Under the pieces are notes generated by a model. It searched no databases and was not told the origin of the DNA. It saw nothing but the letters and a program-made list of their open reading frames with translations. Below are positions 1 to 64,000 of a stretch of DNA of 64,000 nucleotides, piece by piece. Position 1 is the first letter of the stretch, and each line of letters begins with the position of its first letter. Origin of the DNA: Actinomycetota bacterium (GTDB lineage: Bacteria > Actinomycetota > Acidimicrobiia > Actinomarinales > Actinomarinaceae); assembly GCA_014239265.1 (NCBI GenBank), contig JAAZZH010000001.1:107419-171418 (forward strand), in the 5' to 3' direction. Made by a program: the position numbers and the translations under genes.

Positions 1-767
1 CAGGTATCGCTCCTGTCCATTTAGAAAGAATGAACAACTTGGAAAATATCCTTGATGCTAAGTCTGAAATTGTTGAACTTGCTGGTTCAGTAGTTATTAA
101 TGGTGATGATGAATTACTACTTAACCAGGCTCGTTTATGGACAAATCAAAAAATTGTTTACGATTGTTCAATCACAAGTAAGCAAGCAATTGTATATGTT
201 GATTTTGTTGAGGGGGAGCACCATATATATGTGAAAGGTAAATTTATTACTAAAGTTACTGCTCCTGAATTATTACAACTATCTATTGCTCTTTCTATTG
301 GAGTTATGCTTTCCCTTGATTTAGATGTATCAGATTATTTTACTGATATTAAATCTCTAGATAAAACTACTCACCGACAAACGTTAATCAATAGTGACCT
401 CGGTCATAAGATAATTGACAACTCTTTCAATTCAAACCCAATGGGAATAGAGCACTCTTTAAAGCTCTTAGCAGAAGAAGGAAATGAAAATTCAATTAGG
501 TATTTAGTCACACCTGGGATGATTGAGCTAGGTAGTGACCAGTTCTCACTAAATTATGCGTTTGGAACAGAAGCTAGCAAAGTTATCAACTCAGCACTGG
601 TTATTGGTCATACAAATAAGAACTCTCTTTTATTAGCTTTTCAAGAGAATGAGGTACCTGCTTTTTGGTTTCCGACAAGAGATGAAGCTGTAAAATATTT
701 GAATACTATTATAAAACCTGAAGATGTTGTATTATTTGAAAATGACTTACCTGACCACTATCCCTAA
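1..767 (+). CDS. murF: UDP-N-acetylmuramoyl-tripeptide--D-alanyl-D-alanine ligase MurF, C-terminal part (the frame stays open back to the window start)
   Basis: The frame is open from position 3. The IIDNSFNSNP...SLKLL motif resembles the MurF C-terminal DDSYNANP region. ddl follows immediately. Confidence 0.7.
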   Translation, partial: GIAPVHLERMNNLENILDAKSEIVELAGSVVINGDDELLLNQARLWTNQKIVYDCSITSKQAIVYVDFVEGEHHIYVKGKFITKVTAPELLQLSIALSIGVMLSLDLDVSDYFTDIKSLDKTTHRQTLINSDLGHKIIDNSFNSNPMGIEHSLKLLAEEGNENSIRYLVTPGMIELGSDQFSLNYAFGTEASKVINSALVIGHTNKNSLLLAFQENEVPAFWFPTRDEAVKYLNTIIKPEDVVLFENDLPDHYP

Positions 768-769
768 TA

Positions 770-1849
770 ATGAATTATAAAATAGGAGTTATCATTGGAG
801 GACCATCTCCAGAACATGATATCTCTGTTTTAACTGGCCTTCAAAGTGCTAGAATTCTTTCTGCTAAACATGATGTATCGATAATTTATTGGACTAAAGA
901 TAATAAATGGTTTTTACTTGATCACAATTTAGAATCAAGCGATTTTGTTCAAAATTCAAAATTATTAACTAAAGAATTACATATAAACCTCGGAAAAGAT
1001 AATTGTTTTACTTTTAAAAGAAAAAAACTAGATATAGATGTTTATGTAAACTCTTGTCACGGGGGACCTGGTGAGGATGGTTCTTTACAGGGTCTTTTAG
1101 AGGTTATGGAAGCTAAATTTACAGGTCCAAATTTAAATATTGCACAACTATGTATGGATAAATATGCATTTTATTCACTGATGAAATCTAACAATCTTCC
1201 AGTTTTAGACAAATTTAAGATAAGAAGTGGTAAATCTCCCGATTTTGCAGGGCCATATGTGTTAAAACCACAATTTGGAGGGTCTTCAATAGGTGTAGAA
1301 GTAGTCAAAAACTATGAAACAGCCCTTAAAATACTAGAAACTTCAGATTTGTATACCAAAGGTGCTTTATTAGAAAAATATCTTGAAAATGCAGATGATT
1401 TATTAATTGGAGTCCGGAACTATCCAGAATTTAACTATTCTGAAATAGAAAAACCGATCAGAAACTCCAACCTTTTCTCATATAAAGATAAGTATCTAAA
1501 CAATGGTGGCTTAGAAGGTTCAAAAAGAGAACTACCAGCAAAATTAAATGAGGACCTTAGTAAACAAATAATATTTTTAGTTGAGGAAATTAATAACGTA
1601 ATTCCTTCGCGGGGTATAGTCCGATACGATTTTTTAAAAATTGAAGATAACATTTACATAAATGAAATAAATACTATTCCAGGAAGCCATGCTCTTTATC
1701 TATGGAAAAATTTAAATATTTCAAAGTATGAGTTATTAAGTGACTTATTAGATGAAGCATTAAGAGATACCTCAAATAAATGGAGCACTGAAGGATCAGA
1801 CGGCTTAGCTTTGAAGAGCGCTAAAGACATACAGTCAAAGTTGGGTTAA
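770..1849 (+). CDS. ddl: D-alanine--D-alanine ligase
   Basis: The N-terminus KIGVIIGGPSPEHDISVLTG and the ATP-grasp motifs are present (EINTIPG, GGSSIGVEVV). Length is 359 aa. Confidence 0.85.
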   Translation: MNYKIGVIIGGPSPEHDISVLTGLQSARILSAKHDVSIIYWTKDNKWFLLDHNLESSDFVQNSKLLTKELHINLGKDNCFTFKRKKLDIDVYVNSCHGGPGEDGSLQGLLEVMEAKFTGPNLNIAQLCMDKYAFYSLMKSNNLPVLDKFKIRSGKSPDFAGPYVLKPQFGGSSIGVEVVKNYETALKILETSDLYTKGALLEKYLENADDLLIGVRNYPEFNYSEIEKPIRNSNLFSYKDKYLNNGGLEGSKRELPAKLNEDLSKQIIFLVEEINNVIPSRGIVRYDFLKIEDNIYINEINTIPGSHALYLWKNLNISKYELLSDLLDEALRDTSNKWSTEGSDGLALKSAKDIQSKLG

Positions 1850-1852
1850 TTT

Positions 1853-2491
1853 ATGGTAGGAATTTATTGGGACTGTGATGGAACACTCATGGACACTGAA
1901 CGTGCATACGCATATGCATGGCAAGAAGTATTAAGAAAACGCAATTTAAGTCTACCAATTGAAACATTTGATGACTATGTAGGTATTGATGATAAATTAG
2001 TTCACAAAAAATATGCTGATGAAGTGAACCTTCCATCATTTAGTGAAACCATGGATGAAATCGCAGCTTTAATCATTAATAATTTTTCTGACCACACTAT
2101 TTATCAAGATGCATTAAGTTGTTTAAATTATTTTCATGATCTTGAATGGAGCCAGGCATGTGTTTCCGCATCACCACAAAAAGCTTTAGAGGATAAACTA
2201 AATAAAGCAAAAATTTCTAAATACTTCTCTTTTGTTATTGGTGGTGATGTCGTACGTCCTAGAAATAAACCATTTCCTGATATTTATAATTTAGCTGTTG
2301 AAAAACTAAACACTACTAAAAATATAATTGTTGAAGATAGCCCTCCAGGTATTCAATCTGGTAAAGCGTCGAATAATTTTGTTGTTGCGATTGACAGGGG
2401 TATATTTAGCAAAAGAGAACTCTCAAATGCTGATATCGTAGTTAAGGAACTTTCTCCAAATCTTTTTATTGATATTAGTAAAACCCTTTAA
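1853..2491 (+). CDS. HAD-superfamily hydrolase (phosphatase/beta-phosphoglucomutase-like)
   Basis: HAD motif I is present as DCDGTLMDTE, and motif IV is present as EDSPPGIQSGKAS. Confidence 0.7.
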   Translation: MVGIYWDCDGTLMDTERAYAYAWQEVLRKRNLSLPIETFDDYVGIDDKLVHKKYADEVNLPSFSETMDEIAALIINNFSDHTIYQDALSCLNYFHDLEWSQACVSASPQKALEDKLNKAKISKYFSFVIGGDVVRPRNKPFPDIYNLAVEKLNTTKNIIVEDSPPGIQSGKASNNFVVAIDRGIFSKRELSNADIVVKELSPNLFIDISKTL

Positions 2492-2525
2492 TTATTGCTT
2501 TATATCTAAATAAACTACAAAACCG

Positions 2526-2550
2526 ACTTAGGCGCAATTTGCGACTAAGT
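2526..2550. terminator. Weak hairpin (ACTTAG / 13-nt loop / CTAAGT) between the convergent HAD and Ddn genes
   Basis: A 6-7 bp stem is visible in the sequence and it overlaps the Ddn stop codon. There is no strong T-run. Confidence 0.2.
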
Positions 2551-2967
2551 TATTGTTAGTACCATCACTGGTATTAGTCTTGAAGTCCTTTGTTGGTATC
2601 TTTCATATCCACCATTATTTAGATAATCCATTTTTCCCCACCATTCAGATCTTTCTTCATTAAAAACTTCTCTCGCATTAACTTCAAACTTCTGAGTTCC
2701 GATAGATATTACTGACGATTCATTTTTTTTTAAATTGTAATACCATCCTGGATTTCGTTCACTTCCACCTCTTGATGCAATTAAACATATTTCATTTCCT
2801 TCTTTTAAGTAAACCAGTACATTCTTTCTAATCAATTGTGTTTTGGCTCCAATTGTTTCTAGAATTAAACACGGTCTTCCATTAAGATTCTTTCCTATCC
2901 GCCCCTTTGTGTAGATGTAAATATAATTATGAAAAAATAAAAATGCAAAGATAAGTTTTCTTTTCAT
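2545..2967 (-). CDS. Ddn/nitroreductase-family deazaflavin (F420H2)-dependent oxidoreductase-like protein with an N-terminal hydrophobic helix
   Basis: GRPCLILETIG...LIASRGGSERNPGWYYNL...RLIPVMVL matches the Ddn/DUF385 pattern. The start is probably M10 at 2967 (ATGA overlap with the upstream photolyase stop); the alternative ATG is at 2994. Confidence 0.7.
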   Translation of the reverse strand: MKRKLIFAFLFFHNYIYIYTKGRIGKNLNGRPCLILETIGAKTQLIRKNVLVYLKEGNEICLIASRGGSERNPGWYYNLKKNESSVISIGTQKFEVNAREVFNEERSEWWGKMDYLNNGGYERYQQRTSRLIPVMVLTIT

Positions 2968-4157
2968 ACAGTCAATGTAATTTTCTTTTTCCATGATGTA
3001 TAACTCCGTGGATAAAAACTTATTGGATCAGCAAGTCTTACTGTCGGATACTCAGCTACAGGTTTATTAATCATGGTTATTTCTTTGTATTTAGGTACAC
3101 ATGCAAATGTTACTGCATAGTTGTAATCATTAAGTATCAATTTAGGGTCTCCTATAAATACTAATACTTTTCTTTTAAGAGCCAATTCTTTAAGTGTTTC
3201 TAATAAGAAAATAATTCTTTTTGTAGATATTTGTATTTTATTAAGTAGTACATTATCGAATATAAAAATGACTGGAAGTTCTGGATGAGCTTTTAGTGCA
3301 GGATCGTCATCACCCATAGATTCACCAGTTAACCATACAACTGATGGTTTTTCATGCGAATTTATTGTTTCTGTTGGGCCGAATTTACTTTTAATGTCAT
3401 AATCTATTTCTTGATCTATTGGTTCATATTTCGATTCATCAGGCCATGTCTGTATAGGACATTTATACTGCAGATTGCATTGTTGACATAGTTTAGGTGC
3501 TCTATTCTTAACTTGAGATTGTGCGAAGCCATACAATTTTCCAGTTTGTCCACCCATAACCCATTGCCAACCTAATCTGTTTGCAAATCTTGAACCATCA
3601 ACTAAATGCTTAAACATAAAATCTTCATATTTATTCCAATTTTCTTCAGCCCTAAAACTGTGGTGAGATGAAAACCACATTCTGGTCTGATTAACCATGT
3701 ATCCTGTTTCAACTAATTCATTTTTAATAGTTTGAATACAGTTCATTTCAGATGTGTTTACTGGTTTGTTGGTGTTTTCTACTGAATAGTTCCACATTTT
3801 TTTATTATTTTGGCCCATAATTGCATAAAGATGTCTTGAAAATTCTTGCCAGAGCAACTCATCTCTAAATTTAGTTCGATCTTCAAATTGAAAACTATCC
3901 ACCGCTTTCCAAACTTCACAAAGATTGAGTAAACCATGACGTATATATGGAGAGAGGAAAGAAGAACCCCTTGTAGTTGCAGGGTAAACATTATTTCTTC
4001 TTTTAGAGTATCCCTTGATGTCAATATTTGCTAGTCGTTCGTCTGCCTGTGACTGACCACCTTTAAATACTGATTCTGTATATTCGTCACAAGTAAGGTT
4101 GTTAAAATATTTATCGATGATTAATTTATTGGAGTCGTGAATGTTAATTTCAGACAT
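2964..4157 (-). CDS. Photolyase/cryptochrome-family protein with permuted domain order (FAD-binding domain N-terminal, alpha/beta antenna domain C-terminal)
   Basis: FAD-domain motifs LLWQEF, TGYMVNQTRMWFSSHH and GSRFANRLGWQWVMG occur in the first two thirds. The photolyase N-domain-like motifs VVWLTGESMGDDDPALK, VIFIFDNVLL and RIIFLLETLKELAL...VFIGDP occur in the last ~110 aa. A Cys cluster CQQCNLQYKC lies between them. Confidence 0.7.
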   Translation of the reverse strand: MSEINIHDSNKLIIDKYFNNLTCDEYTESVFKGGQSQADERLANIDIKGYSKRRNNVYPATTRGSSFLSPYIRHGLLNLCEVWKAVDSFQFEDRTKFRDELLWQEFSRHLYAIMGQNNKKMWNYSVENTNKPVNTSEMNCIQTIKNELVETGYMVNQTRMWFSSHHSFRAEENWNKYEDFMFKHLVDGSRFANRLGWQWVMGGQTGKLYGFAQSQVKNRAPKLCQQCNLQYKCPIQTWPDESKYEPIDQEIDYDIKSKFGPTETINSHEKPSVVWLTGESMGDDDPALKAHPELPVIFIFDNVLLNKIQISTKRIIFLLETLKELALKRKVLVFIGDPKLILNDYNYAVTFACVPKYKEITMINKPVAEYPTVRLADPISFYPRSYTSWKKKITLTV

Positions 4158-4166
4158 TAATAAAAG

Positions 4167-4382
4167 TTAATATCCACCTTGTCCAATTTTCACATTGGAA
4201 ATAGTTAAAACTCCCTCAATGTCAGTTACCTCAAAATTAATTCTTTGACCCTGCCTTAGCGTCCTGAAAATTGAACCTTTGAGCGAACCTGGTTGTAGAT
4301 AAACTTCCGATTTGTCTGTATCTAAAACTACGATTCCATTACCTGAATTAGGATCATATGATTTAACAACACCTTGAGCCAT
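4167..4382 (-). CDS. Cold-shock-domain-like small protein (divergent CSD)
   Basis: GVVKSYDPNSGNGIVVLD...VYLQP...LRQGQRINFEV follows the CspA pattern but lacks the FGFI and VFVHF aromatic motifs. Confidence 0.5.
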   Translation of the reverse strand: MAQGVVKSYDPNSGNGIVVLDTDKSEVYLQPGSLKGSIFRTLRQGQRINFEVTDIEGVLTISNVKIGQGGY

Positions 4383-4571
4383 TTAAACTTTTGTTACTTT
4401 TCCAGCTTTCAAGCAAGATGTACAAACCTTAACTTTTTTCGTATTCGTGCTATCAGCCACTTTTACTTTTTGGATATTTGCAGACCATTTTTTGCTAGAC
4501 CTTTTGTGAGAAAAAGATACTTGTTTTCCGAACCAAGGTCCTTTTCCACATATTTCACATTTCTTTGCCAT
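4383..4571 (-). CDS. rpmB: 50S ribosomal protein L28
   Basis: MAKKCEICGKGP...SHKRS...VCTSCLKAGKV is the typical L28 sequence. Confidence 0.9.
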   Translation of the reverse strand: MAKKCEICGKGPWFGKQVSFSHKRSSKKWSANIQKVKVADSTNTKKVKVCTSCLKAGKVTKV

Positions 4572-4659
4572 TATTCCCTCTGAATTTACATTATAACTAT
4601 AACTAATCTATTGATTATTAGGTACTTTGAATTAAAAAGTTTTTAGCTATTGTTTTACT

Positions 4660-6756
4660 GTGGTTAAAAGAGATATTAATTATTTATCTAATATAGATAT
4701 ATCCGAAATCAAAGGTTTCGGAGAGAAACGAATAAAATCCTTAAATAAATCAGGTATAAAAAGCATTGTAGATCTTATCAGATTCTATCCCAGGAAACAC
4801 ATAGATCGTTCTGATATATTAACAATCGAGGATGTCAGAAGCTTATTTGAATTTAAAGAAATAACAGTTTTAGTAAAGATTGTAAAAGTTTCTGTTTTCA
4901 CAACCAGAAGTAGATTACGGATAGCAACTCTTTTAGTTTCAGATGAGACAGGAGATGCTAAAGCTAAATGGTTTGGTCCTCAATACATTGAAACTCGATT
5001 TAAAGAAGGTGATACAGTTGCTATTTCTGGTGTGCCCGATGTCAAGAAAACAGGATCTGTCGAATTTAAAAATGCAACTATAGAGAAATATTTGGAATTT
5101 GATGAATTAAACGAAACAGGTGCTCTAATACCTATTTATAAAAAAATAGAAGGACTTTCAAGTACTCTTATTAGAAAAGGTATAAAGCATGCCTTAAAAC
5201 GTACTCCTGAAATCGAAGATTATATTAATGATGAACAATTAACTGATTATGAACTATTAGATAGAACCACAAGTTTAAATGATATCCATTTTCCAGAGGG
5301 GTTATCAAATTATTACAAAGCTAAAAAAAGACTCGCTTTTGATGAGTTTATTTATTTGCAAACTATTTTTAAAAGAAAGAAAAAATCAAATAAACTCATT
5401 ACTGGAAGCGAAAAAATTCAATCAAATAATGAGTTAATGGAGGCTTTCACAGAAAATCTTGATTTTGAATTAACTAGTGCTCAAAAAAGGACAATTAATG
5501 AAATATTGATAGATATGAATAAAAATTCTCCAATGAAAAGGCTTCTTCAGGGGGATGTTGGTTCAGGAAAAACTATTGTTGCTGCATGTGCTGTTTATTC
5601 AGCTAGTAATGCAGGTTTCAAGTCAGCTTTAATGGCACCTACAGAAGTTCTTGCTGAGCAGCACTATAATTCACTAAATCCAATATTAGATAAACATAAT
5701 ATCAAAACATATCTTTTAACTTCTTCAGTTAAGGATAGGTCAGAGATTATAAATCAAATGTCCTCAGCAGAACCAGTATTTTTTATTGGAACTCATGCCT
5801 TGATTCAAGAAAACGTAGTTTTTAATAATTTAGGACTCGCAATAATTGACGAACAACAGAGATTTGGAGTTGATCAAAGAAAGAAGCTTATTGAATCAAG
5901 CAATATTATTCCTCACCAGATTGTAATGACCGCAACCCCTATTCCTAGAACTACTGCACTTGCAGTATATGGAGATTTAGATATTTCTATCATTGATGAG
6001 CTACCTCCGGGTAGGGAAGAGATTGAAAACATACTTCTATCTGGTCTTGAATCAGATAACAATCAAGTTGTAGATTACTGCAAACAACATTTACTAGACA
6101 ATTCGCAAATCTTTGTGGTGTGTCCCTATATAGATGAGAGTGAAAACAAAGATATAAAAGCAGCTGAAAATGTATATGAGCAATATATCAATCTTTTTCC
6201 TGACAGCAATGTAAAAATTTTGCATGGCCGAATGAAATCTGAAGAAAAAGAGTTAATAATGTCACAAATGAATAATGGACAGATTGACATTCTGGTATCT
6301 ACAGTAGTTATTGAAGTAGGGATAGATATCGCTAATGCAACGCTTATGATTATCGAAAGCGCAGAAAGATTTGGATTAAACCAACTCCATCAGCTGAGGG
6401 GAAGAGTTGGGAGAGGAAGTAAAAAGTCACAATGCATCTTTCATATTAGTAATAAGTTAACAATTGATACAATAACAGATGTAGGCAAACAAAGACTCAG
6501 TGCTATAGTCTCAACGAATGATGGTTTTAAACTTTCTGAAATGGACCTACAGATAAGAGGAGAAGGAAAGGTAACTGGCACAGACCAATCTGGATTATCC
6601 GATTTAAAAATTGCTGATCTGAGATATGATTTTGAAATTTTGAATCTTTCTAAACTATTCTTTAATAAGGAAATAACACCAGAGCTCGAGGAGAGGTTAT
6701 ATCTTGAAGCAACACTCCTTTTCCCTAATTTTATGAAAGTTGAGGATACCACTTGA
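4660..6756 (+). CDS. recG: ATP-dependent DNA helicase RecG
   Basis: Walker A is GDVGSGKT and the DEQQRFG motif (DEAH-type DExH box) is present. There is an N-terminal wedge domain. Length is 698 aa. Confidence 0.9.
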   Translation: MVKRDINYLSNIDISEIKGFGEKRIKSLNKSGIKSIVDLIRFYPRKHIDRSDILTIEDVRSLFEFKEITVLVKIVKVSVFTTRSRLRIATLLVSDETGDAKAKWFGPQYIETRFKEGDTVAISGVPDVKKTGSVEFKNATIEKYLEFDELNETGALIPIYKKIEGLSSTLIRKGIKHALKRTPEIEDYINDEQLTDYELLDRTTSLNDIHFPEGLSNYYKAKKRLAFDEFIYLQTIFKRKKKSNKLITGSEKIQSNNELMEAFTENLDFELTSAQKRTINEILIDMNKNSPMKRLLQGDVGSGKTIVAACAVYSASNAGFKSALMAPTEVLAEQHYNSLNPILDKHNIKTYLLTSSVKDRSEIINQMSSAEPVFFIGTHALIQENVVFNNLGLAIIDEQQRFGVDQRKKLIESSNIIPHQIVMTATPIPRTTALAVYGDLDISIIDELPPGREEIENILLSGLESDNNQVVDYCKQHLLDNSQIFVVCPYIDESENKDIKAAENVYEQYINLFPDSNVKILHGRMKSEEKELIMSQMNNGQIDILVSTVVIEVGIDIANATLMIIESAERFGLNQLHQLRGRVGRGSKKSQCIFHISNKLTIDTITDVGKQRLSAIVSTNDGFKLSEMDLQIRGEGKVTGTDQSGLSDLKIADLRYDFEILNLSKLFFNKEITPELEERLYLEATLLFPNFMKVEDTT

Positions 6757-7289
6757 AAATTATCTCAGGAACTCATAAAGGCCAAAATATTTTAACTATT
6801 AATGATTCTAAAACAAGACCGATGATGGGAGTAGCAAGAGAAGGCATCTTTAGCTCACTTCAATTTCAGATTGAGGACTCCATGATTCTTGATTTGTATG
6901 CTGGGTCTGGAAGTATGGGTATAGAAGCTTTGAGTAGAGGAGCTTTGTATGTGACTTTTGTAGATTCCTCTGATAAATGTGTAAATATAATTGAAAAAAA
7001 TCTTACGAAATTTGGCAACAACTACAACATTCAAAAAATGTCAGCTGATAAGTATATTTCAAATGCATACGATAAATACAGGATAATCTTTTATGATCCG
7101 CCCTTTATTTTTGATGATTCTAAGATCTCAGAAGAGATTTCCAATCTAGAAAATTTAATTGAAGAAGATGGGATTATTGTATGCCATAGACATATAAAGG
7201 CAGTTACGTCAATTACCTCTAAAAAGTTGAAAATATATAAAGAAAAACTCTATGGACAAAGTAGAATTTTACTTATAAAGAAATTATGA
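6753..7289 (+). CDS. rsmD: 16S rRNA (guanine966-N2)-methyltransferase RsmD
   Basis: GTHKG...RPMMGVAREGIFSSL...LDLYAGSGSMGIEALSRGA is present. The gene sits between recG and coaD as in Actinobacteria. Confidence 0.85.
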   Translation: MKIISGTHKGQNILTINDSKTRPMMGVAREGIFSSLQFQIEDSMILDLYAGSGSMGIEALSRGALYVTFVDSSDKCVNIIEKNLTKFGNNYNIQKMSADKYISNAYDKYRIIFYDPPFIFDDSKISEEISNLENLIEEDGIIVCHRHIKAVTSITSKKLKIYKEKLYGQSRILLIKKL

Positions 7290-7750
7290 AAGTACTTATA
7301 CCAGGCTCATTTGATCCGCCAACTAATGGACATATTGATGTTATTAAAAGGTGTTCAAAGGTTTTCGACGAAGTTTTAATTGGTGTTGTTGTTAATCCTT
7401 CAAAAAAATCACTATTCACTACCAAAATAAGAGAATTAATGCTCAATGAAATAATATCCGAAACTCCAAATATCTCAACGAAAACCTTTGAAGGTTTGCT
7501 TGTCGATTTTGCAAAAGTTAATAACGTACAAGCGATAGTCAAAGGACTCAGGGCAATGACAGATTTTGACTATGAATTTCAAATGGCTCAAATGAATTCG
7601 AATTTAGCTGATTTTGAAACAATTTTCATTCCAGCATCACCGGAGTATGGATATGTCTCCAGCTCAATGGTTAAAGAAATAAATTCTTACGGTGGGGATA
7701 TATCCAAACTTGTACCACCCAATGTACTAAAAAGGATGGATGATGCCTGA
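7286..7750 (+). CDS. coaD: Phosphopantetheine adenylyltransferase
   Basis: The N-terminus is MKVLIPGSFDPPTNGHIDVI (HxGH nucleotidyltransferase). Confidence 0.9.
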   Translation: MKVLIPGSFDPPTNGHIDVIKRCSKVFDEVLIGVVVNPSKKSLFTTKIRELMLNEIISETPNISTKTFEGLLVDFAKVNNVQAIVKGLRAMTDFDYEFQMAQMNSNLADFETIFIPASPEYGYVSSSMVKEINSYGGDISKLVPPNVLKRMDDA

Positions 7751-8249
7751 AATAGAAGATAATAATTTTAAGGAAATAATAAATGGAGAAGTCAGGGTTG
7801 AATACGTTGATCAACTTGAATTATTGAGAGAAAAGCTTAGCTCGAGTAACTTTCTTAAAAGCCGAACAAGTAACAAAGAGTTGATTTCAATAGTAGAAAA
7901 TCTAATTGATATCTTACCGGTCGAAATGAGAACTGCAAGATGGCTTGTTAGAGAACAAGACACCTTCCTCAACGAAGCAAAAGAAGAATCTCAAAATATA
8001 ATCAATAATGCAAAAAGAGAATCAGAATCATTAATTTCTAATTCCTACGTTCTTCAAGAGGCAGTTGTTGAAGCAAATACATTAATAAAACAAGCTGAAA
8101 AGGAAGCACAGTCCTACAGAATGAAAGTTGAAGATGAAATGGATTCTTTATTTACTCAACTTCAATCAAAAATTGAGCAAGTTAATTCTTATATTGCAAA
8201 TGAAAAGAATTCATTGAGACAACCACGAGAAATCAATAAACCTGAATAG
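7740..8249 (+). CDS. Hypothetical coiled-coil protein
   Basis: A long ORF sits in the conserved slot after coaD. It is rich in E, K and Q and has no recognisable motif. Confidence 0.4.
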   Translation: MMPEIEDNNFKEIINGEVRVEYVDQLELLREKLSSSNFLKSRTSNKELISIVENLIDILPVEMRTARWLVREQDTFLNEAKEESQNIINNAKRESESLISNSYVLQEAVVEANTLIKQAEKEAQSYRMKVEDEMDSLFTQLQSKIEQVNSYIANEKNSLRQPREINKPE

Positions 8250-8251
8250 AT

Positions 8252-8752
8252 ATGTCACAATTAAATACTATTTTCAATTTAGATAAAGTGCTCAATACAA
8301 ATTCAGATTTAAATATTGATGAAAAGGGATTACTAAATATAAAATATTCTGGTACAGCTTCTTCAAATAATTCCAATGCGCTCATGACCGGATTTATAAC
8401 TCGAGATGGAGATTATGTATTGATAGAATTGAGTATATATTTCACCGTTGATAGTGAATGTTCAAGATGCTTAAAAATATCGACTAAAGACAAAAATACA
8501 GTCATAAAAGAGAAAATCTATTTAAAAAGTGAGAATGATTACGACATTGACTTTAAAGAGGAAAGTATAGATGTTCAACCAATAATTTCCGAGAAAATTA
8601 TTGATAGTATGTCCCTTATTAACCTTTGTAAGATTGACTGCAATGGTTTATGTGTAGTTTGTGGAGTCGAGCAAAATTCTACAGTTTGCAAACATGAAGA
8701 AAAAAACTTAAAAGAAAGTCCATTTTCTTCTCTAAGTGAGCTAGATTTGTAG
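8252..8752 (+). CDS. YceD/DUF177-family protein (large-subunit rRNA accumulation protein)
   Basis: The Cys cluster CSRCLK...CNGLCVVCGVEQNSTVCKH lies immediately upstream of rpmF. Confidence 0.7.
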   Translation: MSQLNTIFNLDKVLNTNSDLNIDEKGLLNIKYSGTASSNNSNALMTGFITRDGDYVLIELSIYFTVDSECSRCLKISTKDKNTVIKEKIYLKSENDYDIDFKEESIDVQPIISEKIIDSMSLINLCKIDCNGLCVVCGVEQNSTVCKHEEKNLKESPFSSLSELDL

Positions 8753-8767
8753 TTTGAAAGGAAATTA

Positions 8768-8950
8768 ATGGCCGTACCTAAGAAAAAGATGTCTAAATCT
8801 AGAACTAGAAGAAGGAAAGCAACTCATAAAGTTAGCAAACCTCATTTTATGATAGATCCTGAAACTGGTGTTGCAAAGCAATCACATAGAGTCAACCCTG
8901 TTGATGGAACCTATAATGGACGTCAAGTTAAAGAACCTGAAAATAGCTAA
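8768..8950 (+). CDS. rpmF: 50S ribosomal protein L32
   Basis: The N-terminus is MAVPKKKMSKSRTRRRKATHK. Confidence 0.9.
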   Translation: MAVPKKKMSKSRTRRRKATHKVSKPHFMIDPETGVAKQSHRVNPVDGTYNGRQVKEPENS

Positions 8951-8960
8951 TATATAAATT

Positions 8961-9932
8961 ATGAATACTATTGCTGTTGATGCAATGGGCGGTGATTCTG
9001 CTCCCGAAGAGATAGTGAAGGGTGCAATAAAAGCTAAAAATCTAGGTATAGATATAATTCTTTGTGGCGATAAAAACCTTATAGAACCTTTTTTAAATGA
9101 TTCTAAAATTCCAGTAGTTCATTATCCAGAAGTAATATCTATGGACGATGATCCAGCTAGGGCAATTAGAACCAAAAAAAATTCTTCTATAGTTGGAGCT
9201 ATGCAATTAGTTAAGGATAATAAAGCATCTGCTGTTTTTTCTGCCGGTTCAACTGGTGCAAGTTTAGTAGCAGCAATTTCTGTTTTAGGGAAAATTAAAG
9301 GTGTAATACGCCCAGCAATTGCATCTGTACTTCCATCAATCGATAGAGAGATTGTCTTATTAGATTCTGGTGCCAGTTTAGAGGTAAAGCCAAAAGTTTT
9401 ACTTCAATTCGCAGCAATGGGATCTAAATTTGCTGAGGTACTTTTTAACATACCAGCACCAAGGGTCGGATTATTAAATAATGGTGAAGAGTCTTCAAAA
9501 GGGCGTGATTTAGAAAAGAATACTTATAAACTTTTGAAAAGTTCAAATCTAAACTTTATTGGGAATATTGAAGGTAGAGATTTTGCAACAGATTCAGCAG
9601 ATGTATTTGTTACCGATGGCTTCACAGGAAATATTGTTTTAAAAACCATGGAGGGTACCGCTAGGCTTCAACAAAAGATGATCAAGAAATCATTTATTGA
9701 TAATCTATTTAAACCACTTTTATTACCAGTTAACAAAGCACTTAAGCCCGTCAAAGATAGACTTGATCCAGATAAAACTAACGGCGCTTATTTGCTAGGT
9801 GTTAATGGAGTTGTAACTATTGCACACGGGTCATCATCTGCAGAAGCTGTTATGAATTCCATAATTTTCTCAAACAAGACAGTGGAAAGTGGATTTATTT
9901 CCAAATTTACTGATACAATTTCTGAGTTATGA
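8961..9932 (+). CDS. plsX: Phosphate acyltransferase PlsX
   Basis: IAVDAMGGDSAP and GFTGNIVLK are present. The gene lies between rpmF and rnc. Confidence 0.9.
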   Translation: MNTIAVDAMGGDSAPEEIVKGAIKAKNLGIDIILCGDKNLIEPFLNDSKIPVVHYPEVISMDDDPARAIRTKKNSSIVGAMQLVKDNKASAVFSAGSTGASLVAAISVLGKIKGVIRPAIASVLPSIDREIVLLDSGASLEVKPKVLLQFAAMGSKFAEVLFNIPAPRVGLLNNGEESSKGRDLEKNTYKLLKSSNLNFIGNIEGRDFATDSADVFVTDGFTGNIVLKTMEGTARLQQKMIKKSFIDNLFKPLLLPVNKALKPVKDRLDPDKTNGAYLLGVNGVVTIAHGSSSAEAVMNSIIFSNKTVESGFISKFTDTISEL

Positions 9933-10609
9933 GTCAATCACCTTTGTCCGAATTTGAGAAAATTATTGGGCATACCTTTCAAAATATTAAATTCTTGAAG
10001 ATTGCATTAACTCATAAATCATATATTGATGAAAACCCAACACTTGAATCGAATCAACGTTACGAATTTCTTGGGGATACAATATTAGATTTTGATTTAA
10101 CAATTTATTTATTTAACAAATATCCAAATCTGGATGAAGGTAATCTTACAAAAATCCGATCTAGTGCTGTTAACCAAACTGCATTAGTAGAACTTGGCCA
10201 AAAAATTTCCATTGGTACATTTTTATACTTAAGCAAAGCAGAGGACTCAACTGGGGGTAGATTCAAGAAGTCAATTATAGAAGATGCCGTAGAGGCATTG
10301 ATCGCAGCACTTTTCTTTGACGGGGGTCTAGATACTGTTAATAATTTTGTATCAAAATTTATTTATCCAAATATAAAAGAACTTTCAGAAGATCCTGGTT
10401 CTAAAGATTACAAAACTCGATTACAAGAATATTATGCAAAAAAAGGACAAAAAGTTAATTACGAAGATAAATCTGCTGGTCCTGATCACAATAAAGAATT
10501 TTTATCCGAAGTTATTTTAAACGACAAAGTCATTGGTGTTGGAAAAGGAAAGTCAAAAAAAAGTGCACAACAGCATGCTGCAAAACAAGCTTTGAGTACT
10601 GTTAGCTAA
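9929..10609 (+). CDS. rnc: Ribonuclease III
   Basis: The YEFLGDTILDF signature and a C-terminal dsRBD (KEFLSEVIL...GKSKKSAQQHAAKQAL) are present. Confidence 0.9.
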   Translation: MSQSPLSEFEKIIGHTFQNIKFLKIALTHKSYIDENPTLESNQRYEFLGDTILDFDLTIYLFNKYPNLDEGNLTKIRSSAVNQTALVELGQKISIGTFLYLSKAEDSTGGRFKKSIIEDAVEALIAALFFDGGLDTVNNFVSKFIYPNIKELSEDPGSKDYKTRLQEYYAKKGQKVNYEDKSAGPDHNKEFLSEVILNDKVIGVGKGKSKKSAQQHAAKQALSTVS

Positions 10610-10639
10610 CCTAAAAAATAATTGTTATAATTTCCATTT

Positions 10640-11575
10640 ATGGATGGTTTCACAGTCGTATTAACAAGAAATAACATCGATGAATCTTTTCATGATATTG
10701 ATATTGTTAACAATAATTCTTTAGAAAGTTTTGATTACTTTCCAAGATCAGCAATAAAGCCATTTCAACTTATACCGTTAGTTTTTGAAATGCTAAAAAG
10801 GGGATTAGAAATAGATCTAAGAGAGATAGCACTTTTCTGCGCATCCCACTCAGGAGAAGCCTTACATACCACTAGGGTCAAAGATACTGCAGAAAAATAC
10901 TCTTTAAATTATGAAGACATATTTTGTGAAAAACAAATCCCATTTCATGATGAAACGTATAAGAAACTCCTTATTGAAGATGAACCAATTACAAAACTCC
11001 ATAATAATTGCTCCGGAAAGCACGTAGGTATGCTTCTTTTGTGCAATCTTCTTGATTTGGATATATTAAATTATCAAGAGTTGGACCACCCACTTCAACA
11101 AAAGATCGATTCATTTTATAAAGACTTATTTTCCTTAGATAATATTATTTATGGAGTTGATGGATGTGGTCTTCCCGCACCATATATAAATACAAAAATA
11201 TTCTTATCCAGTGTTAATAAACTTAATGATTCAGATATTTATAGAAAATCGTGGATGACTATTTTTAATTCATTTATTGCTCACCCTGATCATACAGCTG
11301 GAACTAACCGAGTTGATACGATTCTTATGCAGAAGAGTTCAAAAGATGTTCTTATTAAAGCAGGTGCTGAAGGATCTATGTTCTTTACAGATTTAAATAC
11401 CAGCACAGTTTTAGTATGTAAAGACGGATCTAAGAGGGGAGTTGAAATTGCATCTATGTATTTTGGAAAAAAACAAGGATACATTGATGAAAACTATTAC
11501 TCAAACTTTCTTAAATCGTTCACTCATAACAATCAAAATACAAAAGTTGCCGATATAAAAATTATAGAAAAATAG
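10640..11575 (+). CDS. Asparaginase II-family protein (PF06089-like)
   Basis: The conserved CSGKHVGMLLLC motif and DGCGLPAPY are present. The gene occupies the slot where fpg sits in Mycobacterium. Confidence 0.55.
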   Translation: MDGFTVVLTRNNIDESFHDIDIVNNNSLESFDYFPRSAIKPFQLIPLVFEMLKRGLEIDLREIALFCASHSGEALHTTRVKDTAEKYSLNYEDIFCEKQIPFHDETYKKLLIEDEPITKLHNNCSGKHVGMLLLCNLLDLDILNYQELDHPLQQKIDSFYKDLFSLDNIIYGVDGCGLPAPYINTKIFLSSVNKLNDSDIYRKSWMTIFNSFIAHPDHTAGTNRVDTILMQKSSKDVLIKAGAEGSMFFTDLNTSTVLVCKDGSKRGVEIASMYFGKKQGYIDENYYSNFLKSFTHNNQNTKVADIKIIEK

Positions 11576-11633
11576 GTTAAATACCAAAATTTTGGTGATT
11601 CTTTAGTATAATTATTACAACAACAGGGTAACA

Positions 11634-14294
11634 ATGTATTTAAAATCGATAGTCGTGAATGGCTTTAAGTCATTCGCTGAAAAAGTTAATATTGAACTTT
11701 CCAATAAGGTTAATGTTGTCGTAGGTCCAAACGGTTCAGGCAAATCGAACGTAGTAGACGCAATTTCTTGGGTATTAGGAACTCAAAGTCCAGGAACTTT
11801 ACGTACAAATAAAATGGAAGACGTTATATTTGCAGGAACTGAAAAACTTGCAGAAAAGGGATTTGCAGAAGTATACCTAAACTTTGTTGTTGACCCTGAA
11901 AAATTTAACGGATCAGAAGAAATCTCAATTGGTAGAAAACTTTTTAGAGATGGTGCTTCTGAGTATTTTATGAATGGTTTAAATTGCAGACTTCTTGATA
12001 TACAAGAATTCTTAAGTGATTTAGGTATAGGTAAACAGCAGCATACAATTATTTCACAAGGTCAAATTGCAGAAATATTAAATTCTAAACCTGAAGATCA
12101 TAGGGTTACAATTGAGGAAGCAGCAGGTATATTACCGTTTAAATTAAAAAAAGACAAAGCTTTAAGACGAATCGAATCTGGTGATAAGGAAATTAAAAGA
12201 GCTAAAGACGTCCTTAGAGAAATTAATAAACAACTTAAGCCATTAAAAATTCAAGCAGAACAAGCACAGGCACATGAAACACTCAGTAAATCTTTGCTTG
12301 AAAACAAAACAAATATCAATATTCTTAAATATAAAATATTCAAGGAGAAGGAAACTGGGATAAGCAGTGAGTTACAAACAACAATTAAAGATTTAGAAGA
12401 AGTTAATAAATCTACGGATGAAGCAAAGTCTCTAAAAACAAACCTCACTTCAGAATTGGGTCAAGGAGTATCAGTAAGCTCACTTTTTAAAGATTATTCA
12501 AACAAACTGTCTACAAAATCTGAACAAGTAAAATCAGTTGCACAAATAGCTACTGAAAGATTAGACAATCTTGAGAGGGAATCTATTCGTCAGGAAAAAC
12601 GATTAAGTGATTTACAAAATAAAGTTTTAACCAACACTCTAACGATAAACGATCTTTCAAATAAATTAATTTCAAAGAAAGACAATTTAACTAATTTAAA
12701 TCAAAACCTTGAATATCTTAATGTCCAACTTAATGAGAATAATAAAAACCAGTCTGCGTCGCTTGAGGTGAACGAAGCAATACTTGAGAAAGACTTAGAT
12801 TACCTAAAAAGAATTATTTCTAAACTTGAAGTAAACATAACTGATCGTGAAAACGAATACCAAAAATGGGATAAAGATAAAATTGTTAGTAGTGAGTTAT
12901 TAGATAGCCACTCATCTCTAATTTCAAAAAAAATCATACTCAAAAGTTCATTCTCAAAAGTCCGTAAAAATATTTCTTCTATTTTTGATAGAGAGCTAGA
13001 AGTAACGAGGAATAATCTTGATAAAATCAAATTAGAATACAAAAATAACGTTGATATTTTAAATTCAAAAGTCGAACAACAAGAAAGTATTTCTAACAAT
13101 TCCTCCTATAAAGATGAGTTAAAGAATCAGGAGGTAAGTTTACGTCAAAACTTAAAGCAACTTGAAGATGAAATTACATCTATATCTAATCAGTTAGTGT
13201 CAGCGGCTGAGCAAATAAAATTCCTAACTAATGAAAACTCTGATTTACAACTTACTATTGACGAAATACATTACGCTCCTGATCATAATTATAAAACTGA
13301 GCTTGAAAATATTATTGATAAATCCACTACTCTTATCAGTATTCTAAATAAATCTTCAGAATCTATGTTGCTACAAGCTAATGTCTACGAACAAAAGCAC
13401 GGTAATAAAAACATAAAAATTACTGAATTAGACAACCAGATAGAAAATCTTAACAAAAACTATTTATCACTTAATGAACAAAAAGGAAATCTTTCTATCA
13501 AAAAAGCAGAATACTCTTCTGAAAAAGCCCATTATTATTCAACACTTATAAACATGTATGGTGTTGAAACAGAAGTTATTGACTCTTTTATTTCCTCACA
13601 GTACAGTCAAAATGAAATAGAAAATGAAATAAGGACTATAGAGCAAAAATTAGAAAATATTGGTGTTGTTAATTACCTTGCAAAAACAGATTATGAACAA
13701 TTAGATACCCGTCACCAAGAGATTTCTAATTCCATAGAAGATCTAACTTCCTCAAAAAAAGAATTACTCGTTCATATTAAAGAAATTGAGGATGAAATAG
13801 AATTTAGAATAGATTCTTCATTCAACTCTATTTCACTACACTTTACAGAAATATTTGAACAGCTATTCCCAGGAGGGAAGGGCTCTCTTGAATTAACCAA
13901 TAAAGAGAACTTGCTAGAAACTGGTATTGAAATAAATGTACAACCTAAAGGTAAAAAGGTTAAAAAATTAAGTCTTCTTTCTGGTGGCGAAAGGTCTCTA
14001 GCGGCTATTGCTTTTCTTTTTGCTATTTTTAAATCTTTTCCAAGTCCATTTTACATTCTTGATGAGGTCGAAGCAGCCTTAGATGATGCCAACTTACATA
14101 GAATGATTAATTTATTAAATTATGTAAAAGATGATGCACAGTTCATTATTGTTACCCATCAACAGCAGACAATGCATGCTGGTGATATTCTATATGGTGT
14201 AACAATGGAACCAGGCTCAGGTTCTCGTATATTTATTAAAACAAAATCAGAATTTGAAAGCCTAATTGCTAACGAGGTAAATAAGGATGAATGA
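11634..14294 (+). CDS. smc: Chromosome segregation protein SMC, short form (886 aa, no recognisable hinge)
   Basis: The N-terminus is KSIVVNGFKSFAEK...VVGPNGSGKSNVVDAISWVLG. The C-terminus carries LSGGERSLAAIAFLFAIFK...FYILDEVEAALD. The middle is coiled-coil only. Confidence 0.8.
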   Translation: MYLKSIVVNGFKSFAEKVNIELSNKVNVVVGPNGSGKSNVVDAISWVLGTQSPGTLRTNKMEDVIFAGTEKLAEKGFAEVYLNFVVDPEKFNGSEEISIGRKLFRDGASEYFMNGLNCRLLDIQEFLSDLGIGKQQHTIISQGQIAEILNSKPEDHRVTIEEAAGILPFKLKKDKALRRIESGDKEIKRAKDVLREINKQLKPLKIQAEQAQAHETLSKSLLENKTNINILKYKIFKEKETGISSELQTTIKDLEEVNKSTDEAKSLKTNLTSELGQGVSVSSLFKDYSNKLSTKSEQVKSVAQIATERLDNLERESIRQEKRLSDLQNKVLTNTLTINDLSNKLISKKDNLTNLNQNLEYLNVQLNENNKNQSASLEVNEAILEKDLDYLKRIISKLEVNITDRENEYQKWDKDKIVSSELLDSHSSLISKKIILKSSFSKVRKNISSIFDRELEVTRNNLDKIKLEYKNNVDILNSKVEQQESISNNSSYKDELKNQEVSLRQNLKQLEDEITSISNQLVSAAEQIKFLTNENSDLQLTIDEIHYAPDHNYKTELENIIDKSTTLISILNKSSESMLLQANVYEQKHGNKNIKITELDNQIENLNKNYLSLNEQKGNLSIKKAEYSSEKAHYYSTLINMYGVETEVIDSFISSQYSQNEIENEIRTIEQKLENIGVVNYLAKTDYEQLDTRHQEISNSIEDLTSSKKELLVHIKEIEDEIEFRIDSSFNSISLHFTEIFEQLFPGGKGSLELTNKENLLETGIEINVQPKGKKVKKLSLLSGGERSLAAIAFLFAIFKSFPSPFYILDEVEAALDDANLHRMINLLNYVKDDAQFIIVTHQQQTMHAGDILYGVTMEPGSGSRIFIKTKSEFESLIANEVNKDE

Positions 14295-14685
14295 GAGTGA
14301 TACAAAACTAGCAAAACTTGCAGAAGAAATTGCTAAAACAGCGTATGCTCCATACTCAAAATTCCGTGTAGGTGCAGCTTTGATTACAAGCAGTGGCAAT
14401 ATTTACACAGGTTGTAATATTGAAAATGCATCATATCCAGCCACGGTCTGTGCAGAAGATGTTGCTGTGTTTAAGGCAATATCAGAAGGTGAGACAAAAA
14501 TTGAAACTTTAGCTGTTGCCTGCATTGATGCTGAAGAGCAACCAATTTTCCCCTGTGGCGTTTCAAGGCAGAGAATGTCTGAATTCGGAACTGAAGATGT
14601 TATTGTGGTCCATAAAGGTGAGGCGAAGAAGTACAAATTTGAAGATGTGCTTCCATTCGATAATAAGATAAAATTTAAAGACTAA
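14287..14685 (+). CDS. cdd: Cytidine deaminase
   Basis: The zinc-binding motifs CAEDVAV and PCGVSRQ are present. Confidence 0.85.
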   Translation: MNESDTKLAKLAEEIAKTAYAPYSKFRVGAALITSSGNIYTGCNIENASYPATVCAEDVAVFKAISEGETKIETLAVACIDAEEQPIFPCGVSRQRMSEFGTEDVIVVHKGEAKKYKFEDVLPFDNKIKFKD

Positions 14686-15605
14686 AGAGATTCGATAAGC
14701 TTTGGAATGATACTTAATGTATCTCCAACAACACCAAAATCTGCAATCTGAAATATTGGAGCTTCTTCATCTTTATTAATAGCAATAATAAATTTTGAGT
14801 CTTTCATGCCTACTTGATGTTGGGTTGCACCAGATATACCGCAAGCAATGTACACATCAGGTTTTACAGTTTTACCTGTTTGCCCAACTTGTTGTGAATA
14901 AGGCATCCAACCTGCGTCGACTATGGCCCGAGTGCCACCTATTGCGGCGTTTAATTTATTAGCTAATTCTTCTATAAATTTTAGATTTTCCACATCGACC
15001 ATACCTCTACCTGCCGATATAACAATTTTGGAATCTTCAAGTTGTGGACCTGTTTTCTCCTCTATAAAAATATCTTGAACTGCTACTGAAAGATTATTTT
15101 TTTCAATTGAAACTGTTTCGTAGTTATCATTTAACTCAATTTCTGAAGGTTCAAATGACTTTGGCCTAATGATCAAAACTTTAACTTCAGAAGTAACATT
15201 CGTCAGGTAATCACTCTCACCACCGTCTATTGAGTTGGTTGTGGATAAGTTATCACCATCAATTTTAAAATTCACTACATTAGAAATTGGACTAGCGTTT
15301 AAATCCACAGATAAAAATCCAGCTATATCTCGCCCTACATATGTAGAAGAAGCTAAAACAAGATTAATTGACTCAGATTTAATTATGTTACTTATTTCGT
15401 CAGCAATTGATGCGAGAGATAATTCATTCTGATTAAGCTTCATGTAAGTATTTTTAAAGGTATCAGAGCCAATTTTAGGATTTTCATCAGAGCCAATAGT
15501 AATTAGTTTAAAGTCTAGACCTTCTTGTGTTATTTTAGATATTAATTCAAGTGTTCCAGAGGAAATTGTTCCATTGCTAGTTTCACCTATTATTAAAGAT
15601 TTCAT
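14682..15605 (-). CDS. etfA: Electron transfer flavoprotein alpha subunit
   Basis: The C-terminal FAD-binding motif is IAINKDEEAPIFQIADFGVVGD, with PDVYIACGISGATQH. Confidence 0.85.
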   Translation of the reverse strand: MKSLIIGETSNGTISSGTLELISKITQEGLDFKLITIGSDENPKIGSDTFKNTYMKLNQNELSLASIADEISNIIKSESINLVLASSTYVGRDIAGFLSVDLNASPISNVVNFKIDGDNLSTTNSIDGGESDYLTNVTSEVKVLIIRPKSFEPSEIELNDNYETVSIEKNNLSVAVQDIFIEEKTGPQLEDSKIVISAGRGMVDVENLKFIEELANKLNAAIGGTRAIVDAGWMPYSQQVGQTGKTVKPDVYIACGISGATQHQVGMKDSKFIIAINKDEEAPIFQIADFGVVGDTLSIIPKLIESL

Positions 15606-16351
15606 ATTGCTTTGATTTCCTTCAATTTTTCAATAATTAGGTTGAAAGCTTCACCCTCATCAATATGCTTCTCTCCACTTTTATCATTTGATATAGATTT
15701 GATTTCAATAAATTCTTGATTCTGTTCAGCTGTCAAGTTAATTGATGATATGTCAACTTGCTCTACAACCTTAGATTTTGCAGCCATTATGTCCTTAAAG
15801 TTTGGGTATCTTGGTTCAACGCCACTTGCTGTTACTGATATCACACACTTAGAAGGCATCACAACCTTTTCAGAACCAGTAATAGTCTGTCGGGTAAGGA
15901 GAGTTTCATCATTGATTTCAATCCCTTTTACATAAGAGATGCAAGGTAAATCTAGATATCTAGAGACTTGTTGAGGAACCACTCCAGAATATCCATCAGA
16001 AGATTCTGTTCCAAAAATTACGATATCAGCTTGAGCTAATTTTGCAATCTCACTGAGTACATTTGAAGTCATTAGAGAATTTGAATTTTTAAGTGATTCA
16101 TCTTCTATTACTAATGCTTTGTCAGCACCCATTTGCAATGCTTGTTGAATACCTTTTTGAGTACCGAGTTTACCCATGCTTATGACGGTAACTTCAGCAT
16201 CAAACTTTTCTTTTAGCTGAAGAGCGACCTCAATACCGTATCTGTCTGTATCATCTAGAACTTGTTCATCAGGTCTAATAATTGTTCCATTTTCATACTT
16301 TACAGCTATTGCCGGATCTGGAATTTGTTTGGCACATACTGCAATTTTCAT
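15602..16351 (-). CDS. etfB: Electron transfer flavoprotein beta subunit
   Basis: The N-terminus is MKIAVCAKQIPDP. It shares a 4-bp overlap with etfA. Confidence 0.85.
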   Translation of the reverse strand: MKIAVCAKQIPDPAIAVKYENGTIIRPDEQVLDDTDRYGIEVALQLKEKFDAEVTVISMGKLGTQKGIQQALQMGADKALVIEDESLKNSNSLMTSNVLSEIAKLAQADIVIFGTESSDGYSGVVPQQVSRYLDLPCISYVKGIEINDETLLTRQTITGSEKVVMPSKCVISVTASGVEPRYPNFKDIMAAKSKVVEQVDISSINLTAEQNQEFIEIKSISNDKSGEKHIDEGEAFNLIIEKLKEIKAI

Positions 16352-16399
16352 ATTGGTATATTCTAATAAATCTTTTTAAATTAGATAAATATATTCACT

Positions 16400-17569
16400 T
16401 TATTTATTAACAATATATTCATAAAATGAATTTCCATCATCGAAGATATCCGGGATATCAAAGTAATTGCATATTGTTGAGGCAATATCTGCAAATGATA
16501 ACCTATCTCCTATATACATATTCTTGATATTATTTTGGTATGCTACAAGAGGAACAAATTCTCTTGAATGATCTGTTTTACCATCTGTAGGATCAGTTCC
16601 ATGGTCACCGGTTATTATTAACAAATCATTGTCATTCAATTCTTTAAGAATATTATTTAATCCCGAGTCAATGACTTTTAAGCCTTCGTAGTAGCCTTTA
16701 GGATCCTCTCTATGCCCATAGACCATATCTAGATCAACAAGGTTGATGAAATAAAAGTCGTAATCTGATTTCTTTATTAACTCTAACAATGTTGTTATTC
16801 CGTCATAATCGCCTTCTGTGTGAATTGTTTGATGAAGGTATTCTTCTCCAAATAGATCACTAATTTTTCCGACACCAAAATTTTTAAATCCATTATTACT
16901 AAGATGACTTAATATAGTTTCCCCTGGAGGGGTTATACCAAAGTCTTTTCTATCATATGTTCTAACAAAGTTATTATCACTACCTTTAAATGGTCTAGCT
17001 ATGACTCTTCCGATATTAAATTTATTACACACTTCTCTAGCTATTTCTGAAACTTTGTATAAATCTTTAATGCTTAATACATCCTCATGAGCAGCTATTT
17101 GAAATACTGAATCACCAGATGTATAAAGAATCAATGCCTTTGTATCTAGGTGTTCTTTTCCAAGTTCATTAATTATTTCAGTACCCGATGCATGACAATT
17201 ACCAATAAAGATATGTCCCGACTTAGCCTCAATTTCAGATATCAATTCTTTTGGGAAACCATTCGGAAAAACTTCAAAGGCTTTGTTGGTAACAAGACCT
17301 GCGATTTCCCAGTGTCCAGTTGTTGAATCATTACCTAATGACTTTTCAGCAAGTCTCCCAACAACACCTTTGTATTCTTTTGATGGAAGTCCATTAATTG
17401 GTGTCATTTTCCCAAAACCAAGTTTATTAAATGTAGGTAACTTCAGTGGACCGACAGTATTTGCAACATTTCCAAAGGTATTGGCATTCTCGTCACCATA
17501 TTCTTTAGCATCAGGAGCAGCTCCAACTCCAAGAGAATCAATAACTAGTAGAACACACTTTTTTGGCAT
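16400..17569 (-). CDS. deoB: Phosphopentomutase
   Basis: LLVIDSLGVGAAPDA, GHREDP and ITGDHGTDPT are metalloenzyme motifs. Confidence 0.85.
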   Translation of the reverse strand: MPKKCVLLVIDSLGVGAAPDAKEYGDENANTFGNVANTVGPLKLPTFNKLGFGKMTPINGLPSKEYKGVVGRLAEKSLGNDSTTGHWEIAGLVTNKAFEVFPNGFPKELISEIEAKSGHIFIGNCHASGTEIINELGKEHLDTKALILYTSGDSVFQIAAHEDVLSIKDLYKVSEIAREVCNKFNIGRVIARPFKGSDNNFVRTYDRKDFGITPPGETILSHLSNNGFKNFGVGKISDLFGEEYLHQTIHTEGDYDGITTLLELIKKSDYDFYFINLVDLDMVYGHREDPKGYYEGLKVIDSGLNNILKELNDNDLLIITGDHGTDPTDGKTDHSREFVPLVAYQNNIKNMYIGDRLSFADIASTICNYFDIPDIFDDGNSFYEYIVNK

Positions 17570-17574
17570 ATTTT

Positions 17575-18195
17575 CTAAACTGTTCCAAACAGTCGATCTC
17601 CCATGTCGCCTAGCCCTGGCACAATGTAATAGTTTTCATTAAGTTTTTCATCAACTGATGTTGTTAACAATGTAATATCTGGATGTTTAGTTGAAATAAA
17701 TTCTATTCCTTCAGGTGAAGAGATGACAGTTAAAGCATATATTTTCCTGGGTTCAAATTTTTTAACTGTGTCTATAGCGAAAGACAATGAGCCTCCTGTT
17801 GCAAGCATTGGTTCAAGAATGAAAACATCTTTGTCCTTAATTTCAGGAAGATTTTCATAGTAATTTTCAGGTTCTGCAGTTTCTTCATTTCTCTGAACGC
17901 CTATATATCCAAAAGTCATATTAGGTATTAAATCTTTAGGTCCATCGATTAATCCAAGACCTGCTCGTAAAACTGAAACAGCAACAGTGTTAGATGCTAG
18001 TTCTTTACCATCTGTTTCAATTAGAGGTGTTTCAATTTTTACATTTTCAAGAGGCAGTTGTTTTGTTGCTTCTATTATTAGTAGATACGACAATTTTGAA
18101 GCTGCATGTCTGAATGTTTCAAAAGTTGTTGTTTTGTCTCTCAGAACAGTTAGATAATGTTTTGAGAGTGGATGTGATAATTCTATAATTTCCAT
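17575..18195 (-). CDS. upp: Uracil phosphoribosyltransferase
   Basis: The C-terminal motif is YIVPGLGDMGDRLFGT, and a PRPP-binding loop is present. Confidence 0.9.
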   Translation of the reverse strand: MEIIELSHPLSKHYLTVLRDKTTTFETFRHAASKLSYLLIIEATKQLPLENVKIETPLIETDGKELASNTVAVSVLRAGLGLIDGPKDLIPNMTFGYIGVQRNEETAEPENYYENLPEIKDKDVFILEPMLATGGSLSFAIDTVKKFEPRKIYALTVISSPEGIEFISTKHPDITLLTTSVDEKLNENYYIVPGLGDMGDRLFGTV

Positions 18196-18321
18196 TAAAG
18201 ATAGAGTAGTTAATTTTTAAAATGATTTCTACCTTTATTATTTTAAAGATATATTATTAAATCTGACTGTTTAAGATGCAGTTAAAGTAATATAGAATTT
18301 CGTAATTAATAAGGACAAACA

Positions 18322-18729
18322 ATGGCAGTAAAAATTAGACTTGCACAGAGAGGTAAGAAAAAAACTCGTACTTACAGAGTTGTTGTTGCTGATGCACGAT
18401 CACCTCGAGATGGTAAGTTTATTGAAGATCTTGGTTTTTACAATCCACATGATAATCCTTCAACAGTTGATATTGATGTTGAAAAAGCAGTATCTTGGTT
18501 AGATAAAGGTGCACAACCATCCGATAGAGTACAAAAATTACTAGAGATATCTGGAGCCTGGGCACAATGGCGATCTACAAAAGGTGAAGTAGTTTCTATT
18601 CCAAAAGCACCAGAACCAAAGATTAAAAGTAGTTCAAAAGCAAATATTAAAAAGACTGAAGCAGCAGCGGAAGCAGAAGTAGAAGTAGAAGTAGTGTCAG
18701 ATACCTCAGAGGGAAGTGAAGAAGAATAA
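18322..18729 (+). CDS. rpsP: 30S ribosomal protein S16 (with an acidic C-terminal extension)
   Basis: The N-terminus is [42 protein letters not shown]. Confidence 0.9.
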
Positions 18730-18983
18730 TGTCTGAATCAGGAAATATAGTAAAAAATGTAGTTGAGTATATTGTTACTCAAATTGTAGAGAATGAAGAC
18801 GAAGTCAAGGTAGAAGTTGCCTCATCAACTGATGATAAGGTAGCTATCGAAGTTAGAACTTCATCAAACGATATGGGTAGAGTCATAGGTAAAAGAGGCC
18901 GTGTAGCGAGAGCTATTAGGACAGTCGCACAAGCTGCAGCTGATGAAGAAGGTCTCGATTCATCTGTTGAATTTATTGACTAA
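18729..18983 (+). CDS. KH-domain RNA-binding protein (Mycobacterium Rv2908c-like)
   Basis: The GxxG loop is VIGKRGRVARAIRTV. It sits in the conserved rpsP-KH-rimM position. Confidence 0.8.
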   Translation: MSESGNIVKNVVEYIVTQIVENEDEVKVEVASSTDDKVAIEVRTSSNDMGRVIGKRGRVARAIRTVAQAAADEEGLDSSVEFID

Positions 18984-19446
18984 TAATCTTTTTACGTTAG
19001 GAATACTCGGAAAACCACATGCACTTCATGGTTATTTATATTTAAACCACGATATCTATTTCAGACAGTTTGATTTAACTGGCTTACACGTTTTCATCAA
19101 TGGCAATTCATATGAAATTGAGGATTTTAAAAAACACCTGAAAGAGCGTTTTTTAATTAAATTAAAAGGTCTAAACTCAATTTCTGATATTGAGATATTT
19201 AGAAATAAAAATATATATATAACTTCTGACCAAGTTACTTTATATGTCGCAGAAAATCTTCCCTGGCCTGGTTTTTTTGTTGATTCAAAATTAAATAGCC
19301 AGTACTTTGTTAAAGACTATTTCTATGCTGATAAATTAATCTTTCTAACTCTAAAAGATACAGAGGATATAGTAGTTCCATACAATACAAACTTTTTTAG
19401 TTATGAGAATGAAGAACTACAGTTAATTAATTTTGATTTAGCTTAA
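18976..19446 (+). CDS. rimM: 16S rRNA processing protein RimM
   Basis: GILGKPHALHGYLYL is present. The start is uncertain: TTG 18976 or 18967, or ATG 18943 (overlapping the KH gene). Confidence 0.7.
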   Translation: MTNNLFTLGILGKPHALHGYLYLNHDIYFRQFDLTGLHVFINGNSYEIEDFKKHLKERFLIKLKGLNSISDIEIFRNKNIYITSDQVTLYVAENLPWPGFFVDSKLNSQYFVKDYFYADKLIFLTLKDTEDIVVPYNTNFFSYENEELQLINFDLA

Positions 19447-20142
19447 TAGCCATTTCATAAGATCGTTGGTTATATCATCTTCCAGTAGATTTTCAGGATG
19501 CCATTGTATTCCTATAGCTTCCCAGTCAGATGTAGATTCAATTCCTTCTATTAAGTTATCCTCCGACATAGCATTTACTTTTAGATCCTGACCAAGGTCA
19601 TTGATTACTTGATGGTGGATGCTGTTAACACCTACATTGTTACCAGCAGTAACTTCACTTAAAACCGTTTGCTCTAAAATATTTATATTGTGTATGTGTT
19701 GTGAAGTAGCTTCGTTTATTTGTAAGTGTTCAATTTCTGTGTCAAAATTATCAGCTATGTGTTGATGTAAAGTTCCGCCTTTGTAAACATTTAGCAATTG
19801 GTGACCTCTACATATTGCAAGTGTTTTAATGAAATTTGTTTCTGCTATTTGTAATAAATTTAGTTCAGTTTTGTCTCTTTCATCTGAAATTCTTGTGGTT
19901 TTGGTGTCTACTTCTGCACCATATATAGAGGGATTGATATCACCTCCTCCTGTAAGTATTAACCTGTCAAAATTGGACTTACTAAATTCTATCGATAAGT
20001 TCTGAGGGGGAATAATTATAACTTCAGCACCAAATTTGTTACATAAATTAACAAATGAGATATTTAATACAGAACATGGAATAGTTCCAGGTGATAGGGT
20101 GGAATCTTCTATTCCCGAAGAAATAGCTATTAATTTACTCAT
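19438..20142 (-). CDS. Class I glutamine amidotransferase / peptidase C26 (gamma-glutamyl-GABA hydrolase-like)
   Basis: The catalytic Cys motif is LAICRGHQLLNV. A His-containing C-terminus (IQWHPE) is present. Confidence 0.7.
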   Translation of the reverse strand: MSKLIAISSGIEDSTLSPGTIPCSVLNISFVNLCNKFGAEVIIIPPQNLSIEFSKSNFDRLILTGGGDINPSIYGAEVDTKTTRISDERDKTELNLLQIAETNFIKTLAICRGHQLLNVYKGGTLHQHIADNFDTEIEHLQINEATSQHIHNINILEQTVLSEVTAGNNVGVNSIHHQVINDLGQDLKVNAMSEDNLIEGIESTSDWEAIGIQWHPENLLEDDITNDLMKWLLS

Positions 20143-20548
20143 TTATCATAAATATTGTTTGAACTTCAACACTCACATTTAGAGGTAAGCTTATAACACC
20201 AACAGCTGATCTTGTCGCTTTTTCCGAAAAGAACTCAGCTAACTTATCAGTAAAACCATTTAGAACATTTGCATGTTCAGTAAAAGAAGGCTCTGAGTTA
20301 ATAAATCCCACAACATTAATTGGAGATAATATTTTGAGATCATATTCTGTTTGTAATGTAGCTAATGTTAACTCTGCGCATAATTCGGCTGCAGTGTAAG
20401 CATCATCTACGCTTACTTCGCTAGGTACTTTACCAGTAAATTTTGTCTCATTATTAATTGGGATGTGACCAGAAGTATATATTAAACTTCCAGCACGTTT
20501 GAGGGTAATATAGTTTCCAACTGCTTTAGGTGCTTCAGGTAAATTCAT
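20135..20548 (-). CDS. RidA/YjgF-family reactive-intermediate deaminase
   Basis: It has the YjgF/L-PSP length and motifs (PKAVGNYI...SGHIP...VEVQTIF). Confidence 0.7.
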   Translation of the reverse strand: MNLPEAPKAVGNYITLKRAGSLIYTSGHIPINNETKFTGKVPSEVSVDDAYTAAELCAELTLATLQTEYDLKILSPINVVGFINSEPSFTEHANVLNGFTDKLAEFFSEKATRSAVGVISLPLNVSVEVQTIFMINE

Positions 20549-20549
20549 G

Positions 20550-21554
20550 TTAATTACTGTTGACCAGTATATTTACTAAATCAACAATACGGTTTGAGTA
20601 TCCCCACTCATTGTCATACCAGCAAACAACTTTTATATGATTTCCACTTAATAGCTGAGTGGATGAAGCATCGTAAATACTTGAATGAGGATTTTGTAAA
20701 ATATCAGTAGATACTAAGGGGATAGAGGAGTATTCAAGGATACCTTTCAATTCATTATCAGCAGCTTTCTTAACAGCATCATTTACCTCTTGTACAGTTA
20801 CTTCTTCATTAAGCTCTACTACCAAATCAACAACGCTGCCATCTGGGACAGGTACCCTCATTGCCATACCATCAAGTTTTCCATTTAACTCTGGCAACAC
20901 CATGCCAACGGCTTTTGCGGCACCAGTAGAGGTAGGAATTATATTTTGTGTAGCACTTCTCCCTCTTCTAAAATCTTTATGTGTAGTTTCAGCGAGAGCT
21001 TGGTCATTGGTATAGGCATGAATAGTAGTCATTAAGCCTGACTTAATCCCAAAATTATCATTTAAGACTTTGGCAATAGGTGCTAAGCAGTTTGTTGTAC
21101 ATGAGGCATTAGATATTAATTTTGAATCCTCATTAAGATCTCCATCGTTTACACCTAATACAACTGTTGCATCAATTTCATCTTTTGGCGGTACTGTTAA
21201 AACTACCTTTTTAGCTCCTGCCTCAATATGTTTTTCAAGAGATTTTCTATCTGCAAAGATACCGGTTGATTCTATAACAATATCTATGTCTAGTTCTTTC
21301 CAGGGTAATTCTGCAGGATTTGCAACAGAGACTAATTTTATTTCTCTGTCATCAATTTTTAATATATCTTCATTAAGAGTTACATCGTGATTCAATACTC
21401 CCATTACAGAGTCATGTTTTAATAAATAGGAAAGATTTTCATAATTCCCCAGATCATTTATTGCAACTACATTTAAATCAGAGTCACTTTCAATAATTAT
21501 TCTAAGAATCGATCTACCAATTCTGCCAAAACCGTTAATTGCAATATTACTCAT
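20550..21554 (-). CDS. gap: Glyceraldehyde-3-phosphate dehydrogenase, type I (canonical active site)
   Basis: The sequence includes INGFGRIGR, the active-site NASCTTNCLAP, TTIHAYT and WYDNEWGYS. Confidence 0.9.
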   Translation of the reverse strand: MSNIAINGFGRIGRSILRIIIESDSDLNVVAINDLGNYENLSYLLKHDSVMGVLNHDVTLNEDILKIDDREIKLVSVANPAELPWKELDIDIVIESTGIFADRKSLEKHIEAGAKKVVLTVPPKDEIDATVVLGVNDGDLNEDSKLISNASCTTNCLAPIAKVLNDNFGIKSGLMTTIHAYTNDQALAETTHKDFRRGRSATQNIIPTSTGAAKAVGMVLPELNGKLDGMAMRVPVPDGSVVDLVVELNEEVTVQEVNDAVKKAADNELKGILEYSSIPLVSTDILQNPHSSIYDASSTQLLSGNHIKVVCWYDNEWGYSNRIVDLVNILVNSN

Positions 21555-22560
21555 TGACTCTACTTTCTGAAAGTTTGGTTATTGTGTCGATTATTCTTGC
21601 ACTATATCCCCATCCATTATCAAACCAGACAAGGATTTTAATTTTATTGTTATTTATATCCATGGTTGCTAAACCATCAATAATTCCAGAATGTGAATTA
21701 CCAACAACATCTGAGGAGACAATTGGATCAAAAGTTATATCAAGAACTTTATTGTATGGAAGATGCTTAATAGCCTCTTTAATCGTCTGATTGATTTCTT
21801 CAGATGTAGCTTGTGTTTTAATATCAATTGTAAGGTCGACAGTACTTCCATCTGGTACAGGTACTGTCATAGAGGATGATGCAACCTTATCTTTCATAAA
21901 AGGTAAAACAGTTTCAATAACTTCTGAAGATTTAGTGATAGCAGGAATGATATTTTCTCCTGCAGCTCTGTTTAATCTGAAACCTTCACCGGCAACGTCA
22001 GCCAATCTATTTGAATTTGAATAACCGTGAACAGTAGTAAGAAATGCTCTCTCTACACCATATTTTTCATGAATAATTTTGAGCAGGGGAGCTACAGCAT
22101 TAGCTGTGTTTGATCCAAGAGATATGATGTCATTGTTAAAATCAACCTTTGTATCATTAGCACCAGGAACATAAATTTGTATATCACTCCCAGATTTAGG
22201 TGTCGATGCAATCAATACTCTTTTACAACCTTTTGCAATATGTTCATTGACCTCCTCAAGGTCTTGTTTTCTTCCAGTGGATACTATTAATATGTCGGTC
22301 TCAAGATCCTGCCAGGATGCTTCTGAAGCATCTTTCCAGTCATTAAAGACTATATTTTTACCATTTATTTTAAAACCAGTATCTGTTGATTCTATATCCG
22401 CATCGAGTTTTCCATATATTGTGTCGTATTTAAGCAAATAAAGAAGATTCTCTTTATCGGCTATATCGGAAATAGAGACAATATTTATTAAATCATTATT
22501 AAGAGTTTGTCTTAATAGGTCTCTTCCTATTCTTCCAAACCCTAAAATTGAAATGTTCAT
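21547..22560 (-). CDS. GAPDH-like paralog lacking both active-site cysteines (SNTANA in place of SCTTNC)
   Basis: It has ILGFGRIGR...SLGSNTANAVAPLL...TTVHGYS...WFDNGWGYS. The Cys-less motif was verified by reverse-translating nucleotides 22105-22125. Confidence 0.75.
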   Translation of the reverse strand: MNISILGFGRIGRDLLRQTLNNDLINIVSISDIADKENLLYLLKYDTIYGKLDADIESTDTGFKINGKNIVFNDWKDASEASWQDLETDILIVSTGRKQDLEEVNEHIAKGCKRVLIASTPKSGSDIQIYVPGANDTKVDFNNDIISLGSNTANAVAPLLKIIHEKYGVERAFLTTVHGYSNSNRLADVAGEGFRLNRAAGENIIPAITKSSEVIETVLPFMKDKVASSSMTVPVPDGSTVDLTIDIKTQATSEEINQTIKEAIKHLPYNKVLDITFDPIVSSDVVGNSHSGIIDGLATMDINNNKIKILVWFDNGWGYSARIIDTITKLSESRVNE

Positions 22561-22633
22561 AAATGCCTCGTATAGTTAAGTCTTAATCATAAAGGATTGG
22601 TTGTATAAATTATGTCGATTTTATTAAATATTT

Positions 22634-23761
22634 GTGAACTCTAGAGTATTGGTAATGATGTTATACGAACAAATAGATACCCTTCTCTTTGGAGAAAAGC
22701 CAACCTCGGAACTGTCTGCCGAGGCTTTTGATGTTAAATTATCAAGTTTCGGAAAAAATATTACATACAGTCCTAAGGTTTTTATACCCCTAACTACTTT
22801 ATGTCAAGATTCATGTGCGTATTGTACATTTGTTAAAACCCCAAAAGATGGAGGTACTTTCCTTAACTATGAAGAAGTAGATGCAATTGCATCTGTTGGT
22901 GTATCTGCAGGGTGTTACGAAGCATTATTTACACTTGGAGATAAACCAGAGGTTAAATGGGATTTTGCACTTGAACAATTAAAAAGTTTTGGTTTTTCTT
23001 CAACTCATGAGTATCTAACTGACAATATGAAAAAAATTCATCAGAAATATAAAATATTTCCTCATGCAAATCCAGGATTAATGACTAAAGATGAAATTAT
23101 TAACTACAAACAATATTCTCCCTCTGGAGGTCTTATGCTAGAGAGTTTTTCTCCTAAATTACTGGAAAAAGGTCGAGCACACTATGGTGCTAAAACAAAA
23201 AATATAAAATATCGAATTGAAACATTAAATAATGCTGAAAAAATTAAATACCCAATGACAACAGGTCTTCTTATTGGGATAACTGAGAGTAAAGATGAAT
23301 TAATAAATGATATTGTAGAACTTATTCAATTATGTAAAAAAAATACTGCAATACAGGAAATAATTTTACAAAACTTTAGAGCTAAAAAAAATACGCTTAT
23401 GAGAAATAATGCCGAAATAATAAATGATCTCTTCTTAAGGATTATCGCAATCACAAGATTATTGTTACCATCCCAGATTTCATTACAGGTCCCACCTAAC
23501 CTATTACCTGATGTTGAAATGTACTTAACTAGTGGTATTAATGACTTAGGAGGAATATCACCTAAGACTATTGATTGGGTTAATCCTGATCACTTGTGGC
23601 CAGATCTAAATAATTTAGAAAAAATAACAAGTTCAAGTGGACAATCTCTTAAAAAAAGACTTCCTGTTTATCCAAGTTTTATAAATAATGAATGGTTAAG
23701 CCCACCAGTTTTTGAAAAAGTCAGTAATGTTATTGATAACAATGGTTATCCGAAACAATGA
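22634..23761 (+). CDS. cofG: FO synthase subunit 1 (7,8-didemethyl-8-hydroxy-5-deazariboflavin synthase) CofG
   Basis: The radical SAM motif sits in the CofG context ITYSPKVFIPLTTLCQDSCAYCTFV. The start is GTG 22634 or ATG 22655. Confidence 0.75.
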   Translation: MNSRVLVMMLYEQIDTLLFGEKPTSELSAEAFDVKLSSFGKNITYSPKVFIPLTTLCQDSCAYCTFVKTPKDGGTFLNYEEVDAIASVGVSAGCYEALFTLGDKPEVKWDFALEQLKSFGFSSTHEYLTDNMKKIHQKYKIFPHANPGLMTKDEIINYKQYSPSGGLMLESFSPKLLEKGRAHYGAKTKNIKYRIETLNNAEKIKYPMTTGLLIGITESKDELINDIVELIQLCKKNTAIQEIILQNFRAKKNTLMRNNAEIINDLFLRIIAITRLLLPSQISLQVPPNLLPDVEMYLTSGINDLGGISPKTIDWVNPDHLWPDLNNLEKITSSSGQSLKKRLPVYPSFINNEWLSPPVFEKVSNVIDNNGYPKQ

Positions 23762-25611
23762 TAGAAAATAAAAATATATCCTATTTAAGAGTCCGTCCTT
23801 GCGATAGTGATAATGAGATATATTTGAATTCAAGAGCTAAAGAAGGTACTTCTGCCTTTACTTTGAAACCAGGACTTGATATCAATTATCAAAATCTATT
23901 AATAAATGGCTTTCAAACTATTTCATCAGATATTGTTTCTAATTCTTCAGCATGGTTCGTTGATGATGAACTGATAAACACAAAGATAGAACAAAATTCA
24001 AAAAGATTAATTTATCGATACAAGGGAATTAAAGAAAATGCTTTAGAAGTGATTTCAAGATACAAACCAGCGATAGTACTTATAGATAACCTCGAAGATA
24101 TGGAATTTTTCATGTCTCTTAATGGAACAACTAATTTTATTATCTCTAAGTATGTTAACTCTATAGATGAGGCTATAGAGGCTGTAAAAAGGGGAGTCGA
24201 TGACTTATTTCTGCGTGATTGGAGCAAAAATCAAATTCTAGAACTTCAAAGTAATTTATCAATTCCTTTGTACGAGAGAACAATACTTTCACCACTGCTA
24301 GAAGTTAATGAAGCCAGGAACTTATTAGAAAAAACTGAATTTACAAATTTCCTTCAAACGAGAAATGTTCGAGGTTACAAAAGAGAAACTACTTCATGGT
24401 ATCCAGGCAGCGGAGAGTCTATACCTAATCTTTTCAATTTCACTTCAGAAACATTATCTGATTATAAAACCTCGAATTTAGATAATATTTTAAAAAATTT
24501 TCAAAAAACAGAACATCTTAATGAAAAAGATCTCCTTGATTTATTTAAAACATCTGGAAAGTACATCAATCAAATTGCTGAACTTGCGAATGAGTTAACA
24601 AAGAATGTTCACGGTAACAAAGTTACATTTGTTAAAAACCGAAACATCAATTACACAAATCAGTGTTATTACAAGTGTGGTTTCTGTGGCTTTTCAAAAG
24701 GTCCCCAAAGTTTAGATCTTAAAGAAAAACCATATACATTAACACCTGATGAAGTCCTTAATAGAACAATAGAAGCACATAAAAATGGCGCCTCAGAAGT
24801 TTGCTTACAAGGGGGGATTCATCCAAGTTATACAGGAGATTTCTATATTGATTTAGTTAAAAAAATAAAGAGTGAATTACCTGACATGCACATACATGGG
24901 TTTACACCACTGGAAATATGGCAAGGTGCAAATACTGTAAATAAGTCAATAGAAAACTATTTACAAGAACTTAAAGAAGCAGGGTTGGGAACTCTACCTG
25001 GCACTGCAGCTGAAATACTGGATGACAGAATAAGGAAGTACTTGTGCGATGATAAAATTACTTCATCTCAATGGGGTTACGTTATGGAAGTTGCTCATTC
25101 ATTAGGTATTAAATCTACTGCAACAATTATGTTCGGCCACATAGATGATCTAGAGTCTTGGGTAAATCACTTTCAATTAATTAAAAATATTCAATTAAAA
25201 ACAAATGGATTTACAGAAATTGTCCCTCTTCCTTTTGTTCACATGGGTTCTCCAATATTTTTACAAGGTAAGAGTATGCCAGGTCCTGCTTGGGATGAAA
25301 TAGTGCTGATGCATTCATTAGCGAGAATATACTTTTACAACACAATAGATAATATTCAAGCAAGCTGGGTAAAACTTGGTCATGATGGTGCAAAAGTGCT
25401 TCTTGAGTCTGGTGTTAATGATCTCGGAGGAACGTTAATCAATGAAAACATCAGTAGGGCATCAGGAGCAAATCACGGTCAGGAGACTACTGACATGGAA
25501 TTTATCAGTCTAATTAATGATGCAGGAAAAATTCCATATTTAAGAAACACGTTATATACATCTTTTAAGAATCTTGAAAGTGTAAGTTTTGAAAATGTTA
25601 TCAAAATATAA
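23758..25611 (+). CDS. cofH: FO synthase subunit 2 CofH with a ~250-aa N-terminal extension of unknown function
   Basis: The CofH radical SAM motif is VTFVKNRNINYTNQCYYKCGFCGFSKG, at residue ~300. There is an ATGA overlap with cofG. The frame is open through the extension. Confidence 0.7.
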   Translation: MIENKNISYLRVRPCDSDNEIYLNSRAKEGTSAFTLKPGLDINYQNLLINGFQTISSDIVSNSSAWFVDDELINTKIEQNSKRLIYRYKGIKENALEVISRYKPAIVLIDNLEDMEFFMSLNGTTNFIISKYVNSIDEAIEAVKRGVDDLFLRDWSKNQILELQSNLSIPLYERTILSPLLEVNEARNLLEKTEFTNFLQTRNVRGYKRETTSWYPGSGESIPNLFNFTSETLSDYKTSNLDNILKNFQKTEHLNEKDLLDLFKTSGKYINQIAELANELTKNVHGNKVTFVKNRNINYTNQCYYKCGFCGFSKGPQSLDLKEKPYTLTPDEVLNRTIEAHKNGASEVCLQGGIHPSYTGDFYIDLVKKIKSELPDMHIHGFTPLEIWQGANTVNKSIENYLQELKEAGLGTLPGTAAEILDDRIRKYLCDDKITSSQWGYVMEVAHSLGIKSTATIMFGHIDDLESWVNHFQLIKNIQLKTNGFTEIVPLPFVHMGSPIFLQGKSMPGPAWDEIVLMHSLARIYFYNTIDNIQASWVKLGHDGAKVLLESGVNDLGGTLINENISRASGANHGQETTDMEFISLINDAGKIPYLRNTLYTSFKNLESVSFENVIKI

Positions 25612-26233
25612 TATAGTCACATTATTTCCAAAACTCATAGACGAGTGGTCAGAAACTGGAATAATCTCTAAAGCACATGAAAGTTCCCTTTTTGAACTAT
25701 CTACAACAAATCTAAGAGACTACGGTCTAGGTGATTACCACCAGGTTGATGACGCACCATATGGTGGTGGACCAGGTATGGTACTTATGCCGGAACCTCT
25801 GGATAACGCAATATCAGCTAATAAATTGGATATAAATATATTTTTAACTCCATCGGGGGACCAGTTGAATGAAAATCTTATAACCGAATTGCATACATTT
25901 CAATCAGCAAACATCATTTGCGGCAGATATGAAGGATTTGATCAAAGGATTATTGATATGCATGCTGATTATCAAATATCAATTGGTCAAACTGTTGTTT
26001 CAGGTGGGGAAGTCCCTGCACTGTTCTTACTTGAAGCTCTGATAAGAAAAATACCTGGTGCACTAGGTAACGCCGAATCTCTACTTACTGAATCATTTAC
26101 AGATGGAAAACTCGACCATCCCGTGTACACGAGACCTGAAGTCTATAAAGATAAAGAGGTTCCATCCGTATTACTATCGGGAAATCACAAAAAAATTGAA
26201 GAATGGAAAAAGAATAATTTAACGGACATATAA
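25589..26233 (+). CDS. trmD: tRNA (guanine37-N1)-methyltransferase
   Basis: It has IVTLFP...YHQVDDAPYGGGPGMVL...ICGRYEGFDQR. Confidence 0.9.
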   Translation: MKMLSKYNIVTLFPKLIDEWSETGIISKAHESSLFELSTTNLRDYGLGDYHQVDDAPYGGGPGMVLMPEPLDNAISANKLDINIFLTPSGDQLNENLITELHTFQSANIICGRYEGFDQRIIDMHADYQISIGQTVVSGGEVPALFLLEALIRKIPGALGNAESLLTESFTDGKLDHPVYTRPEVYKDKEVPSVLLSGNHKKIEEWKKNNLTDI

Positions 26234-26270
26234 AGCTAAATAACTTATATAATCCTCTACTGGAGAAGAT

Positions 26271-26615
26271 ATGAATTTAATTGAAGAAATAGAACAATCA
26301 AAGTTAAAAGAAGAATTACCTTCTTATAAAGCTGGTGATTCTGTAAAAGTTAATGTAAAAGTTTCCGAAGGTAATCGTGAAAGAATCCAAACTTTTGAAG
26401 GCGTAATAATTGCAACTAATGGTGTTGCTCTCAATAAAACTATTACAGTACGCAAACTTTCATTTGGTGTAGGCGTGGAAAGAATATTCCCCGTACATGC
26501 TCCAATAGTTGACTCTATAGAGGTTATTAGAAAAGGTAAAGTTCGTAGGTCTAAACTTTACTATCTAAGAGATCGAGTAGGAAAAGCTGCCAAAATCAAA
26601 GAAGATCGTTCATAA
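26271..26615 (+). CDS. rplS: 50S ribosomal protein L19
   Basis: It has [12 protein letters not shown]...[10 protein letters not shown]...[13 protein letters not shown]. Confidence 0.9.
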
Positions 26616-26677
26616 CTTATTAATATTAAATTATTATAAGAATCTTTACTAAGCTATTAACTATCCTTCTAGCAATA

Positions 26678-27214
26678 TTGCTAGCTTCAATAATCAGAAT
26701 ATTCTTGGTCCAATTATATATAATTCCATCTGAGTCGATGACTCCCACGCTTAATGTATCCGATAGGGTACTAGTTCTTAAAGATGATATCTCCAACATC
26801 AATTATGGTATTGGAGAAATCGTTGTTTTCTACCATCCAGATACCTATGTAGACGTATCTCCAGCTTCCAAATTAGTTGAATCATTAAAAGTATGGAATT
26901 ATTTAGACACTACTTCACAAACGGTCTATATAAAAAGAATAATCGGGTTACCTGGAGACGTAATAGAAATTGACACTCTTGGAAATATTTATAGAAATAA
27001 TGAGTTATTAATATTTAAAGGTATATTAAATGAAACATTTACCAATCAAGAAAAATATAACGTACCAAATGATTCATATTTTTTATTAGGTGACAACAGA
27101 AGTAACAGCCAAGATTCCAGAATTTTTGGATACGTCCCCGTCCAAAATCTAATTGGAAAAGCTATCTATGTGGTCTACCCATATGAAAATATCCAAAAAT
27201 TAGATAATGATTGA
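26678..27214 (+). CDS. lepB: Signal peptidase I
   Basis: The catalytic Ser region is IIPSESMTPTL and the box E is GDNRSNSQDSR. The start is uncertain (TTG; a hydrophobic in-frame extension lies upstream). Confidence 0.8.
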   Translation: MLASIIRIFLVQLYIIPSESMTPTLNVSDRVLVLKDDISNINYGIGEIVVFYHPDTYVDVSPASKLVESLKVWNYLDTTSQTVYIKRIIGLPGDVIEIDTLGNIYRNNELLIFKGILNETFTNQEKYNVPNDSYFLLGDNRSNSQDSRIFGYVPVQNLIGKAIYVVYPYENIQKLDND

Positions 27215-27794
27215 ATTTAATATTTGGAAGGAAAACCCTCAACAATTTATTATTGGAGCTGATGAAGTAGGTAGAGGTTGTTTTGCTGGACCAATTGTTG
27301 GATGTGCTGTCAAAATAAGTTCAAAAGATAAAAAGTACCTTTCAGAAGTAAAAGATTCAAAGAAACTCAGCTCAAAAAAGAGAAATAGTATATTTAACGA
27401 CATTCATAAAGCTGATATTGTTTATGCGCTTTCAATATGTGACAATACACAAATTGATAAATACGGCATTCAAAAAGCAAATCAGGTTGTTCTTTCAGAT
27501 TCAATAAATAAGATAAAAAAAGGAACTGAAAAAATATATGTAGATCATTTCAAAATAAATATTTCGCATGCAATATCTTTAACTAGAGGAGAAGATAAAA
27601 GTTTGGCTATAGCTTTAGCAAGCATTATTGCCAAAGTTAGTAGAGACAATTACATGATAAAAATCTCGAATACATATCCTGAGTATGACTTTGCAAGTAA
27701 TAAGGGGTACGGAACCTTGAAACATAGAAATGCTATTGCTAAATATGGACTTACAGATTTACACAGGGCATCTTTTAACTTAATGCCCAAATAA
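27207..27794 (+). CDS. rnhB: Ribonuclease HII
   Basis: The GADEVGRGCFAGP motif is present. Confidence 0.9.
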   Translation: MIEFNIWKENPQQFIIGADEVGRGCFAGPIVGCAVKISSKDKKYLSEVKDSKKLSSKKRNSIFNDIHKADIVYALSICDNTQIDKYGIQKANQVVLSDSINKIKKGTEKIYVDHFKINISHAISLTRGEDKSLAIALASIIAKVSRDNYMIKISNTYPEYDFASNKGYGTLKHRNAIAKYGLTDLHRASFNLMPK

Positions 27795-27919
27795 TTGCAA
27801 CAACAGCGAGAACTATACTAAAAATTATATTGAAATAATCAGTTTTGTTTGCCCTATAAGGTCTATTTGGATCAAATCCCATATCTGCATTCTAAGTTAA
27901 TTTATATTAAACTTGAAGT

Positions 27920-28675
27920 ATGGTTTTAGAATCTAAAAATGAAGGTAACGTACTTACTCTAAGTTTTAATGACGCGAAAACAAAAAACTCTATATCAGCA
28001 AATGATTGGGTTGAGTTTCGCAAACAAGTAAAAGAATTTGATGAAAGTGATTTAAAGTATTTGATTTTATCCCAGGTAAATGGTAATTTTTCTTCTGGCG
28101 CTCAACTAGGTGAGAACCTCAATGCACTCATGGATGATGTCACCGATGCAGCACAAGCTTTATGGGACTGCAGAAAACCTGTAATCTCACTTGTTGACGG
28201 AATCTGTGCAGGAGCGGGTGCTAATATGATTCTTTTATCAGATTTTATAATTGCTACACCAACTGCGCGATTCATAGAAGTATTTGCTAGGAGAGGGCTC
28301 GTTGTTGATTTTGCAGGTTCATGGACTCTTCCCAGAATAATAGGAGTACAAAAAGCTAAAGAATTAATGATGACTAGCGAAGAAATCACTGGTGAGGAAA
28401 TGAATAGACTTAATATGCTCTATAAAATGGTTGAACAAAGCAATCTACAAAATGAAGCATCATCTTTAATCGACAAATTAGATAAGTTAAGTTTTATATC
28501 TATATGCATGAATAAAGAACAAATTAAAAATGGTCTAAACAAAACTTTTTCAGATTCTTTAGAACTTGAGGGCATAAATCAAAAGAGTAGATTTATTCAT
28601 TCAGATGCTGCTGAGGGGATGATGGCCTTTATGGACAAGAGACAACCTGATTATAAAAATACATTAGATGCATAA
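27920..28675 (+). CDS. Enoyl-CoA hydratase/isomerase (crotonase) family protein
   Basis: The oxyanion-hole region is DGICAGAGANMILLSDFIIATPTARF. Confidence 0.7.
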   Translation: MVLESKNEGNVLTLSFNDAKTKNSISANDWVEFRKQVKEFDESDLKYLILSQVNGNFSSGAQLGENLNALMDDVTDAAQALWDCRKPVISLVDGICAGAGANMILLSDFIIATPTARFIEVFARRGLVVDFAGSWTLPRIIGVQKAKELMMTSEEITGEEMNRLNMLYKMVEQSNLQNEASSLIDKLDKLSFISICMNKEQIKNGLNKTFSDSLELEGINQKSRFIHSDAAEGMMAFMDKRQPDYKNTLDA

Positions 28676-28751
28676 AATTTCTGCATAAATATTCATCTTT
28701 ATGTATATTTATGCAATAATTACAACTTAACATAAACGGAGGTTTAGAAAA

Positions 28752-29636
28752 TTGAGAAATAAGAAAACACTTATTTTAATATTTGCTCTTGCATTAGTAG
28801 CTACCGCTTGTTCTGGTACAGCTACTCCATGTGATGAAGTAGATATTACTACTGGTGACAACGGGTTACCAGATCTTGGTGGATGTGAATTTACATTCGC
28901 TGTCGAGAACGCATACTTACCATTTAATTACATTGACGCTGAAACAGGCGAAGCTATGGGTTGGGATTATGACGTTTTCAATCACATGGGAGAGTTAATG
29001 AACTTTACACCTGTATATGTTCCTACAGCATGGGATGGAATGATTCAAGCAACAGCTGATGGTCAATTCATGATTGCTGGTGATGGAATAACAATTACAG
29101 CTGAAAGAGATGAAATTGTTGACTTTTCTAATGGTTACATAAACTTAGCTCAAAAAGTACTTGTTGCTGCTGATAATGCAATGGTTATGAGTATAGATGA
29201 TCTTAAATCAGGAGACTACACAGTTGCTGTACAAAAAGGTACAACTAACTATGAGTTTGCTGTTGCACAATTAGGTGAAGATAAAGTGAAAGCTTTTGAT
29301 ACATTCGATTTTGCAATCGCTGCTGTTATTTCAGGTGATGCAGATGCTTCAATTATTGATGAAACTGCTGGCCTTGGATACATGGGTGCAAACAAAGATA
29401 AGGTAAAACTAGTTGGTGGAGATTTAACTTCAGAACAACTTGGATTTGCATTTCCTAATGGAAGCCCTCTTGTAGATGTAGTTAATCAAGGATTAGCTGC
29501 TATGACAGATAGTGGAAAACTAGGAGAGATTAATGCTAAATTCTTCTCACCTGACTTTGTTGTTACTTATGATGATATCGCAGAATGTGATGAAAACATT
29601 CCTGCAGAGTATCTACCTGAGGACTGTGAAGTATAA
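28752..29636 (+). CDS. Amino-acid ABC transporter substrate-binding lipoprotein (family 3 SBP)
   Basis: A TTG start, the signal peptide LILIFALALVATAC with lipobox Cys, and an SBP_bac_3-like body are present. Confidence 0.7.
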   Translation: MRNKKTLILIFALALVATACSGTATPCDEVDITTGDNGLPDLGGCEFTFAVENAYLPFNYIDAETGEAMGWDYDVFNHMGELMNFTPVYVPTAWDGMIQATADGQFMIAGDGITITAERDEIVDFSNGYINLAQKVLVAADNAMVMSIDDLKSGDYTVAVQKGTTNYEFAVAQLGEDKVKAFDTFDFAIAAVISGDADASIIDETAGLGYMGANKDKVKLVGGDLTSEQLGFAFPNGSPLVDVVNQGLAAMTDSGKLGEINAKFFSPDFVVTYDDIAECDENIPAEYLPEDCEV

Positions 29637-29666
29637 CTTTTAAATTTATAAAAATTTAAATTTGTA

Positions 29667-29695
29667 ATAGGCACGGAATTCCGTGCCTATTGCTT
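29667..29695 (+). terminator. Rho-independent terminator/attenuator (perfect 10-bp GC-rich stem ATAGGCACGG-AATT-CCGTGCCTAT followed by a T-rich tract)
   Basis: The palindrome is visible between the SBP and permease genes. Confidence 0.6.
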
Positions 29696-29709
29696 TAATA
29701 TGGTAAACA

Positions 29710-30465
29710 ATGAAACTTAAAAACATCTTAAAGCCCGAAAACTGGTGGATGATAATTTTAACCGTAATCATCACTTGGATGTTTTACATTATTATTGTTG
29801 ACCCTGAATATAACAAAGCTTTCTTTTTTATTCTTCCTGGTTTAAAACTTACTTTTCTTTCTACGATTGCATCGTTCGTAATTGCACTTTTCCTTGGTCT
29901 TATATCTGGAATTGGTAGAATTTCTAATAATAAAATTGCTAGTACTTTATCTAGAACTTACATTGAGTTTATTCGTGGTGTTCCAGTCTTAATACTTATA
30001 TTTACTATTGCTTTTGTCCTTGTAGCTAATGCAGCAGAATTTCTAAATATTAATAATGGAAATGTACCTATGTTAATGCGTGCAATAATCGCCCTTTCAG
30101 TTTTCTATGGTGCATATATAGCAGAAGTTTTTCGTGCAGGTATTGAATCTGTTTCTCAAGGTCAGAGAGAGGGTGGAGCATCACTCGGATTAAATGATAG
30201 ACAAGTTATGAGATTCATAGTTCTTCCACAAGCTTTTAGAAATATGCTTCCGGCTCTGGGTAATGACTTTATCTCCATGATGAAAGATTCATCTTTACTC
30301 TCTGTTTTAGCAGTAGAAGATTTAACATATAGAGGTCGTCTTTATTCCGGTAGTACTTTTAGGTTTGCTGAGACATATCTTGTCTTAACAGTCTTATATT
30401 TGTGTATTACTTTAATACTTTCAGCGATTCAAAGACAAATAGAGAAAAGACTTGAAACTAAATAA
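29710..30465 (+). CDS. Amino-acid ABC transporter permease (His/Gln/Glu/Arg/opine family)
   Basis: The EAA-like loop is GASLGLNDRQVMRFIVLPQAFRNMLPALGN. There are multiple TM segments. Confidence 0.8.
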   Translation: MKLKNILKPENWWMIILTVIITWMFYIIIVDPEYNKAFFFILPGLKLTFLSTIASFVIALFLGLISGIGRISNNKIASTLSRTYIEFIRGVPVLILIFTIAFVLVANAAEFLNINNGNVPMLMRAIIALSVFYGAYIAEVFRAGIESVSQGQREGGASLGLNDRQVMRFIVLPQAFRNMLPALGNDFISMMKDSSLLSVLAVEDLTYRGRLYSGSTFRFAETYLVLTVLYLCITLILSAIQRQIEKRLETK

Positions 30466-31312
30466 TACATCTATTCAGACCGTTCTTCTTAAGGAATATT
30501 TAGATGTTATCAAAAATCTTAAAAATTACTCAGATCACACTGTAGTTGCTTATAAAACCGATATTTCTCAGTATTTCAAATACATCAATAATAATAATTC
30601 TATTAATCCAGAAAAATTCCTACAAAGCTTAGCAAAAATGGATTATTCTAAAACAACATTAAACCGAAAAATCGCCTCCATTACAGCTTTTCTCAACTGG
30701 TGTAGTAAAACTAAGGGAGTTGATATTCCTGATATATCTAATATTAAAGCACTAAAAACTGAAAAAAAGCTTCCTAATGTCATGACTAGTGGCTACATAA
30801 ATACTTTACTCAATGGGATACCAACTACAACATCAAAAGAAATAAGAGATAGGTCTATTATTGAAATTCTTTACTCCTCCGGATTACGAGTTTCAGAGCT
30901 TACTAATCTAAAAATTAATGATGTTAAGAGTGATCAATCTATAAGAGTTTTAGGAAAAGGAAATAAAACAAGAATATTGCCAATGACTAAACAAGCCTAT
31001 AAATACTATCAATTGTGGTTAGATAGTAGAGCTAATATAATCACCAAGGATTCCGCTGAATTTGTGTTTCTCGGAGTTCAGGGTCGAAAGATTAGTGATA
31101 GGGAAGTAAGAAGAATTGTCAAACTGCGGCTAGGTACTTTTCCTCATAGCATCAGACATACATTTGCTACACATCTTCTAGATGGTGGAGCTGATTTAAG
31201 GGTTGTTCAGGAACTATTGGGTCATACTGATCCCAGCACAACACAGATTTATACTCATGTTTCAAAAAAACAACTAAAAGAAAAATACAAAAGAACTCAT
31301 CCAAGAGGTTGA
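30452..31312 (+). CDS. xerC: Tyrosine recombinase XerC/XerD
   Basis: The C-terminal catalytic region is RHTFATHLLDGGADLRVVQELLGHTDPSTTQIYTHV. It lies upstream of rpsB as in Mycobacterium. Confidence 0.85.
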   Translation: MKLNNTSIQTVLLKEYLDVIKNLKNYSDHTVVAYKTDISQYFKYINNNNSINPEKFLQSLAKMDYSKTTLNRKIASITAFLNWCSKTKGVDIPDISNIKALKTEKKLPNVMTSGYINTLLNGIPTTTSKEIRDRSIIEILYSSGLRVSELTNLKINDVKSDQSIRVLGKGNKTRILPMTKQAYKYYQLWLDSRANIITKDSAEFVFLGVQGRKISDREVRRIVKLRLGTFPHSIRHTFATHLLDGGADLRVVQELLGHTDPSTTQIYTHVSKKQLKEKYKRTHPRG

Positions 31313-31438
31313 TTAAAACCTATTCATGAGTATTATTTAAAAAGAAATAGACACCATGTTCTTAAAGCTTCCTTGGTGAACGTAAGTTTGGAAGCCGCGT
31401 AAGTAATAAACATGGGATGAAATAACCAAAGGAGAATA

Positions 31439-32149
31439 ATGAGTACAAACATGAAGGAACTCTTAGAAGCAGGAGTTCATTTTGGTCATCAGACCCAACG
31501 ATGGAACCCAAAAATGGATAATTACATCTATGGGGACAAAAGCGGTATCCACATCTTAGATTTAAGAATAACTTATGACGCTATCGCAGAAGCTGAAGAT
31601 TTTGTCCAAAAGATTGTAGCAAATGGAGGAAAAGTATTGTTTGTAGGTACTAAACCACAAGCTCAGAATGTTATCCAAGTACAAGCCGAGTCTGCTGGAA
31701 TGCCTTTTGTAAACCATAGATGGTTGGGTGGTATGTTGACAAACTTTAAAACTATTATTAAAAGAGTCATTTATCTTAAAGAATTAATTTCGTTAGAAGA
31801 TTCTGGAGAGATAAATGCATACCCAAAACCAGAAAGGCTAAGAATTAGACGAGAAGTTACAAAATTAACTCGTTCTATTGGTGGAATTGTAAATTTAAGT
31901 AAAATTCCTGATGCAATATTTATTGTGGACTTAATGAATGAATCTACTGCACTCACAGAAGCTAACAAGTTAGGTATACCTGTTATAGGTTTAGCTGACT
32001 CAAATGTTGACCCTACCGGAGTTGATATTGTAATACCTGGTAATGATGATGCTATAAGATCAATTGAAGTAGTTACATCTGCAATAGCTGAAGCCTGCGC
32101 AAAAGGTGCTGGACTAGAAGCGATTAAAGCAGAAAAGGAAGGCGAATAA
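31439..32149 (+). CDS. rpsB: 30S ribosomal protein S2
   Basis: The N-terminus is MKELLEAGVHFGHQTQRWNPKM. Confidence 0.9.
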   Translation: MSTNMKELLEAGVHFGHQTQRWNPKMDNYIYGDKSGIHILDLRITYDAIAEAEDFVQKIVANGGKVLFVGTKPQAQNVIQVQAESAGMPFVNHRWLGGMLTNFKTIIKRVIYLKELISLEDSGEINAYPKPERLRIRREVTKLTRSIGGIVNLSKIPDAIFIVDLMNESTALTEANKLGIPVIGLADSNVDPTGVDIVIPGNDDAIRSIEVVTSAIAEACAKGAGLEAIKAEKEGE

Positions 32150-32757
32150 TGAGTATTTCAGCTACTGATGTAAAAAAACTCAGGGATATGACTGGTGCTG
32201 GAATGATGGATGCAAAAAAAGCATTAACGGAAACTAATTCAGATTTTGAAGCAGCCGTGAAATACTTGAGAGAGAAAGGTTTAGCTGACTCTAAAAAACG
32301 CGAAGACAAAGAAGCTAACCAGGGAACTATTGGTGACTATATACATTACCAACAAGATAGAGCTGTGTCTGGTGTTCTAGTTGAACTAGCTTGTGAAACT
32401 GATTTTGTTGCTAAGTCTGAAGAATTTAAAGAATCTGCAAAACAAATTGCAATGCATATTGCTGCGATGAAACCCAATTATCTAAATATAGAAGATATTC
32501 CAGAAACTAAATTAGCTGAAGAAAAAGATATTATTGTTAAACAATCAGAAAATGAGGGTAAACCAACTGAAGTAATTGAAAAGATTGTTGAAGGTCGTAT
32601 CATTTCGTTCTATAAAGATACAGTCTTGAATGAGCAAATATTTTGTAATCCTGAGATATATGACGGAAAAGTTAGCACTATGATAGAAGAGATGTCTGGA
32701 AAACTTGGAGAAAAAATCTTTATAAAGCAATTTTCTAGGGTAGAAGTAGGTTCCTAA
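32149..32757 (+). CDS. tsf: Elongation factor Ts (short form)
   Basis: LRDMTGAGMMDAKKAL is present. Confidence 0.9.
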   Translation: MSISATDVKKLRDMTGAGMMDAKKALTETNSDFEAAVKYLREKGLADSKKREDKEANQGTIGDYIHYQQDRAVSGVLVELACETDFVAKSEEFKESAKQIAMHIAAMKPNYLNIEDIPETKLAEEKDIIVKQSENEGKPTEVIEKIVEGRIISFYKDTVLNEQIFCNPEIYDGKVSTMIEEMSGKLGEKIFIKQFSRVEVGS

Positions 32758-33462
32758 ATGTCAAAGAGAGTCCTTTTAAAACTCTCTGGTGAGTCATTCG
32801 CTGATTCTGAAACAAACTTTGGTATTTCACCAAACATATTAACCAATATCGCTAATCAGATTTCTAAAGCTAACGAAGAGGGCATACAGATTGCAGTCGT
32901 CGTTGGTGGTGGAAATTTTTTTAGAGGTGTTCAGGAATCTGCAAAAGGTATGGCTCAAGCTAACGCAGACTATATGGGTATGTTAGCTACTGTTATTAAC
33001 GCTGTAGCTTTAAAAGATGCTCTAGATAAAAATGGAACACAAACACGAGTTCAATCTGCAATAACAATGACAGCCGTTGCTGAACCTTATATCCGGTTAA
33101 AAGCAATTAGGCACCTTGAAAAAGGAAGAATTGTTATATTTGCAGCTGGTACAGGAAATCCTTACTTCACTACAGATACTGCAGCATCACTTCGTGCCGC
33201 AGAAATAGATGCAGACATTGTTCTGAAGTCAACGAGGGTTGAAGGGGTTTATTCATCTGACCCAGAAATAAATGAAAATGCAGAACTTTACAGTCAAATT
33301 TCTTATAAAGATGTAATCAGTAAAAAACTAGGAGTTATGGATTTAACAGCAATTACCTTGTGCGAAGAAAATAAAATGCCAATCCGCGTTTTTGATGGAA
33401 CTCAAAACAATAATATTTACAATGTTTTGACTGGCAATGAATTAGGGACATTAATTAATTAG
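32758..33462 (+). CDS. pyrH: UMP kinase
   Basis: [10 protein letters not shown] and [10 protein letters not shown] are present. Confidence 0.9.
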
Positions 33463-33464
33463 TT

Positions 33465-34016
33465 ATGACACAAGCAATAATCACTGATGTTGAAAGTAAC
33501 ATGAAAAATTCTGTAAATCATCTTATTGAAGAATTTACAAAAATTAGAACAGGACGAGCTAATCCAGCTTTAGTTACAAATATTCAAGTTGATTACTATG
33601 GCACCAAAACACCATTGCAACAGCTTGCTTCAATAAGTGTTCCCGATCCTAAGTTATTACTTATACAACCTTTTGATAAAGGGTCCTTTGATGAAATTGA
33701 AAAAGCTATACAAAACTCTGATATTGGCTTAAATCCTGCAACTGATGGGGACGTTATCCGTATTCCAATACCTTCACTTTCAGAAGAGAGGCGTAAAGAA
33801 TTGACTAAAGTCGCTTCAAAATTTACAGAAGACTCAAAGATTTCTATACGTTCTCATAGAAGAACAGGGATTGATGAACTTAATAAAGTAAAAGATGATA
33901 TGTCCGCAGATGATGTAAAAAGATTTGAGACTCAAATTCAAGAGCTAACTGATAAGTATGTCAAAAAAGTTGATGAACTACTTTCAGTTAAACAAAATGA
34001 ACTTCTCGAAGTATAG
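33465..34016 (+). CDS. frr: Ribosome recycling factor
   Basis: It has the typical 183-aa RRF sequence (FTKIRTGRANPALV). Confidence 0.9.
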   Translation: MTQAIITDVESNMKNSVNHLIEEFTKIRTGRANPALVTNIQVDYYGTKTPLQQLASISVPDPKLLLIQPFDKGSFDEIEKAIQNSDIGLNPATDGDVIRIPIPSLSEERRKELTKVASKFTEDSKISIRSHRRTGIDELNKVKDDMSADDVKRFETQIQELTDKYVKKVDELLSVKQNELLEV

Positions 34017-34905
34017 AACAAATTTTTCATCTGAGGATGACGGTACTTTTTGGCCAGGTGTTGTTGAACTTCCTATTGAAGATAATAATAACCAACAAGA
34101 TGAATCAAATTCATCATTAAGTTCTAACCCAAGATTATTTACAGCAGTTGCCTTATTAATCGTACTCACTATATTTTTTACAAATAAAAATGCAGCATTT
34201 TTGCTTTTAATATTTGCAGTTTTCATTGCAGCAAAAGAATGGTTTGATATGTTTGATTACGGTATTATTATTCCTTATCCATTTTTACTCTATTCCTCAA
34301 TAGCACCAATGTTGATAGTATATTTTTTTAATATATCTCTTATTTATGTATCTTTTTTTATATTCCCTATTGGTTTAATTGTTTATACAGGTTCATTTAT
34401 ATCATATGGAATTTATGAAAAGTTTGGAAGTGTATTTATTTATCACATATGGTTTAGTCTGGGTATCACTTCCATAGTTTACGTACTCAAAAGCAGTACG
34501 CTTTTATTCACTTATTTCGCAATTATTTCTATATCTTTATCCGACACTTTAGCCTATGAAGTTGGTCGCAGGTTTGGTAAAAAGAAACTGATTGAACATA
34601 TTTCTCCAAATAAAACTGTAGAAGGCCTAATAGCAGGACTTGTTTCAGGAACTTTAGCTATGTTTCTAAATCTGATTTTCAATACAGAAACAACTTCTTT
34701 ACGTGCTTTAGTCATAAGTTTGATTTTTATTGGTTTTGGAGTATTGGGTGATTTATTTGTTTCTAAAATTAAAAGGACATTGAGCGTTAAAGATTCAAGT
34801 TCTTTATTACCTGGTCATGGGGGATTATTAGATCGAGTTGATTCATATTTATTATCTTTTCCTGTCTTACTATTGTTTTCTCAGTTTTCTTATTTAATTC
34901 CGTAA
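33958..34905 (+). CDS. cdsA: Phosphatidate cytidylyltransferase (start uncertain; overlaps the frr 3' end)
   Basis: The C-terminal motif is GHGGLLDRVDSYL. It is polytopic. Confidence 0.75.
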   Translation: MSKKLMNYFQLNKMNFSKYRTNFSSEDDGTFWPGVVELPIEDNNNQQDESNSSLSSNPRLFTAVALLIVLTIFFTNKNAAFLLLIFAVFIAAKEWFDMFDYGIIIPYPFLLYSSIAPMLIVYFFNISLIYVSFFIFPIGLIVYTGSFISYGIYEKFGSVFIYHIWFSLGITSIVYVLKSSTLLFTYFAIISISLSDTLAYEVGRRFGKKKLIEHISPNKTVEGLIAGLVSGTLAMFLNLIFNTETTSLRALVISLIFIGFGVLGDLFVSKIKRTLSVKDSSSLLPGHGGLLDRVDSYLLSFPVLLLFSQFSYLIP

Positions 34906-34921
34906 GTGGGATAATAAGTAT

Positions 34922-36022
34922 ATGAATGGAATTCTTACTATATTATTTCTAACATTTTTTGTTGTATTACATGAATTTGGACATTACATAGCAGCACGTA
35001 GATCACAAATAGCAGTATCTGAATTTTTTGTTGGTTTTGGTCCAAAGGTATTTTCATTCAAAAAGGGAAATACTGAATATGGACTTAAAGCGATTCCCCT
35101 TGGTGGATACGTAAAAATTCCTGGAATGGACGAATCAGAGGATACAACGGGTTATGCTTCTTCTGAATTGTTTCATAATGCTAAATGGACAACCAAATTT
35201 TATATTGCTATTTCTGGAATTGTTGTCAATTTTATTACAGCATGGCTAATTTTATTCACAATTCTTTCAACAAACGGTGTAAATGTACCAACCTTAGAAA
35301 TAGCCAATACTGGAGACTCTGTTCAAGGAAATGTCAATTCCCCATCTGTTGCAGCAGGACTTATACCAGGAGACACAATTGTGATGTTTTCCAATACAAA
35401 TGTACAAACCTGGGATGAACTCGTCGCACTGATAGAAGAAAATCCTGGTAAAGAAGTTTCAATTAGTTTTCTAAGAAATGGAAATATGATCGAATCTGAT
35501 ACAACCTTAGAATCTCGAACTATAAACACTCAACAGGTTGGTTATCTTGGTGTTACTCCAACTATAGAAAATGAAAAAATTGGTCTTATAACTGCTTTCA
35601 AAAGTACAACTATTCTCGAACTTCAAATGACAATTGCTGCAGTTGATGGAATTATTACTTTATTTAGTCCTGAAAATATTAAAACCTTACTTGGCACCTA
35701 TAGTGGTCAAACTATTCCTGATGAAGTCAGGCCTTTAAGTCCAATAGGACTCGCACAAGCAGGTAACCAAATTGCTGAAGATAGTTATGTAAATCTTTTT
35801 AGTCTTCTAGCTTTTGTAAATATATTTCTTGCAGTGTTTAATGCACTTCCCTTTATCCCTCTAGATGGAGGAAGGGTAGTATTGGCTATTGTTGAAGGTG
35901 TCACTGGAAAAAAGGTATCAGATAAGAAACTGTATCCTATAGCTGCATTAGTTGTAGGAGTATTTATTTTTCTTGGTATTACGGCATTTTATTTAGATAT
36001 AACTCAGCCAATTAGATTATGA
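34922..36022 (+). CDS. rseP: RIP metalloprotease RseP (M50 site-2 protease) with a PDZ domain
   Basis: HEFGHYIAAR (HExxH) is present, with a PDZ domain in the middle. It occupies the conserved position before ispG. Confidence 0.8.
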   Translation: MNGILTILFLTFFVVLHEFGHYIAARRSQIAVSEFFVGFGPKVFSFKKGNTEYGLKAIPLGGYVKIPGMDESEDTTGYASSELFHNAKWTTKFYIAISGIVVNFITAWLILFTILSTNGVNVPTLEIANTGDSVQGNVNSPSVAAGLIPGDTIVMFSNTNVQTWDELVALIEENPGKEVSISFLRNGNMIESDTTLESRTINTQQVGYLGVTPTIENEKIGLITAFKSTTILELQMTIAAVDGIITLFSPENIKTLLGTYSGQTIPDEVRPLSPIGLAQAGNQIAEDSYVNLFSLLAFVNIFLAVFNALPFIPLDGGRVVLAIVEGVTGKKVSDKKLYPIAALVVGVFIFLGITAFYLDITQPIRL

Positions 36023-37242
36023 CATATTCACGTAGAAAAACCAGACAATTAGTTCTAGGCAATGTAGGTATTGGTTCTAACTCAGAAGTATCCGTTCAGT
36101 CTATGACAACAACTAAGACTAGAAACACAGATAAAACTCTTGAACAAATATATGCACTTGCAGCAAATGGTGCAGATATAGTAAGGGTCACGTGTAATGA
36201 AATTGAAGCAGCTGAGTCACTGGTTAAGATCTGCACTCGTAGCCCAGTGCCAATAGTCGCTGATATACATTTTCAGTACAAATTGGCTTTAGCCGCAATC
36301 GAGGCTGGGGTGCAGGGACTAAGGCTCAACCCAGGTAATATTCGTAACGAAGATCAGATAAAACAAATTGCTAAAGAATGTTTAAGTGCAGATATACCAA
36401 TAAGAATTGGTGTGAATGCAGGATCTTTAGATAAAGATTTATTAGAAAAGTTTGGCGATGCTACTCCGGAGGCATTAGTTGAGTCAGCTTTAAATGAAGT
36501 AAAATATTTAGAAGAAGTAAACTTTTTTAACATTAAAATATCAGTAAAACATTCAAATGTTCCACTTATGATTGATTCGTATAGACTTTTAGCAGAAAAA
36601 GTTGATTATCCCCTTCACCTAGGTGTAACAGAAGCAGGACCACTGCCTGGGGGTTTGATAAAATCTACAGCTGGAATCGCCACACTTCTATCCGAAGGTA
36701 TTGGTGATACTATTAGGATGTCTTTAACTACTGATCCAATTGAAGAAGCTAAACATGGCCGTCAACTATTAGAGTATCTTGGATTACGAGAACGTAAATC
36801 ACTTGATCTCATTGCTTGTCCAAGTTGCGGGAGAGCCGAAGTAGACGTTATTAAAGTCGCATCAGAAGCACAAGCAGCTTTAGAAAATGAAGGTTTGTCT
36901 ATACAAGTAGCAGTTATGGGTTGTGTCGTAAATGGACCTGGCGAAGCTAGGTCTGCGGATATAGGTATAGCTGCTGGTAAAAAAAGAGGTCATTTATTTA
37001 TTAAAGGTGAGGTTGTAAAAGTGGTTGATGAAAAAGATATGGTATCAGCTCTTCTCGAAGAAGGCAGATTGCTCGCAGAAGAGGGCATAGAAGCTCGGTT
37101 GGCCGCTGCAGATAAAGACGCAGCATTATTAGCTCAACAAGATGCTGAAGAACTAATGGGAATACAAGGTGATATCAATAACTTCGAGGAAAGAACTAAA
37201 TCTGTCATTGAGATTACTTCAAATCAAGATAAACCTAAATAA
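36019..37242 (+). CDS. ispG: 4-hydroxy-3-methylbut-2-enyl diphosphate synthase
   Basis: CPSCGR and the GcpE motifs are present. Confidence 0.9.
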   Translation: MTYSRRKTRQLVLGNVGIGSNSEVSVQSMTTTKTRNTDKTLEQIYALAANGADIVRVTCNEIEAAESLVKICTRSPVPIVADIHFQYKLALAAIEAGVQGLRLNPGNIRNEDQIKQIAKECLSADIPIRIGVNAGSLDKDLLEKFGDATPEALVESALNEVKYLEEVNFFNIKISVKHSNVPLMIDSYRLLAEKVDYPLHLGVTEAGPLPGGLIKSTAGIATLLSEGIGDTIRMSLTTDPIEEAKHGRQLLEYLGLRERKSLDLIACPSCGRAEVDVIKVASEAQAALENEGLSIQVAVMGCVVNGPGEARSADIGIAAGKKRGHLFIKGEVVKVVDEKDMVSALLEEGRLLAEEGIEARLAAADKDAALLAQQDAEELMGIQGDINNFEERTKSVIEITSNQDKPK

Positions 37243-37260
37243 AACATTTAAGATATAAAC

Positions 37261-38688
37261 ATGGTAAAAAAGCTAACTCCAATGTCAGAAGATTTTAATC
37301 AATGGTACACAGATATAATTCAAGAAGCTCAGTTAGCTGATTATTCTCCTGTGAAAGGAACAATGGTTATAAGACCGTATGGATATGCACTCTGGGAAAA
37401 CATCCAATCTTATCTCGATAAAAGGTTCAAAGATACTGGGCATCAGAATGCTTATTTTCCATTATTTATACCGAAATCATTTATTGAGAAAGAAGCTGAA
37501 CATGTAGAAGGTTTCTCTCCAGAACTAGCAACAGTAACACATGCAGGTGGAAAAAAACTAGAAGAACCGTTAATCGTGAGACCAACCTCTGAAACTATAG
37601 TTAATCATATGTTTTCAAAGTGGATTAAAAGCCACAGAGACCTTCCGATGCTCATAAACCAGTGGGCAAATGTTGTTAGATGGGAGATGAGAACAAGGTT
37701 GTTTTTACGTACATCTGAATTTTTATGGCAAGAAGGTCACACTGCCCATCAGACTAAAGATGAAGCAACAAAAGAAGCTCTACAAATGCTAGACATATAT
37801 GAAGAATTCACAGAAAAAATTGCTGCTGTAAAAGTTATAAAAGGTACAAAATCAGAAATTGAAAAGTTTGCTGGCGCAAAAGTTACATATTCGATTGAGG
37901 CAATGATGCTGGATAAAAAAGCCTTACAAGCTGGTACCTCTCATGAATTGGGACAAAATTTTTCTAAAGCATTCGAAATACAATATTCTGACGAAAATAA
38001 TAATTTGGCACATCCTTTTCAAACAAGCTGGGGAGTTAGCACTCGATTAATTGGTATGATTATCATGGCCCATGGGGACGATCAAGGCCTTAAACTCCCA
38101 CCAGCTATTGCCCCTACTCAAGTTGTGATTATTCCGATTATTCCTAAAAATGCTGATTCTGAAAAGATACTTAAACTTGCTAATCAAATTAAAGAGAGGT
38201 TATCTGATCTTAGAGTACATCTTGACGATAGAGAGGAAGTGTCTCCTGGGTTCAAATTTAACGAATGGGAACTAAAAGGTGTACCTATAAGGTTAGAACT
38301 GGGGCCAAAAGATATTGAAAATAATTCTGTTGTAGTTGCTAGAAGAGACATTGAAAATTCAAAAACATCAATACCTATAAATACATTAGATACTGAAATT
38401 ACTAGTTTGTTAGATACCATACAAAATGAAATGTTGAAGGTCAGTGAACAATTTCTTACTGACAATACTTCACACGCTGAAAGCATGGACGAACTATTGA
38501 AACAACTTCAAGATAGTGATGGATTTGTATCATGTTACTGGTCTGAGAGTAAGGAAGATGAACTACATGTTAAAGAACAGACTAAAGCTACGATTCGCTG
38601 TTATCCGTTGGAACATACCGGTGAAATGTTTTCTGTAAATAAACCAGAAATTCAAGGCAAATTCGCTATCTTCTCTAAATCATATTAA
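37261..38688 (+). CDS. proS: Proline--tRNA ligase (archaeal/eukaryotic-like type, 475 aa with a C-terminal Zn domain)
   Basis: The N-terminus FNQWYTDIIQEAQLADYSPVKG and the overall length match the non-bacterial-type ProRS. Confidence 0.8.
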   Translation: MVKKLTPMSEDFNQWYTDIIQEAQLADYSPVKGTMVIRPYGYALWENIQSYLDKRFKDTGHQNAYFPLFIPKSFIEKEAEHVEGFSPELATVTHAGGKKLEEPLIVRPTSETIVNHMFSKWIKSHRDLPMLINQWANVVRWEMRTRLFLRTSEFLWQEGHTAHQTKDEATKEALQMLDIYEEFTEKIAAVKVIKGTKSEIEKFAGAKVTYSIEAMMLDKKALQAGTSHELGQNFSKAFEIQYSDENNNLAHPFQTSWGVSTRLIGMIIMAHGDDQGLKLPPAIAPTQVVIIPIIPKNADSEKILKLANQIKERLSDLRVHLDDREEVSPGFKFNEWELKGVPIRLELGPKDIENNSVVVARRDIENSKTSIPINTLDTEITSLLDTIQNEMLKVSEQFLTDNTSHAESMDELLKQLQDSDGFVSCYWSESKEDELHVKEQTKATIRCYPLEHTGEMFSVNKPEIQGKFAIFSKSY

Positions 38689-38748
38689 AAACTCCTTTCT
38701 CTTTATTTCACAATTTGTTAAAATAGAGTAGACAATTTAGCTGCATTT

Positions 38749-38774
38749 AGTGGGTGTCATAACCCACTTTTTTT
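38749..38774 (+). terminator. Rho-independent terminator (AGTGGGT / GTCATA loop / ACCCACT followed by T7)
   Basis: The stem and T-run are visible after proS. The T-run abuts the first ATG of the rimP ORF. Confidence 0.6.
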
Positions 38775-38789
38775 ATGAACGGAGGAAAG

Positions 38790-39266
38790 ATGGAGTACAC
38801 TGAATTCGACATCGAAAATTCCGTTATTGAATTTTTAAGTCAAGAAAATCTCGAATTATATGATATAAACATTGTTAATTACCCAACTATTGACAAAATT
38901 GAAATATATGTATTTTCTGAAGAATTAATTGATTACAACACAATTTCAAGACTGAATTATCAATTACAAAGACATCTAGAAGATTTTAATTTATTTAAAG
39001 GCGATTACGAATTAGTTGTATCTACACCAGGTATTGAACGTTCTTTAAAAACTGAAAGACACTATGAGCTAGCTATTGGTGAGGTTATTAAACTCAAACT
39101 TTTTACTCCAATAAATGATGTATACACATTCGAGGGCGAATTAACTAATTTCAAATCAAATACCGCAGAACTCCTTCAAAATAATGATTTAATAATAAAT
39201 ATAGATTTAAACAATGTTAAGAAAGCAAAAGTACAATATGACAAATTTAAACAGAAAGTTAAATAG
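38790..39266 (+). CDS. rimP: Ribosome maturation factor RimP
   Basis: It lies in the conserved position before nusA. The probable start is ATG 38790, preceded by GGAGG; the ORF-track start 38775 lies inside the terminator T-run. Confidence 0.75.
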   Translation: MEYTEFDIENSVIEFLSQENLELYDINIVNYPTIDKIEIYVFSEELIDYNTISRLNYQLQRHLEDFNLFKGDYELVVSTPGIERSLKTERHYELAIGEVIKLKLFTPINDVYTFEGELTNFKSNTAELLQNNDLIINIDLNNVKKAKVQYDKFKQKVK

Positions 39267-39278
39267 TAGAGGTAAATT

Positions 39279-40307
39279 ATGAAATTAGGCGGAGATATTA
39301 AACAGGCAATTGAGTCTTTGGCTCTAGATAAAGGTGTAACTGTTGACAGTATGTACGAGGCTCTTGTCTCAGCTTTTAGATCTGCATATATGAGAATTGA
39401 AGGAGCAGCAGAAGAAGCTAGGGTAACCCTAGATCCAGATAGTGGAGAAGTCACTGTTTACGCCCAAGAATTAGATAATGAAGGAAACGTTCTTAAAGAA
39501 TGGGAAGCTGATATTAGTGATAATGACTTCGGCCGTATTGCAGCACAATCATTCAAACAAATGATGACAACTAAAGTCAGAGATGCAAAAAGAGCAACTG
39601 TACTTGAAGCTTACATTGGTAGAGAAGGTGAGTTAATAACCGGTATCGTTACACAGTTTGATTCAAGATTCAATCAAACAATAATTGATTTACAAGATGC
39701 TGAAGCTGTAATTCCATCAAGCGAAAGGATACCTTTTGAAAGACTCGAAAGAGGTAACAGAATCAAAGCACTAATAACTGAAGTACGTGAAGATGCTAAG
39801 GGTATACCGATTATTATCAGCAGAAATAGACCAGAATTTATTCAAAAAATGTTAGAACTAGAAGTTCCTGAACTGAATGATGGAACCATAGAGCTTCGTG
39901 CAATTGCTCGTGAAGCTGGTAGTAGAACAAAAATTGCTGTATTTTCAAATGATCCGAATGTAGATCCTAAAGGTGCATGTGTAGGTTCAAGAGGATCTAG
40001 AGTTAGACAAATAGTTAACGAACTCAAGGGAGAAAAACTTGACGTTGTTGAGTGGAGAGAGGACAAAGTCCGTTTCATTATTGAGGCTCTAGGACCCGCT
40101 GATATTGAACTAGTTGATATTGATGAACATACAAAAAGTGCCAAAGTCACTGTAAAGGATAATCAATTATCACTAGCAATTGGCAAAGAGGGTCAAAATG
40201 CACGTCTCGCAGCTAAATTAACAGGCTATAAGATAGATATTGAAGGATTAGGAGATTCACCAGTAGTTGAAGAGGTACAGGAAGAATCTAAGCAAGAGGA
40301 AGAATAA
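39279..40307 (+). CDS. nusA: Transcription termination/antitermination factor NusA
   Basis: S1 and KH domains are present (GEVVTGIV...; KIAVFSNDPNVDPKGACVG). Confidence 0.9.
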   Translation: MKLGGDIKQAIESLALDKGVTVDSMYEALVSAFRSAYMRIEGAAEEARVTLDPDSGEVTVYAQELDNEGNVLKEWEADISDNDFGRIAAQSFKQMMTTKVRDAKRATVLEAYIGREGELITGIVTQFDSRFNQTIIDLQDAEAVIPSSERIPFERLERGNRIKALITEVREDAKGIPIIISRNRPEFIQKMLELEVPELNDGTIELRAIAREAGSRTKIAVFSNDPNVDPKGACVGSRGSRVRQIVNELKGEKLDVVEWREDKVRFIIEALGPADIELVDIDEHTKSAKVTVKDNQLSLAIGKEGQNARLAAKLTGYKIDIEGLGDSPVVEEVQEESKQEEE

Positions 40308-42352
40308 TGGCTAAAAAACGTATTCATCAAATTGCAAAAGAATTAGATGTAGCATCTGCAGATATACTTTTTCTATCAAAAGAACTAGGTATTGAAGTAA
40401 AAACAGCATCTTCTGGTTTAACACCCGAAGAGGAAGAACTAGTTGTTTTAGCTTTCAATGAAAAAAATTCTGTAACTAAAAGTACTAACAATGACGAGGT
40501 AGAGATATCAAATACTGTAGATGAATCAATAGAAGTAGACTCAGAAACTGAAACTCTTGATGATGCTGAGTTAATGCCTGTAGAAGAAGTAGATATTCAA
40601 ATTATTGAAGTATCTTCTGGTGCAACACCGGAGGAGCTTTCTCCACTTGTAAATATTGAGGCAACTCAAATTGTTGGTGATTTAATGTCACTTGGAATAA
40701 TGCAGTCTATGAATTCACCACTTCAAGATTCTGAAATTGAAAAGCTGTTAGAAAAATATGATTTAATCCCTGAGATCGTTGAAAGAGTTGAAGTAAAAAG
40801 ATCTGAAATTTTAGATCTACAAGAATTTGATGATGAAGATGTAAATCTTGCCGTGCGTTCTCCGATTATTACTGTGATGGGTCATGTTGACCATGGTAAA
40901 ACAAGTTTGCTCGACTATATTAGAAATGAAAAAGTCGCCGATGGTGAAGCAGGTGGTATTACTCAACATGTCGGAGCATATAAAGTTGACACTGGTGATT
41001 TAGGTATCACATTTATTGATACTCCTGGTCATGAAGCATTTACACAAATGAGGGCTAGGGGAGCAAACGTTACTGATATTGTTGTATTAGTAGTAGCAGC
41101 AGACGATGGAATTATGCCACAAACAATTGAAGCAATAAATCATTCAAAAGCAGCCGGTGTCCCAATAGTCGTAGCTGTAAATAAATGCGACTTACCTGAT
41201 GCCAATCCAGCTTTAGTTAAAGCAGACTTAACAAAGTATGAGATAATTGCTGAAGATCTTGGTGGAGATACACCCGTTGTAGAGGTTTCAGCACTTAAAG
41301 GGGATGGAGTTGACGATTTATTAGAGACGCTTTCACTAGTTGCTGAAATTGAAGAATTGAAAGCAAATCCCAATACAAATGCTTCTGGCTACATTATTGA
41401 ATCCAGGATGGAAGTTGGTAAAGGTAATGTTGCAACTGTCGTTGTCACTAGAGGTACCCTTAATCAGGGTGATTTTCTTTACGCTGGCGGTGCATTTTGT
41501 AGGGTTAAATCCATGTTTGATCACACTAATAAAACATTAAAAAATGTTATACCTGGGTCACCTGTTGATATTATTGGATGGGATGAATCACCTAATTCTG
41601 GCGATCAGTTTGTAGCAGTGAAAAATCAAAAAGAGGCCAAAGCTAAAGCTGAAGAAAATAAAACTCTACTCAAAGATTTCGATAGTTCTGCTTATACAGT
41701 TCAGTCCAGAGTATCTGAAATGATGCAACTGTTACAAGAAGGAGAACTGAATACAATTAATATCATTCTTAAAGCTGACACAAATGGCTCAGTAGAAGCA
41801 ATAAAAGATGGATTGTTGAAGCTTTCCAGTGATGAAGTAAAAATAGAAATTGTACATTCTGCTGTAGGAGGAATTGTTCTTTCTGATGTAGATTTAGCGG
41901 GTGCGACAAGTTCTTTAATTGTAGGCTTTAATGTTAGACCTGATAGTCAAGCTAGGAATATGGCACAAAGTAAGGGAATCGATGTAAGAACTTATCAAAT
42001 TATCTATGAATTATTAGATGATATTACCGAAGCTCTACAGGGAGAAATGACAATTAAGACTGAAGAAGCTGTGATAGGTATGGTTGATGTTAGAACAACC
42101 TTCAGAGCTCCAAAAGTTGGTGTGGTTGCCGGTTCAATTGTTACTGAAGGACGAGTAGAGATAGACAGTAAAGCAAGATTACTAAGAGATGGTGTTGTAA
42201 TATATGAAGGAACTGTTACTTCCTTAAGAAGGTTTAAAGACAATGTAGAGAGAGTTCTTGAAGGACTCGAGTGTGGTATTGGTTTAACTGATTACAAAGA
42301 CATTAAAGAGGGCGATGTAATCGAAATTCTTGGTGAAGTTGAAATAAAATAA
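40307..42352 (+). CDS. infB: Translation initiation factor IF-2
   Basis: The G-domain motifs are VMGHVDHGKTSLLD, DTPGH and NKCD. Confidence 0.9.
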   Translation: MAKKRIHQIAKELDVASADILFLSKELGIEVKTASSGLTPEEEELVVLAFNEKNSVTKSTNNDEVEISNTVDESIEVDSETETLDDAELMPVEEVDIQIIEVSSGATPEELSPLVNIEATQIVGDLMSLGIMQSMNSPLQDSEIEKLLEKYDLIPEIVERVEVKRSEILDLQEFDDEDVNLAVRSPIITVMGHVDHGKTSLLDYIRNEKVADGEAGGITQHVGAYKVDTGDLGITFIDTPGHEAFTQMRARGANVTDIVVLVVAADDGIMPQTIEAINHSKAAGVPIVVAVNKCDLPDANPALVKADLTKYEIIAEDLGGDTPVVEVSALKGDGVDDLLETLSLVAEIEELKANPNTNASGYIIESRMEVGKGNVATVVVTRGTLNQGDFLYAGGAFCRVKSMFDHTNKTLKNVIPGSPVDIIGWDESPNSGDQFVAVKNQKEAKAKAEENKTLLKDFDSSAYTVQSRVSEMMQLLQEGELNTINIILKADTNGSVEAIKDGLLKLSSDEVKIEIVHSAVGGIVLSDVDLAGATSSLIVGFNVRPDSQARNMAQSKGIDVRTYQIIYELLDDITEALQGEMTIKTEEAVIGMVDVRTTFRAPKVGVVAGSIVTEGRVEIDSKARLLRDGVVIYEGTVTSLRRFKDNVERVLEGLECGIGLTDYKDIKEGDVIEILGEVEIK

Positions 42353-42354
42353 TT

Positions 42355-42705
42355 ATGATGAAAAAACAAACTAGAGGTGGAAGAATAAATAGGATTAATC
42401 CACAAATTCATCAAATAATTGCTCAAGAATTTCTTAGAAGTTCGAATCCGAATTTAAACAAAGCTACGGTGACTCATGTTTCAACTTCACCTGATTTAAA
42501 GAGGTGTACAATATATGTTTCTTCTTTAGAGAATGCAAAAGGTACTTTATCAAAAGCTTTGGATAAAAATAGAGTTAAAATTCAAAAAGAACTCGGAAGA
42601 CAACTAACTACAAAATTTATACCTAGAATACAATTTGAAATTGACTTTAGTTTTGACAATGCCGATAAAATCAATGAATTAATATATAAAATTAATGAAA
42701 AGTAA
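42355..42705 (+). CDS. rbfA: Ribosome-binding factor A
   Basis: The size and position after infB fit rbfA. It has a KH-like fold sequence. Confidence 0.8.
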   Translation: MMKKQTRGGRINRINPQIHQIIAQEFLRSSNPNLNKATVTHVSTSPDLKRCTIYVSSLENAKGTLSKALDKNRVKIQKELGRQLTTKFIPRIQFEIDFSFDNADKINELIYKINEK

Positions 42706-43639
42706 ATTCAAAGACAACTTTATCAATTTACCTATATTAATAACAGGGCATGTAAATCCTGATGGAGACGCTATTGGTTCTGCCCTTGCTCTGAAATTGT
42801 TACTCGACTCGATGCAGATAGATTCTACCGTATCATTCGATATCACAGGTGATCTTCCAAGTAACCTAAACCATCTTCCTTATGATCTTATTACCACTCC
42901 TCAAGTGGATTCTTTTGATACAGTATTTGTGTTTGATTGTGGTAATTCATCACGGCTTGGAGATTTAGAGGAAATAGTATTAAATTCAAGTAAAGTTGTT
43001 GTTGTGGATCATCATATAGATCCTACATTTGGAGATATACAGATTATTGATCCAAAAGCTGCAAGTACTACTCAAGTTTTATACAGGATATTCAAAGAAG
43101 AAGAATTGCCTATATCTAAAGAAATTGCAGACTGTTTAATGACTGGTTTGATTACAGATACCGGAAGATTCCAATACTCTAATACAAATGCTGAAGTCTT
43201 TGCTATCGCTTCTGACCTTATGGATAGAGGGTCACAGTTGAGTCTGATTAGTGAAAATATATATGGTTCTATTGAGCTAAATGCACTCAAGTTACAAAGC
43301 GAAATAATCAATCGTTTAATTTTAGACACTGATTTAAAGTTTATTTACTCTGTCGTTTACCAGGAAGATTATGAAAAGTTCAATACTACACCAGCAGAAA
43401 CAGATTCACTTATTGATGTAGTGAGGCTTGCTAAGGAATCAGAAATAGCATTACTCCTTAAAGAGCAAATTGATGGTTCATTTAAGGGAAGTTTACGTTC
43501 AAGAACAGAATTTAACGTACAGCAATTAGCGTCATTTTTTAATGGAGGCGGTCACAAGGCAGCAAGTGGATTTTCTTCAGATTCAACTGTAGATGATATT
43601 ATCTTAAATATTAAAAATGAAATCCGAAAACAGATCTAA
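42695..43639 (+). CDS. nrnA: DHH-family phosphoesterase NrnA (oligoribonuclease / pAp phosphatase)
   Basis: The DHH motif is VVVVDHHIDP, with GGGHKAASG (DHHA1). Confidence 0.8.
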   Translation: MKSKFKDNFINLPILITGHVNPDGDAIGSALALKLLLDSMQIDSTVSFDITGDLPSNLNHLPYDLITTPQVDSFDTVFVFDCGNSSRLGDLEEIVLNSSKVVVVDHHIDPTFGDIQIIDPKAASTTQVLYRIFKEEELPISKEIADCLMTGLITDTGRFQYSNTNAEVFAIASDLMDRGSQLSLISENIYGSIELNALKLQSEIINRLILDTDLKFIYSVVYQEDYEKFNTTPAETDSLIDVVRLAKESEIALLLKEQIDGSFKGSLRSRTEFNVQQLASFFNGGGHKAASGFSSDSTVDDIILNIKNEIRKQI

Positions 43640-44498
43640 TTTTTATCTAATTAATAAACCCAAAACTTGGACTTCCCAAGATCTATGTTCTAAATTTAAA
43701 TATCTATATAGATTTAACAAAGTTGGTCACGCAGGAACATTGGACCCAAATGCAGAAGGGCTAATGCTCTTGGCTACTGATAAATACACTAAGTTGTTTA
43801 ACTACACAAAAGAAACCGATAAAACATATCAAGTATCTGCACTATTTGGGCATTCTTCCGATTCTATTGATACTGACACTGAAGTTATTAAAAATGAAGA
43901 TATTGATCTTAGTAATCCTTCATTTGAAATTGAATCCCTTATGAATACTTTTCTGGGAACTACTATGCAGAAACCTCCTATGTACTCAGCAGTTAAAGTA
44001 AAAGGTAAGCGACTTTACAATTATGCAAGACAAGGAAAAGACGTTGTACTACCTGACCGAGAAATTAATATTTCAAAATTTATATTGTTGAATCTAGATG
44101 GACCAAGAGCTGAATTTCTTATTACCGTAAGTAAGGGAACTTATATAAGGTCCTTAATTCTAGATCTAGCTACCAAAATCAACACTACAGCAGTTGTTAC
44201 AGAAATTCTAAGAACCAACATTGGGAAACTAAGTCTGGATTATCCTGAATACATAGATGACATAGAAAAATTAGATAAAGCTGAAGAACCATCTTGTATC
44301 CACTGGAGTAAGGTATTAGATTTGCCTATAGTGGAAATAGACGATTTAACTTGTGAAAAAATTGTTCATGGAGAACTTCTTGACGCAAATTTATTTGAGA
44401 ATAAGGATATAACAATTATGCAACACGGAGACAATATTGCTGCTTTGTATACACCGTTTAATGACAAGTTCTATAAACCTGAGAAAGTTCTTTTATGA
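43617..44498 (+). CDS. truB: tRNA pseudouridine(55) synthase
   Basis: The catalytic motif is GHAGTLDP. Confidence 0.9.
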   Translation: MKSENRSNFYLINKPKTWTSQDLCSKFKYLYRFNKVGHAGTLDPNAEGLMLLATDKYTKLFNYTKETDKTYQVSALFGHSSDSIDTDTEVIKNEDIDLSNPSFEIESLMNTFLGTTMQKPPMYSAVKVKGKRLYNYARQGKDVVLPDREINISKFILLNLDGPRAEFLITVSKGTYIRSLILDLATKINTTAVVTEILRTNIGKLSLDYPEYIDDIEKLDKAEEPSCIHWSKVLDLPIVEIDDLTCEKIVHGELLDANLFENKDITIMQHGDNIAALYTPFNDKFYKPEKVLL

Positions 44499-45394
44499 AG
44501 GTTTACAATAATTTTAAAAGTACGGATAGTGTTCAATCTGAGCCCTTAGTAACTTCAATTGGTGGATTTGATGGAATACATTTAGGTCATCAAGCTTTGT
44601 TCAAAAAAGCATTTGATGTTTCTAATGCTATGTTTCAAATTGTAACTTTTAATGAAATTCCCAAGATATATTTCAATAATGATTTAAAACCCTTAATAGA
44701 CCAAGATCAAAGATCATCAATTTTTGAGAAATTACTACCTAAGAATATAATTTTTCTTGATTTCAAATCTGTAAATAAAATGAATGCACAAGAATTTTGT
44801 CAATTTCTACAACATAACCTCCAAACTGAAAAATTAGTAATTGGTAAAGATTTTAGATTTGGAAACCAAAGAGTGGGGGATGTAAATACCTTAATTAACT
44901 ATTTCGGAGAAGAAAATGTAACATTACTCGATGACTTTTTGATATCCTCTGAAAAAGTATCAACTACAAAAATTAGGTTATTTTATGCTCAGGGAAAAAT
45001 AAAAGAAGCTGAAAAATATTTAGGACGACCGATTTCTTATACGGGCACCGTAGTGTTAGGTAAACAATTGGGTAGTTCAATTGGTTTTCCAACAGCAAAT
45101 GTTCAATTACATAATTTAACCCAATTACCAAGGTTTGGAGTATACGCAGTTAGAGTCCACATAGATAAAAAAACTTACTTAGGGTGTCTAAATATCGGCA
45201 TCAACCCAACTGTAGAAGCTAATTTAGAAACAAAGATTGAAATTCACATTTTAGAATTTGATAAAAATATTTATGATAAGGATATTTCCTTTGAATTGAT
45301 TGAATTCATACGCGATGAGAAAAAATTTGGATCTATAGACGATCTCACAGCACAAATACAACTAGATGTGGACAAAATAAAGAATAACTTTTAA
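44495..45394 (+). CDS. ribF: Bifunctional riboflavin kinase / FAD synthetase
   Basis: An FAD-synthetase N-domain (GGFDGIHLGHQAL) and a riboflavin-kinase C-domain (GFPTANV) are present. Confidence 0.85.
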   Translation: MKVYNNFKSTDSVQSEPLVTSIGGFDGIHLGHQALFKKAFDVSNAMFQIVTFNEIPKIYFNNDLKPLIDQDQRSSIFEKLLPKNIIFLDFKSVNKMNAQEFCQFLQHNLQTEKLVIGKDFRFGNQRVGDVNTLINYFGEENVTLLDDFLISSEKVSTTKIRLFYAQGKIKEAEKYLGRPISYTGTVVLGKQLGSSIGFPTANVQLHNLTQLPRFGVYAVRVHIDKKTYLGCLNIGINPTVEANLETKIEIHILEFDKNIYDKDISFELIEFIRDEKKFGSIDDLTAQIQLDVDKIKNNF

Positions 45395-45412
45395 CTCCAA
45401 CATTAGATTTAG

Positions 45413-45691
45413 GTGATACTATCATTATCTCGAATGAATACTAAAGAAAAAATAATTAAGGAATACGGTAAATCTGATACTGATACTGGATCAACTGAAG
45501 TTCAGATTGCTCTATTAAGTGAAAGAATTAGTCATTTAACTGATCACTTAAAAGAACATAGAAAAGACCATCACACAAGAAGAGGTCTGCTTATGTTAGT
45601 AGGAAAAAGAAAAAGACTACTTCAATATCTTCAAAATCAAGATGTAACTAGATACCGTTCTTTAATTGAAAAATTAGGTATTCGAAGATAA
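45413..45691 (+). CDS. rpsO: 30S ribosomal protein S15 (the start may be ATG 45434)
   Basis: It has [44 protein letters not shown]. Confidence 0.85.
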
Positions 45692-45779
45692 ACAAATAAA
45701 ACTAAAGACAAAGAGTTGTTAATTGGGAGCTTTTAAAGAAGGCTGACAATTAATAACCTCTGTCTAGAAAAGAGGATAT

Positions 45780-48101
45780 ATGTCCGTAACTAATGTCACC
45801 TGTGAAATAGGTGGTAAAGAAATTAAATTCGAAACTGGGAAATTAGCATTACAAGCTTCTGGAGCAGTAGTCGTTACTTCAGGTGAGACTAATGTACTTG
45901 TTACAACTGTAGCTAATAAAACAGTACGTGAGGGGATTGACTTTTTCCCTTTAACAGTTGATGTTGAAGAAAGAATGTACGCTGCAGGGAAAATTCCTGG
46001 TGGTTTTTTCAGAAGAGAAGGTAGGGCAACTGAAAACGCTATCTTAGCTTGTAGGTTGATTGATAGACCTTTAAGGCCATCATTCGCTGATACTTTTAGA
46101 TGTGAAACACAAATCATAGCTACTGTTTTAAGCGTGGATAATGAACATGAATATGATATATTAGCACTAAACGCTGCATCTTTAGGATTGCAATTAGCCG
46201 GAGTTCCTTTAGAAGCTCCTGTAGGTGCTGTGAGAATGTCTCTAATTCATGATGAATGGGTTGTTCAAGCAACAAATTCCGAACAAGAAGATTCTGTATT
46301 TGATATGGTTGTCGCTGGTAAATTAAATGATGATAATGAAGTTGATATCGTAATGGTTGAAGCAGGAGCTACAAGTAATTCTTTTGAAAAGATAGAAGCT
46401 GGCAGCATTGCACCTTCAGAAAATATTGTTGCTGATGGTATAGATAAATCCAAAGAATATATCTCAGTTTTAATAAGCGCTCAAAAAGAACTTGTTAGCA
46501 AAAATGAGGTTCCAGTTGTAGATTGGCCTGTAGTTGAAGACTATACAAAAGAATTAAAAGATAGCCTTGATGCAGCTTTTAAAACCAAAGTCGAAGATGT
46601 TATGAAGATTACTGATAGAACTGAAAGAAGTGAAAAGCAAGCAGAGCTTCAAGATCAAGCTCTAGAAGAATTCACAAATGAGGAAGCCAATAATGTTAAA
46701 CCAATCAAACTAGCATTTAAATCATTAGTAAAATCAGTCGTTAGAGATAGAGTTATTGCTGGTGGGCCAAGACTTGATGGTCGAACACCTACAGATATAA
46801 GAAATATATCAGCAGAAATTAATCTTTTGCCAATGGTTCATGGATCATCTTTATTCCTAAGGGGTGAAACCCAAGTTCTTAACGTAACAACATTAGGTAT
46901 GTCTCGACTTGAGCAAATGCTTGATACGGTTGATACAGTAACTTCAAAAAGATATATGCATCATTATAATTTCCCACCTTATTCAACAGGTGAGGCTTAT
47001 ATGAAGTTTGGACCAAAAAGGAGAGAAATCGGACATGGAGCATTGGCAGAAAAAGCAATGATCCCTGTTATTCCTGAAAAGGTTGATTTTCCATACACAA
47101 TAAGAGTTGTTAGTGAAGCAATTTCTTCAAATGGATCTACTTCTCAAGCATCTGTTTGTGCATCAAGTCTTTCTTTAATGGCTGCTGGTGTTCCAATTAG
47201 AGAGCATGTTGCAGGTATAGCAATGGGTCTGATTTCAAAAGATAGTAATTATGTTACATTGACAGACATCTTAGGAGCAGAGGATGCGCTTGGTGATATG
47301 GATTTCAAGGTAGCTGGTACTAGAGGTGTAATTACAGCTTTACAACTAGACATGAAGATTGAAGGTTTACCATCTGATGTACTCAGAAAAGCCCTTAATC
47401 AAGCAATGGATGCTCGTCATCATATCTTAGATATTATGGAAGAAGCAATCTCTGCACCTGCTGAGAAATTATCTGGTAATGCTCCAAGATTAGAAACTGT
47501 TGAATTACCAAAAGATAAAATTGGTGAAGTTATTGGACCGAAAGGTAAAAACATCAGAAAAATCGAAGAAGAAACTGGAGTCAGTGTAGAGATTGATGAT
47601 GATGGAATCTTAACTTTAGGATCTACTGAAGAGGAAGGTCTTGCTGCAGCCAAAGAAATGGTCATGCTGATAATTGATCCTCCTGCAGTCGAAGTAGACA
47701 CGGATTATGATGGTGAAGTTGTAAGTATTGCTACTTATGGTGCATTTATAAACATTTTACCTGGTAGAGACGGACTTTTACATATTTCAAAATTCCACTC
47801 AGAGAAGAGAGTTTCAAATCCTGAAAACATTCTCTCTGCTGGAGATAAGATTAAAGTTCATGTCGATTCTATCGAAAATGGCAAAATCAGTTTATCTCTA
47901 TTAGAAGATCTTGAGATTCCTGAAGAATCTGTTGATAAAGGTGGATCTAGAAAAGATACTAAAAGGCCTGACAACAGACGTCGTAATGACCGTCCTAACA
48001 ATAGGAATCGTAATGATAAACCTAGGGATGAAAAGCCAAGTAATGATTCCACAAAGAGAAAAAGAGTCTCTTTTGAAGATGACTTCGAAAAAGGAATTTA
48101 A
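45780..48101 (+). CDS. pnp: Polyribonucleotide nucleotidyltransferase (PNPase) with a basic low-complexity C-terminal tail
   Basis: Two RNase PH domains, KH and S1 domains are present. A tail rich in R, N and D/K is visible. Confidence 0.9.
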   Translation: MSVTNVTCEIGGKEIKFETGKLALQASGAVVVTSGETNVLVTTVANKTVREGIDFFPLTVDVEERMYAAGKIPGGFFRREGRATENAILACRLIDRPLRPSFADTFRCETQIIATVLSVDNEHEYDILALNAASLGLQLAGVPLEAPVGAVRMSLIHDEWVVQATNSEQEDSVFDMVVAGKLNDDNEVDIVMVEAGATSNSFEKIEAGSIAPSENIVADGIDKSKEYISVLISAQKELVSKNEVPVVDWPVVEDYTKELKDSLDAAFKTKVEDVMKITDRTERSEKQAELQDQALEEFTNEEANNVKPIKLAFKSLVKSVVRDRVIAGGPRLDGRTPTDIRNISAEINLLPMVHGSSLFLRGETQVLNVTTLGMSRLEQMLDTVDTVTSKRYMHHYNFPPYSTGEAYMKFGPKRREIGHGALAEKAMIPVIPEKVDFPYTIRVVSEAISSNGSTSQASVCASSLSLMAAGVPIREHVAGIAMGLISKDSNYVTLTDILGAEDALGDMDFKVAGTRGVITALQLDMKIEGLPSDVLRKALNQAMDARHHILDIMEEAISAPAEKLSGNAPRLETVELPKDKIGEVIGPKGKNIRKIEEETGVSVEIDDDGILTLGSTEEEGLAAAKEMVMLIIDPPAVEVDTDYDGEVVSIATYGAFINILPGRDGLLHISKFHSEKRVSNPENILSAGDKIKVHVDSIENGKISLSLLEDLEIPEESVDKGGSRKDTKRPDNRRRNDRPNNRNRNDKPRDEKPSNDSTKRKRVSFEDDFEKGI

Positions 48102-48620
48102 CTACTTACGATTTGAAGTAAGGTTAATAGGACTTGTTGACTCTGTAGTTATATAAGCATCTGGATTAATAGAAGAAACAATATTAAGGACTTGTTTTGC
48201 TTTTTTTCTAGGTGCTACACACCATGCAATACTAACTTCACCATCACGTCCTTCACCACTAATAACTGTAACTCCAAAACCTTGTGAACGAAGTTCATCT
48301 GCTACTAATTTACTATCTTCATCTTCAGGAGAGAAGATTCTTATAACAACATCTCCTATCGCAATTGAAGATTCAATGTATGAACCTACAATAGTTCCTG
48401 ATGCAAAACCTAATGCATACCCGACTACTAGAAAGGGACTATCTAAATCTTTTATAACCTGGGAAATTGCAACAACCCAAATTGCTGATTCTATGAATCC
48501 AAGTGCTGCACCAAAGGTAGGTCTACCTTTATTTACATATAGCATTCTTAAAGTTCCTAAGGTTTGATCAAGAAGCCTAAGAAGAAAAATTGAGGCAACT
48601 GCTAAAAATATGTCCATCAA
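48102..48620 (-). CDS. Membrane protein with a C-terminal DUF2179-like domain (YitT-related)
   Basis: The N-terminus is hydrophobic. The C-terminus GFGVTVISGEGRDGEVSIAWCVAPRK is typical of DUF2179. Confidence 0.5.
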   Translation of the reverse strand: MMDIFLAVASIFLLRLLDQTLGTLRMLYVNKGRPTFGAALGFIESAIWVVAISQVIKDLDSPFLVVGYALGFASGTIVGSYIESSIAIGDVVIRIFSPEDEDSKLVADELRSQGFGVTVISGEGRDGEVSIAWCVAPRKKAKQVLNIVSSINPDAYITTESTSPINLTSNRK

Positions 48621-48621
48621 G

Positions 48622-49353
48622 CTATTGTATTGCTTTTACCATTTCATCGTAAACTTTTTTCATCTTATTATGAGTTTCGGTAACAAGTTGTTCAATATTG
48701 TCTTTGTTGTACTTACTAATATCTATTGGTTCCAATGTTTTAATCATGGCCTTACCGCTTGTCATGAATTTTCTTCCTCTTGGCCAAATATCTCCTGTAC
48801 CTGCAATTACTACTGGTAAGATAGGCACACCATTATCCAGAGCAATATGAAATGCTCCACTTTTGAACTTTCTAAAATCATCTTTTGGGACTCTTGTTCC
48901 TTGTGGGTATACCATAAGAGACCAACCCTTTTCGAAAATTATTTTTGCTTGTTTATTAATAGACACTCTGTCGTTTGGGTTTGTTCTATCAACTTTTATA
49001 AAATTAAATGCTTTTGCTGCTGTTCTGAAAAATGGTAATTTATAAACTTCTTTCTTTGCCATAAAAACCCATTTAATTTTAAGATATTTAAATTGCATCA
49101 TTGGATCTAAATTGGATAAATGGTTGGAAATAACTACATATGGCTGATTAGTTTTATATTCAGTAGTTTTAATAAGATCAAGTTTTGCTCTAGCAGCCCA
49201 CATCCACGGATTGCACCAACTGCGTGCTATGTAATATTTAACTTTGGCATATTTAGCAAAGAGACCTATGAACCAGATACTATAAGCTACTGGAATAGTG
49301 TATATAGCCATGACAAAAAGGTTTATCCAGGTAAGGAGTTTATTTTTGAACAT
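48622..49353 (-). CDS. plsC: 1-acyl-sn-glycerol-3-phosphate acyltransferase (LPLAT family)
   Basis: The HxxxxD motif is NHLSNLDP, with FPEGTR-like PQGTRVP. Confidence 0.75.
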   Translation of the reverse strand: MFKNKLLTWINLFVMAIYTIPVAYSIWFIGLFAKYAKVKYYIARSWCNPWMWAARAKLDLIKTTEYKTNQPYVVISNHLSNLDPMMQFKYLKIKWVFMAKKEVYKLPFFRTAAKAFNFIKVDRTNPNDRVSINKQAKIIFEKGWSLMVYPQGTRVPKDDFRKFKSGAFHIALDNGVPILPVVIAGTGDIWPRGRKFMTSGKAMIKTLEPIDISKYNKDNIEQLVTETHNKMKKVYDEMVKAIQ

Positions 49354-49392
49354 CTAACTTATACTATATTGATTATTAGCAGAAAAGAAATT

Positions 49393-49905
49393 ATGATACA
49401 GAAAAATATATTAAGAAGTAACCTTTCAAACCATAATCTTTACAAGATTGAACTTTCTAAAAAAATAGAATCTTTTTTTAATGAACTAATAAAGGGTTAT
49501 GTTGTATGCACATATGTTCCAATAGAATCTGAAGTAAATATTCTTCCTTTATTAAAGGATATAGATATTTTAAATACTACTTTTATGAATCATGGAAATT
49601 TACAAATATGTAGCTATAAAGAACCTCTGATTAAAAAAAAGAATGGAATTCTTGAGCCTCAAAACCCAGACATTAAAAATGATACAGAAGTTTTCATAGT
49701 TCCAGGTTTAGGGTTCACAAAATCAGGTTCACGATTAGGCAGGGGTAGTGGTCATTATGACAAATTATTATATAAAAACCCATCAGTATTAAAAATTGGA
49801 GTCTGTCATGATTTTCAAATAGTTGACTATATTCCCGAAGAAGATCATGATATATCTATGGATTATGTTTTCACAGATAAAAATTATTACAAATCAGCAA
49901 TATAG
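49393..49905 (+). CDS. 5-formyltetrahydrofolate cyclo-ligase (MTHFS)
   Basis: VPGLGFTKSGSRLGRGSGHYDKLL is present. The start is placed at ATG 49393 to avoid an antisense overlap with plsC. Confidence 0.75.
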   Translation: MIQKNILRSNLSNHNLYKIELSKKIESFFNELIKGYVVCTYVPIESEVNILPLLKDIDILNTTFMNHGNLQICSYKEPLIKKKNGILEPQNPDIKNDTEVFIVPGLGFTKSGSRLGRGSGHYDKLLYKNPSVLKIGVCHDFQIVDYIPEEDHDISMDYVFTDKNYYKSAI

Positions 49906-49917
49906 TATTCTAATTAT

Positions 49918-50958
49918 ATGGATTTAAGCATAAACGTAGGATATTTCGGACCTCATATTTCAGATGATGATCAACTCATTAAAAAATTAGATGAAATGGG
50001 GTTTGCATGTATATGGACTGCTGAGGCGTATGGTTATGATGCTGTCACTCCGCTAGCTTATTTTTCTGCAATTACTAATAATATAAATATAGGCTCAGGA
50101 ATTATGCAGATACCAGGTAGAACTCCTGCAATGACTGCCATGACTGCAATAACCCTCGATAAGCTTTCATCTGGAAGATTTAGACTTGGACTTGGAGTAT
50201 CTGGTCCACAAGTTGTAGAAGGGTGGCATGGACAACCCTATACAAAACCACTATCTAGAACAAGAGAGTATATACAGATAATTAGAGAAATATTTCAGAG
50301 AGAAAACAAGGTAAGTTTTGATGGTGAATTTTATAACCTTCCGTACAATGGTCCTGATTCCTTAAATCTTGGCAAGCCACTAAAACTCATTGAGCCACCA
50401 TTAAGAAACAATATACCTATTTACTTAGCGGCTATAGGACCAAAAAATATTGAATTATCTGCTGAAGTAGCTGATGGTTGGTTGCCATTCATGTATTCAC
50501 CAACTAAAGGTGATACAGTATTTGAAGAGTATCTTAAAAAAGGATTTAAGAAATCGGGAAATTCCAACAAAGAAAAAGGATTTAACATTGTTGCTACAGT
50601 TTTTGCTAGATTATGTGAAGAACATGAGGTTGAGGAGTATTTAAGACCAGCAAGAACAACCTACACTTTATATGTTGGAGGTATGGGTGCTAAAGATAAA
50701 AATTTCTATTTCAATCTTATGTGCGAGTATGGATATGAAGAAATGGCTACTGAAATCCAAAATTTATATTTATCTGGTAAGAAACAAGAAGCTGAGGAGT
50801 TATTTCCTGAAGACCTACTTAGAGATTTAACCCTTGTTGGTACCAAAAAGGACATTGAAGAAAAATTAAATCATTGGAAAGATTCTAAAGTCACGGAGTT
50901 GTCTCTATCACTTCCAATTGATATTCCAACATTAGAATTTATCAAAGAAATAAATTGA
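49918..50958 (+). CDS. Luciferase-like monooxygenase (LLM) family oxidoreductase, likely F420-dependent class
   Basis: It has a TIM-barrel LLM pattern (FACIWTAEAYGYDAV..., GRFRLGLGVSGPQVVEGWHG). Its length of 346 aa is typical of LLM-class F420 enzymes. Confidence 0.7.
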   Translation: MDLSINVGYFGPHISDDDQLIKKLDEMGFACIWTAEAYGYDAVTPLAYFSAITNNINIGSGIMQIPGRTPAMTAMTAITLDKLSSGRFRLGLGVSGPQVVEGWHGQPYTKPLSRTREYIQIIREIFQRENKVSFDGEFYNLPYNGPDSLNLGKPLKLIEPPLRNNIPIYLAAIGPKNIELSAEVADGWLPFMYSPTKGDTVFEEYLKKGFKKSGNSNKEKGFNIVATVFARLCEEHEVEEYLRPARTTYTLYVGGMGAKDKNFYFNLMCEYGYEEMATEIQNLYLSGKKQEAEELFPEDLLRDLTLVGTKKDIEEKLNHWKDSKVTELSLSLPIDIPTLEFIKEIN

Positions 50959-52298
50959 AAATCCTTCTCCTGTCTTTTTATGACCTTGGAAAACAGCCAA
51001 AGATAATTTCAGAGCTGTATCAAAAACTTAATAATGGTACAAACGAAATTGATATTGTGGATTATTCTGTTGAAGAAAAATCTATAAAGTTAAATGATTA
51101 TGATGCTCTGGGTATTTATGCTTCAATGCATACAGCTTCTGTTCTTGCAGAAGAATACTTACGTCATAAAGAGTTACCAAGTAAGTTATTTGTTTTTGGT
51201 CTCTATGCAAAAGTGTTCACAGAAATATTTCATAACTTTGAAATAATTCAAAATTTAGACAATGAAGATTTGGAATCCTTATTAAATGTTCAACTTAATG
51301 GGGAATACTCTTTCAAGCATTCAGTGCCAGATAGAACAGTTCTCCCTTCGATTACTGATTATTCTCACATTGTTGATGGTTCAAATAATCTAATAGCAGG
51401 CTCAGTAGAGACTACTTATGGATGTAAACATGAATGCACCCACTGCCCAGTACCTATTGAATTTAATGGAACATTCAAAACATTTGGTACAGATAAAATC
51501 TTAAAAGACGTATCTAACCAGGTAGAAGCAGGTGCAAAGCATATTTCTTTTAATGATCCGGATTTCTTTAATGGACCTAAACATGCCTTGAAAATATTAC
51601 AAGCTCTAAATAGTGAACATCCAGAAATAACATATGATTCAACTATTAAAGTAGAGCATATTCTAAAATATCCTGATTATTTTAAAGAACTTAAAAACCT
51701 TAAAATGCTTTTCGTCATTTCTGCATTCGAAACAACTAATGATAAGGTCCTTAATATTTTAAAGAAAAATCATACATCATCTGATTTAAATAATGCTGTT
51801 GAATTGTCTCTTTCAAATAGTATCGACATAAGACCTACTTGGATGCCATTTTCCCCATGGACAAAAAAACAAGATTTACCAAATATTATCAGACTGATTG
51901 AAGAATATAAACTTAGGGAAACAGTAGATCCAATTCAACTTACTATTAAATTACTGGTCCCTAAGAACTCTTTAATACTTAAAAATCCTGAAATTGATAA
52001 CTACTTACAGGAATACGATCCAGCATCCTTTTCATATTCATGGAAGTATAAGTCTCCCGATATGGATAAACTGCAAATTGATTTATTCACTTATGTCCTC
52101 CACAATGAGTCATTGGATGAGTATGCACAATATCTTGGGATAGTAAAAATCATAGAACAACATACCGAACAGAATCTTCTTGAATCTGGAGACTACAATC
52201 AAAGAATAGTTCCTAAACTTTCAGAAACATGGTTCTGCTGTTCTGAACCTAATAAAATTCAATTAGAAAGAATAAAATCAAACAAGGCCTTAATATGA
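50955..52298 (+). CDS. B12-binding-domain radical SAM protein with a C-terminal CCSEP tail (resembles the CUAEP/CCAEP-tail radical SAM family)
   Basis: The N-terminus MKILLLSFYDLGKQP has a B12-binding rSAM fold. The CxxxCxxC motif is YGCKHECTHC. The C-terminus is ...ETWFCCSEPNKIQLERIKSNKALI. Confidence 0.7.
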   Translation: MKILLLSFYDLGKQPKIISELYQKLNNGTNEIDIVDYSVEEKSIKLNDYDALGIYASMHTASVLAEEYLRHKELPSKLFVFGLYAKVFTEIFHNFEIIQNLDNEDLESLLNVQLNGEYSFKHSVPDRTVLPSITDYSHIVDGSNNLIAGSVETTYGCKHECTHCPVPIEFNGTFKTFGTDKILKDVSNQVEAGAKHISFNDPDFFNGPKHALKILQALNSEHPEITYDSTIKVEHILKYPDYFKELKNLKMLFVISAFETTNDKVLNILKKNHTSSDLNNAVELSLSNSIDIRPTWMPFSPWTKKQDLPNIIRLIEEYKLRETVDPIQLTIKLLVPKNSLILKNPEIDNYLQEYDPASFSYSWKYKSPDMDKLQIDLFTYVLHNESLDEYAQYLGIVKIIEQHTEQNLLESGDYNQRIVPKLSETWFCCSEPNKIQLERIKSNKALI

Positions 52299-52801
52299 GC
52301 AAAGTCACTGATGAAGAATTAAATGTCGCTACTTGGAAAATACCGAGTCCTTTAGCAATAATAGGCTCTAGCAGTCAGGGTGAGTATAACGGTATGACTG
52401 CAAGTTGGATTACCCAAATAAATATGGATCCTTTACTTATTGTTGTCGGAATTGATAATAAAAGTTTTACTCATAAACTCATGACAAAAAACGATTTCTT
52501 TTCTATTAATCTTTTTTCTTCAAATTACACAAAAGTTTTTGTTAAATTTTCAAAACCAGCTGTTTATTCTCAAGGTTATTTAAATAAAGAACCAATAACC
52601 TTAACCCAAAACAAGATTCCTATTTTTGATAATGCTATAGTTTGGTTTGAACTTCAAAAGGTGAACGTAGAAGATCTTGGAACTCATTCATTGTACACAG
52701 GAAAAGTCATAGATTGTAAAACAATTGAAACTGAAGAAAGAGTTGCTTATATGGGTGACACTAGGATGAAGTATGGTGGAGTACCAAGAGGTGGTCACTA
52801 G
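52295..52801 (+). CDS. Flavin reductase-family protein (FMN-binding split barrel)
   Basis: It has a typical flavin_reduct N-terminus (PSPLAIIGSSSQGEYNGMTASWITQINMDPLLIVVGI). Confidence 0.7.
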   Translation: MSKVTDEELNVATWKIPSPLAIIGSSSQGEYNGMTASWITQINMDPLLIVVGIDNKSFTHKLMTKNDFFSINLFSSNYTKVFVKFSKPAVYSQGYLNKEPITLTQNKIPIFDNAIVWFELQKVNVEDLGTHSLYTGKVIDCKTIETEERVAYMGDTRMKYGGVPRGGH

Positions 52802-52878
52802 TTAACAATAATTTAATATACAAAAATTTGCGTATATCTTAATAATGATATCCTTTATACAAACAGATTGGATAAAAT

Positions 52879-53415
52879 ATGAAAATTAAAGTTGGAGATA
52901 AAATATCAGAACTATCGCTACCAAATATAGATGGAACTGAGTTTGATTTAGTAAAAATACAAGGTAAAAAGGCTTTAATTTCCTTTTACAGGTACTCTTC
53001 TTGTCCATTTTGTCATCTACGTATCAATGAAACAATAAATAATAAAAATAATTTTGGTGAAGGATTTGAAACTATCGCTATATTTAATTGCACACTTGAA
53101 AGTCTTCAAAAGTCATCTTCAAAACATGAAACATCAATTTATATCCTCGCTGATGAGAATAGAGAATATTTTGACAAGTACAGTGTTCAAAAAAGTGGAA
53201 TTGGAGTATTTGTTGGTTCAATAATTGGAATTTTCAGATTCATGAAGGCTATTTTTATAAAAGGATTCAATCCTTTAAAGAGTTTGAGTGGAGCATTTAC
53301 TGGTATGCCAGTTGATATTTTAGTTAATAAAGAGGGAATTGTAGAGCAAGTTAAGTATGGTAAAACTACAATCGATCATATTCCAATGCGGGAAATAATT
53401 GAATTTTCAAAATAA
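52879..53415 (+). CDS. Peroxiredoxin-like / AhpC-TSA thioredoxin-fold protein with a CPFC motif
   Basis: ALISFYRYSSCPFCHLRI is present. Confidence 0.55.
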   Translation: MKIKVGDKISELSLPNIDGTEFDLVKIQGKKALISFYRYSSCPFCHLRINETINNKNNFGEGFETIAIFNCTLESLQKSSSKHETSIYILADENREYFDKYSVQKSGIGVFVGSIIGIFRFMKAIFIKGFNPLKSLSGAFTGMPVDILVNKEGIVEQVKYGKTTIDHIPMREIIEFSK

Positions 53416-53472
53416 TATAATTATTTTTAACACATGAGTGTATATTTTTATATAAAATTTTATTAAATATTT

Positions 53473-54165
53473 ATGAAAAAATTTAGATACCTTTTAATAT
53501 CATATATCTCTATCTTCATATTGTTTCCTTTAATTCGTTTAATTAATAAAAATTTTTATGATAAGAACATTCTTCCACAGGTTATTAATTCATCATGTAA
53601 CTCAAAGCCAATTGATTATCAACGAAAAAAAATTATACCTCAAGCAAAAGGTGTCGTGCTTGAAATTGGCATAGGGCCAGGCTCTAATCTAAAACATTAT
53701 GAACAAAACAAGGTAAAAAAAATTATCGGCGTTGACCCATCTACAGAACTCAATAAGATTGCAATAAAAAGGGCTGAAAAACATAATTTAACTATAGAAT
53801 TTTTGATAGAGTCTGCCGATAATTTATCAGTGCCTGATAATTCCATAGATACCGTTGTTAGTACATACGCATTATGCTCTATTCCCAATCCGTCTATGAC
53901 ATTAAAAGAAATCCATAGGGTATTAAAACCAACAGGAAGATTCATTTTTAGCGAACATGGTTTAGCTCCAGATACTTCAGTTTCTTTTATACAAAATGGT
54001 ATAGACTTTTTTTACCCAAAAATTGCTGGAGGATGTCATGTAAACAGAGACATAGAGAGCTTACTTACACAAAATTCATTTAAAATAGAAAAACTAGAAA
54101 ATATTTATCTTCCTGGAACCCAGAAATTCCTTGGTTACAATTCTTGGGGGAGTGTTTCGATTTAA
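53473..54165 (+). CDS. Class I SAM-dependent methyltransferase with an N-terminal TM helix
   Basis: Motif I is VLEIGIGPGSN. Motif post-II/III is VLKPTGRFIFSEH. Confidence 0.7.
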   Translation: MKKFRYLLISYISIFILFPLIRLINKNFYDKNILPQVINSSCNSKPIDYQRKKIIPQAKGVVLEIGIGPGSNLKHYEQNKVKKIIGVDPSTELNKIAIKRAEKHNLTIEFLIESADNLSVPDNSIDTVVSTYALCSIPNPSMTLKEIHRVLKPTGRFIFSEHGLAPDTSVSFIQNGIDFFYPKIAGGCHVNRDIESLLTQNSFKIEKLENIYLPGTQKFLGYNSWGSVSI

Positions 54166-55055
54166 AATAGAGTCAGAATAGCATTAACACATTCATCAGG
54201 CTTGTCTTCTTGTAAAAAATGCCCAGCATCTTTTATTTCAATGTGCTTTAGATTCTTTGCACCAGGCACATATTTTATAAAAGAGTTTTCAACTCCTTTA
54301 AAAATATGATCTTTATCACTAAATGCACATAAGAATGGTTTATCCCACTGTTTAAGAACTTCCCATGCTTTTACATTATGCTCATAGCTTGGATTATCAA
54401 CAGAATCTGGAACTAGTAATGGAAATTGTCTCGCAGCTTCTTTGTAAGAATCATCTGGAAAAGGAGAATTATAAGCATCTATTGTCTCCTGAGACATTTC
54501 ACTCACACTTCCTCCTTTAACTACACCGCCAATATGAAAATTTTCAACTGTTTGTGAATAATTTTTCCATGATTCAAAAGCTTCACCTAGTGGCGTTTTT
54601 CCTGTTGGTAATCCTGTATTTGACATCACAATATTATCAAATCTATTCAAATTATTTACCACAAGTCTTAAACCGATCAGGCCACCCCAGTCTTGTCCAA
54701 AAATTGTAATATTGTTCAAATCTAGTTTATTTAGCCATGTATCCATCCAACTGACATATTTTTCATACGTGTAACCTTCTCTTTGAGACAGTTTATCTGA
54801 TTTTCCAAAACCAGGTAAATCAGGAACTACTACTCTCAGTCCATTATTTACAAGTGGGTCTATAAAATTTCTATATAAATATCCCCATGTTGGCTCTCCA
54901 TGTAGAAGTAATACAGTATTTTTATTTTTAGATCCTTCATCTACATAGTGAATATTTATATCACCATATTCTGTATTTACTGGGACAAAGTTTGGTTTGT
55001 AGTCCCAATGTTTTAAGTTTTCAAAGTCTTGAGGATCATTTTTTATTATTTCCAT
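54162..55055 (-). CDS. Alpha/beta hydrolase, haloalkane dehalogenase-like
   Basis: It has HGEPTWGYLYRNFIDPL...VVVPDLPGFGKSDK, the nucleophile elbow GQDWGG and a C-terminal His. Confidence 0.65.
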   Translation of the reverse strand: MEIIKNDPQDFENLKHWDYKPNFVPVNTEYGDINIHYVDEGSKNKNTVLLLHGEPTWGYLYRNFIDPLVNNGLRVVVPDLPGFGKSDKLSQREGYTYEKYVSWMDTWLNKLDLNNITIFGQDWGGLIGLRLVVNNLNRFDNIVMSNTGLPTGKTPLGEAFESWKNYSQTVENFHIGGVVKGGSVSEMSQETIDAYNSPFPDDSYKEAARQFPLLVPDSVDNPSYEHNVKAWEVLKQWDKPFLCAFSDKDHIFKGVENSFIKYVPGAKNLKHIEIKDAGHFLQEDKPDECVNAILTLF

Positions 55056-55064
55056 ATTTTTATT

Positions 55065-55580
55065 TTACAGATTATGAATAACATTTGTAACGACACCCCA
55101 AACAAATGCTTCACTTTCACCAGATACAACTATGGGATCATAAGAATCATTTTCTGGTTCAAGGTGAATGGCCTTTCCTTTTTGCCTATATCTTTTGACC
55201 GTAAGCTCGTTGTCTACAACAGCGATAACAACTTTTCCATTTTCTGCTTTGAGGCTTCTATCTACCACTAAGATATCATCTGGAAATATTCCTGCATTAA
55301 TCATGGATTCCCCTGAAGCTCTTACTAAAAATGTAGATGCCGGATGTTTAACCAAATATTGATTCAAATCTATTTTGTCTTCTAAGTAGTCATCTGCAGG
55401 TGAGGGGAAGCCGGCTGCAACCTTGTTACTGTACATTGGGACCTCATGTAAACCTCTGCTCACTACTTCTGAAATATATTTAACTTTGCTAACAGGTATG
55501 CGCACGGCCTTTGTCTTTTCTCCATACCTGCCTTGACCTTTTGGTCTTCCAGCACCTTTTCTTGCTCCACCTCTTGGCAT
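55065..55580 (-). CDS. umuD: UmuD-like S24 autopeptidase (Pol V subunit) with a 45-aa basic N-terminal extension
   Basis: AAGFPSPADDYLEDKIDLNQYLVKHPASTFLVRASGESMINAGI...VIAVVDNELTVKRY aligns with E. coli UmuD, including the A-G cleavage site and the Ser/Lys dyad. The N-terminus is MPRGGARKGAGRPKGQGRYG. Confidence 0.8.
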   Translation of the reverse strand: MPRGGARKGAGRPKGQGRYGEKTKAVRIPVSKVKYISEVVSRGLHEVPMYSNKVAAGFPSPADDYLEDKIDLNQYLVKHPASTFLVRASGESMINAGIFPDDILVVDRSLKAENGKVVIAVVDNELTVKRYRQKGKAIHLEPENDSYDPIVVSGESEAFVWGVVTNVIHNL

Positions 55581-55603
55581 AAAAATGTCTTTCTTTTTTC
55601 TTA

Positions 55604-55621
55604 GAATAGTGTACAGTATTC
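55604..55621. promoter_or_regulatory. 18-bp inverted repeat GAATAGTGTACAGTATTC in the divergent umuD/umuC intergenic region (candidate SOS-type operator)
   Basis: The repeat is a palindrome with one mismatched pair. It overlaps a putative -10 (TAGAAT) and lies just upstream of the umuC RBS AAAGGAG. Confidence 0.4.
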
Positions 55622-55635
55622 AAAGGAGTAAGTGA

Positions 55636-56898
55636 ATGAATAATAAAATTTTTGCCTTAGTTGATTGTAATAATTTTTATGCCTCATGTGAGCGTGTTTT
55701 TAATCCGAAGCTAGAAGGTAAACCGATCGTAGTGCTTTCTAATAATGATGGATGTATTATCGCTAGGTCAAATGAGGCAAAAGCTTTGGGTATTCCTATG
55801 GGTGCTCCATTTTTTAAATACAAACAGTTGATTAATAGAAATAATGTTCACGTATTTTCCTCTAACTACACTTTTTATGGAGATATGTCTGCAAGGGTAA
55901 TGACTTCTCTGAAATCTCTTGTCAATGAAATAGAAATCTACTCTATTGATGAAGCATTTTTAGATATAAGTAGTTTTGCTTACTGTGACCTAGAGGAGAC
56001 AGCTAGAGAGATAAAAACTCTCATAAAGCAGTGGACGGGAATACCTGTTTCTATTGGAATAGGTTCTTCCAAAACATTAGCCAAAATTGCAAACAGGCAG
56101 GCAAAAAAAGATGCAGTAGATGTATTTGATATAAGAAATTTAGGCGTGAAAAAAGATATATTGGAACAACTTCCCATAGAAGAAATATGGGGAATCTCAA
56201 CAAGATGGGGTAGAAGATTAAGAAAAATCGGGGTAGAGACTGCGCAGGATTTAGCTGAAGCAAATCCAAGACATGTGAGAAAGACAATAAGCATCGTAGG
56301 GGAGAGGATTCATTATGAATTGAATGGCATATCTTGCATAGGAATAGAAGAAGTTAAAAATAAAAAAAATATTATCTCATCAAAGTCGTTTGGGAAAAAG
56401 GTCTCTCGTGTTCAAGAGCTAGAGGAAGCAGTATCAAACTACACGGCAAGGGCATGTGAAAAATTAAGACAGCAGAATTCAAGGGCGCAAGGATTGTATG
56501 TATTTCTAAGAACAAGTCCACATATAGAAAGGGACAAACAGTACAGCAACGGCATGAGCACTCATTTCTCTATCCCAACAAGCAATACCTCAAAAATAAT
56601 AAAAGAAGCAAAAAGGCTTACAAACAAATTATTTCTTCCAGGATATGAGTACCAGAAAATAGGAGTGATGCTTTTGAATATTTCAGATGCAAAAAATGAA
56701 CAAGGTAGTTTTCTCGATAATGAAAACTATAGCAAATCAGACACAGTCATGAAATCTTTAGACACAGTGAACAAACAGTTCGGATCAGGTGCATTGATGC
56801 TTGGTGCACAGGGGATACAGAAGAATTGGAGAATGAGAGCAGATAGAAAGTCTGGGGCCTACACAACAAATCTTAAAGATTTACCGATTGTTAAGTAA
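55636..56898 (+). CDS. umuC: Y-family DNA polymerase UmuC (Pol V catalytic subunit)
   Basis: The N-terminus FALVDCNNFYASCERVFNP...PIVVLSNNDGCIIARS is the typical UmuC/DinB start. Confidence 0.85.
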   Translation: MNNKIFALVDCNNFYASCERVFNPKLEGKPIVVLSNNDGCIIARSNEAKALGIPMGAPFFKYKQLINRNNVHVFSSNYTFYGDMSARVMTSLKSLVNEIEIYSIDEAFLDISSFAYCDLEETAREIKTLIKQWTGIPVSIGIGSSKTLAKIANRQAKKDAVDVFDIRNLGVKKDILEQLPIEEIWGISTRWGRRLRKIGVETAQDLAEANPRHVRKTISIVGERIHYELNGISCIGIEEVKNKKNIISSKSFGKKVSRVQELEEAVSNYTARACEKLRQQNSRAQGLYVFLRTSPHIERDKQYSNGMSTHFSIPTSNTSKIIKEAKRLTNKLFLPGYEYQKIGVMLLNISDAKNEQGSFLDNENYSKSDTVMKSLDTVNKQFGSGALMLGAQGIQKNWRMRADRKSGAYTTNLKDLPIVK

Positions 56899-56906
56899 AT
56901 AAAAAA

Positions 56907-56934
56907 AGAGGGGTGACTTGACTACCCCTCTTTT
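56907..56934. terminator. Bidirectional rho-independent terminator (AGAGGGGT / 9-nt loop / ACCCCTCT, flanked by an A-run and a T-run)
   Basis: A perfect 8-bp GC-rich stem lies between the convergent umuC and MFS genes. Confidence 0.7.
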
Positions 56935-57020
56935 ACAAGCTTGAAAATTCTGTCCGGAATTCAAAAGCTATAAAACTAGTTTAGATGATATGAGTGTGTT
57001 GCATACAAAAAAAAGAGATT

Positions 57021-58250
57021 TTAGGATTCTAATTTTCTCCAGATATTTCTTGTAGATAAATACCATACAAAACCAAATATAAATCCTAAAACAGGGAAGA
57101 GTTTAAATACGAACAATACACCATAGATAGTTGCTAGATACCCGATCATGAGTGTTGAAATTGTATTCATAAAAAAATAAAGTGAATAGTCTATTCCAGC
57201 AATTCTTCCACGTAGATTATCTGGAGTTAAAACTTGTAATCCATAAGTTGAAAATGCCCACTGTGAACCACCACCTGAGTGTCCCAATATCAATAGAAAC
57301 ACAGTCAAGTAGACAGAAGCTGAGAAAGAGATGAAGAAATAAAATAGACCCCACGCCATGATTGTTACCCCAATTGTGTTGAGCAACTTTCCATCAGTAC
57401 TTCCAAAAAAATATCGAATAATAATTGGGCCTATTAATGCGCCTATCCCTCTTGCTCCAAACATAAGTCCTGTTCCGTAGTCACCAGTTTTGTAGATTTC
57501 GTATGATAGAACTGTAAAAAGAGACAATAGACCGCTTGCTGAAATACTGAAAGTAGCTTTAGTGATAACTAAAGAGAGAATCTCCTTCCTCGAAAACACA
57601 TACTTTACTCCGTCAACAAAGTTTATATTCTCTTCATTTGAATTCGAGTGTTGCTGCTCACTTAAGTCTTTTTTGATTGAAAACACAATAAATGCAGAGA
57701 TAACAAATGATAGGAAATCTATTGTAAATAATGTATCTCTACTAACTACAGTAGTTAAATATCCGCCTATGCCAGCGCCTAGTCCAGCCATTATTCCCCA
57801 GCTCGAGAAGAATATTACATTCGCCTCGGCTAGGAATTCTTTTTCTACAACATTAGGTAATGCCGCATCTGATGTCGGCATGTAAGCAGCACTTACAACC
57901 GAAAGCATGCCAAATGAAAACAAAATGAATATTACATTCTCCGTATTCACTGCATAAAGAATTAATAGGACTACTACACCAGATAGAAACTCAGAAATTG
58001 CAATGATTCTTTTTCTATCATATTTATCAGCTAAATACCCTCCAAAGCTTCCTAAAAAAAATAAAGGAGCACTCTGCACCACAAGTACAAGTGATGTAAT
58101 TAGTGGATTTTGAGTCAGTTCATAAATAATACCAAGTAAGGGAACGGTAAGTAACCAGTCACCACCGAGTGTTATTAATCTAGCTGCAAATAGCTTTTGA
58201 AAATCTCTGTTTTTTGTAATTAGCTGTATATATTTTTCAAGATTTTTCAT
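57021..58250 (-). CDS. MFS transporter
   Basis: It has 12-TM-like hydropathy and an MFS signature (GYLADKYDRKR between TM2 and TM3). Confidence 0.75.
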   Translation of the reverse strand: MKNLEKYIQLITKNRDFQKLFAARLITLGGDWLLTVPLLGIIYELTQNPLITSLVLVVQSAPLFFLGSFGGYLADKYDRKRIIAISEFLSGVVVLLILYAVNTENVIFILFSFGMLSVVSAAYMPTSDAALPNVVEKEFLAEANVIFFSSWGIMAGLGAGIGGYLTTVVSRDTLFTIDFLSFVISAFIVFSIKKDLSEQQHSNSNEENINFVDGVKYVFSRKEILSLVITKATFSISASGLLSLFTVLSYEIYKTGDYGTGLMFGARGIGALIGPIIIRYFFGSTDGKLLNTIGVTIMAWGLFYFFISFSASVYLTVFLLILGHSGGGSQWAFSTYGLQVLTPDNLRGRIAGIDYSLYFFMNTISTLMIGYLATIYGVLFVFKLFPVLGFIFGFVWYLSTRNIWRKLES

Positions 58251-58299
58251 AAGTCATACAACTGTAACTGGATTAGAAAATAACTACTATAATTGAACA

Positions 58300-59010
58300 A
58301 TGATAAAGACAGTATTAATAACCGGTGGAACAAGGGGAATAGGGCTTGCAACAGCGCTGAGATTCTCTGAAAATAATTGGAACGTTTATATTACATCAAG
58401 AAAAGAAGAAAACTTGGCAGCAGTGCTTAGTGAGCACAGTAAGTTAAAAGGTTTTGTTGCAAACGCAGACAGTGAAGATGCTGCAAATGAAACATGTGAA
58501 GCTATTGTTAAGGAAACCGATTCACTAGATGTCTTAATTAATAATGCAGGTACAAACCCTTCGGGTGGCTATTTAATGGATGTGGACATATCAAGAGTTC
58601 AGAAAACATGGGATGTAAATCTTCTTGGACCACTACTTTGGGCTAGAGCAGCTGTAAAGGTTGGCTTAAAGGAATCAATTTTAAATGTTGCTTCTGTTGG
58701 AGGTATCAAACCAGCATCTTATATGGGTGCATACAATATTTCAAAAGCGGGACTTATCTACATGACAAAACAATTAGCTAAAGAGTTAGCTCCAAGCATA
58801 CGAGTAAATGGAATTGCTCCTGCTGTTGTAAAAACTAAACTTTCTGAAATGCTCTGGGAAAATGATGAACAAGCTACTGCAGATCTACATGCGTTGAAAA
58901 AATTAGGAACACCTGAAGATATTTCTAATTTGATGTATTTCTTATCTAGCGAGGAAGCTTCTTGGATTACTGGTGAAGTAGTTACTATTGATGGCGGTTA
59001 TTTACTCTAA
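58300..59010 (+). CDS. SDR-family oxidoreductase
   Basis: The Rossmann motif is VLITGGTRGIGLATA. The catalytic YxxxK is YNISK. Confidence 0.8.
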   Translation: MIKTVLITGGTRGIGLATALRFSENNWNVYITSRKEENLAAVLSEHSKLKGFVANADSEDAANETCEAIVKETDSLDVLINNAGTNPSGGYLMDVDISRVQKTWDVNLLGPLLWARAAVKVGLKESILNVASVGGIKPASYMGAYNISKAGLIYMTKQLAKELAPSIRVNGIAPAVVKTKLSEMLWENDEQATADLHALKKLGTPEDISNLMYFLSSEEASWITGEVVTIDGGYLL

Positions 59011-59012
59011 AC

Positions 59013-59960
59013 TTAACTTAAAAAATATATAGCTAGTTGGTTATATAAAGGTATTCCAAAAATAACATTGAATGGAAAAGTTACGCCCAGGCTCAATCCA
59101 AGATAAATTGCAGGATTAGCATTTGGGATTGCATCTTTAACAACTGCAGGCACAGCAATATAACTTGCACTAGCTGTTAAGACCATAAGTAAAGTTGTAT
59201 TACCAACTGTTAATCCAAAGTAAGAAGAGACAGCGAGAGCTAGAAGAGAACCAGTTATTGGTGTCAGTAATGCAAAAGCTATCAGTTTACTTCCTTTGCC
59301 AGATAGTTCAGACATTCTTTTTGATACTCGTAACCCCATAACGAAAAGGAAAATTATCAGAATCCAATCAAATATATCTTTAGTTATAAAGCTGAGCAGT
59401 ACCTCGTTTTCGAATTTTACTAAGTAACCGAAAACTAACGATGTAAGAAGAATTACATTTGGAATTTCAAAAAAAGCATTTTTAAGTGTCTCGATTTTTC
59501 CACTAGTTTCAGCGTCACTGTTATGTGTGACTAAATATAAAGCCATAAAAATAGCTGGAAACTCCATTACTACTAATACTGCGGACATGTAGTTATCATA
59601 AACTTGATTACTAGCGAGCAAATAAGTGTTTGCAGTAACGAAAGTAACAGCACTTACTGAACCGTAAGTTCCTGCAAGTGCAGCAGCATCATCTGTGTTT
59701 AGTATATTTTTTAAAAATAAATAAGAAAGTATCGGTATTAATAGCGCAAAGAAAACACCTAACGATAAAACATTAGTTACTTCACTAATGAATCCAGTTT
59801 CTTTAAGACTTGTTCCACCTTTTAGGCCCAACCCCAATAAAAGATAGTATCCAAGATATTTTGAAATAATAGGAGATGGAGACTTGTCTTTAAAGATACT
59901 TCCAATAATTATTCCAGAAATGAATATCATCAAAGCGGGGTTTAACAAAGCATTCATCAT
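59013..59960 (-). CDS. Polytopic membrane permease, possibly SbtA/DUF897-like sodium-dependent transporter family
   Basis: It has 8-10 TM segments and LGLGLKGG loop motifs. The family assignment is tentative. Confidence 0.35.
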   Translation of the reverse strand: MMNALLNPALMIFISGIIIGSIFKDKSPSPIISKYLGYYLLLGLGLKGGTSLKETGFISEVTNVLSLGVFFALLIPILSYLFLKNILNTDDAAALAGTYGSVSAVTFVTANTYLLASNQVYDNYMSAVLVVMEFPAIFMALYLVTHNSDAETSGKIETLKNAFFEIPNVILLTSLVFGYLVKFENEVLLSFITKDIFDWILIIFLFVMGLRVSKRMSELSGKGSKLIAFALLTPITGSLLALAVSSYFGLTVGNTTLLMVLTASASYIAVPAVVKDAIPNANPAIYLGLSLGVTFPFNVIFGIPLYNQLAIYFLS

Positions 59961-60014
59961 TAATAAGAAATGATAGTGTTCAATTCCCTTTTTTATTGAA
60001 TATTTTAAAATATG

Positions 60015-60776
60015 TTAGGTAGTTTTACCTATTATATCTTTAACTCTATCGGTATCAACAGGGTTGTTGAGAACCCCATCTACTTTAAAATCAGTCCCAA
60101 TAATTCCAATATCGGCTATTTTAGAAAAATCTTGTATATTTTCACCATTTAATCCTGAACCTATTGCTAGTTTGCCTTTTGGTACAATATTCCTAATCCT
60201 ATTTAGATCTTCAATATTTGTAACTTCACCTGTTCCGTCACCACTAACTATAATTACGTCAGCCCCTGCTCTTTCTAGTAATTCCTTTGTGTGGTTTTCT
60301 ATTTTCGCCCCTTGAGGTGGGGTAGCATGCTTAACAAAGACATCCGCAAAAACTTGTATATCTTTCGAAAGAGTATTTCTGAACTGTGAAACGTCATATG
60401 ATTTACCTTCAATTATTCCTTGATCTGTATACATAATGTTATTTAGTACGTTTATGCGTACAAAATTAGCATTAATAGCCTCAGCAATTGCTAAAGCACT
60501 TATTCCATCATTTCTTAAAACATTTATACCGATATCAAGATTTTTATTTAGCTCTAAATTTGAAGCTACAGTCGTGAAGCTTACCAAGGATCTTTTTGAT
60601 AAATTATCTTTAACAAATGGAGCATCGCCAAAATTTTCAATAATAATGCCATCTACACCACCTTCGGTAAGTCCATTTATGTCATTTTGAGCAAGTGTAG
60701 TAATTTCAGGAATGGATAATACGTTAGAAGTTGATCCAGGAAGACCTTTTAAGTGTATAACACCATAAATTTTCAT
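60015..60776 (-). CDS. BtpA/SgcQ-family TIM-barrel protein
   Basis: The N-terminus KIYGVIHLKGLPGSTS and the overall pattern resemble BtpA. Confidence 0.55.
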   Translation of the reverse strand: MKIYGVIHLKGLPGSTSNVLSIPEITTLAQNDINGLTEGGVDGIIIENFGDAPFVKDNLSKRSLVSFTTVASNLELNKNLDIGINVLRNDGISALAIAEAINANFVRINVLNNIMYTDQGIIEGKSYDVSQFRNTLSKDIQVFADVFVKHATPPQGAKIENHTKELLERAGADVIIVSGDGTGEVTNIEDLNRIRNIVPKGKLAIGSGLNGENIQDFSKIADIGIIGTDFKVDGVLNNPVDTDRVKDIIGKTT

Positions 60777-60778
60777 TA

Positions 60779-61516
60779 TTAAATTTTAACGTGATTAGTT
60801 TTTAATAATTCTTTTGCAAATTCACCCTCAGCAGTCAAAGTCGGTTTGAATCCTTTTCCAGTTCTACCCGTCACCACTCGACACCAATCGCCAGCGTTAC
60901 CATTAATTGTATTTTCCGATTTTTCATCACCAAACTGCCAAGCTCTATACTCTGGTCCGATTAACTCTATCCTGACATTTTCATATTTCAGTTTATTGAG
61001 TTTGGATATTTTTTCAATATTAAGGAACCCATAAAGCGCAACATGTTCAATCCTGACTGAATCTTCATAATCTTTTTTCATGCATTCGTATATATCTAAA
61101 CCATGTGACCAAGTTTCCGAAAGTTTTGTTGCTGCAAATGTTAGGTAGTCAATCTCATTATTCCACCATTTAATCTTCCTTCCAGGAGTAGCATCTGCAA
61201 GTATTTCAACAACCTTAGCCCTCGATAGCCTCCACCACTCAATGACGTCTTGGGGCCGCATATCCTTACCTTTGGCAATAGATTTTTTTTCGAATTTACC
61301 TAATCCGGTTGGACCTCTAAATTTATTAAAATCAGTACCCTTTTTTTTAAGTGCATTAAAAGCCAGATCTTCTAAGCCTGCTAGATAGCTCACGTGTTCG
61401 GTAATTGTCCAATTTTTAAAGGTTGTTTTAGTATTCCAGTTCCTTACAGGAATACTTTGTAAGTATTGGTCTAGCAATTGTTGTTCAGCAACGAGGCTAC
61501 TTAGGATTTCTTTCAC
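60779..61516 (-). CDS. DinB_2 / mycothiol-maleylpyruvate-isomerase N-terminal-domain protein
   Basis: The N-terminal pattern is L..E...L..YL......W...T...NWTI.EHV.YLA. Confidence 0.45.
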   Translation of the reverse strand: MKEILSSLVAEQQLLDQYLQSIPVRNWNTKTTFKNWTITEHVSYLAGLEDLAFNALKKKGTDFNKFRGPTGLGKFEKKSIAKGKDMRPQDVIEWWRLSRAKVVEILADATPGRKIKWWNNEIDYLTFAATKLSETWSHGLDIYECMKKDYEDSVRIEHVALYGFLNIEKISKLNKLKYENVRIELIGPEYRAWQFGDEKSENTINGNAGDWCRVVTGRTGKGFKPTLTAEGEFAKELLKTNHVKI

Positions 61517-61607
61517 ATACTAATTCTAATTGTGATTCCAAAAAAGCCAAAGGCGTTGCTAAATAAAAGTTCTTTATTTATAACTTAATCTGACGTAGAA
61601 TCTAGAC

Positions 61608-61805
61608 ATGAAAAAGATTATAAAATTAGCAACGTTTGTAATTGTAGTTAAAGCGCTCCTTGACTTGTTCAATGAAAATACAACAGTTAAAAATCAAATT
61701 GATAGGTTAAAAGAAGAAATTACAAAACTAGAGACTGATGATTTAGAAAGTAAAATAAAAGACTTTTTTAAAAAATATGATCCAAAATTCAAAGATGACA
61801 TCTAA
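61608..61805 (+). CDS. Small hypothetical protein with an N-terminal hydrophobic helix
   Basis: This is a 65-aa ORF with no homology recognised. Confidence 0.3.
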   Translation: MKKIIKLATFVIVVKALLDLFNENTTVKNQIDRLKEEITKLETDDLESKIKDFFKKYDPKFKDDI

Positions 61806-61892
61806 GTCATAAGGATTCTAATATCTGGCGTATATTTGGTAAAAGTTTTTATTATTGGCCTAAATGGTTAGTAAAGAGCATAACTTTTCTAC

Positions 61893-62272
61893 ATGTTAAA
61901 AGCATTAAATTCAATCATTCAAAGATAGGTAGTTTTGTTATAGGTAGTAACATTCTTCTTCTTGAAACTAGGGGAGTTGTTACCGGTAAGATTCGCAAAA
62001 CTCCACTGACCTATGCTAGAACAAATAAAGGATACGTAGTAGCAGCATCTTATGGAGGTAGAGATGAGATCCCACAATGGTTTCATAACCTTCAAGACAA
62101 TGAAAACTACATTACTGTCGATAATATACGAATAAAAGTTGTGCACAACATTATTCCTGTAGCCAACCAGGAATCTTATTGGTTTGAGCTAGTTAAGGTT
62201 TATAAAACTTTCGAACAATATAAAGTAAGGACAGAAAGAGATATTCCAATTGTCGAGTTTATTAAAGCTTAG
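61893..62272 (+). pseudogene. Ddn-family deazaflavin-dependent nitroreductase paralog, frameshifted at its 5' end (no in-frame start; ATG 61893 is one base out of frame)
   Basis: Frame-2 translation from 61922 gives KIGSFVIGSNILLLETRGVVTGKIRKTPLTYARTNKGYVVAASYGGRDEIPQWFHNL...IPIVEFIKA. This is highly similar to the 2545..2967 protein. Adding one A to the A4 run at 61898-61901 joins ATG 61893 in frame (MLKSIKFNHSKIGSF...). Confidence 0.6.
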
Positions 62273-63248
62273 GTTTTATATTCGGACCACTTCTCACCAC
62301 TGTATTCCATAATGTATTGTAATGATCAATATCTTCAGTGTTTACGTGTGGAATTACCATATTTTTCCAGGTCTCCATCAAAGGGTCCGAAGAATTTTTA
62401 TACAGGTCTAGTCCAACTGGAATTCTTTCTACAATCGTTCTGAGACTCATAGGTGTTTCAATATTCACACTGATATCATCGGAAACAAAAGAGTTGTTAA
62501 TTTCAATTGATAACTTAATAATTAATTGAACAAATTCACTCTGGAGGTTTGGATATCTTTTTTTGAAAATGGCCTCTAACTGTTCTTTGCTTGGGAAAGG
62601 TTTATCCCATATTACCCAACGGTCTGCAAAAGCTTTATTCAATGTCTGTGTTCCTGCATAATCTCTCAAACTAGTTGGGTTCATTGTTCCAAAAATAAAT
62701 GTGTCATTACGTAATTCAATAACTTCACCATTCGGTAATTCAAGTTTTTTGTGTCTGTCTAAGAGAGAGTGGAGGGCAAACAAAACTTCTGGACCTGCAG
62801 CATTTAATTCTGACAGGTTTACAAATGATGGCCCTCTTAACGCCCGTGTCAATTCTCCATCTTGCCACTTACTGTCGGTACCACCAATACCATCACCATA
62901 AAGCTGAACAGAACCTAATAAGGTAACATCTCTTACTTCTCCAGATAAGGGGATCCTGTAATAAGGAAATTTTAATTTTGCAGCTAATTGTTCTATGTCA
63001 TGATCCTTACCAGTTCCCATGTGTCCTTTTAGCGCAATATGAATTGGTATTTCGTTATCAAAAGTTTCCTTCTTGCTTTTAATTATTTTCGCCAGTTTAT
63101 ATTGCGTACCTAGATCTACATAGTTTTCATCTACACTTGGAATTCTTTCTGATCTGGATTTAAAATCTTCAATTTTTTTATCAAGGACACATTCCTCAAT
63201 TGAAACATTGTCTTTTCCATTCGGATCTTTAAAAAGTTGTTTAGCCAT
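62262..63248 (-). CDS. AAA+ ATPase of the CbbQ/NorQ/MoxR (AAA_5) type with altered Walker A (GHMGTGKD) and Walker B (SELNAA) motifs
   Basis: Both motifs were verified by reverse-translating nucleotides 63000-63050 and 62785-62840. A CbbQ_C-like C-terminus is present. Confidence 0.65.
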   Translation of the reverse strand: MAKQLFKDPNGKDNVSIEECVLDKKIEDFKSRSERIPSVDENYVDLGTQYKLAKIIKSKKETFDNEIPIHIALKGHMGTGKDHDIEQLAAKLKFPYYRIPLSGEVRDVTLLGSVQLYGDGIGGTDSKWQDGELTRALRGPSFVNLSELNAAGPEVLFALHSLLDRHKKLELPNGEVIELRNDTFIFGTMNPTSLRDYAGTQTLNKAFADRWVIWDKPFPSKEQLEAIFKKRYPNLQSEFVQLIIKLSIEINNSFVSDDISVNIETPMSLRTIVERIPVGLDLYKNSSDPLMETWKNMVIPHVNTEDIDHYNTLWNTVVRSGPNIKPKL

Positions 63249-64000
63249 TTATGCTGCTCCTGATGATTCTTTAACGTTTCTTATAAGTATATCCTTTGTT
63301 ATGTTTACTATTGAATGGATAAGTTCTTCTGGTCTACTAATTTGTGTTCTATTTTGATATTCTTTCCAGGTACCCCTATCTCCAATACCTATTCCAATAA
63401 CATCTATGCCAAATCTACTTGAGTAATCGATAGAACTTTTTAAATCTGAAAGAGACCCTCTTGTCATGCCATCGGACAATACTGCTAATAATTTAGTATT
63501 TGATCCATGTTCTAACAGTCTTTTTGTTGAGAACATGATATTCCTTTCATCAACATTTGTACCACGCTCAAACATACTTGCAGGTGGATGTTCATCTGTA
63601 GACGTTAATGCATCAAGAGAAGACCTTAAATTCCTTGAAAACTCAATCAACCCAATAAATTTTTCATACTGGTTTTTCCACGAGTCCTCATATCTTTTAA
63701 CGAAGTAATGATTTGTCGTGTTGAAATAAAATTCAGCATTTGATCCATAATTAGTATTCAACATTGAAGAAACTGCCATCTTTCTTTTTAAGTACATTTC
63801 TTCATTTTCATTTTCATTCGCCAAGAATGCTCTGTTAAATATTGCAACTTCAAAATCAACATTAAGTTCATGACAAATTTGCGATAGGTAGTTGGCACCA
63901 ATCAGAGCTGCAGATAGAGACCAAGGGTATACTTCTCCTTTCTTTTTCTCCAACATAGAACCACTTCCATCGATTAATAAAGATACTGCGTAGGACTTAT
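63249..64000 (-). CDS. von Willebrand factor A (VWA) domain protein, 5' end beyond the window
   Basis: The frame is open to the window edge. The MIDAS motif LLIDGSGSM lies just upstream of the first ATG. The C-terminus has a VWA-like DVIGIGIG. Confidence 0.65.
   Translation of the reverse strand, partial: KSYAVSLLIDGSGSMLEKKKGEVYPWSLSAALIGANYLSQICHELNVDFEVAIFNRAFLANENENEEMYLKRKMAVSSMLNTNYGSNAEFYFNTTNHYFVKRYEDSWKNQYEKFIGLIEFSRNLRSSLDALTSTDEHPPASMFERGTNVDERNIMFSTKRLLEHGSNTKLLAVLSDGMTRGSLSDLKSSIDYSSRFGIDVIGIGIGDRGTWKEYQNRTQISRPEELIHSIVNITKDILIRNVKESSGAA

Follow-up and report, generated by a model that had tools for sequence, protein, structure and literature searches.

Near one end of the window (the whole 64,000-nucleotide stretch of DNA analyzed here), two adjacent genes on the minus strand encode an AAA+ ATPase and a protein with a VWA domain. 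The features on which our analysis rests are as follows, each on the minus strand:

62262 to 63248, minus strand: gene for a CobS-like AAA+ (AAA_5) ATPase, a 328-aa open reading frame with Pfam, TIGR01650, and PDB matches
63003 to 63026, minus strand: Walker A motif (P-loop) GHMGTGKD, with Asp82 in place of Ser/Thr at the position after the lysine (K+1), from the re-read sequence and alignments to CobS and midasin
62859 to 62945, minus strand: helix-2 insert region, residues 102-130, near-invariant across the ATPase family
62808 to 62825, minus strand: Walker B strand FVNLSE, with Ser146 in place of Asp and Glu147 retained, from the re-read sequence and alignments
62679 to 62681, minus strand: sensor-1 Asn190 (in FGTMNP), invariant and aligned with N186 of CobS
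62619 to 62621, minus strand: arginine finger Arg210 (in AFADRW), invariant; R210 of CobS is a trans-acting finger
62439 to 62441, minus strand: sensor-2 Arg270 (in PMSLR), invariant and aligned with the MSPR of CobS, whose sensor 2 is R271
63249 to 64000, minus strand, running off the end of the window: C-terminal 249 residues of a CobT-like VWA partner, from the translation and the Pfam CobT_C match
63957 to 63971, minus strand: MIDAS motif DxSxS (DGSGS), aligned with the MIDAS of CobT
63555 to 63557 and 63471 to 63473, minus strand: the distal MIDAS residues N and D, respectively, aligned with the MIDAS of CobT

The nucleotide pocket of the ATPase departs from consensus at two positions. 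The Walker A motif (consensus GxxxxGK[ST]) keeps its glycines and Lys81 and has Asp at K+1, and the Walker B motif (consensus hhhhD[DE]) keeps the catalytic Glu and has Ser for the preceding Asp; Asn144, at the D-2 position of Walker B, is an unusual polar residue. Both substitutions had been described in an earlier note on this DNA, which read Walker A as GHMGTGKD from the codons gga cac atg gga act ggt aag gat, exactly as we find it. The alignments bear the substitutions out: with HMMER, the AAA domains of midasin place GKT opposite GKD and LDELN opposite LSELN, and with BLASTP, annotated CobS places GTGKS opposite GTGKD and VFDE opposite NLSE, D82 corresponding to S78 of CobS and S146 to D141. 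In the alignments to CobS, midasin, NorQ, and CbbQ alike, the two residues occupy the canonical Ser/Thr and Asp positions. The earlier note had held that its reading would fail if the motifs were mis-assigned and a canonical GKT/DE pair lay elsewhere in the protein. Mis-assignment is ruled out by the midasin and CobS alignments and because a second, canonical GK[ST]/hhhhDE pair occurs nowhere in the 328 residues. The proposal that a sensor has been lost through a change of NRA to NAA must be rejected, since proteins of the CobS/midasin clade read NLA, DAG, or DFA there and the true sensor 1 is N190, which is intact. The AAA+ catalytic set is complete, with N190, R210, and R270 matching N186, R210, and R271 of CobS. 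An AF2 model of the ATPase has a pLDDT of 73 overall and of about 58 at residues 71-80 (the P-loop), with a low-confidence helix-2 insert; in Foldseek it returns a MoxR-like fold, with NorQ, CbbQ, and Rea1 as the top matches.

The earlier assignment of this protein to the CbbQ/MoxR-type AAA+ ATPases stands in part. The protein does match the MoxR-related family AAA_5 (PF07728; 55.2 bits, cut-off 22; residues 70-210) and has a MIDAS-bearing VWA partner, but profile comparisons show it to be CobS-like rather than a CbbQ or MoxR protein proper. For MoxR proper (Pfam AAA_3, PF07726) the score is 17.6 bits (cut-off 27) and for GvpN (TIGR02640) 22 bits (cut-off 266.8), and no CbbQ_C domain was matched in the profile search. 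PDB matches comprise midasin, CobS, NorQ, and CbbQ, the latter two weaker than CobS, and the named matches that rank best are PDB CobS and the CobS model TIGR01650 (E = 5.6e-17, residues 23-273), for which the score of 61.9 bits lies below the cut-off of 558.55. Relative to CobS of the CobNST system (Brucella melitensis 9UJV/9UKA etc.; bioRxiv 10.64898/2026.07.21.739949), the ATPase has the same length of 328 aa and is colinear, with the N-terminal extension and additional helices at the C terminus in common; it shares the P-loop pattern GxxGTGKxxxIEQ and has sensor 1, the arginine finger, and sensor 2 at near-identical positions. It differs in overall sequence (28% identity) and in having Asp at K+1 where CobS has Ser and Ser in Walker B where CobS has Asp. 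The NorQ-NorD, CbbQ-CbbO, and midasin/Rea1 systems share the AAA_5 fold with a helix-2 insert and the logic by which an AAA+ ring is coupled to the binding of a client through a MIDAS, whereas their Walker motifs are canonical, and NorQ and CbbQ are without the CobS-type N- and C-terminal extensions.

The partner is CobT-like: its N-terminal domain carries HExxH...E, its VWA domain has all the residues of the MIDAS, and a "shaft" segment is conserved. In close relatives the full-length protein has 650-656 aa, and the whole gene is seen at locus L001 (8028-9998). The partner scores 23.8-24.6 bits with Pfam CobT_C (PF11775; cut-off 21), its shaft and VWA region match annotated CobT with a probability of 96.5% (E = 8e-10, hhalign), and a profile search of the PDB matches CobT at E = 8e-5. 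As the earlier note had stated, the MIDAS is intact. The distal N and D are present in addition to DGSGS: D417, S419, S421, N555, and D583 (L001 numbering) correspond to D422, S424, S426, N518, and D546 of CobT, and all five are invariant across the partner family. Also invariant is the segment 363-400, which AF2 models as disordered, like the shaft of CobT. The AF2 model of the partner has Foldseek matches for the VWA domain only, which is structurally nearest to the VWA domain of NorD and the MIDAS domain of Rea1. As for the N-domain, the Pfam CobT N-terminal domain has no match in the partner, and the profile search against PDB gave a very weak match to CobT residues 100-148; its HExxH...E motif is intact and invariant. 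Given this motif, the predicted order of helices and sheets, and the description of the N-domain of CobT as M48C-like (bioRxiv 10.64898/2026.07.21.739949), the N-domain of the partner may be zincin-like. The partner and CobT are alike in size (about 650 aa) and in their succession of M48C-like N-domain, linker, shaft, and VWA domain with a five-residue MIDAS, and differ in that HExxH...E has been lost in CobT and retained in the Acidimicrobiia partner.

The stop codon of the partner (63249 to 63251) abuts the ATG of the ATPase (63246 to 63248), which places the VWA gene upstream. Of the 83 loci, 79 have the same order, the two genes overlapping there (-1, -4, or -8 nt), and the pair is translationally coupled within an operon. 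The earlier note was right that this order is unusual: it is the inverse of that in cobS-cobT, norQ-norD, and the phage and plasmid homologs. The chromosomal position is constant, between dapB/dapA on one side and MDMPI_N-BtpA on the other, from Actinomarina to high-GC Acidimicrobiia. These conserved neighbors, an MDMPI_N/DinB-like protein and BtpA, are candidate clients of the pair.

These comparisons bear on two other origins for the pair. The genes might simply be the CobS and CobT of an aerobic cobaltochelatase whose CobN is encoded elsewhere, as the sizes of the two proteins (328 and about 650 aa), the architecture colinear with CobS and CobT, and one JGI annotation as "cobaltochelatase CobS" would suggest. 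We consider this improbable in view of the TIGR01650 score and the 28% identity given above, of the HExxH motif that CobT is without, and of the missing match to the Pfam CobT N-domain. Moreover, cob genes are absent from four different neighborhoods, no open reading frame of at least 900 aa occurs within the 64-kb window, and the Actinomarinales have streamlined genomes of about 1 Mb and are described as needing exogenous vitamins. Both the gene order and the neighborhoods without CobN or a cob context set the Acidimicrobiia pair apart from cobS-cobT.

Alternatively, the pair could be a mobile-element or anti-phage defense module that resides in the chromosome, akin to the CobS/CobT-like genes that phages and conjugative plasmids carry. 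The nearest homologs outside the family in annotated collections are indeed such pairs, with PHROG matches (PHROG 249 with PHROG 1576/5298/17276), and are exemplified by gp55-gp56 of Brevibacterium phage Cantare, the AAA and VWA genes of an IncHI plasmid, and a 300-kb replicon of C. difficile BI1. Like the pair described here, they combine a CobS-like AAA_5 protein with a VWA partner that has an N-terminal HExxH, without CobN. In contrast, their identity to our proteins is only 24-29%, their order is ATPase then VWA, their Walker residues are mostly canonical, C. difficile (GKN) and Cantare (NE) each deviating at one residue, and they are mobile, whereas the Acidimicrobiia pair is syntenic and chromosomal. 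Given the constant chromosomal position, identities to the mobile-element versions below 30%, the lack of relatives above 29% identity in IMG/VR, and the finding that neither the ATPase nor the partner matched a PADLOC defense-system model, we regard such an origin as very improbable.

Several lines of evidence indicate that the exchange of Asp82 and Ser146 is a hallmark of the ATPase family. Homologs with the same GKD and SE substitutions were sought and found both among cluster representatives and in genomic loci. An acidic residue at K+1 together with Ser-Glu is present in all 242 full-length cluster representatives (K+1 being Asp in 241 and Glu in one). GHMGTGKD with N[LM]SELNAA is present in 83 of 83 genomic loci across the Acidimicrobiia, a set for which GHMGTGKD was part of the search pattern and N[LM]SELNAA lay outside it. 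The exchange is beyond chance given this invariance. The underlying codons vary, D82 being encoded by GAT 44 times and by GAC 43 times and S146 by all four TCN codons, and the pair is kept in both clades of the family despite only 56% identity between them. For the ATPase, dN is 0.07-0.19 with dS saturated, and omega is at most about 0.08 where it could be computed. K81, E147, N190, R210, R270, and the helix-2 insert are invariant in the family, the invariant columns of the insert lying within G103-G131. A decaying pseudogene or a sequencing artifact, for which nothing speaks except the unusual motifs themselves, has next to no probability: the frame is intact, hundreds of independent assemblies carry identical motifs, and omega lies far under 1. 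Decay of the gene is excluded by these conservation data.

In the CobS-like relatives sampled outside the family, the pair is canonical or changed at one position. K+1 is T or S in 97% of 569 Walker A motifs from the nearest large AAA_5 group, and among 12 CobS-like relatives compared, ten have GK[ST] with DE, including viral proteins with an identical GHMGTGK P-loop, two have a single change (C. difficile GKN and phage Cantare NE), and none has the swapped pair. Intermediate sister lineages with GKD and DE or with GKT and SE were not found among the matches listed from a search of 1.84 billion representatives, these being mostly multi-domain midasins together with about ten single-domain clusters.

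In P-loop NTPases, the Ser/Thr at K+1 and the Asp of Walker B form a hydrogen-bonded pair at the Mg2+ site (PMC9599734). We lean, by a small measure, toward the hypothesis that the Acidimicrobiia ATPase is an active CobST-like chaperone motor in which this pair has undergone a compensatory reciprocal swap. The carboxylate would have moved from the Walker B position to K+1 of the P-loop, where Asp82 may ligate Mg2+ directly, and the hydroxyl from K+1 to the Walker B position, where Ser146 may form a hydrogen bond with Asp82; the contact between D82 and S146 is predicted by homology alone. Such an exchange of carboxylate and hydroxyl preserves the charge of the pair and its combined side-chain length. 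The pocket would then be rewired and not dead, with Glu147, Asn190, Arg210 (in trans), and Arg270 performing hydrolysis as in CobS. The ATPase would be the motor of a two-gene system that the class Acidimicrobiia carries on the chromosome and inherits vertically, a system homologous to the CobS-CobT module of the aerobic cobaltochelatase and to the phage and plasmid CobS/CobT-like pairs. By homology, it would assemble into a hexameric ring. The helix-2 inserts of CobS surround the shaft of CobT (bioRxiv 10.64898/2026.07.21.739949), and by analogy the insert of the ATPase is presumed to grip the shaft of its partner, clasping the conserved segment just upstream of the VWA domain. The MIDAS and the N-terminal zincin-like HExxH...E domain of the partner could thereby be offered to a client for remodeling or metallation. 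Swapping out either the Ser/Thr at K+1 or the Asp of Walker B normally abolishes the activity of P-loop NTPases (PMC9599734), a loss that we count against the swap model.

The same pocket could instead belong to a selected pseudo-ATPase or switch, whose ring binds ATP or ADP, or nothing, without turnover. Asp82 would here weaken or block the binding of Mg-ATP, and the ring would serve the VWA/zincin partner as a static scaffold or a nucleotide-gated adaptor. Both exchanged residues are held to be essential for hydrolysis (PMC9599734), and degenerate sites occur in multi-AAA relatives, the first midasin AAA domain matched reading GIGKK and ...TNIEHA. The single deviant sites of other CobS-like proteins point the same way, since the uncompensated changes in C. 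difficile and Cantare suggest that the clade may tolerate weakened sites, which makes a non-hydrolyzing role conceivable, and conservation alone does not separate binding from hydrolysis. However, what is usually lost from degenerate AAA+ sites is the catalytic Glu, the arginine finger, or the sensors, all of which are invariant here; the exchange is reciprocal and conserves charge; the sole variant at K+1 among the 242 representatives is Glu; and the helix-2 insert and the shaft of the partner are extremely conserved, as would be expected of a working motor. We judge a pseudo-ATPase the less likely of the two and favor the compensatory reading, given purifying selection on both residues, the restriction of K+1 to acidic residues, and the retention of the other catalytic residues.

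We found no prior description of this ATPase family in the literature on Walker A "GKD" and on CobS-like/CobT-like systems. The known exceptions to the pair include Gly at K+1 in NMP kinases and, in a few families, Glu or Asn in place of the Asp of Walker B (PMC9599734). They resemble the Acidimicrobiia ATPase in departing from two "strictly conserved" residues, and differ from it in being losses or conservative replacements and not a reciprocal exchange; the swapped pair, with Asp at K+1 and Ser in Walker B, is absent from the described exceptions that we found, the supplement of PMC9599734 included. Across all P-loop NTPases, the Ser/Thr at K+1 and the Asp of Walker B are described as the sole proton-capable residues with strict conservation (PMC9599734). 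We would advance only tentatively, and with somewhat less than even confidence, the fuller proposal that the ATPase has full Mg-ATPase activity with the polarity of its [Ser/Thr](K+1)-Asp(Walker B) pair reversed, and that the gene pair is an Acidimicrobiia-wide housekeeping AAA+/VWA/zincin machine. If this is true, the K+1/Walker B pair would be interchangeable as a unit. Models that treat the K+1 hydroxyl as a catalytic alkoxide and give the Walker B Asp the role of terminal proton trap would then meet, in this family, either a counter-example from nature or a boundary condition. Kept by a whole bacterial class, with the exchanged residues under strong purifying selection and the rest of the catalytic set intact, the ATPase amounts to a double mutant validated by evolution, and as such a natural test both of the pair as an interchangeable unit and of the proposed proton-relay mechanism. 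For the organisms themselves, the gene pair is among the few conserved genes without an assigned function in Ca. Actinomarina, a bacterium that is extremely streamlined and abundant in the ocean. It also connects the cobaltochelatase module CobST with a broader, apparently older group of CobS-like motors, in which the VWA partner retains a zincin HExxH.

From its sequence, the Walker motifs of the ATPase are correctly assigned, and both were re-read in the DNA of an intact gene:

62262..63248, minus strand: ATPase open reading frame, 328 aa
63003..63026, minus strand: Walker A, GHMGTGKD (K81, D82)
62808..62825, minus strand: Walker B strand, FVNLSE (S146, E147)

In HMMER alignments, GTGKD falls on GxGKT and VNLSELNAAGPEVL on IVLDELNLAPTDVL of midasin AAA domains, and in BLASTP against an annotated CobS from a Cereibacter plasmid, GHMGTGKDHDIEQ pairs with GYHGTGKSTHIEQ and FVNLSELNAA with AIVFDEYDAG. 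The DNA and the midasin and CobS alignments confirm what the earlier note had described, an Asp for the Walker A Thr/Ser and a Ser for the Walker B Asp, and the whole protein contains no second P-loop or hhhhDE, that is, no canonical GKT/DE pair elsewhere. Re-reading also located N190 in the sensor-1 stretch FGTMNP, R210 in the Arg-finger stretch AFADRW, and R270 in the sensor-2 stretch PMSLR. The layout (G75-D82, S146-E147, N190, R210, R270) is near position-for-position that of Brucella melitensis CobS, likewise 328 aa, with Walker A at G71-S78, Walker B at D141-E142, sensor 1 at N186, the R-finger at R210, and sensor 2 at R271 (bioRxiv 10.64898/2026.07.21.739949). The further claim that NAA deviates from a sensor NRA did not hold, as midasin has NLA, CobS DAG, and viral CobS-like proteins DFA at this place, and the true sensor 1 (N190) is intact.

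The ATPase belongs to the MoxR-related AAA_5 group and is CobS-like. It matches Pfam AAA_5 clearly and scores under the Pfam cut-off for AAA_3 (MoxR proper); its top named model is CobS TIGR01650, colinear over residues 23-273, with a score far short of the equivalog cut-off, and the GvpN model scores negligibly. The top viral family is PHROG 249 (phage "CobS"), PDB sequence matches rank midasin first, followed by CobS, NorQ and CbbQ, and Foldseek with the AF2 model (pLDDT 73) returns NorQ, CbbQ, and Rea1. Given these matches, with TIGR01650 the top named model, we therefore reject a CbbQ or NorQ identity; of the original label, CbbQ/MoxR-type, only the relationship to MoxR survives.

The partner gene lies directly upstream, its stop codon touching the ATPase ATG:

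63249..>64000, minus strand: partner (VWA protein) gene, 249 visible residues, running past the window end
63957..63971, minus strand: MIDAS of the partner, DGSGS, from translation and re-read DNA

In close relatives the partner is 650-656 aa long. Pfam CobT_C matches its C-terminal part just over the cut-off, the partner family profile matches PDB CobT (E 8e-5), hhalign pairs it with an annotated CobT at 96.5% probability across the pre-VWA segment and VWA domain, and 15/15 members tested match phage CobT-like PHROGs. The MIDAS is perfect, as had been reported: its five residues never vary in the partner family, and each aligns with its CobT counterpart. The segment directly before the VWA domain (~356-407) has many invariant residues and is disordered in the AF2 prediction, much like the CobT "shaft," which is ordered only once inserted into the nucleotide-bound CobS ring (bioRxiv 10.64898/2026.07.21.739949). 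In the N-domain, read from a full-length relative (L001 8028..9998) with AF2 for fold order, an invariant HExxH (H85, E86, H89) occupies a helix after a small sheet and an invariant Glu140 a later helix; CobT_N is M48C-peptidase-like (bioRxiv 10.64898/2026.07.21.739949). HExxH is absent from the one annotated CobT sequence compared, whereas the VWA partners of three phage/plasmid CobS-like ATPases have it at equal distance from the N-terminus. Thus, the Acidimicrobiia partner resembles the mobile-element versions, which retained the zincin motif, unlike chelatase CobT, which lost it. Together, ATPase and partner are a CobS/CobT-like AAA+/VWA pair of a known kind, in which the exchanged residues are a new variant.

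The VWA gene precedes the ATPase gene in a translationally coupled operon (overlaps of -1, -4 or -8 nt) at 79 of 83 loci. The gene order is indeed unusual, as first remarked: cobS-cobT and the pairs in phages and plasmids run the opposite way. The locus is syntenic throughout the class Acidimicrobiia, with dapB and dapA upstream on the other strand. Its surroundings in the window include:

60779..61516, minus strand: MDMPI_N/DinB_2-like gene, downstream of the pair
60015..60776, minus strand: BtpA-family gene, downstream of the pair
61823..62273, plus strand: F420H2-dependent quinone reductase-like gene (PF04075 in relatives)
55636..56898, plus strand: Y-family (UmuC/DinB-like, IMS) polymerase gene

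The first two persist downstream of the pair from Actinomarina through high-GC Acidimicrobiia (L088/L089), and in high-GC relatives they are joined by a LOG-family (Lysine_decarbox/LDcluster4) gene, whose overlap with the ATPase stop is 4 nt; the pair may be functionally linked to these three neighbors. There are no cob genes in the neighborhoods examined and no ORF of ≥900 aa within the 64-kb window, PADLOC gave zero matches, and the literature describes Actinomarinales as streamlined vitamin scavengers. The quinone reductase-like frame, convergent with the ATPase gene and overlapping its 3' end by 12 nt, is intact and lacks an ATG, GTG or TTG both at the position homologous to the start in relatives, where their GTG is replaced by GTA, and anywhere upstream. 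The codons upstream of that position are conserved, with mostly synonymous differences, which suggests that translation begins non-canonically, at the ATC of 61823, 7 nt downstream of an AAGGA. The polymerase gene adjoins a Peptidase_S24 (LexA/UmuD-like) gene in relatives, and variable small inserted genes, differing among genomes, separate it from an MFS transporter gene.

In a large comparative study, the K+1 Ser/Thr and the Walker B Asp were strictly conserved and mutually H-bonded at the Mg2+ site, the only exceptions given being Gly (NMP kinases) and Glu or Asn substitutions (PMC9599734). Among 569 GxxGxGK motifs of 133 midasin-type representatives, 552 have T or S at K+1 and three have D/E, all outside the AAA ring. 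Canonical Walker residues are present in 10 of the 12 CobS-like relatives read (a true CobS plus phage, plasmid, and IMG/VR proteins), and these ten include viral proteins in which the same GHMGTGK precedes a T or S and Walker B reads DEYD. A single deviant Mg-site residue occurs in a protein of the C. difficile BI1 300-kb replicon (L087 3185..4828; GEKGTGKN, INVDE) and in Brevibacterium phage Cantare gp55 (L085 3866..4888; GPSGAGKT, LLLNE). Compared with these 12 relatives and the midasin-type motifs, the reciprocal Asp/Ser exchange is found only in the Acidimicrobiia family. No IMG/VR relative exceeds 29% identity, and literature searches turned up neither the family nor a Walker A with GKD.

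By source names, the organism is Ca. Actinomarina, within Acidimicrobiia. When one genome per GTDB species was scanned, at least 336 genomes had a relative, and the best 80 are nearly all Actinomarinales or other Acidimicrobiia. Homologs with the same GKD/SE substitutions, which the earlier note proposed to seek, make up the family: GHMGTGKD and N[LM]SELNAA occur at 83/83 loci, found with a pattern that did not include the Walker B stretch, and among 244 cluster representatives pooled from two protein searches, every full-length one combines a Ser-Glu Walker B with an acidic residue at K+1 (241 Asp, 1 Glu). The sole Glu, in an Actinomarina-clade representative on a single 3.8-kb contig (P0037, GHMGTGKEQD), is accompanied by differences at several neighboring positions; it may be genuine variation or stem from an error-rich contig. 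The Actinomarina and high-GC clades share only ~56% identity, D82 is encoded by GAT (44) or GAC (43), and S146 by TCA, TCC, TCG, and TCT. ATPase dN is 0.07-0.19 with dS saturated, and omega is ≤0.08 where computable; K81, E147, N190, R210, R270, and nearly the entire helix-2 insert are invariant. This family-wide conservation, codon turnover, and low omega therefore exclude a pseudogene or artefact and show that selection acts specifically for the exchanged pair.

Judged by conservation, nucleotide binding and turnover look alike, and related proteins also have single deviant sites, so that a selected, hydrolysis-incompetent nucleotide switch is a serious, if rather unlikely, alternative. The most economical reading is that the ATPase would work as a CobST-like chaperone motor, the swap of its Mg2+/H-bond pair being compensatory. 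After such a swap, one carboxylate and one hydroxyl would remain with their summed side-chain length unchanged, at positions that, by homology, should be in mutual contact as in all canonical P-loop NTPases. Beside the pair stand invariant polar residues specific to the family (N144, two positions ahead of S146, and H83 and D84, downstream of the P-loop Lys), and they suggest that the site has been further re-wired locally. Thus, the original observation is confirmed and its interpretation partly supported. For P-loop catalysis, the exchanged pair is a clean natural experiment, and the CobS/CobT-like AAA+/VWA pair is a conserved machine in an abundant marine lineage.
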